A DNA stretch of 57,549 bases from a virus (IMGVR_UViG_3300043111_000061:1-57549), one strand, 5' to 3'. Positions 1 to 57,549 are shown, counted from the stretch's first letter. Made by a program: numbers and translations. The notes: a model not told the origin generated them from the sequence alone.

Positions 1-262
1 CCGTTAGGTCACTAGTAGCCTTTAGTTCAAAATTATGTATCAGATGATACTTCTTATGGATACTGTGTCTTAATGTAGAAAAAGAAGTATCCAGAGTTTG
101 CTTATCTATTTCTGAATTAATGGCATTGTAATAATCGACCGTTATCGGAATACTATCATTAAATTGGGCCATGGTATTAAAGGTATCGTTATACCTTTTG
201 GGTATAATAGAACTTTTACTCATAAAGGTTTCGTATACTTCACCTTCTCTATTTTCTATCAT
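1..262 (-). CDS. Partial phiKZ-like virion structural protein (runs off the window start)
   Basis: Manual translation from the ATG at 262, directly after the stop of 264..2006: MIENREGEVYETFMSK...ITVDYYNAIN...KKYHLIHNFELKATSDLT. The frame stays open to the edge; the VxYY...YxxIxxFELK pattern recalls phiKZ-like structural proteins. Confidence 0.6.
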   Translation of the reverse strand, partial: MIENREGEVYETFMSKSSIIPKRYNDTFNTMAQFNDSIPITVDYYNAINSEIDKQTLDTSFSTLRHSIHKKYHLIHNFELKATSDLT

Positions 263-263
263 C

Positions 264-2006
264 TCACTTTTGTCTGGATTTGATACAGAATCGACCGATT
301 CTCCACGGACAACTAATGCCATTAGTTCCTCCTTTACCAAAAACTATTGGGATATCGTTTTTAGTTAAATGTTTATTTATGTAGTTGTAATATAATGGGT
401 AAGCTATAGTTTTATCTGGATTATTGATATCTATTATTTCATCGTCTTTATGTAACTCATCTAAATCCGAATATTTTATTCCATCTATATACCCACTGTT
501 ACCTATAGATAGCTTTTCTTTTAAACCATATATCGAATAAGTATAGTCGTTATTGTATCTAACTGAATTACTAATGGAAATATAACCCATCTTTAATAAT
601 CGGTTTATATTCATACATATAGTTATTCCAAAAAATTTATGGCACATCAATAACAGCGGAATCATTTTAGGATGGAGAACATCGAACTTTATACATTCAG
701 ATATAACTAAATGATATCTCCGATATGCAACATCAGTATTAATGGTTATATTTAAGTCTGTATCAAACTCAATTATACTGGGATCTAATCTAGTGTCGTT
801 GGAATAGATATCTATGTTAAATAAGCCTTCTCTATATAAACTGCCTTTGCCTTGTAACATAAAAGCATCGAATACGAATGGATGTATGGTACTTTGTTTT
901 ATTCGTATATCTCTTAAATTGAAAGTCGTACTTTCTAAAACTGTACCGTCATCTGCTGTATCTAACAATATGGGAGCTATTAATATGGGTTTATATTCTT
1001 TATCAGTAAGATAGCATTCTGGTAACCAATCGTCGTATTTGTCTGTCCGATGTATCTTATTCGGATATCTTGGATCATTAAGATCGTAATAATGATACTG
1101 TTCAATTGCTTTATTGTCGTATAAGTACTCTATTTTATTCGGATATTCTTTTGGTTTAGATGGGAGTATGTTGTCTGGTATAAGTTGGTTATCTATTACT
1201 AAGGGATAGGTTATAGTCAGACTATTTGGCCTAATTATTTGATAAGCATATTCAATAGTAATCATTTGTCTGTCTACAAATCTCTCAACATTCTGTGCTT
1301 CTGGCTTAGAAGTGACGACATTTACTTCGGAGATAACAGCGAAGTCATTTTTTAATATGACTATTTCCGTATCGTTGGTAATGTTTCGTTTAGCATAAGT
1401 TATATCGCCATTACTTCCATATTTCAAATAATCCAAAAAGGATATCTCTTGTGTAAATTTTCTCAAATGATACAATCTACTTAATACTAACAATATATGA
1501 TTTGGTAATGGCAAGCTATATAGCACAGAATTTTGTATCATATATGGTTCGCTACCATAACTATTCAGTAAAATATCTAATGCTCTATATGCCATTACCG
1601 TATCTTTGAACAATAGTTCTATTGTCAAAGATATAGGACTTAAGTTAGTTTGATAATTTAGCGATATGTCTGCTCTTTTATCATAGAATATAGGAAAATC
1701 TGTTTTGGTATATTGTTTAGATAAACCTGTATATATAGAATTTTTAAAATTACTATGTTCCCATTTTTTATCCTTAGGATTTATACTTGAGTTCATAATA
1801 ACATTGACTCTATCGTCTGTTATATTTACTGTATTATGATCTGTTCTAGTGTTTCTAGTTAAACTAGTATCTTCTAAATAATGTATATTGTCTCCAAATA
1901 AGGCATTTAGACCATTATCTTTTAATAAACTATCTACTAACTGCATCGTTACAGGTCTCAATACATGAGTATTTGGATCATCGATTACGTTATATATTGT
2001 GGGCAT
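264..2006 (-). CDS. phiKZ-like virion structural protein (580 aa)
   Basis: Long ORF with AAGGA RBS. Motifs (RPVT..., FPIFYD, YPLVIDNQLIP, YDDWLP) recall conserved phiKZ-like virion proteins; family call from memory. Confidence 0.55.
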   Translation of the reverse strand: MPTIYNVIDDPNTHVLRPVTMQLVDSLLKDNGLNALFGDNIHYLEDTSLTRNTRTDHNTVNITDDRVNVIMNSSINPKDKKWEHSNFKNSIYTGLSKQYTKTDFPIFYDKRADISLNYQTNLSPISLTIELLFKDTVMAYRALDILLNSYGSEPYMIQNSVLYSLPLPNHILLVLSRLYHLRKFTQEISFLDYLKYGSNGDITYAKRNITNDTEIVILKNDFAVISEVNVVTSKPEAQNVERFVDRQMITIEYAYQIIRPNSLTITYPLVIDNQLIPDNILPSKPKEYPNKIEYLYDNKAIEQYHYYDLNDPRYPNKIHRTDKYDDWLPECYLTDKEYKPILIAPILLDTADDGTVLESTTFNLRDIRIKQSTIHPFVFDAFMLQGKGSLYREGLFNIDIYSNDTRLDPSIIEFDTDLNITINTDVAYRRYHLVISECIKFDVLHPKMIPLLLMCHKFFGITICMNINRLLKMGYISISNSVRYNNDYTYSIYGLKEKLSIGNSGYIDGIKYSDLDELHKDDEIIDINNPDKTIAYPLYYNYINKHLTKNDIPIVFGKGGTNGISCPWRIGRFCIKSRQK

Positions 2007-2129
2007 TTTATATTCCTTTTCGAATATATTGATATTTGTCTACTGGCTTATAGCATACTATAATTAGGGCCTTATCATACATAGATATATGATTATTGAA
2101 AATATATATTAAAATACAAGGAGAAATAA

Positions 2130-3104
2130 ATGCCAAATATCCCAATAGAAGCAATGTTATCTAGTTTAGGTGGAACCAAAGAAGAATGGGAACTTACTTC
2201 CCTTCCTATCCCAGATGGTTTATTAGTATACACTATAGATACTATGGATTTTAAACTAGGCAATGGTACTGATCTATATAAAGATCTACCTGTATTTTTC
2301 AATGCGGGTAATATGGATAGCGTCAATGAGTTATATGAGAGTTTGCCTAATATAGAAAACTCTGTATATGGTAAATTCATAATAGTTAATCCAGACGGTA
2401 CCGGATACACTCTTTCAGATATAACTATAGATCAAGTGGTTACAACTATATATTTAACCAATGCTCTTGCAACTAAAATCAATAAGGAACATACGCATAC
2501 GGTCGGTGATATAACTAACCTTAAATCAGCGGCTACTAGAGACATAGGTACATCTCCGGGTAACGTACCTGTAGTTGGAGAGAATGGTAAATTAGATATG
2601 TCTATAGTTCCTATAGTAACAGGAGATAGTTTAGATAATGAAAATTTATTATCCTATCTGGTCACTATGCAGTTAGCTGATGATTCAGCTACTAAACTCA
2701 GATTACCTAAAGGATATGCTGATGAATTTAACGATGAATCTGGTATAGCAACTACTACTGGAACTTATAACGATAACGGATATTATTCAGGTAATAATCT
2801 CGAGCTTGTATCTAAAAATATAACTATTACTGAAACAGAGAACCCTTTATCATGCAATGTCTTTTTGAGATGCTCTTTTGATGGCGATATTGAAGGCAAT
2901 ATATCTGTTTTAGTTAGTCGAAATAATGGTGTAGATTTCGTCAATGTTCCTTTGGAAGAAAGTAAGATGTCTGGTGAACAAATACGAATACTGACTGGTT
3001 TAGGAGATTTTAGTAATGCTCCTTCTGGAAACGATCTTGTATTCAAAATACAAGGCGGCATCAATAATTTAGATATACATGGAATATGTCTAAGATGGGC
3101 ATAA
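2130..3104 (+). CDS. Tail fibre/appendage protein with Mtd/hyaluronidase-like N-terminal domain
   Basis: EWE...PIPDGLLVYTIDTMDFKLGNG...YKDLP N-domain; HTH(T) His motif; LKSAATRDIGTSPGNVP fibre motif; AAGGAG RBS. Confidence 0.65.
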   Translation: MPNIPIEAMLSSLGGTKEEWELTSLPIPDGLLVYTIDTMDFKLGNGTDLYKDLPVFFNAGNMDSVNELYESLPNIENSVYGKFIIVNPDGTGYTLSDITIDQVVTTIYLTNALATKINKEHTHTVGDITNLKSAATRDIGTSPGNVPVVGENGKLDMSIVPIVTGDSLDNENLLSYLVTMQLADDSATKLRLPKGYADEFNDESGIATTTGTYNDNGYYSGNNLELVSKNITITETENPLSCNVFLRCSFDGDIEGNISVLVSRNNGVDFVNVPLEESKMSGEQIRILTGLGDFSNAPSGNDLVFKIQGGINNLDIHGICLRWA

Positions 3105-3114
3105 GGAGGAATGA

Positions 3115-3531
3115 ATGGCAAATATACATATGACTGCGGCTATTGGTTCTTTCTTAATAGTAGAGGATGAAGCCGATATGATAGGCGTAACTATCACTAA
3201 AAAAGGAATCGGCTTATACTTAAAAGAAAAAGGCCAATTCAAGATAACGGACGGAGTAACTCCTTGTGAAGATTTGCCCAACATAGGTTCACATAAAGCA
3301 GTGGGAGAAATAGGAGTATATACTCCTAATAATGCTCCTTCAGATTACCTTGAATTAGATGGTACTTGGTTATCCAAAACTCTTTATCCAGAGATATATG
3401 CTATATTCGGAGATACTTATGGAGAAACTTCATCTAGTTTTAAGTTACCAGATACTAGAGAATTATTTTCCTATGGTCATTGGATTATGCCGACACAACT
3501 CAATATGAACTACTGGATCAAATACAAATAG
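3115..3531 (+). CDS. Tail collar domain protein
   Basis: VGEIGVY...APSDYLELDGTWLSKTLYPEIYAIFGDTYG...FKLPDTR is the phage tail-collar signature, ending in MNYWIKY. Confidence 0.8.
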   Translation: MANIHMTAAIGSFLIVEDEADMIGVTITKKGIGLYLKEKGQFKITDGVTPCEDLPNIGSHKAVGEIGVYTPNNAPSDYLELDGTWLSKTLYPEIYAIFGDTYGETSSSFKLPDTRELFSYGHWIMPTQLNMNYWIKYK

Positions 3532-3545
3532 GGGGAATCTCAATT

Positions 3546-4460
3546 ATGTCTTATCACCATTTTCATCCCGAAACATACGAGTATCTAGGTACGACTAGTC
3601 CTAGATTAGACCCAGAAGCTACTATAGTTTCTGGTATTGATGTATATCTGCCTCCTCCTAATTATGCTACTGAAATTGCTCCTCCCAACTATACTGTACA
3701 TCAGATACCTATTTGGAATAATACAGAAAGTACCTGGAGTTTAATCGATGATTATAGAGGAATAGTTTATGATGTCTGGGGAAATGAAATCACATGGGAA
3801 AAACTAGGACCTTTACCTGAAGGAGTCTTTTTAGATATGGAAAATATAACTGATAGTGATAGAAAAGAAGCAAGAATAAGGGAATTAATATCTTATTCTG
3901 AACAATTAAAACAAGGAAATATAAATTATAATGGAGTAACAGTTAATATCAGTGATACAGAATTTAATGATTTTGTGTTAGAGTTAACATGGTTAAATAC
4001 TAATCCATATGAAAGGTCTATAAAAGGAAGTATATCAGAAATTAATTATACTTACGATACTACAGAATCTTATTTTACTATAACAGGAACACCTTCTTCT
4101 ACCATAAGTGAAAATTATATCGTAGTATTAAATGATCATATTTTTGAAATAACAAGAATAGATGGAAACACTTATTATACAGATGATATAAATAGACCAG
4201 ATACAACTGATATATATGTAGTCAATGAACTACATAAACCTAATATAATGGAATATATAGTTAAAACTGAAATTGGATATAATACATATATACTACACAA
4301 AGATACGGCTAATGATATCTATAATACGATTTTAGATTATAAAAGAAATATAAAACAAACTACTTCTATAAAATTAGACGAAATACTATTGCTTACAAGT
4401 AGTTCATTAGACGATTATGATATTACAGCAGGATGGCCTAATAATGTATTTGCAGATTAA
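3546..4460 (+). CDS. Tail fibre assembly (Tfa-like) protein
   Basis: YHHFHPETYEYLG...PPNYATEIAPP...WSLIDDYRG...WEKLGPLPEG and C-terminal YDITAGWP. Start moved from 3480 to the ATG at 3546 (GGGGGA RBS, no overlap). Confidence 0.75.
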   Translation: MSYHHFHPETYEYLGTTSPRLDPEATIVSGIDVYLPPPNYATEIAPPNYTVHQIPIWNNTESTWSLIDDYRGIVYDVWGNEITWEKLGPLPEGVFLDMENITDSDRKEARIRELISYSEQLKQGNINYNGVTVNISDTEFNDFVLELTWLNTNPYERSIKGSISEINYTYDTTESYFTITGTPSSTISENYIVVLNDHIFEITRIDGNTYYTDDINRPDTTDIYVVNELHKPNIMEYIVKTEIGYNTYILHKDTANDIYNTILDYKRNIKQTTSIKLDEILLLTSSSLDDYDITAGWPNNVFAD

Positions 4461-4464
4461 TAAA

Positions 4465-4502
4465 ATATAAGGGATATGGGAAAGTTCCCATATCCCTTAT
4501 AT
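4465..4502. terminator. Bidirectional hairpin between convergent tail genes (17-bp stem)
   Basis: ATATAAGGGATATGGGA-AAGT-TCCCATATCCCTTATAT between the stops at 4460 (+) and 4520 (-). Confidence 0.75.
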
Positions 4503-4519
4503 GACGTTATGTGTTCGGT

Positions 4520-4900
4520 CTAATTCATCCAATTGGGCTTATCTGGCAATACCATAGTTTCAGGAGCATCTAAAAGTGCTTGTCTATATTTTTTTAAATC
4601 ATTTTTTTGTATATCAGTTAATTCTTCATACCTAAGGACACCTTGGTATATATCAACTTCAGATAAAGCTCGATCTCGTCTTATTCTGATCCTTTCGAGT
4701 TCCTCTTCTTCTGATAATATTTCTTCTACTCTAAAAAATTTACCATTCTGATAACAATTAGCTCCCATCATCAAGGCTTCTTGCCAAACGTCATACTCTA
4801 CTGGTATACATTTTTCAAATATACCTTCTTTTTTAGCTCCTTGTAGATCATACCATCCTAATAATCGATTATTGTCAATATCTATATGTGCATAATGCAT
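4520..4900 (-). CDS. Phage tail assembly chaperone
   Basis: IRIRRDRALSEVD...LKKYRQALLDAP...PDKPNWM is typical of tail-fibre chaperones. Start moved to the ATG at 4900 (GGAGGA RBS). Confidence 0.75.
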   Translation of the reverse strand: MHYAHIDIDNNRLLGWYDLQGAKKEGIFEKCIPVEYDVWQEALMMGANCYQNGKFFRVEEILSEEEELERIRIRRDRALSEVDIYQGVLRYEELTDIQKNDLKKYRQALLDAPETMVLPDKPNWMN

Positions 4901-4914
4901 TTTATCCTCCTTTT

Positions 4915-6888
4915 CTAATAGCCTATCGCTATCCAATGTACATATCTGTTATGATAAGTGTTTGCTCTTAGTCTATATCGTGCTTGATCTATTATACTAG
5001 CTTGTACCTCTGTATTAGTTGATGTATACCCTTCTTTACCACTTGCTACAATTGATCTTGCAGCATGTGGGAAAGTTAACGGAAAATTATAATTCCACCA
5101 CACATCTTCACCGGGTATATCAGTTCCCCATTGGATAATAAAATTATTAGATAACCTCATATATCCCTTAACGCCAAAAGAACTAGAAACAGTAGTTATA
5201 GCACTCATATTGACATATATTCTATCATAAGTACCATCAGCTCTATATAAATATATATAATTACCACTTACTCTTAATGGATCAGTGGCATGTAGTAGTG
5301 ATTTGCTGCCTAATAGACCATCTATTTTACTATTAGCGTTATTGGCATATGCTCTAGTAGTAGTAATATAATCTGTTATTTTTTGAAGAGTATTTAATGT
5401 AGATGTTGTTACTAACTTAGTATTTATTGTAGATATATCTGTATCATTGGTATTTATTTGATTTTGTAGATCGGATAATGAAGCAGATAATCCCGCAATA
5501 CTTGTTATAGTCAATGAGTCTAAATCTGCTCTATTTAATTTGATGAAATTTACTATTTCCTGTAATTCATCTAATGCGGTATCATCAGAAGCTAATAGAG
5601 CATTTATATTCAAAATGCTATTTAGGTTTTCCAATATTCTTGTATTGTGATCATTTAGAGTATTCGTTATATCGTTTTGTAAGTCAGGTATAGTGGAATT
5701 GTTGATGACATTGATACTATTTAAGTTTTCCAATATTCGAGTATCATGATCTGATAAAGTAGTGTTGATAGAGGATATATCAACGTCATTACTATTTATA
5801 CGAGCATTATGATTATTTAACGTAGTATTGATAGAGGATATATCAGTGTCGTTACTACTTATTCGAGTATTGTGATCTGATAAAGTATCATTGATATTGT
5901 CTATGTCTGTATCATTGTTACCTATTCGTGTATCGTGGTCCGATAAAGTAGTATTGATATTATCTATGTCAGTATCGTTTCCATCTATCTGAGATTGTAA
6001 ATTGGTTAATCTATCGACTAATCCAGCTATACTTTCTACAGTCAATGAGTCTAAATCTGCTCTATTTAATTTGATGAAATTTACTATTTCCTGTAATTCA
6101 TCTAATGCGGTATCATCAGAAGCTAATAGAGCATTTATATTCAAAATGCTATTTAAATTTTCCAATATTCTTGTATCGTGATCGTTTAAAGTATCCTCTA
6201 TTGTATTTCTTAAAGTAGGAATCGTAGTATTATTAATTGTGTCAATAGAGTTCTTATTTGTAGTTATTCGAGTATCATGATCTGATAAAGTAGTGTTGAT
6301 GTTATCTATATCTGTATCGTTAGATAGGATGCGATTGTTGTGATTATTTAATGTAGCATTGATGTTATCGATACTCATTTTATTAGCATTTATTTCTGTG
6401 CCATAGTTATCTAATGTATCTGAAAACATATCTGTCCTATCAGATATAGTTGGGATAACGTTATTAGTCAGATTTTCTATAGCTGAAAAGTTTTCAGAAA
6501 TACTTTCATTCATCGATACTAATCTATTATCTAATATATCCGATACCTTAAATTCTAGGTTGGTGGCTCTAGTTTTTAGAGACGGTATTTTGACCTCATC
6601 TATTTCAATGACCCTATTGTTTATATCAGGAACCGTAACCTCTTTTAAGTTAGTTAATGAACTATTTAGCTGATTTATAGCTATTTCAGTAGCATCTGCG
6701 CGATCTTCCAGTTCTCCTATGTTTTCATTAATTTCGACTAATCCACTATTTCGAATTTCGTCTAATGTTTCAGTAACTGAAGCTATTTGGGAATCTACTA
6801 TCCTCTTATAATTCTGGAAAAAAGGATAACACATTCCCTGTACATATTTTTTCATTTCCTGTAATCGATATTCTACATCTTGTGTCAT
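4915..6888 (-). CDS. Coiled-coil tail fibre with gp53-like/H-type-lectin-like C-terminal tip
   Basis: Heptad repeats (NDTDIDNINTTLSDHDTRI), duplicated DDTALDELQEIVNFIK motif, and C-terminal GYMRLSNNFIIQWG...FPLTFPHA...HWIAIGY. Confidence 0.85.
   Translation of the reverse strand: MTQDVEYRLQEMKKYVQGMCYPFFQNYKRIVDSQIASVTETLDEIRNSGLVEINENIGELEDRADATEIAINQLNSSLTNLKEVTVPDINNRVIEIDEVKIPSLKTRATNLEFKVSDILDNRLVSMNESISENFSAIENLTNNVIPTISDRTDMFSDTLDNYGTEINANKMSIDNINATLNNHNNRILSNDTDIDNINTTLSDHDTRITTNKNSIDTINNTTIPTLRNTIEDTLNDHDTRILENLNSILNINALLASDDTALDELQEIVNFIKLNRADLDSLTVESIAGLVDRLTNLQSQIDGNDTDIDNINTTLSDHDTRIGNNDTDIDNINDTLSDHNTRISSNDTDISSINTTLNNHNARINSNDVDISSINTTLSDHDTRILENLNSINVINNSTIPDLQNDITNTLNDHNTRILENLNSILNINALLASDDTALDELQEIVNFIKLNRADLDSLTITSIAGLSASLSDLQNQINTNDTDISTINTKLVTTSTLNTLQKITDYITTTRAYANNANSKIDGLLGSKSLLHATDPLRVSGNYIYLYRADGTYDRIYVNMSAITTVSSSFGVKGYMRLSNNFIIQWGTDIPGEDVWWNYNFPLTFPHAARSIVASGKEGYTSTNTEVQASIIDQARYRLRANTYHNRYVHWIAIGY
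5509..6155. repeat. Direct repeat inside tail fibre: ~116 bp identical at 5509-5624 and 6040-6155 (period 531 bp = 177 aa)
   Basis: Base-by-base comparison of agtcaatgagtctaaatctg...caaaatgctattta in both copies; further shorter repeats such as cgagtatcatgatctgataaagtagtgttgat near 5738 and 6269. Confidence 0.9.
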
Positions 6889-6890
6889 AT

Positions 6891-8285
6891 CTATTTACCT
6901 TTTTGTTTAGTCGTTTTCCCTGTATTTATTAGAGTAATTATATCTAATAATGATAAGTATTCTTTGGGATCGTCCTTGTCATAAGTCCAATATCCCCTTG
7001 AAGACAATATATCCTGTATAAAATTATCTCCTTGTTTATGAACAAGATCAACAAACTTATTAACTGTAAGATCATTAATAATATTATCTACTCCAAACAA
7101 AGCCCAATACTCTTTTATATAATTCATATGACCAAGTATCTCTAACGCTCTTTCAAGTTTTTCATTTTTTTCAATAATATCTCTCGCTTCTGAATCCATG
7201 AAAGGCTTAAGGTCAGGGAACCATTTGAAGCTAAATAGGTTTTTTTGCCCACTTACTATAAGTCCCTTGTTACTATTGGTTCTAAGAGACCTATAATTAG
7301 TAAGACCTCTTCTTATACCAACGTTCTGAGATATGACTTGTTTCATTATATTACCGGACTGATTGTTTTTACCTCTAATAGTTAAGCTAGTAGATTCAAT
7401 TAACTCATTGGTATTGGAAAAAGAAGTTGGGTATAAACACTTCTTCTTATCTGATGTCTGTAAGAAATTAGCATCTCTTGCTTCTATAAGAGAACTCATA
7501 AGGAATTTGAATTGAGATCCTACTCCTTTTAATTGATCATTATGTTTCATATTGGCTAGATCTTTAGAAGTTCTGGCCATAGGATTAAGATCAAATTTAT
7601 CTCCTATATGTGCTGTAATGATAAAATATATATTGGCTCTAATTGCCATTTTACCTATACTACCTAAGAAAGTTGTTTTCTGTCTACCATCGTCCAAATC
7701 TATTGTATTCAATTCGCTATCACCTAAATCATGTTTATCTAGTTTGGCAAATTCTTTTGCAAGTCTAGTTCTTGATAACGAATCAATTATATATATAGTA
7801 GGTATCATCATTTTTCTAAACTTACCAGTTTTATAATCTATAAATGGTGACTCTACTGTAAGCTCTTTTTCATGTTGTAATTTCATCTTATATATTTGTT
7901 TAATGTGGTCATATAGTTCAGATAGGCCATAATCTACCTGATCTAATATGGTTATTCTTTCGGACAAATCAGGTGTCATATATTGTGGCTCTACCATAGC
8001 CAATAATCTATCGGCGGAGTTTACACTATTTTCTGAATCATAATAGAACATCTCAGAGTCTTTATATCTACACAATACTCCCATAGCATTAGATATAGTT
8101 AAACCAGTCTTGAATCTCTGAGGCTTGCCCGATATACCTGTCATAAATGTTATACCACCGTTAAGTATCATATGGTTATCTTTACCTGAAATAAATGCCC
8201 CATTTCCTATATCTAATAAAGTTCCTGTATTAAGGTGTGGAAAAAAGGCGGCTTCTTTAGTTTTAACTAATGATTTTAAACGCAT
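6891..8285 (-). CDS. uvsX: UvsX/RecA-like recombinase (phiKZ-type)
   Basis: LNTGTLLDIGNG...GGI, divergent Walker A GISGKPQRFKT, YYDSE, Walker B IIDSLS, IITAH; pattern of phiKZ-like RecA homologues. Confidence 0.75.
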   Translation of the reverse strand: MRLKSLVKTKEAAFFPHLNTGTLLDIGNGAFISGKDNHMILNGGITFMTGISGKPQRFKTGLTISNAMGVLCRYKDSEMFYYDSENSVNSADRLLAMVEPQYMTPDLSERITILDQVDYGLSELYDHIKQIYKMKLQHEKELTVESPFIDYKTGKFRKMMIPTIYIIDSLSRTRLAKEFAKLDKHDLGDSELNTIDLDDGRQKTTFLGSIGKMAIRANIYFIITAHIGDKFDLNPMARTSKDLANMKHNDQLKGVGSQFKFLMSSLIEARDANFLQTSDKKKCLYPTSFSNTNELIESTSLTIRGKNNQSGNIMKQVISQNVGIRRGLTNYRSLRTNSNKGLIVSGQKNLFSFKWFPDLKPFMDSEARDIIEKNEKLERALEILGHMNYIKEYWALFGVDNIINDLTVNKFVDLVHKQGDNFIQDILSSRGYWTYDKDDPKEYLSLLDIITLINTGKTTKQKGK

Positions 8286-8361
8286 TATATCTCTCCTTTT
8301 ATATTGAATAATGTCTGTATTTTAAGGTATAAAATGACAAAAAAATATAAAAAATAAACTA

Positions 8362-8389
8362 TTGAGAGGGAGGAAATCCTCCCTCTCAA
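8362..8389 (-). terminator. Hairpin terminator after 8395..9156
   Basis: TTGAGAGGGAGG-AAAT-CCTCCCTCTCAA, with a T-rich tract further downstream on the minus strand. Confidence 0.7.
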
Positions 8390-8394
8390 CGTAT

Positions 8395-9156
8395 TTAATA
8401 TTCCAAATAATAAATATAATCTTCTATTTCTATCGACTCTTTGTCTGGACAGACTAAAGGTACTTCATCTGGGGCATATGTGTATTTGGTAGAAGACGAT
8501 GGCTTGACACAAGGTAAATCAGTTATGTCTGAAAAGTATCCGATATAGATAACGATACCGCCAGATATTACCCAAATACTACCCTGTTTGTTCTTAAATA
8601 ATAGACTCCCATCTTCAAACCATCTAGCCATATCGCTACTGGATCTATTAGAGTCTATGTCCTCTAATAGATCTTCGGTAAAAATTACCTCTTCATCACT
8701 TATCCATGTGAAGATATCATACTTAGAACCAATATTATGGGTATGCTTTATATTGGTAGCAATAGGACCTTTTACACAATAGCACTTATAATGCTCATTA
8801 ATCAAAAGAGAAGGATTGAAAGAGATTTCAAAAGTCCTATTTTGTTTATATAAGTAAAAGTCAATTTGATTTTTATCGAAGTCATATTTCATACCAAATA
8901 GTTTCTTAAATATGACTTCGTTTCCTATATAGATTATTCTTTCATGATCACTCAGTATAATGGATTTTTCCTGCGGAATCGTTATGATATTTAAATTATT
9001 ATACGGTCTTTCAGTTACTTTATTATACTCAATATTGATTTTCCTGTCCTTTTTTAGTCTCTCTATACTAGTCTCTATAAGATCTGACCATACGATACCT
9101 TGTGTTGGCTCATCAAATTGTAATTCAAAATAAATGTTATTTTCTACGGCATACAT
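8395..9156 (-). CDS. Hypothetical early protein (253 aa)
   Basis: AAGGAG RBS, preceded by an early promoter motif and followed by a terminator; no family recognised. Confidence 0.75.
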   Translation of the reverse strand: MYAVENNIYFELQFDEPTQGIVWSDLIETSIERLKKDRKINIEYNKVTERPYNNLNIITIPQEKSIILSDHERIIYIGNEVIFKKLFGMKYDFDKNQIDFYLYKQNRTFEISFNPSLLINEHYKCYCVKGPIATNIKHTHNIGSKYDIFTWISDEEVIFTEDLLEDIDSNRSSSDMARWFEDGSLLFKNKQGSIWVISGGIVIYIGYFSDITDLPCVKPSSSTKYTYAPDEVPLVCPDKESIEIEDYIYYLEY

Positions 9157-9202
9157 ATTTAAACTCCTTTATATATTGGTTGTTTATTTGCTATACTACT
9201 AT

Positions 9203-9219
9203 AGTAATATATATTTAAA
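9203..9219 (-). promoter_or_regulatory. Early promoter (TTTAAATATATATTACT)
   Basis: Contains the phiKZ early-promoter core TATATTAC on the minus strand; recurrent intergenic motif. Confidence 0.75.
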
Positions 9220-9267
9220 AGAACGAAGAATATTTTATAACCTTAACCCGATATTAAAGGAGATTTT

Positions 9268-10221
9268 ATGTCTCAATATACAGGTACTGTAAAAGGTTTT
9301 CAAGTTTATAGTACTTTAAAGAATCCGATAACTATCAAATCGATTACTGCTAATGATTTGAATCATATATTAGACAACATGAAGAAGTCATATAGAATAG
9401 AGGAACTTTTAAATATACGAGAATATTTCGATTCACATATATTTGATGTAAATGACCCTCATCATACAGTTATCGAAAGTCTAACTGAAGATATATTGAA
9501 AGATCTATATCGATATTATTTAGATATGGGTTATTCTGATGACTATGGATTTTTTAAAGAAATGCTATTTAATTACATAGTTACTGCAACAGACGAAGAA
9601 CTGTCTGGAAATTCAGAAGAACTGGCTCTGTCTGTAAAGAACTTTAAAAAGTGTTTAGAATTATACCACTTTGGACCCATATATTCCCATCCACCTATAT
9701 TGGATAAGATATTTTCTGGTAAGCCAAATTTACAGGTACCTATTTTATCTATGGAAGGTACTCAGCTCAACTATCTACATCATCTGAATCTAACTATGGA
9801 TATGGACTCTGGGAGTATAGTTGTTTTACCGGAACTGAAGTTAAATACTACTGAGATAAAACTATTCGATATTTTAGATATAGAAAATAAGTCACTGTTG
9901 ACTATATCACATAATCCGAGTACAACTAATATGGTTATATTCGGTATTAGAGACCATGAGGATAATTGGATATCGAAAGAAATAGTTTTAAACGATAGTA
10001 AAAAAATAGTCATTAACTTCAACCGATATGATGTTAATATATTCTACTACTATCATGAGGAATTAATCAATGTAAGATTAGATAGAACTGAGGGGAGTTA
10101 TGATGAGATAGAAAATCCCATCAAAATGGAACCATATAAGATATGGACAGAAAATATAAAGTCACTATGTTACTATGGTAGAGAGCTTACCCCTATGCAA
10201 ATACAATACGAATTAACATAA
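9268..10221 (+). CDS. Virion/fibre-associated protein; short paralogue of 10235..12235
   Basis: HIFDVNDPH...YYLDMGY...LFNYIVTA aligns with HIHDHNNPH...AWLERGY...LFQYVEVA; similar C-termini. Confidence 0.6.
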   Translation: MSQYTGTVKGFQVYSTLKNPITIKSITANDLNHILDNMKKSYRIEELLNIREYFDSHIFDVNDPHHTVIESLTEDILKDLYRYYLDMGYSDDYGFFKEMLFNYIVTATDEELSGNSEELALSVKNFKKCLELYHFGPIYSHPPILDKIFSGKPNLQVPILSMEGTQLNYLHHLNLTMDMDSGSIVVLPELKLNTTEIKLFDILDIENKSLLTISHNPSTTNMVIFGIRDHEDNWISKEIVLNDSKKIVINFNRYDVNIFYYYHEELINVRLDRTEGSYDEIENPIKMEPYKIWTENIKSLCYYGRELTPMQIQYELT

Positions 10222-10234
10222 GGAGAAACATATA

Positions 10235-12235
10235 TTGGAACCTATAAAAAAATTAGGTATATCCGGTAGTATGTCGGGTTGGGACGAGTTCAGTACAGAC
10301 ACTACTGATACTGCATTAGGAGCTGTCCCCAAGAAATATACGATGCCAGAAATACTAAAAGAAATAAAAGAAATAAAAGCTCAATTAAGTAAGGATAAGA
10401 TAGAGCAGATATTCTCTTATGTAGAAAAACATATACATGATCATAATAATCCACATGACCTAACATTAGAGGCATTGGGAACTTCTGTAGTATATGAGCT
10501 ATATCAGGCTTGGTTAGAGAGAGGATACATAGGCGGTATAGAGGACTTCTTGAAAGTATTGTTTCAATATGTTGAAGTAGCAGATGTTAACGATACACTA
10601 TATACTGAAAGCCACTCTAAGCTTGTATCGGTCCGTGGTGCACAGGCTTATTATGATGACCACATCAACGATATAGATGCTCATAGGGAAATGTTTAGAA
10701 AAATGTTTCCCGGAAAAGCAGTTACTACAAAACCTATCTTTAGTACACATGCTTTTTTAGGAACAGATCCGGATATAGTAACAGAAAGACCAAGTACCTG
10801 TCATTACCACGATACGACTGGATACCTTAAATATGTGCCTGAAAATACTTTAGCTATAGACTATATATATGGAGACCCTATGTATTCTATCTGGGGCGAA
10901 AGAACTAATTTAGCTAAATATAGTTTGAATTTAGAAGATGGTTCCACTATCAATTCCGACATAGAACTCGATGAGAATCTACTTCGTAATATATTAGGTA
11001 ATTATGGAGTTAGTGTTATTAGAGAACATAAAACTTTTTTAACTAATGAACATGGTTGGGTAAGTAATCAGAATTTTGATTTCATAGAAGGTAAGTCATA
11101 TACGATTTCTGTATATGCTTTTCCTATCGATAAGAATTACTTAGCTATAAAACTACCTGCCGAACTAAACAATGGTTCTACTATAACACATAGTTTGGTT
11201 AAAGAAGGTGAGCACTACAAATGGTTAAATTATGATGATGAAATAAATTACGGTGAGGCTATAATTCTACCTAATGGTTGGGTAAGAGTTATACATACTT
11301 TTAGAGCTATGCAGACTATGTCTTGTCCAGTAAAATGTATTTTTACTGAAATACTCGATGGTGATCTGTCATATATTAGTTCAGGTAAGGTAATGGGAGC
11401 ACTTAACCAGATACAGGTAGAAGAAGGGGTCGGAGCTTCTCCAGCTATTATAACTAATGAGTTTACCGTTACTAGACCAGCTACTAAAGTCAAAATACCA
11501 TTCAATAATTTATTTAATGTCGATGGTGGAACTTTAAGTATCTGTACTAAGCAACCGTATCCCATATATAGAAATCACAATGCTTGTCTATATGAATTTG
11601 GCGATGAGAGCCATAAATCTATGAACGGTATGTTCCTGTACAATAGTCCTGATATTTTATCTATGGCCACTTATAATCGATTTCAAACTACTATAGATCA
11701 ATATACTTCTGGTGATGCAAAACGAAATAATATGATCTATGTTCATAGCTATGGTAGTATGTATCATACTTATGGTAATACAGGAAATATACCACATTCT
11801 AAGTTAGTAGCAGATTCCTCTGTTAGTTATAGCGAGGTATTGGACCATACCTTATCGGATATATGGAATAATGAAATAACTAGAGGAACTACTTATCTTA
11901 TCGATATAACAAATAACATGATAAGTACAACTACTTCTACTTCTATAGATGAATTAACTGTTGATCAGATATTGGATAAGATAGTTACTCAGGTATATGC
12001 TGAAGTTAGTGAAAATAGAGGAGATAGAGAAATAGCTCTAATAGATCTATTAGAAAGAGGCGATTATGAATTGGGCATAACTCTTGATGAAAATGTTGCT
12101 TATTTATATATCGGTTCAGATAGGCTAAGTAACAATCCTTATAATGGCTATGTATCTGATATAACCTATTATGATAGATATTGCGATCCCATGGAAGTAG
12201 AATATTTAATAGGAGAATATACAAATGGAAGCTAG
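10235..12235 (+). CDS. Virion fibre/spike protein with lectin-like (LamG-type) region
   Basis: TTG start with AAGGAG RBS; NPH motif; GERTNLAKYS, YTISVYA, LPNGWVRV, QIQVEEG..ASPAIIT...VTRPA resemble phage head-spike/fibre beta-sandwich domains. Confidence 0.65.
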   Translation: MEPIKKLGISGSMSGWDEFSTDTTDTALGAVPKKYTMPEILKEIKEIKAQLSKDKIEQIFSYVEKHIHDHNNPHDLTLEALGTSVVYELYQAWLERGYIGGIEDFLKVLFQYVEVADVNDTLYTESHSKLVSVRGAQAYYDDHINDIDAHREMFRKMFPGKAVTTKPIFSTHAFLGTDPDIVTERPSTCHYHDTTGYLKYVPENTLAIDYIYGDPMYSIWGERTNLAKYSLNLEDGSTINSDIELDENLLRNILGNYGVSVIREHKTFLTNEHGWVSNQNFDFIEGKSYTISVYAFPIDKNYLAIKLPAELNNGSTITHSLVKEGEHYKWLNYDDEINYGEAIILPNGWVRVIHTFRAMQTMSCPVKCIFTEILDGDLSYISSGKVMGALNQIQVEEGVGASPAIITNEFTVTRPATKVKIPFNNLFNVDGGTLSICTKQPYPIYRNHNACLYEFGDESHKSMNGMFLYNSPDILSMATYNRFQTTIDQYTSGDAKRNNMIYVHSYGSMYHTYGNTGNIPHSKLVADSSVSYSEVLDHTLSDIWNNEITRGTTYLIDITNNMISTTTSTSIDELTVDQILDKIVTQVYAEVSENRGDREIALIDLLERGDYELGITLDENVAYLYIGSDRLSNNPYNGYVSDITYYDRYCDPMEVEYLIGEYTNGS

Positions 12236-13670
12236 AGTAGACGTAGCAATAACCTCCAATTGGGAAAAACTCGATATAGATGGTCAACCTAGATACTTGA
12301 CTTTCTATTCTAAAAGTAAAACCCTAATAGATATATTCGTGACAAATTCCCTTGAACCTGATTTAGATAACTTAGATAAAGAGGACTATATTACTATTGG
12401 GGGAGTTAATGCGACTTGCGATGTATATACTGGATTAAATATATATGTAAGGTCTAAAGATGCTCAGGGATCTTTTTTCTACTTACCTAAAGGGCAACAA
12501 GATCCTGAAAAAGATATAGAGACTATTTATGAATCTATATTAGATATATATGAAAGGATGAACCATCATTTTAACTCAGTTAATCCACATGGTATTAATA
12601 AAAATCATGTTAAGCTAAGCAACATTCCTAATAAAACATCTGACTTTATCCCTTTAGAAGCCCCTACTGAGATAACGTTGGCAACTACATTGGCTATCCA
12701 TAATCTAAACCAAGCACTTAATAATAAGATCAATAGTATTACTAGGGAATCTTTAGACATCGATAAGGTTAGGAATTATTCGATGGCTACTTTAGATGAC
12801 ATCGATAACCAAGACATAATGGATAAGTATATTAGTATAAAACATGTTTACGATATAGTACATAAACAACAGCAGACTATTAATGAAATAGAACCCAATC
12901 TAATATATGAGAGTCAGTTAAGTGATCTTCTTCCTGAACATTATAACGTATACGATCCCATGACTATGACTATAGTTTTAAGTACCGCTAATGTAACTAT
13001 ACGTAAAGGACTTAGAGTTACATATAAAGATGAAAATAGGACCTATATATCGAGTCCATTATCGGGAGATATAACTATTCCAAAATCAGAAATATCTTCT
13101 ACTCTAAATCCTATTCCCGGATACCATTATGTATATGTTAATATAGATGGACATAACGAAATCGATTCTATAGGAACAACTACTACAAGACCTGTATTCG
13201 GAATTTATCCGACTGGTAATAAAGACTTTTATAACCTTAGTACTAAAACCATGTATAATGAAAATGGTGAAATTATAAAAAGAGTATATATAGGAAAACT
13301 ATATGCCGATACAAACGGCGAAATTATATATGCTGTAAATGTCCCTATCGGTAAACAATATATATACCGATGCCCATCTATAATAATGCCTGCTAAAACC
13401 TATTTCTATGAAAATCCTTATATGGGAAACATAGAAGTTAAACCAGAAATATTAGTAAATGGAGAATGGAGAGATCCGAGATGGAATGACCAAATAGGTG
13501 TTATTAGTAATTATAGCTTAGATATACCTAATAAGATAGTTGTTCAAACAGGAAAATATGGATTAGTAACTACTGCACTCAATGCTGGTAATGCTTTTTC
13601 TACAGACGCTGTAAATATAAGTTACCCGAATTCTGCCAATTTAAGATTAATTATAAGGAGTTTGTCATGA
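12225..13670 (+). CDS. Tail-fibre-like structural protein (481 aa)
   Basis: NPHGINKNHVKLSNIPN and LDIDKVRNYSMAT fibre repeats typical of jumbo-phage tail proteins. Confidence 0.65.
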   Translation: MEARVDVAITSNWEKLDIDGQPRYLTFYSKSKTLIDIFVTNSLEPDLDNLDKEDYITIGGVNATCDVYTGLNIYVRSKDAQGSFFYLPKGQQDPEKDIETIYESILDIYERMNHHFNSVNPHGINKNHVKLSNIPNKTSDFIPLEAPTEITLATTLAIHNLNQALNNKINSITRESLDIDKVRNYSMATLDDIDNQDIMDKYISIKHVYDIVHKQQQTINEIEPNLIYESQLSDLLPEHYNVYDPMTMTIVLSTANVTIRKGLRVTYKDENRTYISSPLSGDITIPKSEISSTLNPIPGYHYVYVNIDGHNEIDSIGTTTTRPVFGIYPTGNKDFYNLSTKTMYNENGEIIKRVYIGKLYADTNGEIIYAVNVPIGKQYIYRCPSIIMPAKTYFYENPYMGNIEVKPEILVNGEWRDPRWNDQIGVISNYSLDIPNKIVVQTGKYGLVTTALNAGNAFSTDAVNISYPNSANLRLIIRSLS

Positions 13671-14575
13671 TCAATTCGAATATCGATATGTTATTAACAG
13701 ATACAGATTTTCCAGAAGATGTTGTCAGTATCTATACAGTAAAAAGTGATTTAACCAGATATAATACTTATTTAGACGATGAACAATATTCTATGGGTGC
13801 AGAAGGTATACTTACTATATTCGCTAGAATAATCGATAGTTTTATATCAGTATTCAATAACGTCAAGGCTAGTTTATTAAAATTCAATAAGCTAGTCAAA
13901 AGAAGTGAGTTAAAATATTTCATAGAAAGCAACTATACGAATGTTAAGTTAATCAATAGAGTCGATTATACTAAAATAGCTGACTTAGAAATACCTATAC
14001 CAGTTGGGATGAAAGTTAATTATATCGAATTTACAAAAACTATAACCTCCCTTATTAGTTCTATGGATATGGTAAGTAAAACACAACAAGCACTTAAGTT
14101 AATAAAAGACATAACACTAGGACTTCAAGCGACAGAGAAAGTAAATATAAAAGGCCCTATCTCTGGTCTATATTCTGTATTTGACAAAGAATATTCTAAT
14201 CGTATTTTTAAAGAGCTAAAGAAAATAATAGACCTAAATGAGAAAAAAGTTAAAGAAGTTAAGTTCAGTGAAATGTTCAAATCTGTAAAAGAATTTGTAC
14301 AATGTGTGGATGATGTACTTGTACTAACTCCTCTATATGACAATATGCATAAGACTAGTAAAATAGTCGATGATATCATAAAAGAGTTTGATAAAATTAT
14401 AGATATATTAGAACACAATAGTTTGGATATTGATAAGAAAGATATAAGAGACCTGAGTGATGTAACTTATTTATGTGCTCAGATGTTTGAACAATATGGT
14501 ACCTTAGCTATAGTTTATAATAGACTTGAACATAACTTAGTCGAAGTATATAAGACACTTAAGAGTAATGTATAA
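13667..14575 (+). CDS. Probable head/internal virion protein (302 aa)
   Basis: Helical protein with a short N-terminal segment ending SMGAE-G, matching the (S/A/G)-X-E head-protease motif; IPIPVGM motif recalls phiKZ-like head proteins. Confidence 0.5.
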   Translation: MINSNIDMLLTDTDFPEDVVSIYTVKSDLTRYNTYLDDEQYSMGAEGILTIFARIIDSFISVFNNVKASLLKFNKLVKRSELKYFIESNYTNVKLINRVDYTKIADLEIPIPVGMKVNYIEFTKTITSLISSMDMVSKTQQALKLIKDITLGLQATEKVNIKGPISGLYSVFDKEYSNRIFKELKKIIDLNEKKVKEVKFSEMFKSVKEFVQCVDDVLVLTPLYDNMHKTSKIVDDIIKEFDKIIDILEHNSLDIDKKDIRDLSDVTYLCAQMFEQYGTLAIVYNRLEHNLVEVYKTLKSNV

Positions 14576-14618
14576 TACTATAAAGATAAACTCATTTTAT
14601 CTCTCCAAAAAGTTAAGT

Positions 14619-14648
14619 AGGGGCTTCGGCCCCTCGACTTTATTTTCG
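14619..14648 (+). terminator. Intrinsic terminator with UUCG tetraloop
   Basis: AGGGGC-TTCG-GCCCCT followed by cgacttTATTTT, after the + strand structural operon. Confidence 0.75.
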
Positions 14649-14670
14649 TGACAAAAAAAAATAATAGTGT

Positions 14671-14706
14671 ATGGATAGAGTGGAGGAAGTCCTCCACTCT
14701 ATCCAT
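14671..14706 (-). terminator. Hairpin terminator after 14738..15763
   Basis: ATGGATAGAGTGGAGG-AAGT-CCTCCACTCTATCCAT; A-run at about 14653-14662 reads as a U-tract on the minus strand. Confidence 0.7.
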
Positions 14707-14737
14707 TAGGCGATGGGTATATGTATAAATCCTTGGG

Positions 14738-15763
14738 CTAGGACTTATAACCTTTGTGTATTAGACCGAATATACTCGGTCTTGAGTATTGGTTTGTGTT
14801 TTTCTCAATAGTCTTTATTAATGAACCGAGATTACGATGATATGCGAGAAAATCCGAATCGACTTCACCATAATTGTCTTTATTGAGATCTATACCAAAA
14901 TAATCCTCTACAACCAACGGTGATATCTCTGTAGATTTTAGTTCATCTTTATTTGGGCAAGACATGACTTTATATGTTGCTCTAACCACATCTTTGTCCT
15001 GCAACATGAACTCTACGGCGATTGGACGGAATGGGTCATTGTCTCCCTTACATGCTGACATAAGCCTTTCTTCCAACTTATCGGAAGAGATCATGTTGAG
15101 AGTAAGATTAAAGTCTTCTGGATTTGGATTAATATAGATTTCTTTAAAGAACTTAAAATGCCGATGAGAGTAATCCCACTTTTTAGCATAAATTACTTCT
15201 TTACAATTTAGTATATTGATTTTCTTTTTCGCAGCTTCGATTATATCGCTATATTCTGCTGGATAGTCTTCGATCCTGCTATCGTGGAAAAGGCTCCCCG
15301 AAGAAAACCCTATTTTCTTCAATACCGCAAGAGCATTATTCTTACGAAGTTCCGGCTGTGGATGCATTCGTATATCGGCTACTTCAAATAGCAATAGATG
15401 TTCAACGTTATTTGTTTTCTTGCCAATAACAACTTTTGATCCTACTTTTATAGGACACAGAGCATGAGTACCGTTTGCTTTCGGATTACTGACAATTACC
15501 GAGGGCTTGTTTATTTTCTTTCCTTTGACGTCACCAACGATGATACATTTACCTACTGTGCCTTCTTTAGAAAGTAGCGATTCTCCACCTGTTTCCCATA
15601 GAGATGGTTCGTCCATGATGGGCATCTTATTTTTGTTTATAACTTTGTATAGATGTACAGGAACATTTATTGTCTCTGCATTTCTTCCAACTGCACGCCA
15701 TACTACATTATCGATATCGATAATAGAATAGTTCTTACCTTTTTCAATTGCCGGAATTCTCAT
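14738..15763 (-). CDS. Hypothetical early protein (341 aa)
   Basis: AGGAG RBS and upstream early promoter. LWETGG...G.CIIVGD..G...NGTHALCPIKVG looks like a conserved phage domain, but I cannot name it. Confidence 0.75.
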   Translation of the reverse strand: MRIPAIEKGKNYSIIDIDNVVWRAVGRNAETINVPVHLYKVINKNKMPIMDEPSLWETGGESLLSKEGTVGKCIIVGDVKGKKINKPSVIVSNPKANGTHALCPIKVGSKVVIGKKTNNVEHLLLFEVADIRMHPQPELRKNNALAVLKKIGFSSGSLFHDSRIEDYPAEYSDIIEAAKKKINILNCKEVIYAKKWDYSHRHFKFFKEIYINPNPEDFNLTLNMISSDKLEERLMSACKGDNDPFRPIAVEFMLQDKDVVRATYKVMSCPNKDELKSTEISPLVVEDYFGIDLNKDNYGEVDSDFLAYHRNLGSLIKTIEKNTNQYSRPSIFGLIHKGYKS

Positions 15764-15835
15764 AATAATTCTCCTATTTAGTTTGATGCTAAGTAAATAA
15801 AATTAAATAATGCTACATACCTCTCTATTCAATAG

Positions 15836-15853
15836 AGTAATATATATTTAAAA
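15836..15853 (-). promoter_or_regulatory. Early promoter
   Basis: AGTAATATATATTTAAAA on +, i.e. TATATTAC core on minus, upstream of 15763. Confidence 0.75.
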
Positions 15854-15856
15854 TAA

Positions 15857-18445
15857 CTACCAATTTCTTGAAACATGTACTGCATATCTCCCACTTGTTA
15901 TGGAATTTATTACTATCTTATCTTCTGTTATCTTTTCTATATAAGCACTTGAATCCAATATACCTCCGCCACCGATAGGTGTGAGGTCTACTATTTCTGT
16001 ATCTAATACAGGTACACCAAATGGATTAACGATTTCATATCTAGTATTATTTTTAGTTAGGTTCATTCCGTTTACCGGTAGACAAGCTACATTACCTAAA
16101 GTATATGGTCTAATATCATAACTTCCATTACTTCTTTTATATATGACTCCTATATATTTTTTATTAGAACTATCTTCCCAACGATATCTATTGATGTTGT
16201 AATATGGTGCATCTAATATGATGCGAATTTGGTTGATTGCTATATTTGTAGTATGATTAAGTTCTAGTCTATATCCAGTAGTATTGATATCAGATATAAT
16301 TAGATCTAACTCAATATACGTATTATCACTATTTATATCTGGTAGGTAATTTGCTAAATTAAATACATTGACTATATTTCCATTTATATCTGTCAATTTT
16401 AAATCTATATTACTGGGTACTTTATCTATCTCATTCTTTTTAAATACCATAGTCATTCTTTTTATGACCAGTTCTCTCATAAAATCATGGGACACGATTA
16501 CTTTGTTTATGTCTTGTTTGGTAACGAAACTCTTTAAGCTATCTTTATAGATATCGTGAATATTAATATCGTTGTCTATTATGTCTGATATACTCAGTTC
16601 ATCTGAATTAATATTCAAAGTACCGAAATAATTATCTGAGTTACTATTTTCATAACGATTTACGAAAGGTTGTATGCCTTCTTCTGATGGTCCATAATAA
16701 GGTGGCAAGGCATCTATACACGTAGTGTGTTTTTCTTCTTCTTGATCATAAATAAGTCCGATAAAATAAGGGTGATTTATGACCATATCGTTTAAGTCAA
16801 AAGTTATATTTTCATTAACTTCTGCCATTCTAATAGCATTGTCATTTTCATATGTATAAACTAATCCCGGAACTATTTTAAACATACGATTATTTACATC
16901 ATTGAATACCATTTGTATATTCAATTTCCAAGTGTTGTTAATTACAACTGCTGTTGGGAATTCGATAGTTATCGTTTTAAAACTCTCTGTAGTTAAAGTA
17001 TTCATATCTACTGTAGTTTTATTATTGGTCCAGACTAAGTCTACGTTATCTAAAAAGAGATTGTCTTTATAGATATTGACTGAATGGGGATAATCGATAC
17101 CCTCTGGTAATATGATAGACAACGCTAATGTACCTATAGTACGCCTGTGGTGAAATTTGTATGTTATTTTAGTTCTGGTATATACCGACCCTTCCTCAAA
17201 TTCCATGTAGCCGTTGTTACCTAAACCATCCCATAGGTTAGTATTGTTTATGGTATTTTTATTAGAACTAACTACACCATCTACTATATCCAAATATCCT
17301 TCCGTAAGATGGTTTAGTTGTCTGGATAATATTATTATTGGAATATTATCTACTTTACTATATCCGCCACTTAGATCTATAAGAGGAGCATCTACTATTA
17401 TACATGGTTTAATATGTTTAGTTTCTACTATATCTGTTTTAAGAGCGTATTGTGGATGATAATGTACTGCGCCAGCTGCTCCTATTTCTTCAGGAGAATG
17501 TGTATGTGCTATAGGAGATGCTCCTATTGATTCTGGTGTATGAGTATGCGATATAGGAGCGGCTCCTATTGATTCTGGTATATGAGTATGGTTTTTCTTA
17601 GCGGCTCCTATTAGATCTGGATTTATGTTATGAGGATTTTCTTCTAATATATGTGCTGTCAGAATATCATCTAGAGTATCTATATCGTAATAAATACTAT
17701 TTCGAATGTTATTCATAGCTTCTGATATAGCTATTTGCATTTCTTCTAGCTTAACATAATTGCCTATTACATCGCTTTGTAATATGGTGCTGATTTTGTG
17801 GTTCATATAGTTTATAAATCTATCGGTTAGATGAAATAATTTAATATCACTCACTACTACAAATTTCTGTTCACTAATATTTTCATCTTCTGGGTCGTCT
17901 ATAGGCCTTAATATAAATTCACATACATCACAATTATGGCATTCGACTTCAATTATATTTTTTCCGCCTTTAGCTGTACCAAAATACCTACCTTCATTAT
18001 CTTCTACTAAGATTATCTGTCCAGCAGGTAATATGTCTATATAAAGATAATAACTACCTCTATAGGGTATATGTTGATTAGGTATAGTTATTCGATGTAC
18101 TTCCTGATCAGACAAAGATATTAGGCCAATATTTATTAATTCAAATCCTTCTATGACGAGGCCGTCTTCAGGACTTTCTTCTAAAGTTTTAAGTTCTTCA
18201 GATATAAGGTTCTTAGAGATAGTACTATTACCTAAAGTTATTCGAACTAATTGATCTAACTTATCGTATTTGGAAAATAGATTTCTATATGCTTTATATA
18301 GAGCTGTAGACGATGCTAAAGATCTTGTATCATTATGATTATAATCATGAGATATCTTATCGGCTACTTTGTCTAATAGTTGGATATGGCCAGCTATTAA
18401 TTTTTCAGTAGTTATGATTTTCTTATTCATATTTGATGCTGTCAT
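15857..18445 (-). CDS. Tail-fibre-like structural protein with HxH repeats (862 aa)
   Basis: ENPHNI motif, 14-aa repeats HTH(I/T/S)PE(S/E)IGA, and C-terminal similarity to 12225..13670. Confidence 0.7.
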   Translation of the reverse strand: MTASNMNKKIITTEKLIAGHIQLLDKVADKISHDYNHNDTRSLASSTALYKAYRNLFSKYDKLDQLVRITLGNSTISKNLISEELKTLEESPEDGLVIEGFELINIGLISLSDQEVHRITIPNQHIPYRGSYYLYIDILPAGQIILVEDNEGRYFGTAKGGKNIIEVECHNCDVCEFILRPIDDPEDENISEQKFVVVSDIKLFHLTDRFINYMNHKISTILQSDVIGNYVKLEEMQIAISEAMNNIRNSIYYDIDTLDDILTAHILEENPHNINPDLIGAAKKNHTHIPESIGAAPISHTHTPESIGASPIAHTHSPEEIGAAGAVHYHPQYALKTDIVETKHIKPCIIVDAPLIDLSGGYSKVDNIPIIILSRQLNHLTEGYLDIVDGVVSSNKNTINNTNLWDGLGNNGYMEFEEGSVYTRTKITYKFHHRRTIGTLALSIILPEGIDYPHSVNIYKDNLFLDNVDLVWTNNKTTVDMNTLTTESFKTITIEFPTAVVINNTWKLNIQMVFNDVNNRMFKIVPGLVYTYENDNAIRMAEVNENITFDLNDMVINHPYFIGLIYDQEEEKHTTCIDALPPYYGPSEEGIQPFVNRYENSNSDNYFGTLNINSDELSISDIIDNDINIHDIYKDSLKSFVTKQDINKVIVSHDFMRELVIKRMTMVFKKNEIDKVPSNIDLKLTDINGNIVNVFNLANYLPDINSDNTYIELDLIISDINTTGYRLELNHTTNIAINQIRIILDAPYYNINRYRWEDSSNKKYIGVIYKRSNGSYDIRPYTLGNVACLPVNGMNLTKNNTRYEIVNPFGVPVLDTEIVDLTPIGGGGILDSSAYIEKITEDKIVINSITSGRYAVHVSRNW
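17455..17640 (-). repeat. Tandem 42-bp/14-aa HxH repeats
   Basis: HTHIPESIGAAPIS-HTHTPESIGASPIA-HTHSPEEIGAAGAV-HYH; DNA repeats gctcctattgattctggt. Confidence 0.85.
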
Positions 18446-18525
18446 ATATTCATATCCTTTGTATTTAAATTAGTTCTTATATGTATGTCTCTTTATAAAA
18501 TAAGAAATATACGTTAAGTTAATAA

Positions 18526-18555
18526 AGCTACTCGGTGGTATACCACCGAGTAGCT
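18526..18555. terminator. Perfect 30-bp palindrome downstream of major capsid gene
   Basis: AGCTACTCGGTGGTATACCACCGAGTAGCT. Confidence 0.65.
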
Positions 18556-18578
18556 ATTATAAGATTTCGCTATTTTAT

Positions 18579-20774
18579 TTATTGATCTTCTAGAATCGCT
18601 CCTAGTCCAGTAACAGTAATAAAAGCTCCTACTGGGTTAGTAACAATTGGAATCTCTTTGGAGTTAGTAACGATCCTTCTATAATTAGCACCAGCAGAAG
18701 TAACGTTGATGTTAGCTGTGAAGCTACCCATGTCTGCGTTAAATGCGAAGTTATTGACTTCGTCTGGCATACCTTTTCTATATGGTAGTATTAGAATCTT
18801 GTCATTGAACATGTCCCAAGAAGTTGTAAAGATTTCAAGAACGACTCCAGATGGAAGAACTCGGATATACTCTACATCACTATTATCCTGTGTACCATTA
18901 TTATCAAGGTGATTGTGATAATGTGGAATCTGGAATAGGTTTTCTTTAATTGGTCCTGATGTAAGTACACGATAAACTGGTTTTTCACCTTTAGCAAGTG
19001 AATTTACATATAGTGACTTACTGTGAATAGAAGAAAATACCTGTAGGAAATAGTTATCTACGGCTGTTCTAATGTCACCGAAAATTTTCCCTGTTTCTTC
19101 ATTGATCACACGATCAGTAAGTTTAAATGTATCTCTGAAAATACATGGATTAACTCTAAGGCCAGCGGCGTAGTCGAATTTGATAGAACTTCTGTTAGCG
19201 ATGTCGATAACTCCAGATTTCTCATTTTGAATTCTGTCATATGCAAGATCCATTTGGTCGATAATGACATCGATACCTCTTTTATCATTACCAAGCATAA
19301 GGGCTTCACCTACGAGCCCAAGGGCTTCTTCTGGTCTTGTTTCACTTAGAGAGAAATCTACCATAATATTTTTGCCTAGAGGAATTTCATAAGCAAGTGA
19401 CTTAGTAATAGTTCTGATTACAGTCGAAGACTTTCTGATGTTTTCTTCAGAGAAGTATTCGTCAAGATAATAACCACATGCTTCAAGATCAATTGAAATT
19501 TCTCCAAAAGCACTTACTACTTCTGGTAGAGGAGTTGTTCCATCTACTGTCTTAAGTCTAATTACAGGCGACTGTCTACAGTTAGCTATACCTGAGTTAA
19601 GGTTAATCTCACCATCGATTTTAAGATCTAGTTCAATTATATGATCGCCAGTAAATTCAGACAATATCTGAGAAGCTGTATTGTCTGCTTTGGGTGTAGT
19701 TGACTTTAGCACTACTGTTTCGGCTAAATGACAAACTCTGTTACCAGCATGTCTACTATTCATCTGAGGAAGGAATCTTCCAGATGGTCTACCCATAAGA
19801 TTGATTTTAAACTCTTCAGTTACTGCTGGATCTGAGTTTCTCTTAAGAACGAAGTGATATGTCTTAAAACATACACCATCTGCAACTAGGTCTGAATAAT
19901 CGATTCTATCATAACCTATTTCGTTTTTTAGAGACAGTTTAAGTGTTGGTACATCGACTCCAAACTTCATTAGTCCGTCTGCATGGAGAACGGTTTCGGT
20001 ACCATTGTCATTTGATTTAAGAGGTATAACTGGTTTTGGAGTTGTGCTAACTGGATCTGGGTTATGATAAAGCTGAATAAATGGAATACCAGTGGTATAA
20101 GATTTATTGGGATTATCTTTAGTTACTGTAGCATCGCCAAGATCCAGAACTTCGCCACCTACAAGTTTAAATCTAACTACACTTTCTGTAGTTGGTTTTC
20201 TGTGAATAAGTCTATCCATAAGACCCTGATGGTACTTAAGGATAGTTACTGCTACAGACAGTCTTAGGTCAGCAACAATCATGTCACTGTTCTTACCGAA
20301 ATCTTCAATGGCTGTTGAATAATCGACAAATCTTCTATTAAGTATACTTGGCGATAGATACTGATTTGCGGCAAAATAACCATCATTATTCGATTCTAGT
20401 TTTCCAGACTCTAGAAAACTATGTGGCGAAGTGTTCTGAAGATTCGGGTTACTCATTATAAATGAAATTGATTCTGTACAAGAACGAACTAATTCATTTG
20501 GTATTTTGCAGGATTCAACAAAATCCCTGATACCGTGTTTACCAATACTAGTAAGTACAACATCAGTTACTGACTCCACTGCTGGTTTTACATGTTCAGC
20601 GAGGTCAGTCCTAGTATTGCCTAGGATAAGGTTATTTTCGATTAGAAAATTGTTAGTCTTTGTCCAAACGTCACCTACTGTGCAGATATCTTCATTAGTC
20701 AGTTTGCTGATATCGATATCGGCTGCTAGTGCTGTCTGGAACTCTTCAAATGCGGCACTGAAATCCTTCTTCAT
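18579..20774 (-). CDS. Major capsid protein (phiKZ gp120-like)
   Basis: 731 aa; strongly biased codon usage; probable propeptide cleavage at STAIE(157)-DF; C-terminal IPIVTNPVGAFITVTGL; two genes from the helicase as in phiKZ. Confidence 0.8.
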   Translation of the reverse strand: MKKDFSAAFEEFQTALAADIDISKLTNEDICTVGDVWTKTNNFLIENNLILGNTRTDLAEHVKPAVESVTDVVLTSIGKHGIRDFVESCKIPNELVRSCTESISFIMSNPNLQNTSPHSFLESGKLESNNDGYFAANQYLSPSILNRRFVDYSTAIEDFGKNSDMIVADLRLSVAVTILKYHQGLMDRLIHRKPTTESVVRFKLVGGEVLDLGDATVTKDNPNKSYTTGIPFIQLYHNPDPVSTTPKPVIPLKSNDNGTETVLHADGLMKFGVDVPTLKLSLKNEIGYDRIDYSDLVADGVCFKTYHFVLKRNSDPAVTEEFKINLMGRPSGRFLPQMNSRHAGNRVCHLAETVVLKSTTPKADNTASQILSEFTGDHIIELDLKIDGEINLNSGIANCRQSPVIRLKTVDGTTPLPEVVSAFGEISIDLEACGYYLDEYFSEENIRKSSTVIRTITKSLAYEIPLGKNIMVDFSLSETRPEEALGLVGEALMLGNDKRGIDVIIDQMDLAYDRIQNEKSGVIDIANRSSIKFDYAAGLRVNPCIFRDTFKLTDRVINEETGKIFGDIRTAVDNYFLQVFSSIHSKSLYVNSLAKGEKPVYRVLTSGPIKENLFQIPHYHNHLDNNGTQDNSDVEYIRVLPSGVVLEIFTTSWDMFNDKILILPYRKGMPDEVNNFAFNADMGSFTANINVTSAGANYRRIVTNSKEIPIVTNPVGAFITVTGLGAILEDQ

Positions 20775-22153
20775 ATTTTGTTTTCTCCTATTATTGTTGA
20801 TAATAGTTGTTTAGTATTTGATGCACTGACTTGTCCAATCCAAAACTTGCACCAATACTCCAAAAGGAGCAACTCTTCAGAAGTAAGGTAATCGGGTGGA
20901 TTGGTTTTAAACTCATTGACTAAACGACATACTGATAATTTATATAATAAATCTTCTAGTGTCTCTTTTTCTGGTATTTCTAAATCTATAGTAGATATTA
21001 GTAATTGTTCCAGTTTTTCTTCTGGAGACACGACTTCCTCATCTATAGTATTGTCATCTTCTGTATTTTCTTCTTCCTCCGTTTCCTCATCTGTTTCAGT
21101 ATCTTCACCTAAATCATCTTCTGTATCGCCTTCATCCAAATCGTCTTCTATGGGTTCTTCTTCTGGCTCCTCTTCTATTTCGTCGTCTTCGGTGGCCTCT
21201 AAAGCTTTTTGCCAGCTTTCTAATACACTACGTATAGAATTGTCTTCATATAAGATATTAAAGACAGGATGTTCTTTAATAGCTGTCTTTGACGCTTCGT
21301 TTCTTGCACCATCTAGATAATCTACTACATTTCTATCTACCTTATATATATGCAATAGAGTCCACATCAAATGTCCCTTGATATTCTTTATTTTATTTTT
21401 AAATATAAATAAAGCTAACATATTTTCAAAATAACGGGAATCGGTAGTTTTAAAATTATACCCAATAAGTCTGGAATCTATCGACGGTTTCGTAGAATCG
21501 TGAAAGTTCTTTAATAAATGCCCTGCTGAAAATACCGAAATATCTTGTTTGGGTACAGTTAAATTTGTCCAGATAGAACATAATTCTTCCCACGTATTGA
21601 CTTCACAAGACAATAGGAACATATATATAGTTGGCAAATGTTTTTTCTGTTCATATACAAATGTCGTATCTACCTTTATTATTTTGTCTATATTTAAATC
21701 TATATTTACATATAGGCCCTTTCTAATGTCCCATTTATAAGTAGGTAGTCTTACTTGACCTATGTAGGGTTTATTATAATAAATGGATACAATAGCTTCT
21801 ATTAAATTTGGGTCAATTGTAAGTACGTGTATTGGTTTTTCTTCAAATACTTTACTATATTTAATGAACTCCATGTAATCGTTGTAATTCTTTATTTTTT
21901 CCGACATAATATTTTGCAATACTAAAATAGCTTCTTTTTCAAATGTAGTTTTCTGCATACCCATAAGTTTTTCTAATTGAGTATATATGTATATTTTATC
22001 CGATATGATAGCTTCTTTTATATTTATATCTATATCTATTTTTTCTGTCGTTATAAATTTTACAAATAAGATAGCAGACATTTTCTGATATAGGTTCTTT
22101 AGATTACTTCTCATATCATCAATATTGTACGGATTATCGATAATTGTTTCCAA
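20771..22153 (-). CDS. Conserved protein between capsid and helicase genes with acidic linker
   Basis: Position matches phiKZ gp119-like genes; KALE-A motif precedes a ~60-aa D/E-rich tract; C-terminal YWCKFW. Confidence 0.55.
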   Translation of the reverse strand: METIIDNPYNIDDMRSNLKNLYQKMSAILFVKFITTEKIDIDINIKEAIISDKIYIYTQLEKLMGMQKTTFEKEAILVLQNIMSEKIKNYNDYMEFIKYSKVFEEKPIHVLTIDPNLIEAIVSIYYNKPYIGQVRLPTYKWDIRKGLYVNIDLNIDKIIKVDTTFVYEQKKHLPTIYMFLLSCEVNTWEELCSIWTNLTVPKQDISVFSAGHLLKNFHDSTKPSIDSRLIGYNFKTTDSRYFENMLALFIFKNKIKNIKGHLMWTLLHIYKVDRNVVDYLDGARNEASKTAIKEHPVFNILYEDNSIRSVLESWQKALEATEDDEIEEEPEEEPIEDDLDEGDTEDDLGEDTETDEETEEEENTEDDNTIDEEVVSPEEKLEQLLISTIDLEIPEKETLEDLLYKLSVCRLVNEFKTNPPDYLTSEELLLLEYWCKFWIGQVSASNTKQLLSTIIGENKI

Positions 22154-22234
22154 CCTTATCTCCTTTATTTATTAATTTACCCGTTGAAATTATAGTATGT
22201 TAAGAAGCTAATTCATTAAAATCAGGAGAAATAA

Positions 22235-23788
22235 ATGCTTTACTCAGAAACATCTACATACCTAGATTGTATTTCTTTATTGCTACATATTAATGATGAA
22301 AAAACAAAATCTCTTATAACTAAAGTTTTAGATAATTTAGATAATAGCAATACTAATTTGGTTTCTAATAGAGACCCTATTGGATTATTTTACAAGACTA
22401 TAGTTAAAGAATTATTAAACAATGACTACACTATTGAAAATAAGGATGAGTTAAATGTCCTTTTATTAAAATATAAAGACAGCCCTATATTTGCAAAAGA
22501 CCCGGATATATATAAACAACTAGAAAAATTATTCAATAGGGAACAAAGATTTAGTGAAACCAGCCTTAAGAATACTTCTAAAAGATTACAAAATATATTG
22601 ATATGGGATATCTGTAATCAGCAAGTAAGAAAAATGTTTGGACATTTAAGTCAAGCCGCCGAATCCAAATCACCATTAAAACAAAGCGATGCTTTAAGTT
22701 CTATATTAGAAGCGGCGTCTAACATAGAAGCTACTTTTAAAGAGGATACTTTTGCACAAGGCGATGCTATTATAGAAAAAACGGTGGAGCATATAGATTT
22801 CACAAATAAAGACCATATACTTACAGCACTCAGTACTTTTAAAGACCGCAAAAGAAAAGGTGCCATGAAATTAGGATTACAAGGAGTAAACAGGTTATTT
22901 GGTGAAGATGGTGGTCCTACTTTAGGTGAAACTATTGTATTTGCCGCACTACCATATAATTACAAATCGGGTATACTCAAATCCATCGCTAAATGGATAG
23001 TAAAATATAATATACCACCAGTTCATCCTGAAGGTAAACCACCCCTTATCATATTCTTTTCTTTGGAGAATGAAGGTTTCCAAAATCTTGTATGGTGGTT
23101 TAAGAGCGTTTATGAAACAACAACAAATACATCGTCAGTAGGTCTGGATACCGAATATATAGTAGAGTATGTATATAACTATTTTAACCAGAATGGCTAT
23201 CATTTCATAGTACAGAGATATCATCCAAGCGATTTTGGTTATCAAGAATATAAGTCTGTATGTGAGTATTATAGTCAGTCTTACAATATCGTCTCTACTA
23301 TAATTGACTATATGGGTAAAATGTCTAAAGGAAAAGGTAAGGCATCTAGTGAAGGCAACCATCTCTTATATGGAGAACTATATAGTAATATTTGTAACTT
23401 CGCTAAACAATATGGTTTTCTATTAGCTACAGCACATCAGTTAAATAGAGATGCCAAAAGATTAGCCGCCAATGCCTCTAATGCTGTTAAAAAATTTAAT
23501 GGTACACATATGGCAGATTCTATGGACGTTGAAAGAGAAGTAGATACTCTGATCTTCTTACATATAGAAGAGAATAGTGTTGGCGATAGTTATCTGACAG
23601 GATATAGATATAAACGAAGGCACGATGAAGCTTTACCAAAAAAGAATAAATACTTCGCTTATAGATTTACACCATATGGTATTCCAGATGACGTAGAAGG
23701 AGAGGATATGTCTATTACCGATATATATAGCGATGCTAAGAATAATGGAAATAAGTCACATATAACTACAGTAGATGAGGCTTTTTAA
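22235..23788 (+). CDS. dnaB: DnaB-like replicative helicase (phiKZ-type)
   Basis: LGLQGVNRLFG...GETIVFAALPYNYKSG (Walker A variant), FFSLEN, IIDYM, TAHQLN, EREVD. Confidence 0.85.
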   Translation: MLYSETSTYLDCISLLLHINDEKTKSLITKVLDNLDNSNTNLVSNRDPIGLFYKTIVKELLNNDYTIENKDELNVLLLKYKDSPIFAKDPDIYKQLEKLFNREQRFSETSLKNTSKRLQNILIWDICNQQVRKMFGHLSQAAESKSPLKQSDALSSILEAASNIEATFKEDTFAQGDAIIEKTVEHIDFTNKDHILTALSTFKDRKRKGAMKLGLQGVNRLFGEDGGPTLGETIVFAALPYNYKSGILKSIAKWIVKYNIPPVHPEGKPPLIIFFSLENEGFQNLVWWFKSVYETTTNTSSVGLDTEYIVEYVYNYFNQNGYHFIVQRYHPSDFGYQEYKSVCEYYSQSYNIVSTIIDYMGKMSKGKGKASSEGNHLLYGELYSNICNFAKQYGFLLATAHQLNRDAKRLAANASNAVKKFNGTHMADSMDVEREVDTLIFLHIEENSVGDSYLTGYRYKRRHDEALPKKNKYFAYRFTPYGIPDDVEGEDMSITDIYSDAKNNGNKSHITTVDEAF

Positions 23789-23790
23789 TT

Positions 23791-24426
23791 ATGTTTATTA
23801 GTATAGAAGGAACTAGTGAAGGTTGTGGGAAATCTACTCAAGCTAAACTATTATACGAATATTTATTATCTAAAGGACACAAAACATTACTTACTAAAGA
23901 GCCAGGTTCTCCACACTTAGATATTTGTACCGATATTAGAAAAATATTACTTGATCCTAAGAACAATTTGTGTGGTAATACAGAACTGTTTTTATATGCG
24001 GCAGATAGATCAGAACATATAGATAAAATCCTAAGGCCTCACCTATCTAAAGGTTATATAGTCATAACAGATAGATATATCGATAGTACAATAGCTATAC
24101 AAGGATATGGTAGAGAACTTCCTAAAGAAAAAATAAAACAGACAATACAATTAGCCACAGATGGGTTGAAACCAGATCTTACTGTACTTATAGATTTACA
24201 ACCAGAAGAAGGTCTGCGTAGAGCCTTTAAAGATCTCGATGAAGGTATAAGAGAACATAATGAATCGAGATTTGAATTAGAAGAATTAGCTTTTCATAAA
24301 CGAGTATATAGAGGATTTATGGAAGCACATTGGGAAGATAAAGATCGTTTCTTTGTAGTAGATGGGAGACTATCTATAGAAGAGATACATAAAAAAATTA
24401 AAAATAAACTCAGTGAATATCTATAG
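23791..24426 (+). CDS. tmk: Thymidylate kinase
   Basis: FISIEG..GCGKSTQ, KEPG, LYAADR, DRYIDSTIAIQG, PDLT, RFE. Confidence 0.95.
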   Translation: MFISIEGTSEGCGKSTQAKLLYEYLLSKGHKTLLTKEPGSPHLDICTDIRKILLDPKNNLCGNTELFLYAADRSEHIDKILRPHLSKGYIVITDRYIDSTIAIQGYGRELPKEKIKQTIQLATDGLKPDLTVLIDLQPEEGLRRAFKDLDEGIREHNESRFELEELAFHKRVYRGFMEAHWEDKDRFFVVDGRLSIEEIHKKIKNKLSEYL

Positions 24427-24453
24427 GTAAAGAGGGCACAGCCCTCTTTACCT
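24425..24453. terminator. Bidirectional hairpin
   Basis: AGGTAAAGAGGGC-ACA-GCCCTCTTTACCT between convergent units. Confidence 0.7.
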
Positions 24454-24570
24454 TATTACCAATATTCGCTTATATTGATCTTCTTTATTTTATTACATAA
24501 ATAGATCTGAGTCTCATTACTTGTGAAAATAAGAGACCACGACATTTAATAATTAATAACTCATTGTACT

Positions 24571-24951
24571 TTAACTCCTCATTATGTTATCATTAAATGG
24601 CAAGAGCTGGAAATGATCTTTGCCACAATAAATTTGACGACTATATTCTTTAATGAACGTATAATAACCATCGACCTTCGTATGTTTCAAATATGGTACT
24701 ACATCGTCTACTACTATGAGTATACCAGTTTCTTTAAAGAAATCCATAGATGCGATGTTGGTAGTACTTTTTAAGTCTGTCATGAGTATCGTTGGTTTAC
24801 CGTTGTTGTTAAAATCGAAAATTAATCTCCGATAAATATATTCTGGTGTAAAGATATTAAAACACGAATTCTCTTTCCGTTCAACTCCTACTATAACTGG
24901 TTCGATTCCATGTTCTGTATATTCTATACCTAATTTATATTCCATCACCAT
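24571..24951 (-). CDS. Hypothetical protein (126 aa)
   Basis: AAGGA RBS; in the minus-strand early operon. Confidence 0.65.
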   Translation of the reverse strand: MVMEYKLGIEYTEHGIEPVIVGVERKENSCFNIFTPEYIYRRLIFDFNNNGKPTILMTDLKSTTNIASMDFFKETGILIVVDDVVPYLKHTKVDGYYTFIKEYSRQIYCGKDHFQLLPFNDNIMRS

Positions 24952-24970
24952 TTCCTTTCTTTAGGCAATA

Positions 24971-25639
24971 TTATTCAAAAGGCCAGGTTTCGGCATAATG
25001 GCCTTTTTCATTTATCAACGTATTCCATGAATCCATTGCTAATTTATATAGATCAGTCCGCAATGGTTCGATTTTCTTTGTACCGACTTCCCTGAAGTTT
25101 AAATAAATATAGTTTTGATTTATTATCTTATTTAACCAATCGAACTCTTTGTTATTGAGCATTTTAGTCATATCTCCTCTAGAATTCAGGGACCACCTTA
25201 TTTTATACGTATCAATTTTCTTTGTTTTTCTGGAAAATTTGTCGAGGAGCCATAATTCAAATACATCATCATAATTCATAATAACTAGATCATCCATATA
25301 TTTTACATGTGCTTGTGTATATATCATTAGATCTAAGGATTGGTGATTTGGAATAATGTACTGATCTTTGTATGGTCTGTCTTTCGTTATAGTCGATATA
25401 TATGTTTCTGAGAAGAAAGTGGCTTTGAATAATTTTTCCCAATCTTTCTCCATGCCCATATTAATTACTGCATCCATTAGTACTAGTGGTTTTTGAGTTT
25501 TAGCATCTAGAAGGATACTTTCGTGAGCATGAGTATCTGTAAATACTCTCAAAACATAATCGCCTAATTTAAAGTTATTAGTATGTATATTTGCCAAATG
25601 TTGGATTCTTTCTTTTTCTAACTTAGGTAATCTAATCAT
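24971..25639 (-). CDS. Hypothetical protein (222 aa)
   Basis: AAGGA RBS; operon context. Confidence 0.7.
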   Translation of the reverse strand: MIRLPKLEKERIQHLANIHTNNFKLGDYVLRVFTDTHAHESILLDAKTQKPLVLMDAVINMGMEKDWEKLFKATFFSETYISTITKDRPYKDQYIIPNHQSLDLMIYTQAHVKYMDDLVIMNYDDVFELWLLDKFSRKTKKIDTYKIRWSLNSRGDMTKMLNNKEFDWLNKIINQNYIYLNFREVGTKKIEPLRTDLYKLAMDSWNTLINEKGHYAETWPFE

Positions 25640-25657
25640 ATTTCAGTTCCTTTCGAA

Positions 25658-26104
25658 TTAAAAAGTTACAGTCTTTACTAGACGTCTATATCTTGGCAAC
25701 ATTTCCGTATAATTTACATACATCTCCATTATTTTATCATATGGAACATTATGAGAATTTCTGTTACTCGCGACATTTGGATCGCCTCTAAATTCTATGA
25801 TTTCAATATCATCAATTCCCATAGCCAACGCTACTTGTATATATGGAGTATATTCTTCTGGCCTTATATTAGTATTATCAACTATAATCAAATCTGTAGT
25901 CGGGAACATGATTTTGATCAAATAATTTCGCATACAACTTACATGTGCTTCGTTTAATTTAGTTACGTCAAACTTATATTCTCCTCTATCGTTTATGAAA
26001 TAATTATCTGCTGAACAAATAGCAGTATATGTTTCATTATAATTTTCTTTGATATAAGTACTTTTACCTGATCCCGGAAGTCCTCTCATTATCTTAACTT
26101 TCAT
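25658..26104 (-). CDS. P-loop kinase, AAA_33/N4BP2-like polynucleotide kinase family
   Basis: IMRGLPGSGKST, CSADNYF, YKFDVTKLNEAH, IIVDNTN, RNSHNVP. Start set at ATG 26104 (AGGAG RBS). Confidence 0.85.
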   Translation of the reverse strand: MKVKIMRGLPGSGKSTYIKENYNETYTAICSADNYFINDRGEYKFDVTKLNEAHVSCMRNYLIKIMFPTTDLIIVDNTNIRPEEYTPYIQVALAMGIDDIEIIEFRGDPNVASNRNSHNVPYDKIMEMYVNYTEMLPRYRRLVKTVTF

Positions 26105-26197
26105 GATTATCTCCTTAATTGACATGTAGATATATTTGGATCATATGGTATTAAAACTTCTTTACAATCAACTGTATAGAGTTTGACTACATCGTGT

Positions 26198-26413
26198 TTA
26201 TTTGGTATCATTCTTTTTTGTCCTTTTTAAATAAAATGGTCTTTCTTTAACTCTTATTGCTTTCTTAAATTCCACTGAATGTCTAAGTATAGTAAACTCA
26301 ACCATATCTCCTGTTTCTAAATTAAGTTTTTCTCTGACATCTTTAGGAATAGTGATTTGTCCTTTTTTAGATACAGGCATCATATACCTGTTTTTAAAAG
26401 TTAGCATTTGCAT
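26198..26413 (-). CDS. AbrB/MazE/SpoVT-family DNA-binding protein
   Basis: VSKKGQITIPKDVREKLNLETGDMVEF signature; start probably 26413 or 26407, coupled to the upstream small ORF. Confidence 0.9.
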   Translation of the reverse strand: MQMLTFKNRYMMPVSKKGQITIPKDVREKLNLETGDMVEFTILRHSVEFKKAIRVKERPFYLKRTKKNDTK

Positions 26414-26544
26414 TTTCCAATTCCAATGGTTACTGTAAAGCACATAAACGATATGGATAAATGTAAATCATACATATCTGTGTTCCATCTAATACCTAAG
26501 CCTATGTGCTTTTCCATAAATAAATCAAATCTTCTAACTCCCAT
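26401..26544 (-). CDS. Unlisted small ORF, 47 aa (MGVRRFDLFMEKHIGLGIRWNTDMYDLHLSISFMCFTVTIGIGKCKC)
   Basis: AAAGGAG RBS, first ORF after the early promoter, stop overlaps the AbrB start (ATGCTAA). Confidence 0.7.
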   Translation of the reverse strand: MGVRRFDLFMEKHIGLGIRWNTDMYDLHLSISFMCFTVTIGIGKCKC

Positions 26545-26590
26545 AATAACTCCTTTTATATTTATTGGTTTTAATATTCTTTTTCTATTT

Positions 26591-26607
26591 AGTAATATAT
26601 AGTTAAA
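26591..26607 (-). promoter_or_regulatory. Early promoter
   Basis: AGTAATATATAGTTAAA on + (TATATTAC core on minus). Confidence 0.7.
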
Positions 26608-26632
26608 ATTATAAAGAAAGACAAAAAAATAT

Positions 26633-26661
26633 ATAAGGAGGAGCTACTAGCTCCTCCTTAT
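26633..26661 (-). terminator. Hairpin terminator after ligase operon
   Basis: ATAAGGAGGAGCTA-C-TAGCTCCTCCTTAT followed on minus by ATATTTTTTTGTC. Confidence 0.75.
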
Positions 26662-26666
26662 TGTAC

Positions 26667-26888
26667 TTATTTGTATGTACCATTTGTATAAAAATCAGTA
26701 CTGTAAAAATCTACAGACTTAGCTATAGGTTTCATATTACTACAGCTACAGCCAATGGCCGCAAAACAACATCTTAAACCAGAAGACCATAAAGATATAA
26801 GTCCTTGGTTAGTCTTTTCTAATATATGCTTTTGACTATTAGCCATAGATGACATATATCTTTTCCAATTCTCTACCGTACTATTCAT
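26667..26888 (-). CDS. Small Cys-containing hypothetical protein (73 aa)
   Basis: Strong AAGGAGG RBS; lies between ligase and terminator. Confidence 0.65.
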   Translation of the reverse strand: MNSTVENWKRYMSSMANSQKHILEKTNQGLISLWSSGLRCCFAAIGCSCSNMKPIAKSVDFYSTDFYTNGTYK

Positions 26889-26911
26889 ATAACTGTTCCT
26901 CCTTATCTGGG

Positions 26912-28636
26912 TTAACTGTTATATGATATACCAACCTTCTCAAATTTAATTATTATATCTTTGTTCTTATTCAAGTATTTTTTAAGAGAATCAGTAACTA
27001 CTTCACCGATACCATTTACTTGAAAAGTGCCATTATTTAAATCGTCGATTAATTTATATATATTTCTATAGTTGTCTGCCAACAATTGTGCTGTGCGTAC
27101 AGATACCTTGGGTATACATAAAATTGTAATAAATTCTGAAAAAGATACCGGTAAAGCGTCTTCAATGTTAGCGATTATGTTACTTGCCAATTTATCACCT
27201 ACTCTATCTAAAGATATCAGATCTTCTTTAGTCAATGTAAATATATCTGGTAGATCATTTATGATATTCTTATCTATTAACTGATCTATTATCTTACTAC
27301 CAAGACCATCGATATCCAACACCTCTCTACTTACCATGAATTCTATTCTTTTCTTTAATTGTCCCTTACACAAGACATTAGGACAATGTAATGTAGAATC
27401 TATATAAATTAACTCCGTATCGCATATAGGACAGTTAGTCGGAGGAACATATGGCTCATATTTGGTTATAGTAGCTACCTTAGTTATCTTAGGTATAACT
27501 CCACCAGATCGTTTGATAAATACTTTGGCTTTCTCATATATACCTAATCTTTTTATTTCATCGAAATTATGTAATGTACATCTACTTATAGTAGCCCCAT
27601 CTAACTCCACTGGATCTATTATAGCTACAGGAGTTATAGCTCCTGATCTACCTATACTTAATTCTATTTCTTGGATAGTAGTTATTTTAGTGGCTACTTC
27701 AAATTTATACGCTATGCTATGTTTGGGATACTTATTATTATTGCCTAGTATATCTTGATCTTTAAAACTGTCTAGTTTTATAACTATTCCATCTGTTTCA
27801 TAGAACGAGGTATTTCTAATCTGTCGATAATGGTTCTCGTATTTGTCTTTTACTTCATCTATAGTTAGATGATGTATATTAGTATTTATTGTAGGAAATC
27901 CTAATTTACATAAGAAAATATACATTTCTTCATATGTATTTATTTCTTTATCATTATGCATATAAGCTTGATAAGGTATAAAGATAAGACTACGTTGTGC
28001 AGTTACATTAGGATCCAATACTCTCAACGATCCAGCAGCAGCGTTTCTTGGACTAATAAAAGGTTTTAGACCAACTTTGGTTCTTTCATTATTTATATTT
28101 ACAAAATCCATTTTAGAAATAATGACTTCTCCCCTAACTACAATATATGAATTATCAGGGATGATTTTAGGTATATTACTGATAGCATATGCGTTGGCTG
28201 TAACATCTTCTCCTTTTATTCCATCACCACGAGTAATGGCTTGTATTAACTTACCTTTGTCGTATATAAGAGACAATGAAACCCCATCGTATTTAAATTC
28301 TGTAGTATATTTAGGATTATCTATTATCTTACTTATTCGTTTATGAAACTTATCTATATCCTTATCAGTAAATGCGTTTTGTAAAGATAACATAGGAATG
28401 AGATGTTTTATAGTTTTAAAATCTTTCTTTACCTTGCCGCCTACTAATTGTGAGGGCGAATCCTTCTTTACTATAAAAGGATATTGTTTTTCTATCTCTA
28501 TTAACCTGGTATACAACGCATCGTATTCCTGATCTGAGATAACGGGATTGTCTTCTGTATAATACAATCTATTGTGCTCTAATATAGAAGCTTTTAATTC
28601 TTTATATTCTTTCATGGTATCTATTGGTATGTTCAT
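26912..28636 (-). CDS. ligA: NAD+-dependent DNA ligase (no BRCT domain)
   Basis: YY..DNPVISDQEYD, MLSLQN, EFKYDG (adenylation Lys), TRGDG, RGEV, PRNAAAGSLR, DGIVIK, C4 zinc finger, HhH. Start set at ATG 28636. Confidence 0.95.
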   Translation of the reverse strand: MNIPIDTMKEYKELKASILEHNRLYYTEDNPVISDQEYDALYTRLIEIEKQYPFIVKKDSPSQLVGGKVKKDFKTIKHLIPMLSLQNAFTDKDIDKFHKRISKIIDNPKYTTEFKYDGVSLSLIYDKGKLIQAITRGDGIKGEDVTANAYAISNIPKIIPDNSYIVVRGEVIISKMDFVNINNERTKVGLKPFISPRNAAAGSLRVLDPNVTAQRSLIFIPYQAYMHNDKEINTYEEMYIFLCKLGFPTINTNIHHLTIDEVKDKYENHYRQIRNTSFYETDGIVIKLDSFKDQDILGNNNKYPKHSIAYKFEVATKITTIQEIELSIGRSGAITPVAIIDPVELDGATISRCTLHNFDEIKRLGIYEKAKVFIKRSGGVIPKITKVATITKYEPYVPPTNCPICDTELIYIDSTLHCPNVLCKGQLKKRIEFMVSREVLDIDGLGSKIIDQLIDKNIINDLPDIFTLTKEDLISLDRVGDKLASNIIANIEDALPVSFSEFITILCIPKVSVRTAQLLADNYRNIYKLIDDLNNGTFQVNGIGEVVTDSLKKYLNKNKDIIIKFEKVGISYNS

Positions 28637-28725
28637 TATATTTTCCTTATGAAAAAATAAAATACTATTGGTTAGGTGGTCTATACAATAGAAATTATGC
28701 ATTAATTTGTATAGACCACTTTTAT

Positions 28726-29712
28726 TTATTTCGAGAATTCCTGTAGATATTGATCCATTACCTTACCAATAAAAGACTTCTCTTTTTCAGTTACAGCGAT
28801 ATCGTCATAAATACACCTCAGTGATGTAAACATAGGATAATCGTCGAAAAACTTTTCATCGAATATCTGTTTCCTTAAATCTTGTTCTCTCCCTGATATA
28901 TCGTTGAGAGTATCTAATGGAGATACTACTGTATTAGTAGCGGATCTTTTATCTGCCTCGATCAAATACTTTTCAGTCCCAAACAAAAGAGCATAGGGAT
29001 TTATTTTCATAGACAACAAGTCTGTCATGTTTCTTGCAATTTCTATTAAGTCATCTTCTTTCAATAAAGTGCTTTGGTTAGGTAGATTGAATATTACTTT
29101 TTCAGTGCCATTCTTTTTGAGGTTAGCATACGGTACTCCAAACAACGCCAACAAATACTTTATGTTAGATGTTATTTGTTCGTTTATCTTGTTTGTCTGA
29201 CTTATCGATCTGTCATATTTATAATACTCCTCATATAGATTTGTCCTATATACGGATAATCCAAATGAAGCTAAAAGAAATTCGGTTTTCTCTTCTACTT
29301 TGGTCTGTGGTAACACGATATCCCTATATTTCTTATCTGCTGGATCGATGTTCCAATATCGATATACTTCCATAAGACTTAGTAGAGGTTTGATCGCATT
29401 CCTTATAAATGAAGGTATCTCATTCTCATGGCTTTTCTTTATGTCAGAGGATAGCATATGTACCATAAGGTCTTCAGAAGCCCTTACTACAAAGAACGTA
29501 GTCGCATATCTTCCTCGAGCATTTTTAATCGGTTCTCTCTCGTAAGGTGTTTCAGTAGCTTCATATATCGACAAAATAGTACGATTGAATTCTACTAGCT
29601 CTTTTCTATATGTACTAATATGTGGTTTAGATACCATTTTTGTATGTAGTTCTCTCTTAGCTACTAACTCTTTGATTGCTTCACTTATTTCTAGTTCTTT
29701 TGTACTTTCCAT
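28726..29712 (-). CDS. Hypothetical early protein
   Basis: Real start probably the ATG at 29712 (AAGGAG RBS, downstream of the promoter at 29762). Confidence 0.7.
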   Translation of the reverse strand: MESTKELEISEAIKELVAKRELHTKMVSKPHISTYRKELVEFNRTILSIYEATETPYEREPIKNARGRYATTFFVVRASEDLMVHMLSSDIKKSHENEIPSFIRNAIKPLLSLMEVYRYWNIDPADKKYRDIVLPQTKVEEKTEFLLASFGLSVYRTNLYEEYYKYDRSISQTNKINEQITSNIKYLLALFGVPYANLKKNGTEKVIFNLPNQSTLLKEDDLIEIARNMTDLLSMKINPYALLFGTEKYLIEADKRSATNTVVSPLDTLNDISGREQDLRKQIFDEKFFDDYPMFTSLRCIYDDIAVTEKEKSFIGKVMDQYLQEFSK

Positions 29713-29760
29713 ACTGACTCCTTTAATACTAATGTTTGGGTTAATATTTAAATTCAATAT

Positions 29761-29790
29761 AGTAATATATATTTAGAAATATGATGAAAT
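29761..29790 (-). promoter_or_regulatory. Early promoter with upstream TTTCATC element
   Basis: AGTAATATATATTTAGAAATATGATGAAAT on +. Confidence 0.75.
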
Positions 29791-29799
29791 GCGAAATCT

Positions 29800-29832
29800 A
29801 TATAAGAGAGCTCACAATGAGCTCTCTTATAT
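29800..29832. terminator. Hairpin after 29834..31606
   Basis: ATATAAGAGAGCTCA-CAA-TGAGCTCTCTTATAT. Confidence 0.65.
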
Positions 29833-29833
29833 T

Positions 29834-31606
29834 TTAGTATCGTATTCTTATTCCATGTAGATCAAAACTACTCTCATTCAATTGCCTATTTCTCCATACC
29901 ATATTGGTATTGTCTATTACTGTACCAGTCTTACTAATTCCATCTATATCGAATTTAGTTATACCATTGGTAGCTGTAGGATTATTATCAGTTGGATTTT
30001 TCATAACTATAGCTAATTTAGTTAGTTGTTTATCGGATCTTATCATAGGGATAAGTCGTATATCTAATATGTCATTGTTATCCAATTGGTTTACTGCAAA
30101 TGCTTTAGATATAACATTAGGGAGTATATCATTGTGGGCTACCCACATATTATTGGTAGTATCATAATAGTGCCACTGATTCTCTTGTTTCTTCACTATT
30201 TCTATATATTCTTGTATTTCTTGATTATAATAAGCATAGGTATCGTCACTATAACCAAATATAAGATTATAATGGATACCATTCAATTCGCCGGTAATGG
30301 ATTTATCGAAAAAATATTTCCAAACATAAGAGGTCATATCTAATATAGCTGTAGCATATTCATTTACTAATGTGTATATTCCAGTACTCATATCTTTTAT
30401 ACCAGATAAAGTCAATCCTCCGTTTTCCTTATTTATCATAACTGGCGATATTCTTATGTTAGTATAAGTATCGACTGGGAGTATTCCTCTGAATTGAACA
30501 CTATTAGGTAATGTACCATCTTCCATAATAGTAGTTATAACTACTCTTCCTTGGTTTTCTGTATATAGGGTTTGTCCCACTTTTATTCTATCATTTATAG
30601 GAGCATTGAAATGTCCAGCGTTATTAATGATATCTACTGTAAAAGAGGTTATTCCTCCCTTTACATCTTCTATAGTCATGTCTTTAAATTCGAGACTTTC
30701 CTGTCTTCTTATCTCTCCTAATTCAACTATGCCAGAATAACAATTTATATTACTAGTTATCATAGGGACTTGTTTAAGCACAACCTGTGACCAATTAGTA
30801 TTGTCATTACTTATTTCAAATACAATATCTTTATTTAGAATACCTGAATTCAATTTACCTCTTACAAATACATATATTGGATTATTGCCATCTATATCTT
30901 CATACGCTATAGAAGTCAGATAGTAATTATATCCGTTTTTAAATATGGCTCCATTTTCATGCCTATATTCTCCTGAATTATAAACATCTATACCAGACAA
31001 ATCATTGAACTCGTCGACTATGCCTTTAGGCATATCTATCTTCATTGGATTATTTTTATATAGTCTGGATAACATTAGGTAACTGATAATATCACTATCG
31101 TTGTCATTTAGACTAATATTAGGTGGTATAATTGATTTATCTAATTTTCCATTAGATGATAATACGGGTATTTCATTGTACCTTAATCCCACTGAATGTA
31201 GAGATGCAGTCCCTAATCCGTGTATATCGATACTTAAATGTTCGTGGACATTATTAGCATAAAACTCCAATGTAGCCAATAACTCGTCTTTGGTTATAAT
31301 AGAAGTTCCTTCTGGATTACTATATATAGTAAATCCATTTATATCGTTAGTTAGTAAGAACCCAGAAGTCTCTTCACCTATTTGTGGAAATACCTCATTA
31401 TAAAAAGTGGCTATATCTTCTACGTTATTTAAATCGAGATATATGGGAAGATCTTCTAAGAAATCGTTACCATTTCCTTTTTTAACGATCCTTGTTTCCG
31501 TATCGTAGATCATCTTATTTAAAGGGACTACCATATTCGAATCCCAGTATATACCCTTGGCTCTACCTACGGTCATTATCTGAGTTATTTTAGAGATATC
31601 ATTCAC
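29834..31606 (-). CDS. Tail fibre/appendage protein; long paralogue of 2130..3104
   Basis: Shares YDTET..KKGNG...DLP, HEH, LGTAS...VG....IPVL..NGKLD, MPKGIVDEFNDLSGI and C-terminal DLHGIRIRY with the 324-aa protein. Confidence 0.7.
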   Translation of the reverse strand: MNDISKITQIMTVGRAKGIYWDSNMVVPLNKMIYDTETRIVKKGNGNDFLEDLPIYLDLNNVEDIATFYNEVFPQIGEETSGFLLTNDINGFTIYSNPEGTSIITKDELLATLEFYANNVHEHLSIDIHGLGTASLHSVGLRYNEIPVLSSNGKLDKSIIPPNISLNDNDSDIISYLMLSRLYKNNPMKIDMPKGIVDEFNDLSGIDVYNSGEYRHENGAIFKNGYNYYLTSIAYEDIDGNNPIYVFVRGKLNSGILNKDIVFEISNDNTNWSQVVLKQVPMITSNINCYSGIVELGEIRRQESLEFKDMTIEDVKGGITSFTVDIINNAGHFNAPINDRIKVGQTLYTENQGRVVITTIMEDGTLPNSVQFRGILPVDTYTNIRISPVMINKENGGLTLSGIKDMSTGIYTLVNEYATAILDMTSYVWKYFFDKSITGELNGIHYNLIFGYSDDTYAYYNQEIQEYIEIVKKQENQWHYYDTTNNMWVAHNDILPNVISKAFAVNQLDNNDILDIRLIPMIRSDKQLTKLAIVMKNPTDNNPTATNGITKFDIDGISKTGTVIDNTNMVWRNRQLNESSFDLHGIRIRY

Positions 31607-32258
31607 TAGAAATCTCCTTATTTTTATTGTTAGTATACAACATCGTTTTGTCTAATGAAATAAATATGTCTTTAGCGAAAGTATAAGCTATAGCTATAGC
31701 ATCGCATTCATGTTCTGACATATCATCCAATATGGAAGTTTTAGTAGTTCCAGTTATTATGTCTTCTTTATTTTTAAGCTCATCCTGAATTGTCATTATA
31801 GAAATATCTGCTGAATTCTTAATAGCTTCGGATATACCATCTTTAGTGGAGCTCCCTGATCCAGACAATACCCATTTTACTCTTCTGGCAGGGATCAGTA
31901 TAACAGGAAGACTTAAAGAGGATTTTATTGCATCTTTAATCATATGGACACATAATGCCAAAGAGGCATATGCTGTATGTAAACCATGTTGATAAAAGAA
32001 ATCTTCGCAAGTAACATAATCTGGTCTAAGATAAGCCATTTTAGATATTTCTTCTCTTATAGCTATCAGTCTTAAATATGCTTTATCATAAATGACCTCA
32101 TATTCTTTATATTTGTTTAATAAAACATCTCCTATAATAGTTCCTGTTTTATGAACTATAAATTTTCCAGTTTTAACATTATAGGTACATAAGGACCAAC
32201 CCATCTTAGTAGCCCCCGGATCAAACGATAATATTCTTATAACTTCTTTCATATACAA
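31599..32258 (-). CDS. ruvC: RuvC-like Holliday junction resolvase
   Basis: ILSFDPGATKMGWS, PDYVTCE, VK..LSGSGSSTKD, EHECDAIAIA. Confidence 0.85.
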   Translation of the reverse strand: MYMKEVIRILSFDPGATKMGWSLCTYNVKTGKFIVHKTGTIIGDVLLNKYKEYEVIYDKAYLRLIAIREEISKMAYLRPDYVTCEDFFYQHGLHTAYASLALCVHMIKDAIKSSLSLPVILIPARRVKWVLSGSGSSTKDGISEAIKNSADISIMTIQDELKNKEDIITGTTKTSILDDMSEHECDAIAIAYTFAKDIFISLDKTMLYTNNKNKEISSE

Positions 32259-32264
32259 ATCCTT

Positions 32265-33950
32265 TTAAAGGTCCGTCTTATCATTGTCAGTTTTTATATT
32301 ATTAGCTCGTATACGCTCTACTATTTTATCTACTTGTTTAAAATTCGGAGCATTAAAATATTTTGTACAAATATGTACAGCATTTTCTTTTGTACTTATG
32401 AGCAAAGCGAATAGGTAGTTAACGGCCTTCTTAGCTCCATTAATAGCAACTATGGACATTCGTTTTGTTTCTTTTGCTATATTACTTCCTATCTGTGTTT
32501 TTGGATAAAATCCTTCAAAGTCTATATCATTCAATAATACCGATAATAAGGTTTCTCTATTAGGATCTTCTAAGATGGCATTCTCTCCGACTCCTTTAGT
32601 TTTTTCAGATCTAAGTACTGTACCGCCATTAGTAACAATAAGTTTACTAGCTTCTGTGATCATCTTATTTCCAGGTGATCCCATAACGGCATCTATGCTT
32701 TTGGCATATTCGTATAGTTCATTAGCACCCATAACTGTCTGATATGCAAATTGATTAAATATACTAGTACCAACTAAGACTGACATAGCATATATATCTT
32801 TATTCTGCTTTTCTAAGAAATATAGTCCTAAAGTATCGTATATGTTGTATGCGATATAATCTAAAAATCTATATTTCTGCATGACATAATGACTATCTTC
32901 TTCACCTAGCGACAGTTTCCTTAGACCCAATTCTCTTTCTAATGTGTCGTTCAGGGTATAGCTATCAAAGAATCCTCCAACTTTTCTGATCCTACTATAT
33001 AGGCACATACTATCTATAAATTGCGTATGTCCTGAACTATAAAACCAGTGCCATTTTTCAATGAAAGGAGTTTTCTTTTTAGAGTTAGGATTTACGTACT
33101 GAGGAACATATTCTGCTTTTCGGAATTTTTTAGGCACATCAGGATGGGCCAATATATCCTTAGGATCTTTGCCGGATTTCTTAATAGCTTCTATTATTTT
33201 AGGTAAGTCGAAGTCTATATTCCAGATACCAATAAAATCCGTTTTGTTTTCATGGATTCTTTCGAATATCCATGTTACTAATTCTAGTTCATTTTTACCT
33301 AGATAATAGGTTATCTCTAACTTATGTTCTTCTATCTCTTTAGCCAAAGTATTATTTACGATCTCTTTAACGTCATCTAAATTGGCTTTAACTGGATTTT
33401 CATGTTTTTGTCTATTCTTATATAAATAATTATCATCTATTGCAGTAAATATTTTATTTTCATGGCTTACTGTAATAATGATAATGTTGCCCTCATCATT
33501 CAATACACAAGTTTCGATATCTAGAAAACCTTCTATATATTCGACAACTAAATCTTCTGGGGTCTTTTCCAAATATTTTAATTTACATAATACTTCTACT
33601 GGTATATCTGCCCCATATACATAAGGACTATTACATACTTGTTTTAGATTGACATAATCATTAAAAGGATAATATCCATTTAATTCTTTATAGATCTCTT
33701 TTGCGAGGTCTTTTTCATATACCAAATATTCGTCTAATTTATCTTTAGTTTCATATTCTTTTTTATCAGTATGATCTCTATATTTTGGCTTAGTTAACCA
33801 GAACCGTCTTTTTGGATTAGCATATATTTTTAATTTTGGTTCCGATGAACCATCTTGATTAATTACCTTTTCTTTTACCACTATAGCATCTTCAATACCA
33901 TTATTAACATAACAACTGTGTACCCAAGTTACATATGGTGAATTATTCAT
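32265..33950 (-). CDS. Family-B DNA polymerase, N-terminal/exonuclease part (split phiKZ-type PolB)
   Basis: ExoI FLDIET, ExoII IWNIDFD, ExoIII YNIYD, palm motif A-like DIDFEGFYP near the C-end; no motif B/C seen. Confidence 0.8.
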   Translation of the reverse strand: MNNSPYVTWVHSCYVNNGIEDAIVVKEKVINQDGSSEPKLKIYANPKRRFWLTKPKYRDHTDKKEYETKDKLDEYLVYEKDLAKEIYKELNGYYPFNDYVNLKQVCNSPYVYGADIPVEVLCKLKYLEKTPEDLVVEYIEGFLDIETCVLNDEGNIIIITVSHENKIFTAIDDNYLYKNRQKHENPVKANLDDVKEIVNNTLAKEIEEHKLEITYYLGKNELELVTWIFERIHENKTDFIGIWNIDFDLPKIIEAIKKSGKDPKDILAHPDVPKKFRKAEYVPQYVNPNSKKKTPFIEKWHWFYSSGHTQFIDSMCLYSRIRKVGGFFDSYTLNDTLERELGLRKLSLGEEDSHYVMQKYRFLDYIAYNIYDTLGLYFLEKQNKDIYAMSVLVGTSIFNQFAYQTVMGANELYEYAKSIDAVMGSPGNKMITEASKLIVTNGGTVLRSEKTKGVGENAILEDPNRETLLSVLLNDIDFEGFYPKTQIGSNIAKETKRMSIVAINGAKKAVNYLFALLISTKENAVHICTKYFNAPNFKQVDKIVERIRANNIKTDNDKTDL

Positions 33951-34037
33951 TTTTGTCTCCTAAATCCCTAGTTAATATAGAATATGGTTTTATGATAAAA
34001 AATAAAGAACCTGAATTTACAGCAAAAAATAATGGTA

Positions 34038-34064
34038 TCGGTATGGGGAATAACCCCATACCGA
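34038..34064 (-). terminator. Hairpin terminator after 34101..34631
   Basis: TCGGTATGGGG-AATAA-CCCCATACCGA, then ATTATTTTTTG on minus. Confidence 0.7.
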
Positions 34065-34100
34065 CTGACATATTGCGTTACCTAGATGTCACTATGACAT

Positions 34101-34631
34101 CTATATTTTGTCTACAATGCCTTTCATTGCTTCTTCAAGCTTGTTCTTAATAGTCTTGAAAGTATCGGCATCGTAAGATTTTGAAATTGTTACTTTAGTT
34201 GCTACAGGAGCGTAGTTTATAACTGGTTCTCCTGTCGATGGGTTGTTGCCAAAGTATACTGGATTGATGGTTTCTTTTACTTCGCCATCGTGTCTTTTGA
34301 GACGGAAAGAACTTTTCTTAGGCTTAAGAATCTTGATGATTTCTTCTTCTGACAAACCGTCTTTCTTGAGCTCCTTAATTGCATCTTTAGTCGAATCTGC
34401 AAGAAATTCGCCTGCAAGAAGAATACCTGCTGTTACGATTTCTTTATCGATATCAGCGGCCTTCTTAAGAATATCTACCGAAACTCCTTCTGATTCCAGA
34501 AGCTTTGCTCTATCGGAAGCTTTGATTGAAAAGTATGTTTCGTCTTTTCCCGCTGCTGCTGATTTACCTTCAATTACATGTTCTTTTACCCACGACATAA
34601 TGTCTGTAGATATTTTAACTTCTTTACTCAT
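34101..34631 (-). CDS. Probable highly expressed early protein (176 aa)
   Basis: Own promoter and terminator, AAGGAG RBS, capsid-like codon bias; Lys-rich with a GNNPSTGEPV motif. Confidence 0.8.
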   Translation of the reverse strand: MSKEVKISTDIMSWVKEHVIEGKSAAAGKDETYFSIKASDRAKLLESEGVSVDILKKAADIDKEIVTAGILLAGEFLADSTKDAIKELKKDGLSEEEIIKILKPKKSSFRLKRHDGEVKETINPVYFGNNPSTGEPVINYAPVATKVTISKSYDADTFKTIKNKLEEAMKGIVDKI

Positions 34632-34705
34632 TTTTGATCTCCTTAAAGTTAATAATGATTTAATTAATTAATTAAATGAATAGTTTTACATATACTATTC
34701 ATACT

Positions 34706-34723
34706 AGTAATATATATTTATAA
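34706..34723 (-). promoter_or_regulatory. Early promoter
   Basis: AGTAATATATATTTATAA on +. Confidence 0.75.
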
Positions 34724-34737
34724 ATTCCTCGAATTTA

Positions 34738-35523
34738 TCATTGTACATATAAAGAATCGGAACGCAATAGTTCTTGATAATTGAGGAGTTTATTTATATA
34801 TGGTAAATTTGATTGTACTACAAAACATATAAAACGGATTCTTGGTCCATTTGGGTATTGGCAAGACAATATTTTGTTTATTAAAACACGCATTGACATA
34901 TCTTTTAAATCCGTTTCCTCCAAGGCATTATCATGAATATGCAATATCTTCAATAAATCAATAGCTCCCATTGAATAAATGAAGAAATCAATTCTATTTA
35001 ATAGAGCCTTAGCCGTATCATTAAATATCTGTCTTTCTCTCAAATTACCTATTATTGAAATTAGATCTATTTTAGGAGAAAGGTATTGGTTAAACATCCC
35101 TAAGATATAAATTATATCTTCTAAAGAAACATCGATATTGATGGTATCGAATAAGTTCATGAGTTTTAAGATACTGTCGTTTTGACAACTGGCATTATAA
35201 CAATATAAATTATTATCTTCTATTAGATGATCTTTTTTTACCAAGGCACTGTTGCAGAAAGGACACTTTTCATTTTCTAAAAAGACTTCTTCTTGATAAC
35301 CTTTTATACTTTCTACTTGAAAAGTAGACTTATTCAACGTACCTTCCATATACTTCCACTTATCCAAAGCTTCTTTCAATTTGGTAGTATATGGAAGATC
35401 GAATTCATATGTCCTATTAGTAGCTTCCAAATTTCCACTTACATAAAGTCTTATAGCGTTATTCTCTTGTTTGATACAAGAAACGTCCGTTACAATCAAT
35501 CCAGCTGTATGTTTAATATTCAT
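34738..35523 (-). CDS. Zinc-finger protein resembling the LigA C-terminal region, no adenylation domain
   Basis: CPFCNSAL...LYCYNASCQ matches the LigA-type C4 finger (CPICDTEL...LHCPNVLCK in ligA of this window). Confidence 0.6.
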   Translation of the reverse strand: MNIKHTAGLIVTDVSCIKQENNAIRLYVSGNLEATNRTYEFDLPYTTKLKEALDKWKYMEGTLNKSTFQVESIKGYQEEVFLENEKCPFCNSALVKKDHLIEDNNLYCYNASCQNDSILKLMNLFDTINIDVSLEDIIYILGMFNQYLSPKIDLISIIGNLRERQIFNDTAKALLNRIDFFIYSMGAIDLLKILHIHDNALEETDLKDMSMRVLINKILSCQYPNGPRIRFICFVVQSNLPYINKLLNYQELLRSDSLYVQ

Positions 35524-35671
35524 TTTATTTGTCCTTTGAAATTATTATCCTTATTATATTTGATACTATCTTTTTTATTATCGCAATCTTCTTATGGAAT
35601 ATACTTACTCCTATAAAAAATAAAACCTTATAAAAGGTGTTCATAACATACAAAGAAAAGGAGCGTATCAA

Positions 35672-38200
35672 ATGTACATAAAGAACCTACAATTAACCAA
35701 GTATAAATTTTTTAGTTTCTCTAGAATCAAAGAACTAATATGGGAAGATATAAATCCCATATCTATAATCATAGGTAGAAATGGTAGTGGTAAATCTTCT
35801 TTGATATCTGCTCTATTACCACAGAGTCTACCGAGATCGTCCTTTCTACCAAATGGGTACTATAAATGCACTATAGAACATAATAAAACTACGTATGAGA
35901 TAATATCCGATTATTCAAACAAAGATAAACCACATCAGTTTTTAGATAACGGAGTTAATCTAAATATAAGTGGAACAACTAAAGTACAGCAGGAGTTATT
36001 CGAAACTAAATTGGGTCTTACTCCCGATATATGTAAATTGCTTACAATGCAACATCGCATAACTAACATGAAGAATTCTTATAGAAGACAATATCTATCA
36101 GACATAAATCCAAATAATATTGGTTTGGCTCTGGAGAAATACAAGAAAGTCTTATCTAAAATAAAGGATATAAATAGTATCATCAAGATGTTGTATCTTA
36201 GAAAACATGAGCTTACTGAGCAACTACTTACAGATACGGTATTTGAAGAAATCAATTATAACAAAGAACAGCTTAGTAATAAATTAGAGACTCTTACTTC
36301 TTGGCATTATGCATTAAATAACCATATTAATAATCTCAATGACAATCGTGTAGATATAACAGATATACCCATTAGCAATATACGTAATAAGGTAAATGAG
36401 TTAAGGAAGCCGATACTTTCTTTTATAGATATAGACAAAACTAATGCCGATGGAGAAATTACCAGGCTAGAAACAACTATTTCAAAATTAGAACAAAATT
36501 ACCAGAACTCTGTAGATAGGGTAATGGAAATAAATAAAGAACTAGAGAAATATGAAAATTACAAAAATACAGCAAGCAATAATAGTGAGCTAAAAAATAT
36601 TTTAGAAGAGAAGATAAATGATACTTTAAAATGTATAGAAAGTTTTAGTAATCTTTCTTCGGAAAGTACTTACTTACATATCGATGAAATAGAGCCCGCT
36701 AAATCGAATATAAATCAGATAAAAAACATACTAAGCGAGCTTGTCAATACAGATACCTTGTTGTCCGAAAAAGTACTAAATAAAATAAGAGAAAAAATAA
36801 ACAAATATAAACTCAGTATCGATTATATTTCGTCGGATATAGAAAAAGACGAAATAGAGTTAGATAAGATAAGTGAAAGTTATAAACCTACTATACCTTG
36901 TAATGATAACTATAAATCGGATTGTACTTTGTTCAGAGAATATAAGGCTCATACGGATACGGTTACAGAACATAGAGATAAGCTTACAGCTAATATCAAA
37001 GCAAATAAACGAAAAATACAAACTTATAACAAGGCTATAGATAACTTAGAAGTTTTCTATAGTGAGAATAGTTATTATAGACAAAAATACGATGAGCTAT
37101 ATACTTTATGTGTATATAAAGTAAGTGGACTAAGTTATATACTTAAAAGATATACCGTAGACGATTTGCTTAAGAAAGGAATACATGTAGGAGCCCATTT
37201 GGAAAAGTATATACATGACTCTGAAAGATACCATGAAAAGATTAGTCATGAGAAGACTTTATCCTTATTAAAAGACAAGTTATTTGATATAACTAATAAC
37301 AATACTATTCCTTCTGATCTATTAGAACAACTCATAGACGATAACAGAGCTAAGAAACATGGGCTATTAGATAATATCGGAGTAATAGAAAAGCAACTAG
37401 CCAATAACACAAAAAAACTAAAGATATATAAGTCTTATAAAGACGCTGTTAATCTTGTATCTAAATATAAGACTACATTAGATAAGTATATATATAGTAA
37501 AAAACTACATTACTCTATTGAGTATTATGAAAAGGTAAGAAAAACAATAGCTGACCTAATGAGTCAGACTAATGTAAAGCTTACTGAATTAAGCAATATC
37601 ATTAAAGAACAAGAACAGATTAGATATACTCTTGAAAAAGAAATAAATACCAACATAGTCAAATATGAAGCTCTATTAAAAGATTATCAGTATATAGAAA
37701 TGGCTTTGTCACCAACATCTGGTTTTCCACATAAACTAACTATAGATTTCTTAAATAAAATAATACAAAATACCAATGTATTTATCGATAAGGTATTCAG
37801 TTATCCTTTTCAGTTAATGGAACTAGATATAAACGATAAGTTCGATTATAGTTTTAAAGTCAAAGTAGGAACAACTACCATAAGTGATATTTCATATTGT
37901 TCTAAAGGACAAAGAACTATGATCGATTTGGCATTTAACTTATCTACTATCATACAATTAGAAATGACTGATTACCCCATATTCCTAGATGAGATAGATA
38001 AAGAATTTGACGATTTTCATAAACAGGAACTTATCTCTCTCTTTAGATATATAACCTCATATGAAATTGTAAAACAGTTGTTTATGGTAAGTCATAGTCA
38101 GATAATGATAGGTCTGGAATCCGACTTCCTTACACTAGGTTATGATAATGAGGTCTCTACAAATGACAATAAACAAAATATAACCATAACAAAATATTAA
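35672..38200 (+). CDS. sbcC: SbcC/Rad50-like SMC ATPase
   Basis: IIGRNGSGKSS Walker A, long coiled coil, central C...C, CSKGQ signature, IFLDEID Walker B, MVSH. Confidence 0.9.
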   Translation: MYIKNLQLTKYKFFSFSRIKELIWEDINPISIIIGRNGSGKSSLISALLPQSLPRSSFLPNGYYKCTIEHNKTTYEIISDYSNKDKPHQFLDNGVNLNISGTTKVQQELFETKLGLTPDICKLLTMQHRITNMKNSYRRQYLSDINPNNIGLALEKYKKVLSKIKDINSIIKMLYLRKHELTEQLLTDTVFEEINYNKEQLSNKLETLTSWHYALNNHINNLNDNRVDITDIPISNIRNKVNELRKPILSFIDIDKTNADGEITRLETTISKLEQNYQNSVDRVMEINKELEKYENYKNTASNNSELKNILEEKINDTLKCIESFSNLSSESTYLHIDEIEPAKSNINQIKNILSELVNTDTLLSEKVLNKIREKINKYKLSIDYISSDIEKDEIELDKISESYKPTIPCNDNYKSDCTLFREYKAHTDTVTEHRDKLTANIKANKRKIQTYNKAIDNLEVFYSENSYYRQKYDELYTLCVYKVSGLSYILKRYTVDDLLKKGIHVGAHLEKYIHDSERYHEKISHEKTLSLLKDKLFDITNNNTIPSDLLEQLIDDNRAKKHGLLDNIGVIEKQLANNTKKLKIYKSYKDAVNLVSKYKTTLDKYIYSKKLHYSIEYYEKVRKTIADLMSQTNVKLTELSNIIKEQEQIRYTLEKEINTNIVKYEALLKDYQYIEMALSPTSGFPHKLTIDFLNKIIQNTNVFIDKVFSYPFQLMELDINDKFDYSFKVKVGTTTISDISYCSKGQRTMIDLAFNLSTIIQLEMTDYPIFLDEIDKEFDDFHKQELISLFRYITSYEIVKQLFMVSHSQIMIGLESDFLTLGYDNEVSTNDNKQNITITKY

Positions 38201-38213
38201 GAAAGGTACGAAA

Positions 38214-38678
38214 ATGTTTAAGTGTTTATTTGAAAAAATCAAAGTTCCTACCATACGCATCGAACCGATTGAAGATTATTTTTCTATGCCTATACAGATG
38301 ACGTCTGGCAGCTCAGGCTTTGATATATATTCTACTATAGATGTACAAATAAATCCTATGGATAGAGTTAAAATACCTACTGGATTTAAAATACAAATAC
38401 CAGTAGGATATGAATTACAAATAAAATCTAGAAGTGGTTTAGCAGATAGATATGGAATTATAGTAATAGATAGTCCTGCTGTCATAGATAATGATTATAG
38501 AGGAGAAGTTAAAGTCAATCTCATTAATTTGGGTAAAGACCCATATAAAATAGAAAGAGGCGACAGGGTAGCTCAATTTACTATAGCCAGACAAAGAAGC
38601 ATGAAATGGCGAATAGTCAATAAAATAAATGCCGATACATTAAGAGGTTCTGGTGGATTCGGTCATACAGGAAGATAA
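38214..38678 (+). CDS. dut: Trimeric dUTPase
   Basis: SSGFDI, SRSGLA, VIDNDYRGE, RVAQ, RGSGGFGHTG. Confidence 0.95.
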   Translation: MFKCLFEKIKVPTIRIEPIEDYFSMPIQMTSGSSGFDIYSTIDVQINPMDRVKIPTGFKIQIPVGYELQIKSRSGLADRYGIIVIDSPAVIDNDYRGEVKVNLINLGKDPYKIERGDRVAQFTIARQRSMKWRIVNKINADTLRGSGGFGHTGR

Positions 38679-39162
38679 TAAGAGGTATTATACGGGAGTA
38701 GGTAGTAGAAAAACTCCCGCATATATATTAGATATAATGACTAAGCTAGCAACCAAATTAGCGGAAAATCATTATATCCTAAGATCTGGCGGTGCAATTG
38801 GTGCAGACAAAGCTTTCGAATATGGGGCTGGTATAAAAAAAGAGATATACCTAGCACATATGGCTACTACCGAGTCTATGGAAATAGCTTCACAATTTCA
38901 TCCAGCTTGGAACAATTGTAGTCCTTATGCAAAAAAATTACATGGAAGAAATAGTTTTCAAGTACTTGGGCCTAATTTAAATATACCATCTAAGTTTCTA
39001 ATATGTTGGACTCCTGACGGATGTATTAGTCACAAAGAAAGAAATAGACTTACTGGAGGAACAGGAACAGCAATTTCAATTGCCGATATGTATAATGTAC
39101 CAATATTTAATTTAGCCAAAAAAGATCACCTTGATCGAATCCTTCGTTATATAAAAAAATAA
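38653..39162 (+). CDS. SLOG/DprA-like nucleotide-binding protein
   Basis: YTGVGSRKTP, LRSGGAIGADKAFE, HGRNSFQVLG, CWT..G, GGTGTAI...PIFNL; GTG start with AGAGG RBS. Confidence 0.8.
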   Translation: MDSVIQEDNKRYYTGVGSRKTPAYILDIMTKLATKLAENHYILRSGGAIGADKAFEYGAGIKKEIYLAHMATTESMEIASQFHPAWNNCSPYAKKLHGRNSFQVLGPNLNIPSKFLICWTPDGCISHKERNRLTGGTGTAISIADMYNVPIFNLAKKDHLDRILRYIKK

Positions 39163-39166
39163 CATT

Positions 39167-39199
39167 CATATAGGTGGTGCATAGTGCACCACCTATATG
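39167..39199. terminator. Bidirectional hairpin
   Basis: CATATAGGTGGTGCA-TAG-TGCACCACCTATATG between convergent genes. Confidence 0.75.
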
Positions 39200-39211
39200 G
39201 ACATTTCTAAA

Positions 39212-40120
39212 TTATACTGATGTATTTTCTGTAACTATGTCATGTACTGATTTCAATAATACTTCTTTATATTCCTCTATCTTTTTAGTAGAAATATCGT
39301 TTGTCCATATATCATACAATTTATGATTGTCCTTTATAACAAAAGATCCGACATTATAATAGAAAGCCAATACAGAACATACTGTCCCATTTACAATTAT
39401 TTCTAGTTCTTCTGCTTCCTCCATCAGACCTACGAGATGGATTATGGTCATTATTTTAATGGGACTCTTCCAAAGTTTCGTATACACACATGGCAATATT
39501 CCCAGTATTGATATTTTAGGTTCAAGTATCGCTACTTCCCATGTTTCTTTTTGGGCATCGTATTTCGGTAATATAGGTAGATAATCCATCGTTTCTTTTT
39601 TGTCTAGACGCAATTTATTATTCTTAAGTATCCGCTTATATTCTACATGGCTACTATCGGTTACCTTTATTTGTCTTAATCCAACCTCTGAATTTATATT
39701 GATAATTTCATTGTCATCAAAACTATACGAAATGTCCATATATGGCATATAGGCTAAATTACCGTTAGTACCACATAGATATTCTTTACTATCCATGATC
39801 AGGTAATAGTTTTGTATTCGGTTTATATCTAAATCATGATAATCATTATTCAGGAATAGATTCAAAGCTAATTCGAAATATTCTTTAGATAAGAGAGTCG
39901 TTTGTGTACACAAAATTGAGTCGGGTATAAAGGCCGAATGTCTTTTAAATCTTATAGATTCTGGTACATGCATACTATCGCCAGGGAATAAAGTATTTCC
40001 TTCATTACCTCTAGCTTTTACTGTGATCCTTACTCCCGATTTAGCTATTACTTGCTTCTCTCTGATTTCTTCTATCTCTATGTCTCTGGAAATAGAGAAT
40101 TTAATAAAATAGTTTTCCAT
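39212..40120 (-). CDS. Hypothetical protein (302 aa)
   Basis: AAGGAG RBS; no family recognised. Confidence 0.7.
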   Translation of the reverse strand: MENYFIKFSISRDIEIEEIREKQVIAKSGVRITVKARGNEGNTLFPGDSMHVPESIRFKRHSAFIPDSILCTQTTLLSKEYFELALNLFLNNDYHDLDINRIQNYYLIMDSKEYLCGTNGNLAYMPYMDISYSFDDNEIININSEVGLRQIKVTDSSHVEYKRILKNNKLRLDKKETMDYLPILPKYDAQKETWEVAILEPKISILGILPCVYTKLWKSPIKIMTIIHLVGLMEEAEELEIIVNGTVCSVLAFYYNVGSFVIKDNHKLYDIWTNDISTKKIEEYKEVLLKSVHDIVTENTSV

Positions 40121-40131
40121 TAAGGCTCCTT

Positions 40132-40527
40132 TTAATTGATTCCTTTTTCTATCCGGTATTGGTTTAGATAAACATTAGCAGTATCTGTACTTGTAAAAAA
40201 TCCATCTACCATATCTTTATGTAGTTTGACATCTGTTTCGGATCTTTTGACTCTAGCGTATTCTCCCCAGCCAAGTGTTTTAAAATACTCTTGAACCTGT
40301 TTCATTAATTCTGGTACACCTTCATCTAATGGATAATAGTGGGTTAAATCTAATAAAGATGTAAAGGATGGTTTTATTAGATCCGATTTGCTTTGTATAA
40401 ATTTAAATATAGTGACTATATCTTCGGAAGATACTTTACCTAAAAACATCAGTATTCTATTATCTACTATATTTATAAAGACATGGTAGTTAGGTTTAGA
40501 TATTATCAGTTGTGTTAAATTATCCAT
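40132..40527 (-). CDS. Hypothetical protein, possibly STAS/SEC14-like small domain
   Basis: Start set at ATG 40527 (AAGGA RBS); NRI...G......F..L.DL..Y.P pattern is only suggestive. Confidence 0.55.
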   Translation of the reverse strand: MDNLTQLIISKPNYHVFINIVDNRILMFLGKVSSEDIVTIFKFIQSKSDLIKPSFTSLLDLTHYYPLDEGVPELMKQVQEYFKTLGWGEYARVKRSETDVKLHKDMVDGFFTSTDTANVYLNQYRIEKGIN

Positions 40528-40537
40528 TATACTTCCT

Positions 40538-41035
40538 TTATAATTCAGAAACCATATTTTTACTAGCCTCAGCAAAGCCCGATTTATTGTATACTGCAAT
40601 AGCCCTATTGTTGTTACTCAGTACAGTCAACCACATATGCTTATAACCACGCTCTTTATATTGTTTCTTAATAACTGGTAATATCTGTGTACCCAAACCC
40701 TTACCTCTAGATTGTTTTCTTATAAAGAAATTATTAAGACCACAAGTATCTTTACTAACAGCACTTATCTCTACAAATCCAATCGGTGTCTGATGATGTA
40801 CAATTAAGAAAAAGTTCAAGGCTTTATTTTTAAAGAATTCTTTTTCAAACAATTTCCTTAACTCAGCAATATTGTTTATGATCGGATTCAGTTCCGCATA
40901 GCGAGGAGAGTATATTGGTTGTTTTTTAAGAAGTTCTATCATTTCAGTTATAAAACTATTCCAAAATTCTAATATAACTTCAGCATGTTGGTCAAATGAA
41001 GTCTTACTATTGACTAATTGGGTATAAAGAGGCAT
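40538..41035 (-). CDS. GNAT family acetyltransferase
   Basis: FFIRKQSRGKGLGT (acetyl-CoA motif A), LTVLSNNNRAIAVYNKSGF (motif B). Confidence 0.9.
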   Translation of the reverse strand: MPLYTQLVNSKTSFDQHAEVILEFWNSFITEMIELLKKQPIYSPRYAELNPIINNIAELRKLFEKEFFKNKALNFFLIVHHQTPIGFVEISAVSKDTCGLNNFFIRKQSRGKGLGTQILPVIKKQYKERGYKHMWLTVLSNNNRAIAVYNKSGFAEASKNMVSEL

Positions 41036-41070
41036 CGATAGGTTCTCCTAAATAAGTTATTGTTATTATA

Positions 41071-41460
41071 TCATTCTTGAATGTTGTTTGGAGTATTCAG
41101 ATATATTAATAATATTACGATGCACCACATACCAAAGCCTGTACTAATCCAATAAATAACTTCATTCATAGGATTTATTTGTATTGTCTTAATATTTATT
41201 ATCGATAATACAATATTGGATATCCCTCCAACTAATAAAAATGCCCAAAACCCTTTGAGATGTGTACTATCTTTTTCTTTATGATAACATATAGGAATTA
41301 TATTTATCAAGTATATGGTCATGTTGATAACTGATATAGATTTGAAAAAGGTTTCTGTATAGATACCTTTTATAGATAAAGTAAATATCAGTATGTTGAA
41401 ACTAAAAATAGCCAGACCAAGTTGATATATATAGTTACGTGTATAATCCATGTAAATCAA
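41071..41460 (-). CDS. Four-TM membrane protein
   Basis: Four hydrophobic segments in about 129 aa. Confidence 0.65.
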   Translation of the reverse strand: MIYMDYTRNYIYQLGLAIFSFNILIFTLSIKGIYTETFFKSISVINMTIYLINIIPICYHKEKDSTHLKGFWAFLLVGGISNIVLSIINIKTIQINPMNEVIYWISTGFGMWCIVILLIYLNTPNNIQE

Positions 41461-41476
41461 ATCCTTTCATAAAAAA

Positions 41477-41511
41477 TATACATAGGTTAGGAGAGACCTA
41501 ACCTATGTATA
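41477..41511 (-). terminator. Hairpin terminator
   Basis: TATACATAGGTTAGG-AGAGA-CCTAACCTATGTATA, then TTTTTT on minus. Confidence 0.75.
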
Positions 41512-41524
41512 GTAGTTGTGTGGT

Positions 41525-41716
41525 TTATTTACCAAATTTTTCTTCTGCTTCTTTAAGATAATCCTCGGGTGTTTTAGAGAATTTATCTACAAGCTCATCC
41601 CAATCAGCAGAAGTTATTTCCTTTTTCTGAGAAGAGGAAATAAAGTTTCTGACTACAGGAATACCAACTCTTTCAACCACATTGACAATCGCTAATACTT
41701 CTGATACTGATGCCAT
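41525..41716 (-). CDS. Small protein (63 aa) coupled to lipoprotein gene
   Basis: GAGGAG RBS at the end of the upstream gene; amphipathic N-terminus. Confidence 0.7.
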   Translation of the reverse strand: MASVSEVLAIVNVVERVGIPVVRNFISSSQKKEITSADWDELVDKFSKTPEDYLKEAEEKFGK

Positions 41717-41718
41717 TA

Positions 41719-42156
41719 CTATTTCTCCTCTTCTGGTATTTTGATTTTTGGAATTTCTGCATCTTTATACCCAACCGTTTCCATTAGAGAAACGATATCT
41801 CTATAATTCTCAACTACAGTAAACATAGCGGCAGTCACTCTAGCTCGAGCTGGGTCTGCCTCTTCATTGTTTTCCAATGCTCGTTTATAATCTGCCATAA
41901 TGATAGATAACGATGCTCCTGCTGCTGATAACTTAATGGCTTTAGCTGAAATACTATTCCACTGTTCTTCTGTTATCTCCCCCTTTACCTTTTTCTCTGC
42001 GGCAAGTGTAAGTATTTCATCGTATGCTGTTGCCACACTACTAATTGTAGAATATACGTTCTTTTCAAACGCATCTTCCTGACATGCCTGAAGTGGTATA
42101 AATATAGCCAATACAAACATAAACAATAGTACTTTAAAGCCAATTGCCTTTCTCAT
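41719..42156 (-). CDS. Predicted lipoprotein
   Basis: MRK + hydrophobic stretch + lipobox-like LQA-C; helical mature part. Confidence 0.75.
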   Translation of the reverse strand: MRKAIGFKVLLFMFVLAIFIPLQACQEDAFEKNVYSTISSVATAYDEILTLAAEKKVKGEITEEQWNSISAKAIKLSAAGASLSIIMADYKRALENNEEADPARARVTAAMFTVVENYRDIVSLMETVGYKDAEIPKIKIPEEEK

Positions 42157-42174
42157 ATTCTTTCTCCTCTATTA

Positions 42175-43086
42175 TTAAAGATATTCAATAAATGGTAATT
42201 CAGTTACTTTGTTCGCTATAAACGCTGACGCTCCCGGATGGCCATTTCCTCCATATTTTCTGGCTATTTCAGAAACATCTATTTTGTCCTTATATTTAGG
42301 AGCAACTCTTATACTTACTTTCCAACAACTCATTTTGTTGTTACTATTATAGTACTTATAATACATTAATAAAATTTCCGGATCATATTTATCCAATACA
42401 CTATCAAAGAAATAACTATCTACTCCTTGTATGTTTGCTATAACGGCTTTCCTACCATCTAGCATGATGTCCTGACAAAGGAATGAGGCTTTTCTTCTAT
42501 ATTCTTCTGTCTGCTTATCTAAGGACAATATGCCTTGTACTATTATATTAGACAAATATTGTTCTTCATTAAATAGCCTATCCCAGATATTTCTGGCTAG
42601 ACTTTTCATAGGCATAAGATCTAATTCGTGTAAGCCCATGGAACACGCTCTGATGTTAGGTAACTTATCGTGTTCCCAAATATCATAATACCCAACCAAA
42701 TCCACTATCCTTGGTGGGACTTTATCAGGGAAATAATATTCCCAAGTTAACTGGCAAGCAGCCTTATCGTCTCGTCTAAGTCCTTTAATATTAGGGTACT
42801 TAGCTTCTAGTTTATCGATAGCATCTTTATGATGATCGATTATAGTTAAATCATAGTCCTCAGTTAATCGTTTTATATCTTCGTCTCTTTCAGGTATAAA
42901 ATCAACAAATATAACTTTGTCTCCTTTATTGAACCTATCGTACTTTATTTGCCATCTGTAATTAATGGGAAATAAATAAACTTCTTCATTTATTTCTCCA
43001 TCGTTCTTTAACTGTTGGAAATATCTATAAACAATATATCCACTACAGAACCCATCCATATCGTTGTGAAACATACATACTACCAT
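42175..43086 (-). CDS. DHH/DHHA1 phosphoesterase
   Basis: FHNDMDG, FVDF, IIDHH, YDIW, VSIR, YGGNGHPGASAF. Confidence 0.9.
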   Translation of the reverse strand: MVVCMFHNDMDGFCSGYIVYRYFQQLKNDGEINEEVYLFPINYRWQIKYDRFNKGDKVIFVDFIPERDEDIKRLTEDYDLTIIDHHKDAIDKLEAKYPNIKGLRRDDKAACQLTWEYYFPDKVPPRIVDLVGYYDIWEHDKLPNIRACSMGLHELDLMPMKSLARNIWDRLFNEEQYLSNIIVQGILSLDKQTEEYRRKASFLCQDIMLDGRKAVIANIQGVDSYFFDSVLDKYDPEILLMYYKYYNSNNKMSCWKVSIRVAPKYKDKIDVSEIARKYGGNGHPGASAFIANKVTELPFIEYL

Positions 43087-43128
43087 AATAACTCCTTTTT
43101 AATATATTAGTAAACTCATTATCCTTTA

Positions 43129-43146
43129 AGTAATATATATTTAAAA
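43129..43146 (-). promoter_or_regulatory. Early promoter for DHH-lipoprotein operon
   Basis: AGTAATATATATTTAAAA on +. Confidence 0.75.
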
Positions 43147-43154
43147 GATGTTAG

Positions 43155-43408
43155 AAAAAAAATAAATTGGGGAGGGCCAGTCCCCCAGGTCCAAGGCCCT
43201 AAATATTACCTGTAAGAGTGGTGGAGCCGACCACTCTTACAGGCGCTCTTAACCGGCCCTCACGATATCTCCTCTCTCGTTTAAACGACACCGATATCTG
43301 GATCGGTACTTGGGAGCCTATCATAGAGAGCATATTCGCCGTTATAAGGCCGGCGAAACTTATATTCATATATAGAGATTTCTTCGATCCCTATATATAA
43401 AAGATCAA
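43155..43408 (-). ncRNA. Candidate structured non-coding RNA (~250 nt)
   Basis: GC-rich island with at least five stems, bracketed by an early promoter (43413-43420) and a hairpin+U-tract terminator (about 43155-43187); G-U pairs favour the minus strand; no long sense ORF. Confidence 0.65.
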
Positions 43409-43411
43409 TAT

Positions 43412-43445
43412 AGTAATATATATTTCATATTATTTGAAATACATA
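43412..43445 (-). promoter_or_regulatory. Early promoter driving the candidate ncRNA
   Basis: AGTAATATATATTTCATATTATTTGAAATACAT on +. Confidence 0.75.
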
Positions 43446-43451
43446 TCTTTT

Positions 43452-44501
43452 TTAAATAAACATTCCACTGTTATGAGATGTGTAGTTTGAATTATTTTTA
43501 AAATATTCTTTTGATTCTTTTCCTACAGAACTGTACTTTGCTATAGCCGATTCTAGCTTACTGACAAAGTTAGGAAAAACATCGAATCCAAGCAGACAAC
43601 AATATTCGTCTTTCTTATCTACCGGATGTGGGTTAATACCAAAGAACATAGATCTTGTTTCTACGTTGAGTCTTGATCCACTATCTGGAGTTATGTACAT
43701 AACTGCGTCGAATAAAGATTCAGTAAAGTTTTCTGATACTACTTCACCTGATAGTTGATCATAATCAACACTATCTTTGCAAACAAAGCATCCTGCCAAT
43801 TTAGCAGGAGAACCTATTGTTTTATCAGGTTTAAAGAAATTGATCTTATCATTCCGGTCAATCTCATCTGCTTTCATTGTTAACATAGACAATAAGTTAT
43901 TGAGCCTATGGCTAATGGTTATATCTACTTTAGGTCTTCCAGCACTATTATCAAACAACATAACTGGAAGATATATATGATTGGAATTTACCATATGCTC
44001 GAGAGACATCATGGTTTTGTAAGTATTGTTAGCATCTAATTCTGACATAGTATCAGCTATCGTTACTGCTATAACTACCTTCTTTCTTCTATGTAACTCT
44101 TTTATTATCATAGGTCCTATAAGCGATCCTGAACCACCGGATAGTGAGAACACAACGATATTGATATCTTTGGGTTCTATATAGTTAGCCTTGGTCGGAT
44201 CGAATAGCTCAGTAGATACAGCTTTGTTAATCGCATCTACATTCGTTGCCTTTACTTTACCAGACCCATCTCCATTAATTACATGAGTCACAATATTCAT
44301 TTTACTTATATCGTTATCTGCGGTATCTACAGCATGATAGCTTATAGGAAAGGTTTTCTGTTCTTTGAACTTAGAGACAGTATGTTTTCCACAGCCGCCA
44401 CATCCAATAATAGCTATAGATGCAGACGAATGTCTTTTTACTTCTACTTCTTTTTCTTTTACTTCTTCTCTTACTTCAGTAAATGTTGGTGTATCATTCA
44501 T
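43452..44501 (-). CDS. phuZ: PhuZ phage tubulin
   Basis: IIGCGGCG, VDTA, DGSGKVK..N, tubulin signature FSLSGGSGS, IDRND T7-like loop, C-terminal SGMFI tail. Confidence 0.9.
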   Translation of the reverse strand: MNDTPTFTEVREEVKEKEVEVKRHSSASIAIIGCGGCGKHTVSKFKEQKTFPISYHAVDTADNDISKMNIVTHVINGDGSGKVKATNVDAINKAVSTELFDPTKANYIEPKDINIVVFSLSGGSGSLIGPMIIKELHRRKKVVIAVTIADTMSELDANNTYKTMMSLEHMVNSNHIYLPVMLFDNSAGRPKVDITISHRLNNLLSMLTMKADEIDRNDKINFFKPDKTIGSPAKLAGCFVCKDSVDYDQLSGEVVSENFTESLFDAVMYITPDSGSRLNVETRSMFFGINPHPVDKKDEYCCLLGFDVFPNFVSKLESAIAKYSSVGKESKEYFKNNSNYTSHNSGMFI

Positions 44502-44517
44502 TACTCATATCTCCTTC

Positions 44518-44766
44518 TTATTTATTATTGAAAAAACTAACTTCTCTTATATAAACTCTAACTTCATTATCAAACATATGTTCGTTTACCTTATCTCCAG
44601 CACATAGTGTTCTTGTATAGTGCAATTTTTTAATCTCATTCTCATCTTTCAATAATTCGATTGGAACAAAGCCCATTGAACAAAAGTCATTTTCCTCTAT
44701 TACTTCATCCATATCTAATATACGATATTTCTTTTTCATGCCCACGATATTCATTTTGATTATCAT
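44518..44766 (-). CDS. Hypothetical early protein (~82 aa)
   Basis: Start set at ATG 44766, downstream of the promoter and GGAG RBS. Confidence 0.6.
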   Translation of the reverse strand: MIIKMNIVGMKKKYRILDMDEVIEENDFCSMGFVPIELLKDENEIKKLHYTRTLCAGDKVNEHMFDNEVRVYIREVSFFNNK

Positions 44767-44813
44767 AAAGCCTTTTCTCCTTATATTAAATTTATTATGG
44801 TTTACATCAATAT

Positions 44814-44831
44814 AGTAATATATATTTAAAA
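44814..44831 (-). promoter_or_regulatory. Early promoter upstream of phuZ operon
   Basis: AGTAATATATATTTAAAA on +. Confidence 0.75.
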
Positions 44832-44895
44832 TATTAATGGAGATATAGTATTTTATGATATAATGTAAATCAATCATAATGGGAGATATATAAAT

Positions 44896-45699
44896 ATGAA
44901 TAGTGCTATAAATCGGATACTCAAGGATATATATAATCAGATACCCATAGAGATATTAAAAGAAGCATTTATACCACAAACTGGCAATGCCTCTAAAGCT
45001 CTGGATGATTATATTATCGAAAAGGTAGTAGAAGGGAGAGTACTTGATGATTGTAATATAGGTGGAGGTAAAAGGAAATTAATAGAACTCAAGCCCGAAT
45101 ATTTGAAACCTTATAAATTTAACGATACCCGATTATTTATTACATCGAATTTATCAGAAGCTGGTGTATATGAAATACCTCCTGAGGTAAGAGATAACCG
45201 GAATATAACGGAAGTAATAGAACTTAAGTTCCCTAGTTATATGGATCCGGTAATGCCGTATAATGGAAGAACCGTTGGTGGTTTGGCTAAAGATTTACTA
45301 TATACTAATACATATAAAAATATGGAGTATTTGCCTAAACCCATATTGCTTGGCAATAACCTAGTAACTATAGATCCCCCTATGTCTATGCACATTACGG
45401 CTATGTTGGTATGTTTTTTAGAATACGATAAGTATTTTACTAATCTAAATAACTCAGCGATTAAACCATTGTGTAATTTATGTGTATGTGCAACTAAAGC
45501 ATATATCTATAATAAACTATACATACGTATGGCTAGATCTATAGATGGTAGTGGTGTAGAGATAGGTGCTTTTAAAGAAAAGGTCGATAGCTATTCTAGT
45601 GAAGAAGAAAGATATAATGAGCTATTACTTCAATTTAGAGGTGGAGCTACATTGGACTCACAGACTTTATCAGAAATAATAGGAATGAGTTTTTACTAA
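44896..45699 (+). CDS. Conserved phiKZ-like hypothetical protein (267 aa)
   Basis: IPIEILKEAF...RVLDDCNIGGG...ATKAYIYN...G.EIGAFKE.VDSY resembles, from memory, a core jumbo-phage protein found near phuZ. Confidence 0.6.
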   Translation: MNSAINRILKDIYNQIPIEILKEAFIPQTGNASKALDDYIIEKVVEGRVLDDCNIGGGKRKLIELKPEYLKPYKFNDTRLFITSNLSEAGVYEIPPEVRDNRNITEVIELKFPSYMDPVMPYNGRTVGGLAKDLLYTNTYKNMEYLPKPILLGNNLVTIDPPMSMHITAMLVCFLEYDKYFTNLNNSAIKPLCNLCVCATKAYIYNKLYIRMARSIDGSGVEIGAFKEKVDSYSSEEERYNELLLQFRGGATLDSQTLSEIIGMSFY

Positions 45700-45712
45700 G
45701 GAGGAAATACAA

Positions 45713-46180
45713 TTGGAAATTATTAAAGGTGACTTAATCGAAATGGCTAGCGAAGGAAAGATCTCCGGTGTCATAGTCCATGGGTGTAACTGTTTTAATA
45801 ATATGGGAGTCGGATTTGCTAGACAGATAAAAGATTACTTCTTTGAGGCTTATTTAGCTGATCAGAAAACCATTAAAGGTGATAAGAAAAAATTAGGAAG
45901 ATATAGTCATGTCAATACTTCTAGGAATGGATCCAAGTTAACTATAATCAATGCCTATACCCAATATCATTATGGCGGTGTCGTAAGAAACGCAGACTAT
46001 AAAGCTATAGGAGAAGTATTTAAATCTATAGCTAAAGATTTTCCTAATGAACATATTTATTATCCTTTAATAGGGGCAGGCCACGCCAGAGGAGATTGGT
46101 CTATTATATCGGAGATAATCAATAGAGAATTAGATGGTATGAAACATACGTGTGTTATATGGGATAAAGAAAAAAAATAA
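45713..46180 (+). CDS. Macrodomain (ADP-ribose binding/hydrolase) protein
   Basis: IIKGDLI, IVHGCNCFNNMGVGFA, INAYTQYHYG, YPLIGAGHARGDW; TTG start with AAGGAGG RBS. Confidence 0.9.
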   Translation: MEIIKGDLIEMASEGKISGVIVHGCNCFNNMGVGFARQIKDYFFEAYLADQKTIKGDKKKLGRYSHVNTSRNGSKLTIINAYTQYHYGGVVRNADYKAIGEVFKSIAKDFPNEHIYYPLIGAGHARGDWSIISEIINRELDGMKHTCVIWDKEKK

Positions 46181-46188
46181 TATTAGTA

Positions 46189-46212
46189 AGGATGGGGAAT
46201 ATTCCCCATCCT
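46189..46212. terminator. Bidirectional palindromic hairpin
   Basis: AGGATGGGGAATATTCCCCATCCT between convergent genes. Confidence 0.7.
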
Positions 46213-46219
46213 ACTTATT

Positions 46220-46636
46220 TTATCCGATGAGCTGTAGGGCCTTTTCTACAGCCTCTTTAAGCTCATCTTCATTTTTAATCCCTGTAGCAATTATCTTGCC
46301 ACAAGGTTTGATCTGGTCGACTTCGTCAATTGGGAAGTCGACCATTAGATTCCGGCACGATGCCGGTAATGCCCATGAGCCAGCGCATGTCGACTCATAG
46401 ACATTTTCATGATCCTTAGTCATGGAAAATGACGTATTCCATGACTTTCCATCTGCGTCAGCTACACCATATGACGTAGCGACGCAAACTCGATCGCGGA
46501 GCTCATTTACCGCGATCTTTTTTCCGATACTGACGGTCACACCGTCAGTATCGAAGAAGTTCCCACCGATCAAAACTACGTCAATGGGCTCGTCGGGATT
46601 AATTCCGACTTTTTCTTGAATTGAAAGGAGGCTCAT
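46220..46636 (-). CDS. Hypothetical protein (138 aa), high GC
   Basis: AAGGAGG RBS, TAATG overlap with the upstream gene; roughly 50% GC in sampled lines. Confidence 0.75.
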   Translation of the reverse strand: MSLLSIQEKVGINPDEPIDVVLIGGNFFDTDGVTVSIGKKIAVNELRDRVCVATSYGVADADGKSWNTSFSMTKDHENVYESTCAGSWALPASCRNLMVDFPIDEVDQIKPCGKIIATGIKNEDELKEAVEKALQLIG

Positions 46637-46845
46637 TACTTACCTCCTTTCATAATATTTGTTAGGATTGCCGCAGTAGCGATCGGTAATCCTAAAACAA
46701 CGCATGTTAATACACCAGCAAATCTTTTTGCTGGTGTATCATATTTCTCTTTCTTCTCCAAAATTACTGGAGAAGAAACGTTCAGACCTATGGCGATCCA
46801 TAGGCCCATAAAGATTATTAGTCCAGGATAAATCATTTGTTCCAT
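46636..46845 (-). CDS. Small two-TM membrane protein (69 aa)
   Basis: AAGGAG RBS; two hydrophobic helices. Confidence 0.75.
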   Translation of the reverse strand: MEQMIYPGLIIFMGLWIAIGLNVSSPVILEKKEKYDTPAKRFAGVLTCVVLGLPIATAAILTNIMKGGK

Positions 46846-46887
46846 TTTAAGACTCCTTTAATTAAATTAATGTTATTATACTACTTT

Positions 46888-46918
46888 AATTAATATACTT
46901 CAAATAAGATGAAATACA
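46888..46918 (-). promoter_or_regulatory. Variant early promoter
   Basis: AATTAATATACTTCAAATAAGATGAAATAC shares the upstream element with 56963-56994, but the core is degenerate. Confidence 0.5.
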
Positions 46919-46926
46919 GTAAGTCA

Positions 46927-46959
46927 TATAAGGATAGGGACTTAGTCCCTATCCTTATA
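46927..46959. terminator. Hairpin after terminase operon
   Basis: TATAAGGATAGGGAC-TTA-GTCCCTATCCTTATA. Confidence 0.7.
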
Positions 46960-46961
46960 CT

Positions 46962-48239
46962 TTATGGCTTACTTATATATCTAAATGTTTTAGTTATTAT
47001 GTACATAATGAATGCTAGTTTTAATGAACTATTAGTAGCTTGTCGTGTAGATATACGTTGGTTATCTATAAAGTAAGAAACGGACTCTTTTACAGCCGAT
47101 AAATCAGGGTCTGAAATTCTAGAAGAACTGTATATGTTTTTTATCTGATTTAAGATGTGAACATGACTTGTAAATTTAATATTCTTCTTAAAACAATATC
47201 GATATGATTTCTGAATGATATTACTTACCAATACCCTATATCCAACATATATAGTTTCTCCATTCTTAGTTATAATTTTATCTCTATCACCTGATTTGTT
47301 TTGTATAGATGCCATAGATGAAAACTTATTCAAAGTATGTACCAACAAGTCATTAGAAATATTCTTGAACAAAGAAGAAATCAACCTGACATACTTATCG
47401 TTGATAAATGCGTTGATATTGATAACTTCATTAAGCATACTATTTATCATGGCATCGTATTTAGATACCTTGTCTATAACTACTTTAACACCTTCTAATT
47501 CACCGACTGTACCATAACTTCCTATTATATCGCCACTCTCTTTAATATTTTTAAAATCAGAATAGAGATGGTTTATCTTATTCCTAATGGAAGTCTGACT
47601 ATTGGTTAATACATAAAGTACTTCTTCATCGTTTTTAAAAGTCCTTAATGACTTCGAGTGGATACTATCAGGACTTATAAGTTTCTCTACTTGAGCTTCT
47701 ATGAGTTTTTTCCAAGTACCATATCGTATTATATCTGACTTATTGTCAAGACTATCTATAGTAGCTTTCATGACTTCTTCATTAACGCCATGATAAAATC
47801 TTCTAAACAATAGTGAGGTAAAGAACTTATATATAAGTAATTTACCTATATTAAATAACATTTTGTATTGTTGTTGTTTAGATAGCTCTTTGCTATTGAA
47901 TGTCAAATACATAATCCATACACACAATAAGTTACAAGGATCTCCTTGTACGTTCCAATCTTCGGGGATGAGAGGACGACCATTTTCTAAAAGCACTTCT
48001 TTTTTAATAGCATTCTTTATATCCGATTCTTTCATATCGAATGTATCAAATATAGCCGCTCTATCCTTATCAGTAAATACTATTTTGTATACTCCTAATA
48101 GGGGCGTATTGAGTGCAAGACTATGGTCATTCCTTATTTCAAAATCAGTTACTATGGATTCTATTTCTCTAACGTGTCTAGTAGCTATAGTTCGTTTAAA
48201 ATGTTTGTTAAAATATTCGAACAACAAAGTAGTTCCCAT
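46962..48239 (-). CDS. Conserved phiKZ-like protein (425 aa)
   Basis: LNTPLLGVYKIVF, WNVQGDPCNL, YKFFTSL, KNIYSSSRISD, LAFIMYII recall a core jumbo-phage family; function unknown. Confidence 0.6.
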   Translation of the reverse strand: MGTTLLFEYFNKHFKRTIATRHVREIESIVTDFEIRNDHSLALNTPLLGVYKIVFTDKDRAAIFDTFDMKESDIKNAIKKEVLLENGRPLIPEDWNVQGDPCNLLCVWIMYLTFNSKELSKQQQYKMLFNIGKLLIYKFFTSLLFRRFYHGVNEEVMKATIDSLDNKSDIIRYGTWKKLIEAQVEKLISPDSIHSKSLRTFKNDEEVLYVLTNSQTSIRNKINHLYSDFKNIKESGDIIGSYGTVGELEGVKVVIDKVSKYDAMINSMLNEVININAFINDKYVRLISSLFKNISNDLLVHTLNKFSSMASIQNKSGDRDKIITKNGETIYVGYRVLVSNIIQKSYRYCFKKNIKFTSHVHILNQIKNIYSSSRISDPDLSAVKESVSYFIDNQRISTRQATNSSLKLAFIMYIITKTFRYISKP

Positions 48240-48250
48240 ATATTCTTCCT

Positions 48251-50377
48251 TTACATTACTGATAAATATTCACGCAAATTATGTTGTGATTGTTTATAAT
48301 CAGATGATTTTGTATTGACGAAATTCTCTTTAGTAAAATTATCTTCAGATATTTCACTTGATATAGGTAAAGATATTTTGTCATCTACTTTTTTCTTTAA
48401 CTCTTCCAGTTTCTTAAACATAACTGTTCTAAGTAACTGAGAGTTAGTATTGTTCATCTTCTTCTCTATAATTCGTATCTGTTCTCTTATAAGTATTTGT
48501 TCATTTCGTTTACTATTATCTTGGCGATCTTTTTCTGTACCAACTTTACTTAGTATGAATTTACTATCTAATCCATAATAATGTAAATTTTTACCAGCAA
48601 ACAACAGATAGTTAGCTAAAAGATATGCGATTACCATATCGTCATGTCCACCTGTAGTATGGTCTATACGCCCATTCTTTATAACAAGGCCGGTTATCTC
48701 TTCTATTATAGTTTTGTCATAGATCTTGGTAGCGTTGAGTTGCATAGCTTTGGAGAAAACGGTATTATAGAGATATTTTCTACTATATTCGGATCCAGTG
48801 GTTCTAAATCCAAAATATTTCCTATATCTATCAACTGTATGACGATAGTTATTTATATCTACTCCTGAAAATTCTTTATCGTTTCTGTTCTGTATTACAG
48901 AGTTATATATGCGTTTAAACGGATTAACTCCGGCTTTCTGTAGTCTTAGTAATATAAGATCTATTATACTTCCTGCAAAGTTACGTTCTGGTATAAAGGT
49001 TATAGTCGGATATTCGATAAGTAGGTCAGCTACATAATTAGCCAATTTAATAGTATTAGTTTCATTACACCTACATGTAGCTATTACAGACAAATCTCTA
49101 GCATCTAATAAGACTATGGTTGTAAAGTCTCTGCCTATATTTTCGGAACTATCCATACCTAATACCATAGGAACATTTTTATAATGTCCAGATTTTACTA
49201 AATGGCGATCGACATACCAGTTAAATATATAACCACCTTTAAATTCAACATATAGTGGTTCTTTTTTATTGTCTTTTAACGTAGTAAGAGTCTTCTGATC
49301 TAGTATACTTTGTCTAGTACCATGTTTCCAAACGTTGAAGTATTCACGCTCGATTTCATCTTGTGTACCACCTTTTCTTTCTTTTCTGTCCAAGAACCAT
49401 TCCATAGTGTACCCAAGTTGAAGGAAACTGAACTCGGTATAGACCATACGGTTTTTAGAACCATATTTTACCAACTCTTCTAACTCATTCAAATCCTTAC
49501 AATCGTACATTTTTTCTCTGAACGGTAGAGCTTTATTTAACATCTCATAAGCATATCTACCTTCTTGTGTATCTAATCGTCCAGCGGTTGTAGTTATTAC
49601 GTTACTACAAGGCTGGTTATTCTTTCTAGCATCGGCGGCTGCTCTACTTGTACAGTCGAATGCTACTGGATAAGTTATATAGTTTTTATATGCCATAGCG
49701 AACTCATCGTGATGCTGAGATGGAGAAGTCATACCTCGTCCTAAGTTATCAGCAGCTACCAAACTTTTACTATAGGCATATGTTTTATAAGTGTTCTTAA
49801 ATGGGCTATATTCTATTTCCTGAATATTGTCTTTATCTGATTTGACTACACTAACTAAATAACTCGGTAAACTATCTCTAAATTCTTTTAGTCTAGCAAC
49901 GTTCTCGTTTCTTAATTTATTAGACATAGTCAACATAGATAGTTCTATATTCTTACCACATATAAACATGATGTGACTAAAAATACCGATAGTCGCAATA
50001 GTCTTACCAGTCTGTCTAGGACATACTTGAAATACGTCGATATGGTTATAATAAAGCCATATCATCGCACAGTTAGCCCTATTGATAATGTAAGGTACGG
50101 GATCTCCACCAGAAGCCGGTACTTTCAATATTTCTCTAAAATAATACCATGGGTTTCTTTTAGCTTCTAATGCTATTCGTTTTTTCTGATCACTCGTTAG
50201 TGTTTTAGAATAAGGGTCTACTCCTATCAATGATTTATCATAAATAGTGAGATGAAATTTGTTATTCTGTATGCCCATTCTTTTAAATACGATAGCCAAT
50301 TTGATAAAGCTATCGTTTTTAGTAGACGTGTCTATATATACATTTCTTTTCTTATAATCACTTAAAAAAGATATCAT
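48251..50377 (-). CDS. terL: Terminase large subunit (phiKZ gp025-like)
   Basis: TKNDSF, NPWYYFREI, PRQTGKT Walker A, GRGMT, HHDEFA Walker B, TTTAG, LGMDSSE nuclease, IPERN, RIDH..GGHDDMVIA. Confidence 0.95.
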   Translation of the reverse strand: MISFLSDYKKRNVYIDTSTKNDSFIKLAIVFKRMGIQNNKFHLTIYDKSLIGVDPYSKTLTSDQKKRIALEAKRNPWYYFREILKVPASGGDPVPYIINRANCAMIWLYYNHIDVFQVCPRQTGKTIATIGIFSHIMFICGKNIELSMLTMSNKLRNENVARLKEFRDSLPSYLVSVVKSDKDNIQEIEYSPFKNTYKTYAYSKSLVAADNLGRGMTSPSQHHDEFAMAYKNYITYPVAFDCTSRAAADARKNNQPCSNVITTTAGRLDTQEGRYAYEMLNKALPFREKMYDCKDLNELEELVKYGSKNRMVYTEFSFLQLGYTMEWFLDRKERKGGTQDEIEREYFNVWKHGTRQSILDQKTLTTLKDNKKEPLYVEFKGGYIFNWYVDRHLVKSGHYKNVPMVLGMDSSENIGRDFTTIVLLDARDLSVIATCRCNETNTIKLANYVADLLIEYPTITFIPERNFAGSIIDLILLRLQKAGVNPFKRIYNSVIQNRNDKEFSGVDINNYRHTVDRYRKYFGFRTTGSEYSRKYLYNTVFSKAMQLNATKIYDKTIIEEITGLVIKNGRIDHTTGGHDDMVIAYLLANYLLFAGKNLHYYGLDSKFILSKVGTEKDRQDNSKRNEQILIREQIRIIEKKMNNTNSQLLRTVMFKKLEELKKKVDDKISLPISSEISEDNFTKENFVNTKSSDYKQSQHNLREYLSVM

Positions 50378-50392
50378 ATTCTTAAACTCCTA

Positions 50393-50426
50393 TTAAGTGA
50401 GAGAGACATATGTCTCTCTCACTTAA
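50393..50426. terminator. Perfect 34-bp palindrome between the ClpP-like gene and terL
   Basis: TTAAGTGAGAGAGACATATGTCTCTCTCACTTAA. Confidence 0.6.
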
Positions 50427-50433
50427 GTAATCG

Positions 50434-51966
50434 CTATATCTGTATATTCATTCGTCTAGCCATTTCAGTGCCAGATATGGTTACTATCTTACCGCTATCG
50501 AATTCTTCTACCATATGATTATATTCATCCATAGTTAACCAACCTTTGTCTATAAAGTCCTTATACATTAACCAAGAAGCTTCTTTAGGTTGAAGACCAT
50601 TTTCCCAAGGAGAATAATCTCTACATGCCGTAAATTGAAACTGAGTATATTTGGAGAACCGTATATCCTTACAATTAAGATGTACAATACTAGCAACTGG
50701 TGGGATAATACCATGTGCCTGAGCGATTGTATGGTTTGGTATATGCTTTAATTTATTTATAAACCAAGTCATATCGCTCAATCTTGGTAGAGCCCAATCT
50801 GAAAAAAGATTGTGGAATGTAAAGACATTGATGACGTCATTGGGGTCCAAACTATCTAAATAATTAGATAGATTGTTGTCGTAGGTAAATATACCTAAAT
50901 CATCCGCCGCAACAAACAAATACTTATTATTTTCATAAGTCTTAATAGCTATAGGAATACACTCAAATAACATACTGTTCAGCTGATTGGGATTAAGACT
51001 ATTGAGAGAAATCTGTTGATCTATTCCGCTCATATTGGATTTTTTATTGAAGGCATTTGGATATTTTTTTCTAATAAGCTGAGCCCGTTGTTCCATGTTG
51101 TTTTTATCTATACCAGTCATCTGAGGTTTTATATCAGATAATTTAAAAAAGGATTCTGTCCCTAGCTTATTACCCAATTTATCATAATCTACATCATCTG
51201 TTTCTAATATAGACACGATATCTACAATACTCATATCAGGAAAAAATGATTCTAAACCACTACTTGTATCTGATGAACTATTTGCTAATCTCTGTTTCAT
51301 TTCTTCTGCTTGGACTATAACAGTTTTATTCTTAAAGAGTATATCGTTGTATTCTTCTTCTGTTATATGTCCTTTAACTAAACTAACTTTAAGTAAATAT
51401 TCTCCGACATATTTAATTAAGTTTTTAGCTCGTTCTTCTATATTAGTACTAAAACCTGTATCACCATGTGCTGCCATGTGGAATAGAAATTCCGTATTAT
51501 CGTGAACGATTTGCTCATGTCCTAATGACCATATAAAAGCAGCGATCGAAGCAGCGTCTCCGATATTGATAGTAGTTATTTTTGCTTTAGTTGTACACAT
51601 TATAGAGGCAATAATACTACCGATCTCTATCATTCCACCAGGACTATTAATATATATGTCTACAGTATCACCATCTTTCGCATTAAGAAGAACTTCTATA
51701 AGAGGAAAGTATTCCATCTTAGAGTTAATAGGAACACATCCTTGTAAATTAAACGTATAGTGTGTTCCTGTTTCTCCTTGACGTTTAGTAGCATATAGTG
51801 GTGGATATTTATATATGCCTTTATCGATACTATATGGGCTAGGTGCCTGTGGTAAATTGTCGTCTGAAGTATTTTCTGATATAGTTCCAGTATCTTCAGC
51901 ATCACTCATTTTTGTAGAATCCGTTGATGTATCTATATCTAATAAAAAATCTAATTCATTATTCAT
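50434..51966 (-). CDS. Tandem ClpP-fold protein (active domain + pseudo-protease domain)
   Basis: Domain 1: DIYINSPGG, GDAAS(140)IAAFI, FLFH(163). Domain 2 aligns to domain 1 but lacks the Ser and His. Confidence 0.8.
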   Translation of the reverse strand: MNNELDFLLDIDTSTDSTKMSDAEDTGTISENTSDDNLPQAPSPYSIDKGIYKYPPLYATKRQGETGTHYTFNLQGCVPINSKMEYFPLIEVLLNAKDGDTVDIYINSPGGMIEIGSIIASIMCTTKAKITTINIGDAASIAAFIWSLGHEQIVHDNTEFLFHMAAHGDTGFSTNIEERAKNLIKYVGEYLLKVSLVKGHITEEEYNDILFKNKTVIVQAEEMKQRLANSSSDTSSGLESFFPDMSIVDIVSILETDDVDYDKLGNKLGTESFFKLSDIKPQMTGIDKNNMEQRAQLIRKKYPNAFNKKSNMSGIDQQISLNSLNPNQLNSMLFECIPIAIKTYENNKYLFVAADDLGIFTYDNNLSNYLDSLDPNDVINVFTFHNLFSDWALPRLSDMTWFINKLKHIPNHTIAQAHGIIPPVASIVHLNCKDIRFSKYTQFQFTACRDYSPWENGLQPKEASWLMYKDFIDKGWLTMDEYNHMVEEFDSGKIVTISGTEMARRMNIQI

Positions 51967-51970
51967 TTAT

Positions 51971-52828
51971 TTATCCCCTTATTTTACCTAATACATTATG
52001 GTAGATACTGTTATTTTTACCAGTCTGATCTACATAAGTATTATCGTTAAGTTGAATTCCATATGTTTTCTGTTCATAAACCATTTCTTTTACACCAAAA
52101 ATTTTAAGTATCTCTAAATCTTTAACTTCTTCACAAGCTGCTACTAATTGTCCTGTTTCATTATCTCTAACATAATAATTATTAAGGTCTATATCTATAG
52201 ACTCAGTCCCGCCTATATAGTACTTACTTGCTTCTATATATCCGCCAGAATCAGCATTGTCGAATGTGACCATTTGTCCAATAGTACGGATCAATAGATC
52301 CGATTTAGGATCATATCTTTCGCTACAAGCAGCCCTTAATGAAGCAGCGTAGCCCATGTTCGGATCATTTAGTTTTTCTTCTGTATATTGTCCATATGGG
52401 CCATGTGGTTTCATATCTGCTCTAACTATTCTACCGCCAGTTTCTAATTTTTCGGCAAGATAAATTTTACGAAAATAAGTAGATACTAAAGTCTGATCTA
52501 TCTTGAATAATCGTTTTAGATCGTTGGGTCCTAATTTGCCTACAGGAAGATCAGGATGCTGAACTTCCCCATTTAAACCTCCCATAGTCAATTTCCTATG
52601 GAATGGGTCTTGGTTAAGTGACTTAATGAAACTTTCTGGTTCATAAAAAGCTCTATTATCAGACGGTATGCCGATTACTGCAATCGGTACGCCATTATAA
52701 TAACCATCGCTATCTGGCTTAATAGACCTAAGAGATCTTCCTCTAAAGCTTTTAAAAGTTTCTATTACAAAACTATATTTATCTACATCGCTATTTGGTA
52801 GTTTTAAAACATTATTAGGCATCGTCAT
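51971..52828 (-). CDS. Head maturation (prohead) serine protease, phiKZ gp175-like
   Basis: PDSDGYY, N.AFY, GEVQHP (cf. GExxHP of T4 gp21-type proteases), KPHGPYG, ASLR, VTFD; possible autocleavage site GGTE-S near the C-end. Confidence 0.75.
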   Translation of the reverse strand: MTMPNNVLKLPNSDVDKYSFVIETFKSFRGRSLRSIKPDSDGYYNGVPIAVIGIPSDNRAFYEPESFIKSLNQDPFHRKLTMGGLNGEVQHPDLPVGKLGPNDLKRLFKIDQTLVSTYFRKIYLAEKLETGGRIVRADMKPHGPYGQYTEEKLNDPNMGYAASLRAACSERYDPKSDLLIRTIGQMVTFDNADSGGYIEASKYYIGGTESIDIDLNNYYVRDNETGQLVAACEEVKDLEILKIFGVKEMVYEQKTYGIQLNDNTYVDQTGKNNSIYHNVLGKIRG

Positions 52829-52842
52829 TTCTTTATCCTTTC

Positions 52843-53547
52843 TTACATCCTGAGCATATTTTCAATTTCATAATTACTATCATTGGGTGGTTCATGTACT
52901 AATGAACTAATTAAACCGTCATTAAAATATGGTCCTAGCAATTTAGCAGTAGTACTTTCTGTCGCATGACTCACGGATCTAAGCATTAGTAATTTAGGTG
53001 GTTTTTTCTTATTAGTATGTCTATAAAATACCGTAACATCGTCGGGATCCCTCGCTAAATGAGCTATCATAAATTCATAAACTATACGATTTACATTTAG
53101 ATTCATACCAGTATCTACTTTAGCTCTTTCCAATATAGTACATGCTGTATCGTAATCTATGAAATAAGGCCATTTTCCATAAGTCATAAATTCCATAAAG
53201 ATAGCATAAGTGATACTGCTATTTTTAATAACTTTAGTATTATTAAACAATACATCGCCTTTAGATAATTCAACTTTAATGTAGTTGATATTGTCTATTA
53301 TTTCTTCAGTATATTCTTTAGTTGGTATTTCGTACATACCCAATAATTTAAGACCACAAGTATATTTGCCATCTATCTCTATACCAAGAACAGCTAAAGT
53401 ATGTATACTGTCCTGTATATCTAACAAACCATATACTTCATATCTCTTGGGTATATGTACTATAAGTTCTTTACCTCCAGTAAATATTACCTTATCTTTA
53501 GTAATAGTAAAGAACTTATTAAGATCTTTTATTTTCTCCATATACAA
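52843..53547 (-). CDS. Conserved phiKZ-like protein adjacent to head protease (234 aa)
   Basis: HIPKRY, FMTYGKWPYFIDY, ARDPDD...FYR, STTAKLLGPYFNDGL..L, IENMLR. Confidence 0.6.
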   Translation of the reverse strand: MYMEKIKDLNKFFTITKDKVIFTGGKELIVHIPKRYEVYGLLDIQDSIHTLAVLGIEIDGKYTCGLKLLGMYEIPTKEYTEEIIDNINYIKVELSKGDVLFNNTKVIKNSSITYAIFMEFMTYGKWPYFIDYDTACTILERAKVDTGMNLNVNRIVYEFMIAHLARDPDDVTVFYRHTNKKKPPKLLMLRSVSHATESTTAKLLGPYFNDGLISSLVHEPPNDSNYEIENMLRM

Positions 53548-53643
53548 ATTACCTCTTATTAATTATTTGATTATAAAATACTTGGTATCATTGATAAAAT
53601 ATAGTGTATTCTATATAACTTATTATAAACTTAATCTACTGAG

Positions 53644-53985
53644 GTGAAATTTATGTTTTTCGAAGAAATGGTATTTAATCAAAAAGGTGTGCTCATATTC
53701 TTTATCGTATTGTTTATTGCTATATTGTTTCTTATATATTCCGATATAGTGTTGTCGAATAAAAATACCAAATTACAAGAAGAAGTCATGTCTCTAAAAG
53801 AAGAAAATGATGATCTTAAAATAGAGATAAATGACAAAGATCTTCTTATAGAACGTTATAGTACCATATTCCATAAGATAGAAGAAGACATAGCTGAACT
53901 ATCTTTAACCATAGCTACTATAAAAAAATATAATCGAGATGTACTTAAAGACAAAAAAGAAAATATATCTCCAGGAGAAAAGTAG
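53644..53985 (+). CDS. Single-TM coiled-coil protein
   Basis: N-terminal hydrophobic helix followed by heptad coiled coil; likely start ATG 53653 after GAGGTG. Confidence 0.7.
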   Translation: MKFMFFEEMVFNQKGVLIFFIVLFIAILFLIYSDIVLSNKNTKLQEEVMSLKEENDDLKIEINDKDLLIERYSTIFHKIEEDIAELSLTIATIKKYNRDVLKDKKENISPGEK

Positions 53986-54019
53986 TATATAGGGGTGGGA
54001 ATACCCACCCCTATATACT
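53984..54019. terminator. Bidirectional hairpin
   Basis: AGTATATAGGGGTGGG-AATA-CCCACCCCTATATACT exactly fills the gap between convergent stops. Confidence 0.75.
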
Positions 54020-54586
54020 CTACATTGCTCTATTCTGTCTATGTGTTCTTACAAACAGATCTAGTCTATTTATATCCATTAGACCAAGATCTATTAATAC
54101 AGCTACTATATTTTTCAGCTTTCTACAAGCTATTATAACGTCCTCTTTAATGTCATGGATATTAAGGACAAGTCTTTTGTCGTTTTTACAATAGTACAAC
54201 TTGAACTTTAGTGGATAAGCTAGTTCTTGTTTAGAACTAACCCATTTATCCATGACAAGATGTATATCCTGTGAGTAAAATCTAAGTATACCCAATATGG
54301 AAGCCATATTGAAATCATTATCTATACCTAATGCATCGTATACATCCTGATGTAGATCATATCCGTTTCTGAGTAATAAAGATATCGCTTCACTTGGACT
54401 TGAAAAAAGTGTCTGAGTCTCATTTGTCTTATCGTAAAGGATGCCCTTTTTCTCATTCCACACTAATTTGAAATTGTTTTTAAGGGTTAAGTTTTTCTTA
54501 AGCATCCCTTCTTTGGAATTAGGGTCATCTCTAAGACTTGTTAGTCTATAAACCTTATTGATTTGAGGTCCTCTTACATCGTCCAT
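54020..54586 (-). CDS. Hypothetical protein (188 aa), weak paralogue of 55628..56158
   Basis: AAGGAG RBS; LLLRNGYDLHQDVYDALGID versus YLLLNGFELKREILEGMGLD. Confidence 0.7.
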   Translation of the reverse strand: MDDVRGPQINKVYRLTSLRDDPNSKEGMLKKNLTLKNNFKLVWNEKKGILYDKTNETQTLFSSPSEAISLLLRNGYDLHQDVYDALGIDNDFNMASILGILRFYSQDIHLVMDKWVSSKQELAYPLKFKLYYCKNDKRLVLNIHDIKEDVIIACRKLKNIVAVLIDLGLMDINRLDLFVRTHRQNRAM

Positions 54587-54614
54587 GTATTCGTGCTCTC
54601 CTTTTTAATATAGT

Positions 54615-55238
54615 TTATTTGTCTTCTATTCGATTTAACCAAGTAAAGATAGTCCTATATGTAGTTAAATCAATTAAATTATTAGCACATTTCCAAATCA
54701 TATTATCTCTATGCCTATCGTCTTTCAACGTATATAGAAATCTCTTGATATTTAATATAAGATGTGTTCCATCCAATATTTTGGTATTCTTATTTGATCT
54801 AGCTTTCTCCATACATGTTATTAGAGTATGGGTTCTATATTCAAGTAAAGATAATAATAGGTCATATCGTTTTCTATACTTAGTCTTATGTCTGACTACC
54901 GATCTGTTACTACTCATATTGGCTAAAGGATATTTAGTAAGATCTACAGATAAATGGCCCCATCCATTCGTAGGTAAACTACCTAATAGGGGTTTATCTG
55001 AAAAGAATACATCTCTGATATAACCACCCTCTATATGTTCCTTTAAAGCTAATATAACTTCCTTATACCCATCAGCTATATCGTCCCTACATTCCCATAT
55101 AATAGATACTAGGCTACCTTCCTGATCTACCCTAACTAACCCTCCGTATTTCTCTAAGAACTTCATACAAGTATTACAATACCAAAGTAACTTTTTATCA
55201 AGGGGTAATTTAGATAAGAAAATATCTGGTAACTTCAA
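54615..55238 (-). CDS. Hypothetical protein (207 aa), start uncertain
   Basis: Long ORF with TTG start and no clear RBS; may join the 28-codon ORF at 55247..55333. Confidence 0.6.
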   Translation of the reverse strand: MKLPDIFLSKLPLDKKLLWYCNTCMKFLEKYGGLVRVDQEGSLVSIIWECRDDIADGYKEVILALKEHIEGGYIRDVFFSDKPLLGSLPTNGWGHLSVDLTKYPLANMSSNRSVVRHKTKYRKRYDLLLSLLEYRTHTLITCMEKARSNKNTKILDGTHLILNIKRFLYTLKDDRHRDNMIWKCANNLIDLTTYRTIFTWLNRIEDK

Positions 55239-55336
55239 ACCATCTACTATAAATAATGGTTCTCTATACCCATGATTATAAAATGGTTATTTATCGATTC
55301 TTCCATATACGTCCTCATATATGTATCTGTCATAAC

Positions 55337-55474
55337 TTATTTATCCTTTTGTTTTAATATTTCTATCATCTTTTCTAGACTCTTAACCTTATAATCTTTT
55401 TCTATTATAGTAACTTGTTGTCTCATAATTTGTCCTATAAGTAAAACTACAATAAAAGATAAAAAGTAAAACAC
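55337..55474 (-). CDS. Unlisted small membrane protein, 45 aa (MFYFLSFIVVLLIGQIMRQQVTIIEKDYKVKSLEKMIEILKQKDK)
   Basis: AAAGGA RBS + GTG, TM segment then short coiled coil, just downstream of a TATATTAC core. Confidence 0.6.
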   Translation of the reverse strand: MFYFLSFIVVLLIGQIMRQQVTIIEKDYKVKSLEKMIEILKQKDK

Positions 55475-55495
55475 ATCTATGTCCTTTCTATTTAA

Positions 55496-55520
55496 AAGAT
55501 AAGGTAATATATCTTATCTT
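55496..55520 (-). promoter_or_regulatory. Promoter core enclosed in an 8-bp inverted repeat
   Basis: AAGATAAG-GTAATATAT-CTTATCTT. Confidence 0.5.
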
Positions 55521-55561
55521 ATTAAAGGCAAGGTATTCTGTCTATCTTAAGTAACAAGGTA

Positions 55562-55592
55562 AGGCCTGTATATACGTAGTATATACAGGCCT
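55562..55592. terminator. Hairpin (14-bp stem, GTA loop)
   Basis: AGGCCTGTATATAC-GTA-GTATATACAGGCCT downstream of 55628..56158. Confidence 0.6.
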
Positions 55593-55627
55593 GCCAGATC
55601 TACTATAAAATATTTATACTTTTATAA

Positions 55628-56158
55628 TTAAATATTTTTATTAAATTTCTCTTCGTATTTAAGTAGTAGACCAAGAAGTTTATTGATGTCATCTGTTGAT
55701 CCAAAATATTCAGCCCATTGTTCTTTGTTATGATAAAGAGATACCGACGTCTTATTAGTGTATGGTTCATTTACTATAGATAACAATATATCTTTAAATC
55801 CTGTTATTTGTACTTCCATACCTTTGCCTTTGATTCTTACAGCACTTTCATTACATCCGGCCATGCTAGTAGTTAACATAGCTGCATTATAAAGAAGATC
55901 TTTTTCAAGATCAAGTCCCATACCTTCAAGTATCTCTCTTTTAAGTTCAAACCCATTAAGAAGGAGATATGTGGTAAGCTCTTTACCTGTTTTAGGTTTT
56001 ACAGGAGCATTTGCCATTAATATTGTTATTTCATCTCCTATTATTTGACCAACTTCTATCTCTCCTTCTTCCTTTTCTTGAAAGAATAGAAACTTACCTT
56101 CTTCTTGTCTATAGTTCAACTCAAATAGTTCTAATACTGGAATAATGAATTCTTTCAT
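55628..56158 (-). CDS. Hypothetical early protein (176 aa)
   Basis: AAGGAG RBS; variant promoter at about 56296-56310. Confidence 0.75.
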   Translation of the reverse strand: MKEFIIPVLELFELNYRQEEGKFLFFQEKEEGEIEVGQIIGDEITILMANAPVKPKTGKELTTYLLLNGFELKREILEGMGLDLEKDLLYNAAMLTTSMAGCNESAVRIKGKGMEVQITGFKDILLSIVNEPYTNKTSVSLYHNKEQWAEYFGSTDDINKLLGLLLKYEEKFNKNI

Positions 56159-56331
56159 GTCTGACTCCTTTTAAGTTTTTATATGTCGTTATTTGTTTAA
56201 AATTACTACCGATATAAACGATAGTGATTCTATTGAAAACTATAAGAATAATTCTCACTCAGGTCATTACCTTAGGAAGAACTTTTATTCAAATAAATAA
56301 TATATATTTTATTGTGTTTTGAGAAAAAATA

Positions 56332-56355
56332 AAGAGGGAGTCCATGCTCCCTCTT
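56332..56355 (-). terminator. Hairpin terminator
   Basis: AAGAGGGAG-TCCATG-CTCCCTCTT, then TATTTTTT on minus. Confidence 0.7.
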
Positions 56356-56358
56356 CAA

Positions 56359-56919
56359 TTAAATGAACCTTCTCCAATTTGAGAATATAATTCTCATTGG
56401 AGAAGGAAAGTTTTTGATTATAACAAATAAGATAATTATTCTTGCAACTATCCTATTTATTTTACACTTAGAAGCGGCATATTCGTCCGCTTCTTTTTCT
56501 TTCATGGGGTCATCTAACATCCCCCCACCTACTAGATGACCCAACTGGAGATGCCCTGCTTCATGGGCTAATACTACCCTAGTCACGAGGCTACCCATGT
56601 TTATGTCTGGGCTCGCGACTAGGATGAATTTCCTGAATTCAGGGTCATGATATTCAGGATTGTGTATTGCTACCGCAGAGTCCTTTCCGCAGAAAGCTCC
56701 TATCCCAGCAAACTGTATATGACAATAGCTGTCATATACAACCGGTAGTCCATCGAAGTGACCGATTGTTTGGTCACTTCTTCCTAAATTATCATATATC
56801 AGACGGTCACTTTCGTCTGATAGATGATTATTCCACATAGGTACGATTACTAACTTGATAATCGTACCTACATTTATTCCTAATATAATCCCGCTTAAAA
56901 TAGCGATTAATGTTTCCAT
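56359..56919 (-). CDS. Membrane-anchored zincin metallopeptidase (M48/ImmA-IrrE-like)
   Basis: N-terminal TM; VLAHEAGHLQLGH (HExxH) and EKEADEYA (third ligand); hydrophobic C-terminus. Confidence 0.8.
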   Translation of the reverse strand: METLIAILSGIILGINVGTIIKLVIVPMWNNHLSDESDRLIYDNLGRSDQTIGHFDGLPVVYDSYCHIQFAGIGAFCGKDSAVAIHNPEYHDPEFRKFILVASPDINMGSLVTRVVLAHEAGHLQLGHLVGGGMLDDPMKEKEADEYAASKCKINRIVARIIILFVIIKNFPSPMRIIFSNWRRFI

Positions 56920-56962
56920 TATATGACTCCTTTAATTTATCATTGTTATTTAATATCAAGTC

Positions 56963-56994
56963 AGTAATATATATTTCAAATAAGATGAGATACA
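56963..56994 (-). promoter_or_regulatory. Early promoter with upstream element
   Basis: AGTAATATATATTTCAAATAAGATGAGATACA on +. Confidence 0.75.
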
Positions 56995-57374
56995 TTAATA
57001 TGAATTATTTAAATATTTTATTTTTTTATAAAAATATTAATATTGTATAATCTTTATTAAATCTAATTTTTTCTTTTTTGGTCCCTTTTTTCTTTGGTTA
57101 AAATAGCTAACGAATGTAATGAGTTAATCCTTGATAAGAGATAAGAGATAAATACTAAGTAATAAGAATAAATAAGAAATAGAAAAATAAATACATACTA
57201 AACATAAACCTTAAAGACGTTAAGTCGAGGGCCCCCTGGGCCCTTGAGTACTTTTATTTTATGCGTACTATAAAATAATCAATAAGAATAATAAATTAAC
57301 TGTTAAGAATAATGATCATATATTAATAGAGAAATAAAAACATAATACATATATAACTTAAAAGGATAAATATC

Positions 57375-57549
57375 ATGGTTAAGGTTAACTGTACTTCTAC
57401 AATAACTGATGAAGCTCTGTATAAGTTAAATCCATATGATGACAATTTAACTAAAGAAGAAAAAATAGCTATAATAGAAAAATGTAAATCAGATCCAACA
57501 TACTTTATGGAACATGTACTATTTAAAGAAAGAGGAAAGATAGAAGTTA
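57375..57549 (+). CDS. Partial ORF homologous to the terminase large subunit N-terminal segment
   Basis: AAGGA RBS; MVKVNCTSTITDEALYKLNPYDDNLTKEEKIAIIEKCKSDPTYFMEHVLFKERGKIEV...; open to the window end. Confidence 0.7.
   Translation, partial: MVKVNCTSTITDEALYKLNPYDDNLTKEEKIAIIEKCKSDPTYFMEHVLFKERGKIEV

Follow-up and report, generated by a model that had tools for sequence, protein, structure and literature searches.

The interval between phuZ and the gene for a DHH phosphoesterase in this virus fragment (positions 43155 to 43408, minus strand; here called the unit) has the layout of an independent early transcription unit, running from an early-promoter motif to a terminator-like end without a credible gene between them, as an earlier note on this DNA had supposed. 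By analogy with the short units of the jumbo phages phiKZ and 201phi2-1, it is plausibly a lineage-specific early small RNA of this kind or else the relic of a cassette. Transcription of the unit in the manner described below is considered probable, and the fuller proposition that it specifies a functional, standalone early non-coding RNA is given somewhat less than an even chance; whether a functional RNA or a relic is present is judged to be about even.

The unit lies in a 57,549-base virus record of IMG/VR (IMGVR_UViG_3300043111_000061, estimated to be 21% complete), the whole of which is referred to here as the window and which has a mean G+C content of 31.6% (0.316). The window encodes a PhuZ tubulin (phrog_4733, 8e-40; Pfam Tubulin, 6.1e-10) and a DHH phosphoesterase (phrog_4771, 1.8e-39), together with a phiKZ-type major head protein, a terminase, a DnaB-like helicase, a DNA polymerase and a ligase, and its source is, judged by its genes, a divergent, uncultured, PhuZ-encoding jumbo phage of the nucleus-forming type. 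A tblastn search of cultured phages with PhuZ returned 19 records, all with only 26.6 to 34.9% identity, and DNA-level searches (blastn and megablast) of cultured phages found nothing similar to the stretch. The stretch is present in contigs of oil-field metagenome runs, with near-identical variants in sludge and wastewater runs; an RNA run was sought among the 11 runs which hold the stretch, and none was found.

Read on the minus strand, the phuZ stop codon (43452) is followed by the early-promoter-like core TATATTAC (43420 to 43413; extended match aaataTATATTACtatattga, approximately 43404 to 43425), by a hairpin designated H1 (43401 to 43365) and by G+C-rich sequence, along which a 7-bp hairpin, a small branched core, a 14-bp hairpin (43244 to 43208) and a G+C stem (43187 to 43168) with the adjoining run AAUUUAUUUUUUUU are encountered in turn; beyond this run lie a second TATATTAC (43137 to 43130), the sequence AAGGAG and the ATG of the DHH gene (43086). 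The G+C content of the unit, which had been noted to exceed that of its flanks by a wide margin, indeed reaches 0.49 to 0.55 as compared to the window mean of 0.316 and is the highest in the window, the unit representing the strongest of three islands with a G+C content of at least 0.47 (120-nucleotide windows across the whole window).

The core TATATTAC, which we take to be the early motif of phiKZ, has 22 matches in the window against 12.5 ± 3.6 expected, a number reached in 2 of 100 shuffles. Nine of these 22 sites share the extended context aaataTATATTACt (with aacta at one of them), all nine being intergenic and on the minus strand, and at eight of the nine AAGGAG and a gene ATG follow within approximately 40 to 90 nucleotides, the sole exception being the site at 43420. 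The promoter stretch at 43420 resembles those at 44806 to 44845, 56952 to 56995, 29744 to 29774 and 15829 to 15849; in its core and downstream part it does not differ from the active-looking sites at 44822 and 29769, and its upstream T-tract is weaker (atgaaata versus ttttaaata elsewhere). The promoter module as a whole (43410 to 43444) recurs elsewhere, in the window or on further contigs from the same samples; at least one other promoter, that at 34714, likewise has a hairpin (34702 to 34676) positioned behind it and ahead of its ribosome-binding site. The early promoter that had been assigned to 43413 to 43420 is, at the level of sequence, a member of this nine-site extended family, and it stands directly upstream of the predicted RNA, as a phage promoter does in the short early units of jumbo phages. 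The phiKZ early promoter is described in a dRNA-seq study as an extended -10 box with an upstream T-rich element, and phiKZ 5'UTRs as being mostly 31 to 40 nucleotides in length (PMC8244752).

At its other end (43155 to 43200, minus strand) the unit possesses an intrinsic-terminator-like arrangement of a G+C-rich hairpin region and the run AAUUUAUUUUUUUU, in accordance with the hairpin and U-run that had been described there; the stem (43187 to 43168) precedes a run of eight U residues, the terminator as a whole spanning 43187 to 43155. The hairpin may pair as AGGGCC/GGCCCU or as GGGGG/UCCCC, two pairings which overlap. Ten terminator-like sites are found in 41000 to 47200, compared to 2.3 ± 1.6 in shuffles, and the end of the unit shares the layout of other gene ends in this region, i.e., a stem, 2 to 7 nucleotides and a U-run. 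A terminator-like structure is, in sum, located within approximately 250 nucleotides of the presumed start site, with no Shine-Dalgarno-led open reading frame (ORF) between the two. The separate promoter proposed for the next gene at 43130 is also confirmed as a consensus early-promoter motif (43130 to 43137, minus strand), and the module formed by the U-run and this promoter (43129 to 43165) recurs with three differences on further contigs from the same samples.

Because it is directly upstream of the DHH gene and on the same strand, the unit could alternatively be a leader or attenuator of that gene, whereby transcripts from 43420 would either stop at the terminator or continue into DHH, the leader setting the level of read-through. 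The 3' segment GGCCCUCCCC (43169 to 43178) is indeed predicted to engage in three overlapping, competing pairings within 2.4 kcal/mol (folds of -94.6, -93.4 and -92.2 kcal/mol), which might mean a switch or might mean nothing, and the RNA derived from the 5'UTR of p40 in phiKZ provides a precedent (PMC8545117). This attenuation model is nonetheless regarded as quite unlikely, given that a full-consensus promoter of the DHH gene is situated between the terminator and the ribosome-binding site, which speaks against a dependence on read-through, that no credible counterpart was detected at 80 phage loci with DHH homologues by the covariance model introduced below, as would be expected of a conserved leader, and that no known riboswitch was matched in Rfam.

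The statement of the earlier note that the unit harbors no long ORF holds insofar as no Shine-Dalgarno-led ORF occurs in its approximately 245 nucleotides, but ORFs of 56 amino acids (43199 to 43369, minus strand) and, according to the ORF scan, 60 amino acids (43218 to 43400, plus strand) do exist. No protein homologue candidate was found for the latter, and the former is probably not translated. It is conceivable that translation begins at the ATG at 43369, with no Shine-Dalgarno sequence to guide it, and yields a protein of 56 residues, as the ORF has a gene-like layout in which it fills the space between promoter and terminator (its ATG is located 43 nucleotides past the promoter and its stop codon just ahead of the terminator), an ORF of at least this length arises in only 64 of 1,000 shuffles, the two substitutions seen in the population are both conservative in this frame (Y35F and R36H, both at second codon positions), and hairpins within ORFs are compatible with coding in the same phage. 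Such a product is nevertheless considered very improbable: AAGGAG is present at all eight other genes behind the same promoter type and is missing here, and the ATG is contained in the 3' arm of H1, where it is paired. The G+C content of the three codon positions is flat (0.44/0.47/0.51), with GC2 exceeding GC1, as opposed to real genes of this phage, in which GC1 is well above GC2; the codon score is -0.24, as compared to -0.02 ± 0.07 for in-frame and -0.47 ± 0.15 for out-of-frame chunks of the neighboring G+C-rich genes. The predicted product yielded no matches among 1.84 billion representative proteins and none to Pfam or PHROG families, such that ribosome-binding site, codon bias and homologues alike fail to identify a small-protein gene. 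Its peak hydropathy of 1.29, too low for a membrane helix, led to the rejection of a membrane peptide or type I toxin. A six-frame tblastn search with the unit against the loci and the rest of the window found nothing (best E = 0.17, among the loci), and a coding remnant was rejected on this basis. The unit is, on these grounds, very likely non-coding.

All of the stems named in the earlier note can be formed on the minus strand. H1 (43365 to 43401) comprises 15 bp, including two G-U pairs, closed by the loop CGAAGAA, with a local energy of -14.1 kcal/mol; H2 (UUCGCCG/CGGCGAA; 43335 to 43357) comprises 7 bp and a 9-nucleotide loop, GCCUUAUAA, with an unpaired probability of 0.99; the branched core (43256 to 43331) is built on the stems UACCGAU/AUCGGUG and UCGU/ACGA, with several alternative outer helices within 3 to 5 kcal/mol; and the perfect 14-bp hairpin (43208 to 43244; local energy of -25.3 kcal/mol) carries the 7-nucleotide loop CGGCUCC and is followed by UAAUAUUU and, further on, by the terminator. 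The long-range helix CUCUCU/AGAGAG is possible, in a fold of -91.8 kcal/mol, but it is absent from the minimum-energy fold. The latter, calculated for all 254 nucleotides of the minus strand, has an energy of -94.6 kcal/mol (z = -5.03) that none of 200 shuffles attained, and the plus strand folds with -79.3 kcal/mol (z = -3.78).

This advantage of 15 kcal/mol, together with the G-U pairs, favors the transcribed strand and argues against a role of the unit at the level of DNA, either as a protein-binding palindrome or as an origin at which the early promoter would prime an R-loop. A G+C island with perfect inverted repeats in A+T-rich DNA, and a transcript which is slightly G-rich, would be in keeping with such an element; as a U-run followed by a promoter is the layout of a transcription unit, we deem it extremely improbable.

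The evidence that the RNA adopts a specific functional fold is weak, given the ordinary score of the core, the generic appearance of the hairpins and the chance-level recurrence of motifs. Folded alone, the 120-nucleotide core has a z score of -2.05, with 9 of 200 shuffles equally stable, and is not more structured than the 3' part of the phuZ coding sequence (z = -2.24); nor does the unit rank among the 10 most structured of the 573 windows (254 nucleotides each) that were scored with a correction for G+C content. The excess stability of the unit is contributed mainly by H1 and the 14-bp hairpin. The window contains 33 perfect hairpins of at least 9 bp, the 14-bp hairpin being one of them; most of those in intergenic positions are 12 to 17 bp long, have loops of 3 to 5 nucleotides and are located at gene ends, their arms often being UAAGAG- or GG-rich as in the unit, and both H1 and the 14-bp hairpin look like the generic long perfect terminator hairpins of this phage. 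The four short motifs reported to recur (GGCUCC, AGGGCC and UAAGAG among them) do each occur twice, but repetition of this order is expected by chance, the observed counts of repeated 6-mers and 8-mers being reached in 90 and 101 of 500 shuffles, respectively. Nor was the suggestion borne out that GGCUCC acts as an anti-Shine-Dalgarno sequence: the best duplex of the RNA with the 61 translation-start regions of the window (-41.6 kcal/mol) is no better than that of shuffled RNA (-39.2 ± 2.6 kcal/mol), and one copy of the motif is mostly paired within the RNA. An antisense target among these 61 regions was rejected on the same grounds.

H1 may belong to the unit, as its 5' stem-loop, or to phuZ, as a terminator hairpin, and the unit may by extension be viewed as nothing more than a series of terminator hairpins making up the 3' untranslated end of the phuZ operon, with the TATATTAC at 43420 inactive or of minor use. 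There is no hairpin between the phuZ stop codon and the promoter motif, such that a transcript from 44822 would meet its first stops in H1, in the 14-bp hairpin and in the final terminator; the hairpins are of the generic terminator style, the upstream part of the 43420 site is slightly off consensus, and phiKZ is reported to produce an ncRNA from a 3'UTR (PMC8545117). The identity of the remainder of the 43420 site to the sites at 44822 and 29769 is difficult to reconcile with an inactive promoter, the 120 nucleotides of G+C-rich sequence between the hairpins would be superfluous for termination, and a single hairpin is used at other gene ends in this region; we consider this reading decidedly unlikely.

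For a standalone early RNA, we infer from the promoter family, the terminator-like end, the G+C island and the hairpins that a discrete and stable transcript, possibly with a function, may be produced as follows. The phiKZ-type early promoter (TATATTAC with its extended consensus) would initiate a minus-strand RNA a few bases downstream, which would proceed for approximately 240 to 250 nucleotides through G+C-rich sequence devoid of a ribosome-binding site and would stop at the G+C hairpin and U8 run, whereupon the generic U-run/promoter junction would restart transcription for the DHH phosphoesterase. The product would be composed of five or six local hairpins (the 5' stem-loop, the 7-bp hairpin, the branched core, the 14-bp hairpin and the terminator), and would constitute a non-coding RNA synthesized as infection begins, whose terminal stem-loops should protect it from exonucleases. 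As only loops of 4 to 9 nucleotides would be exposed, protein binding (as a decoy or sponge) is likelier than antisense regulation; this particular mode of action is in itself unlikely.

Comparisons to described RNA families were uniformly negative, in agreement with the earlier impression that the unit is not a tRNA, tmRNA, SRP or RNase P RNA. Rfam 15 yielded no match at gathering score across the whole window, and at E ≤ 10 only three noise matches in 43000 to 43550 (12.5 to 14.7 bits, as compared to gathering scores of 41 to 172). ARAGORN identified no tRNA or tmRNA gene in the window, and no tRNA or tmRNA model of Rfam matched at E ≤ 10; at a 50% threshold ARAGORN made junk calls only, one being a "permuted tmRNA" whose tag read ERGDIVRAG. 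A tmRNA, a tRNA and a decayed tRNA were rejected on the basis of these results.

The search for homologues that had been recommended likewise returned none. The unit was not matched by blastn among 50,697 phage records or by blastn or megablast among plasmids, exact-pattern scans of viral contigs and genome contigs detected no homologue, and the comparison to 28 PhuZ loci produced a best blastn E value of 0.70 and no nhmmer match. A covariance model, R1, which is based on the core plus 14-bp hairpin of this single sequence, is consequently weak, and its negatives indicate only the absence of a close counterpart: it recovered only itself in the window and the 28 PhuZ loci, nothing in six whole viral records (two of the first five being complete), nothing in 70 kb of phiKZ including the p40 gap and, among the 80 phage loci with DHH homologues, a sole partial match of 11 bits (E = 1.3) which is not credible. 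Neither R1 at the phiKZ loci nor blastn against the 50,697 phage records, thus, revealed homology to a described phage sRNA. With no homologue in the places searched, there is no covariation support and no evidence of selection on the unit.

Relatives of the PhuZ protein were found at 74%, 52%, 40% and lower identity. The nearest encodes PhuZ (74%) and DHH (79%) on one 3374-nucleotide contig, indicating that the gene pair stays adjacent in this relative; single-protein searches of viral contigs found no close relative of PhuZ or DHH. In the closest PhuZ relatives examined (39 to 40%), phuZ is followed by other ORFs or by two tRNAs and not by the RNA of the unit. In one of these loci (L028; PhuZ 40%), an ORF is followed by genes for tRNA-Met and tRNA-Leu approximately 500 nucleotides downstream of phuZ, which form the local G+C peak, and the site therefore tolerates RNA genes; unlike these, the RNA of the unit is not tRNA-like, as noted above for both ARAGORN and Rfam. 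Within the population, the stretch is nearly unchanged in contigs of four further runs, with two substitutions in 184 nucleotides in one of them. These (A143U and G146A in RNA numbering) are not compensatory, one breaking an A-U pair and the other converting G-U to A-U, and they are too few to be weighed.

The closest parallels to the unit are found in PhuZ-encoding jumbo phages. According to Gerovac et al. 2021, phiKZ produces two such ncRNAs: one of approximately 180 nucleotides with two stem-loops, which derives from the first part of the PHIKZ_p40 5'UTR and may result from premature termination, and one of approximately 100 nucleotides from the 3'UTR of PHIKZ298, both of which were checked for Shine-Dalgarno-led ORFs (PMC8545117). 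Similar to these, the unit would specify a short, highly structured stem-loop RNA in a phage of this kind, its last stem-loop perhaps being a terminator, and it lacks a Shine-Dalgarno-led small ORF; similar to the p40 RNA in particular, it occupies an unusually long non-coding gap, that of phiKZ measuring 685 nucleotides upstream of PHIKZ_p40. It differs in having no similarity in sequence or structure to the phiKZ RNAs and in preceding a separate promoter that serves the next gene. Synteny with the p40 RNA was rejected, since p40 corresponds to PHIKZ117.2, is distant from phuZ and is not gene 40; the gap between phuZ and gp40 of phiKZ is only 54 nucleotides. For 201phi2-1, ONT-cappable-seq is reported to have identified 11 sRNAs, three of them intergenic, as units of <250 bp whose terminator lies close behind the start site, one of the sRNAs (sRNA005) keeping its position ahead of a tail gene across four phages (PMC11512511). 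The unit resembles these in phage group and promoter logic and as a short promoter-terminator arrangement, and differs from sRNA005 in lacking a conserved counterpart; it is predicted from sequence, in contrast to the 201phi2-1 sRNAs and to the phiKZ RNAs, the latter having been seen on Northern blots (PMC8545117).

It is still a fair guess, as in the earlier note, that the unit specifies a new jumbo-phage sRNA; this is supported by the independent minus-strand unit and the absence of an Rfam match, but not by a specific fold, by the recurrent motifs or by anti-Shine-Dalgarno pairing. The roles suggested for it there, as a decoy, an anti-defense RNA or a translational regulator, are speculative. 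The unit is unproven and is at best another short early sRNA of a jumbo phage. Only a handful of small RNAs have, to our knowledge, been catalogued in nucleus-forming jumbo phages (phiKZ and 201phi2-1), and we know of none with an established function. If real, the unit would represent an early, independently promoted small RNA in a very distant, uncultured lineage of these phages; before a relative has been obtained or a transcript observed, it is of limited practical use.

The arrangement of regulatory modules around the unit also recalls the PeSL, composite promoter/terminator motifs which are reported to shuffle ORFan cassettes in T4-like phages (PMC4122927). Repeated promoter and hairpin/terminator modules (43129 to 43165 and 43410 to 43444) here similarly flank a small variable cargo, such composite motifs being present on both sides of it; the phage family and the promoter sequence are different from those of the PeSL, and the cargo of the latter consists of ORFan genes, as opposed to a unit without a credible ORF.

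This likeness bears on the reading of the unit as a transcribed relic, i.e., an accessory cassette which was acquired between reusable promoter/terminator modules and has lost its ribosome-binding site and frame; it might still be transcribed, to no effect. The retention of an ATG at a gene-like distance from the promoter and of a stop codon just before the terminator would be accounted for, the region is missing at this position in the relatives of 39 to 40% PhuZ identity, the core structure is unremarkable, and two other G+C-rich, hairpin-rich cassettes behind early-promoter motifs do carry Shine-Dalgarno-led ORFs. The lack of protein similarity in all six frames is contrary to a relic, and a G+C content near 50% in a 32% G+C genome argues for recent arrival or for constraint; near-identity across samples says nothing for or against it. 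We consider a relic possible, if rather unlikely.

The two cassettes in question form part of a broader pattern, in which three runs of consecutive strong local hairpins on the minus strand coincide with the three G+C islands of the window. The island at 56197 to 56873 comprises 14 local hairpins with a summed energy of -226 kcal/mol, that at 46175 to 46807 comprises 10 in two adjacent runs (-175 kcal/mol), and the unit, as the island at 43172 to 43447, comprises six (-87 kcal/mol) and is the weakest of the three. Each follows an early-promoter motif, the site at 46900 being a one-base variant. Nine of the ten most structured windows in the 573-window GC-corrected scan are located in 46155 to 46908 or 56255 to 57008, and the two large islands fold with z scores of -11.9 and -12.2. 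Both harbor Shine-Dalgarno-led ORFs with gene-like codon-position G+C contents. The ORF at 56359 to 56919 encodes the motif HEAGH...EKEADEYA, for which the atlas leads to HExxH peptidases and Pfam to a weak M48 match only (E = 0.87), and which in our reading resembles that of M78/ImmA peptidases; the product of the ORF at 46220 to 46636 is an ORFan with a poor model. Beyond the weak M48 match, neither ORF had a PHROG, Pfam or phage tblastn match. That hairpin chains occur in apparently real genes makes it more likely that the unit is a third cassette of the same origin, which has either been kept as a non-coding RNA or has decayed.

A more far-reaching interpretation is that this set of early, G+C-rich cassettes serves as RNA armor against single-strand-specific host nucleases, the RNA being folded nearly end to end into perfect local hairpins of 10 to 17 bp and the unit acting as a non-coding, stable decoy. 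Such nucleases, against which the phage nucleus would offer no hiding place, include abortive-infection RNases and the RNases that act collaterally in RNA-targeting CRISPR systems. Taken jointly, these propositions are improbable. The hairpin-chain pattern itself represents a sharper lead than the unit, and selection for such RNA structure in coding sequence is directly testable; a search of the literature for hairpin-rich coding sequence in phages produced nothing relevant among the matches listed. Clusters of at least three perfect hairpins of at least 10 bp occurred in the window only, among 819,389 bases which included approximately 760 kb of other phage loci, and G+C-rich genes of a relative folded with z scores of -3.0 and -0.9. 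All of the islands are more stable on the sense strand, as are two of three control genes.

Nine sites in the window (9211, 15844, 26599, 29769, 34714, 43137, 43420, 44822, and 56971) carry the early-promoter motif in its extended consensus form, ttt(t)aaataTATATTACtatattga. All nine are intergenic and on the minus strand, and at eight of these an AAGGAG and an ATG follow within approximately 40 to 90 nt downstream. The U-run/promoter modules at 43129 to 43165 and 43410 to 43444 (35 to 37 nt), associated with the DHH phosphoesterase gene and the candidate noncoding RNA (ncRNA) unit, respectively, recur on contigs from elsewhere in the same metagenomes. The recurring copies carry 3 to 8 differences and are flanked by unrelated sequence, as would be expected of reusable regulatory junctions. 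Upstream of phuZ, the 44822 promoter falls inside the span of a listed 119-aa ORF (44518 to 44877, minus strand), the true start of which is probably the ATG near 44766, located after an AAGGAG; the resulting gene of approximately 83 aa probably forms an early operon with phuZ.

Within the candidate ncRNA unit, an internal GAGGAG is followed 6 nt on by a GUG (43262 to 43274, minus strand), which starts a 4-codon mini-ORF (GUG AGG GCC GGU UAA). In the minimum-energy fold, CUCCC at RNA positions 93 to 97 base-pairs with the GGAG. This mini-ORF may represent a chance occurrence.

The candidate ncRNA unit is the weakest of three GC-rich, minus-strand islands of consecutive strong hairpins, the other two of which overlie ORFs. 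Local folding of the island at 56197 to 56925 yields approximately 14 consecutive hairpins, many with perfect stems of 9 to 17 bp, and a 571-nt fold therein reaches −216 kcal/mol (z = −12.2). This chain overlies a Shine-Dalgarno-led 186-aa ORF (56359 to 56919, minus strand) with a hydrophobic N terminus and an HEAGH...EKEADEYA motif; it is without a match in Pfam, PHROG, or phage tblastn searches, and the leads obtained from the atlas are to peptidases of the HExxH type (M78/M48/M56). The island at 46175 to 46960 includes a 426-nt fold of −184 kcal/mol (z = −11.9) and five perfect hairpins of 10 to 13 bp within coding sequence, clusters of a kind found nowhere in approximately 760 kb of other phage loci. 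Beneath it lie two minus-strand ORFs, each with an AAGGAG site: one of 69 aa that is membrane-like (46639 to 46845) and a 138-aa ORFan (46220 to 46636). Neighboring accessory genes encode a phosphatase-like protein (45713 to 46180, plus strand; phrog_335, 1.4e-44) and a GNAT acetyltransferase (40538 to 41035, minus strand; Pfam, 1.3e-15).

A relative whose PhuZ is 40% identical has tRNA-Met(CAT) and tRNA-Leu(TAA), followed by a perfect terminator hairpin, approximately 500 nt downstream of phuZ (locus L028, 6520 to 6687; also L027, 6520 to 6597). The phiKZ 5′UTR-p40 ncRNA is not adjacent to phuZ; it lies downstream of the DnaB-like helicase operon and upstream of PHIKZ117.2, in a gap of 685 nt that contains no genes (locus L117, 19629 to 20313; phiKZ 114629 to 115313).
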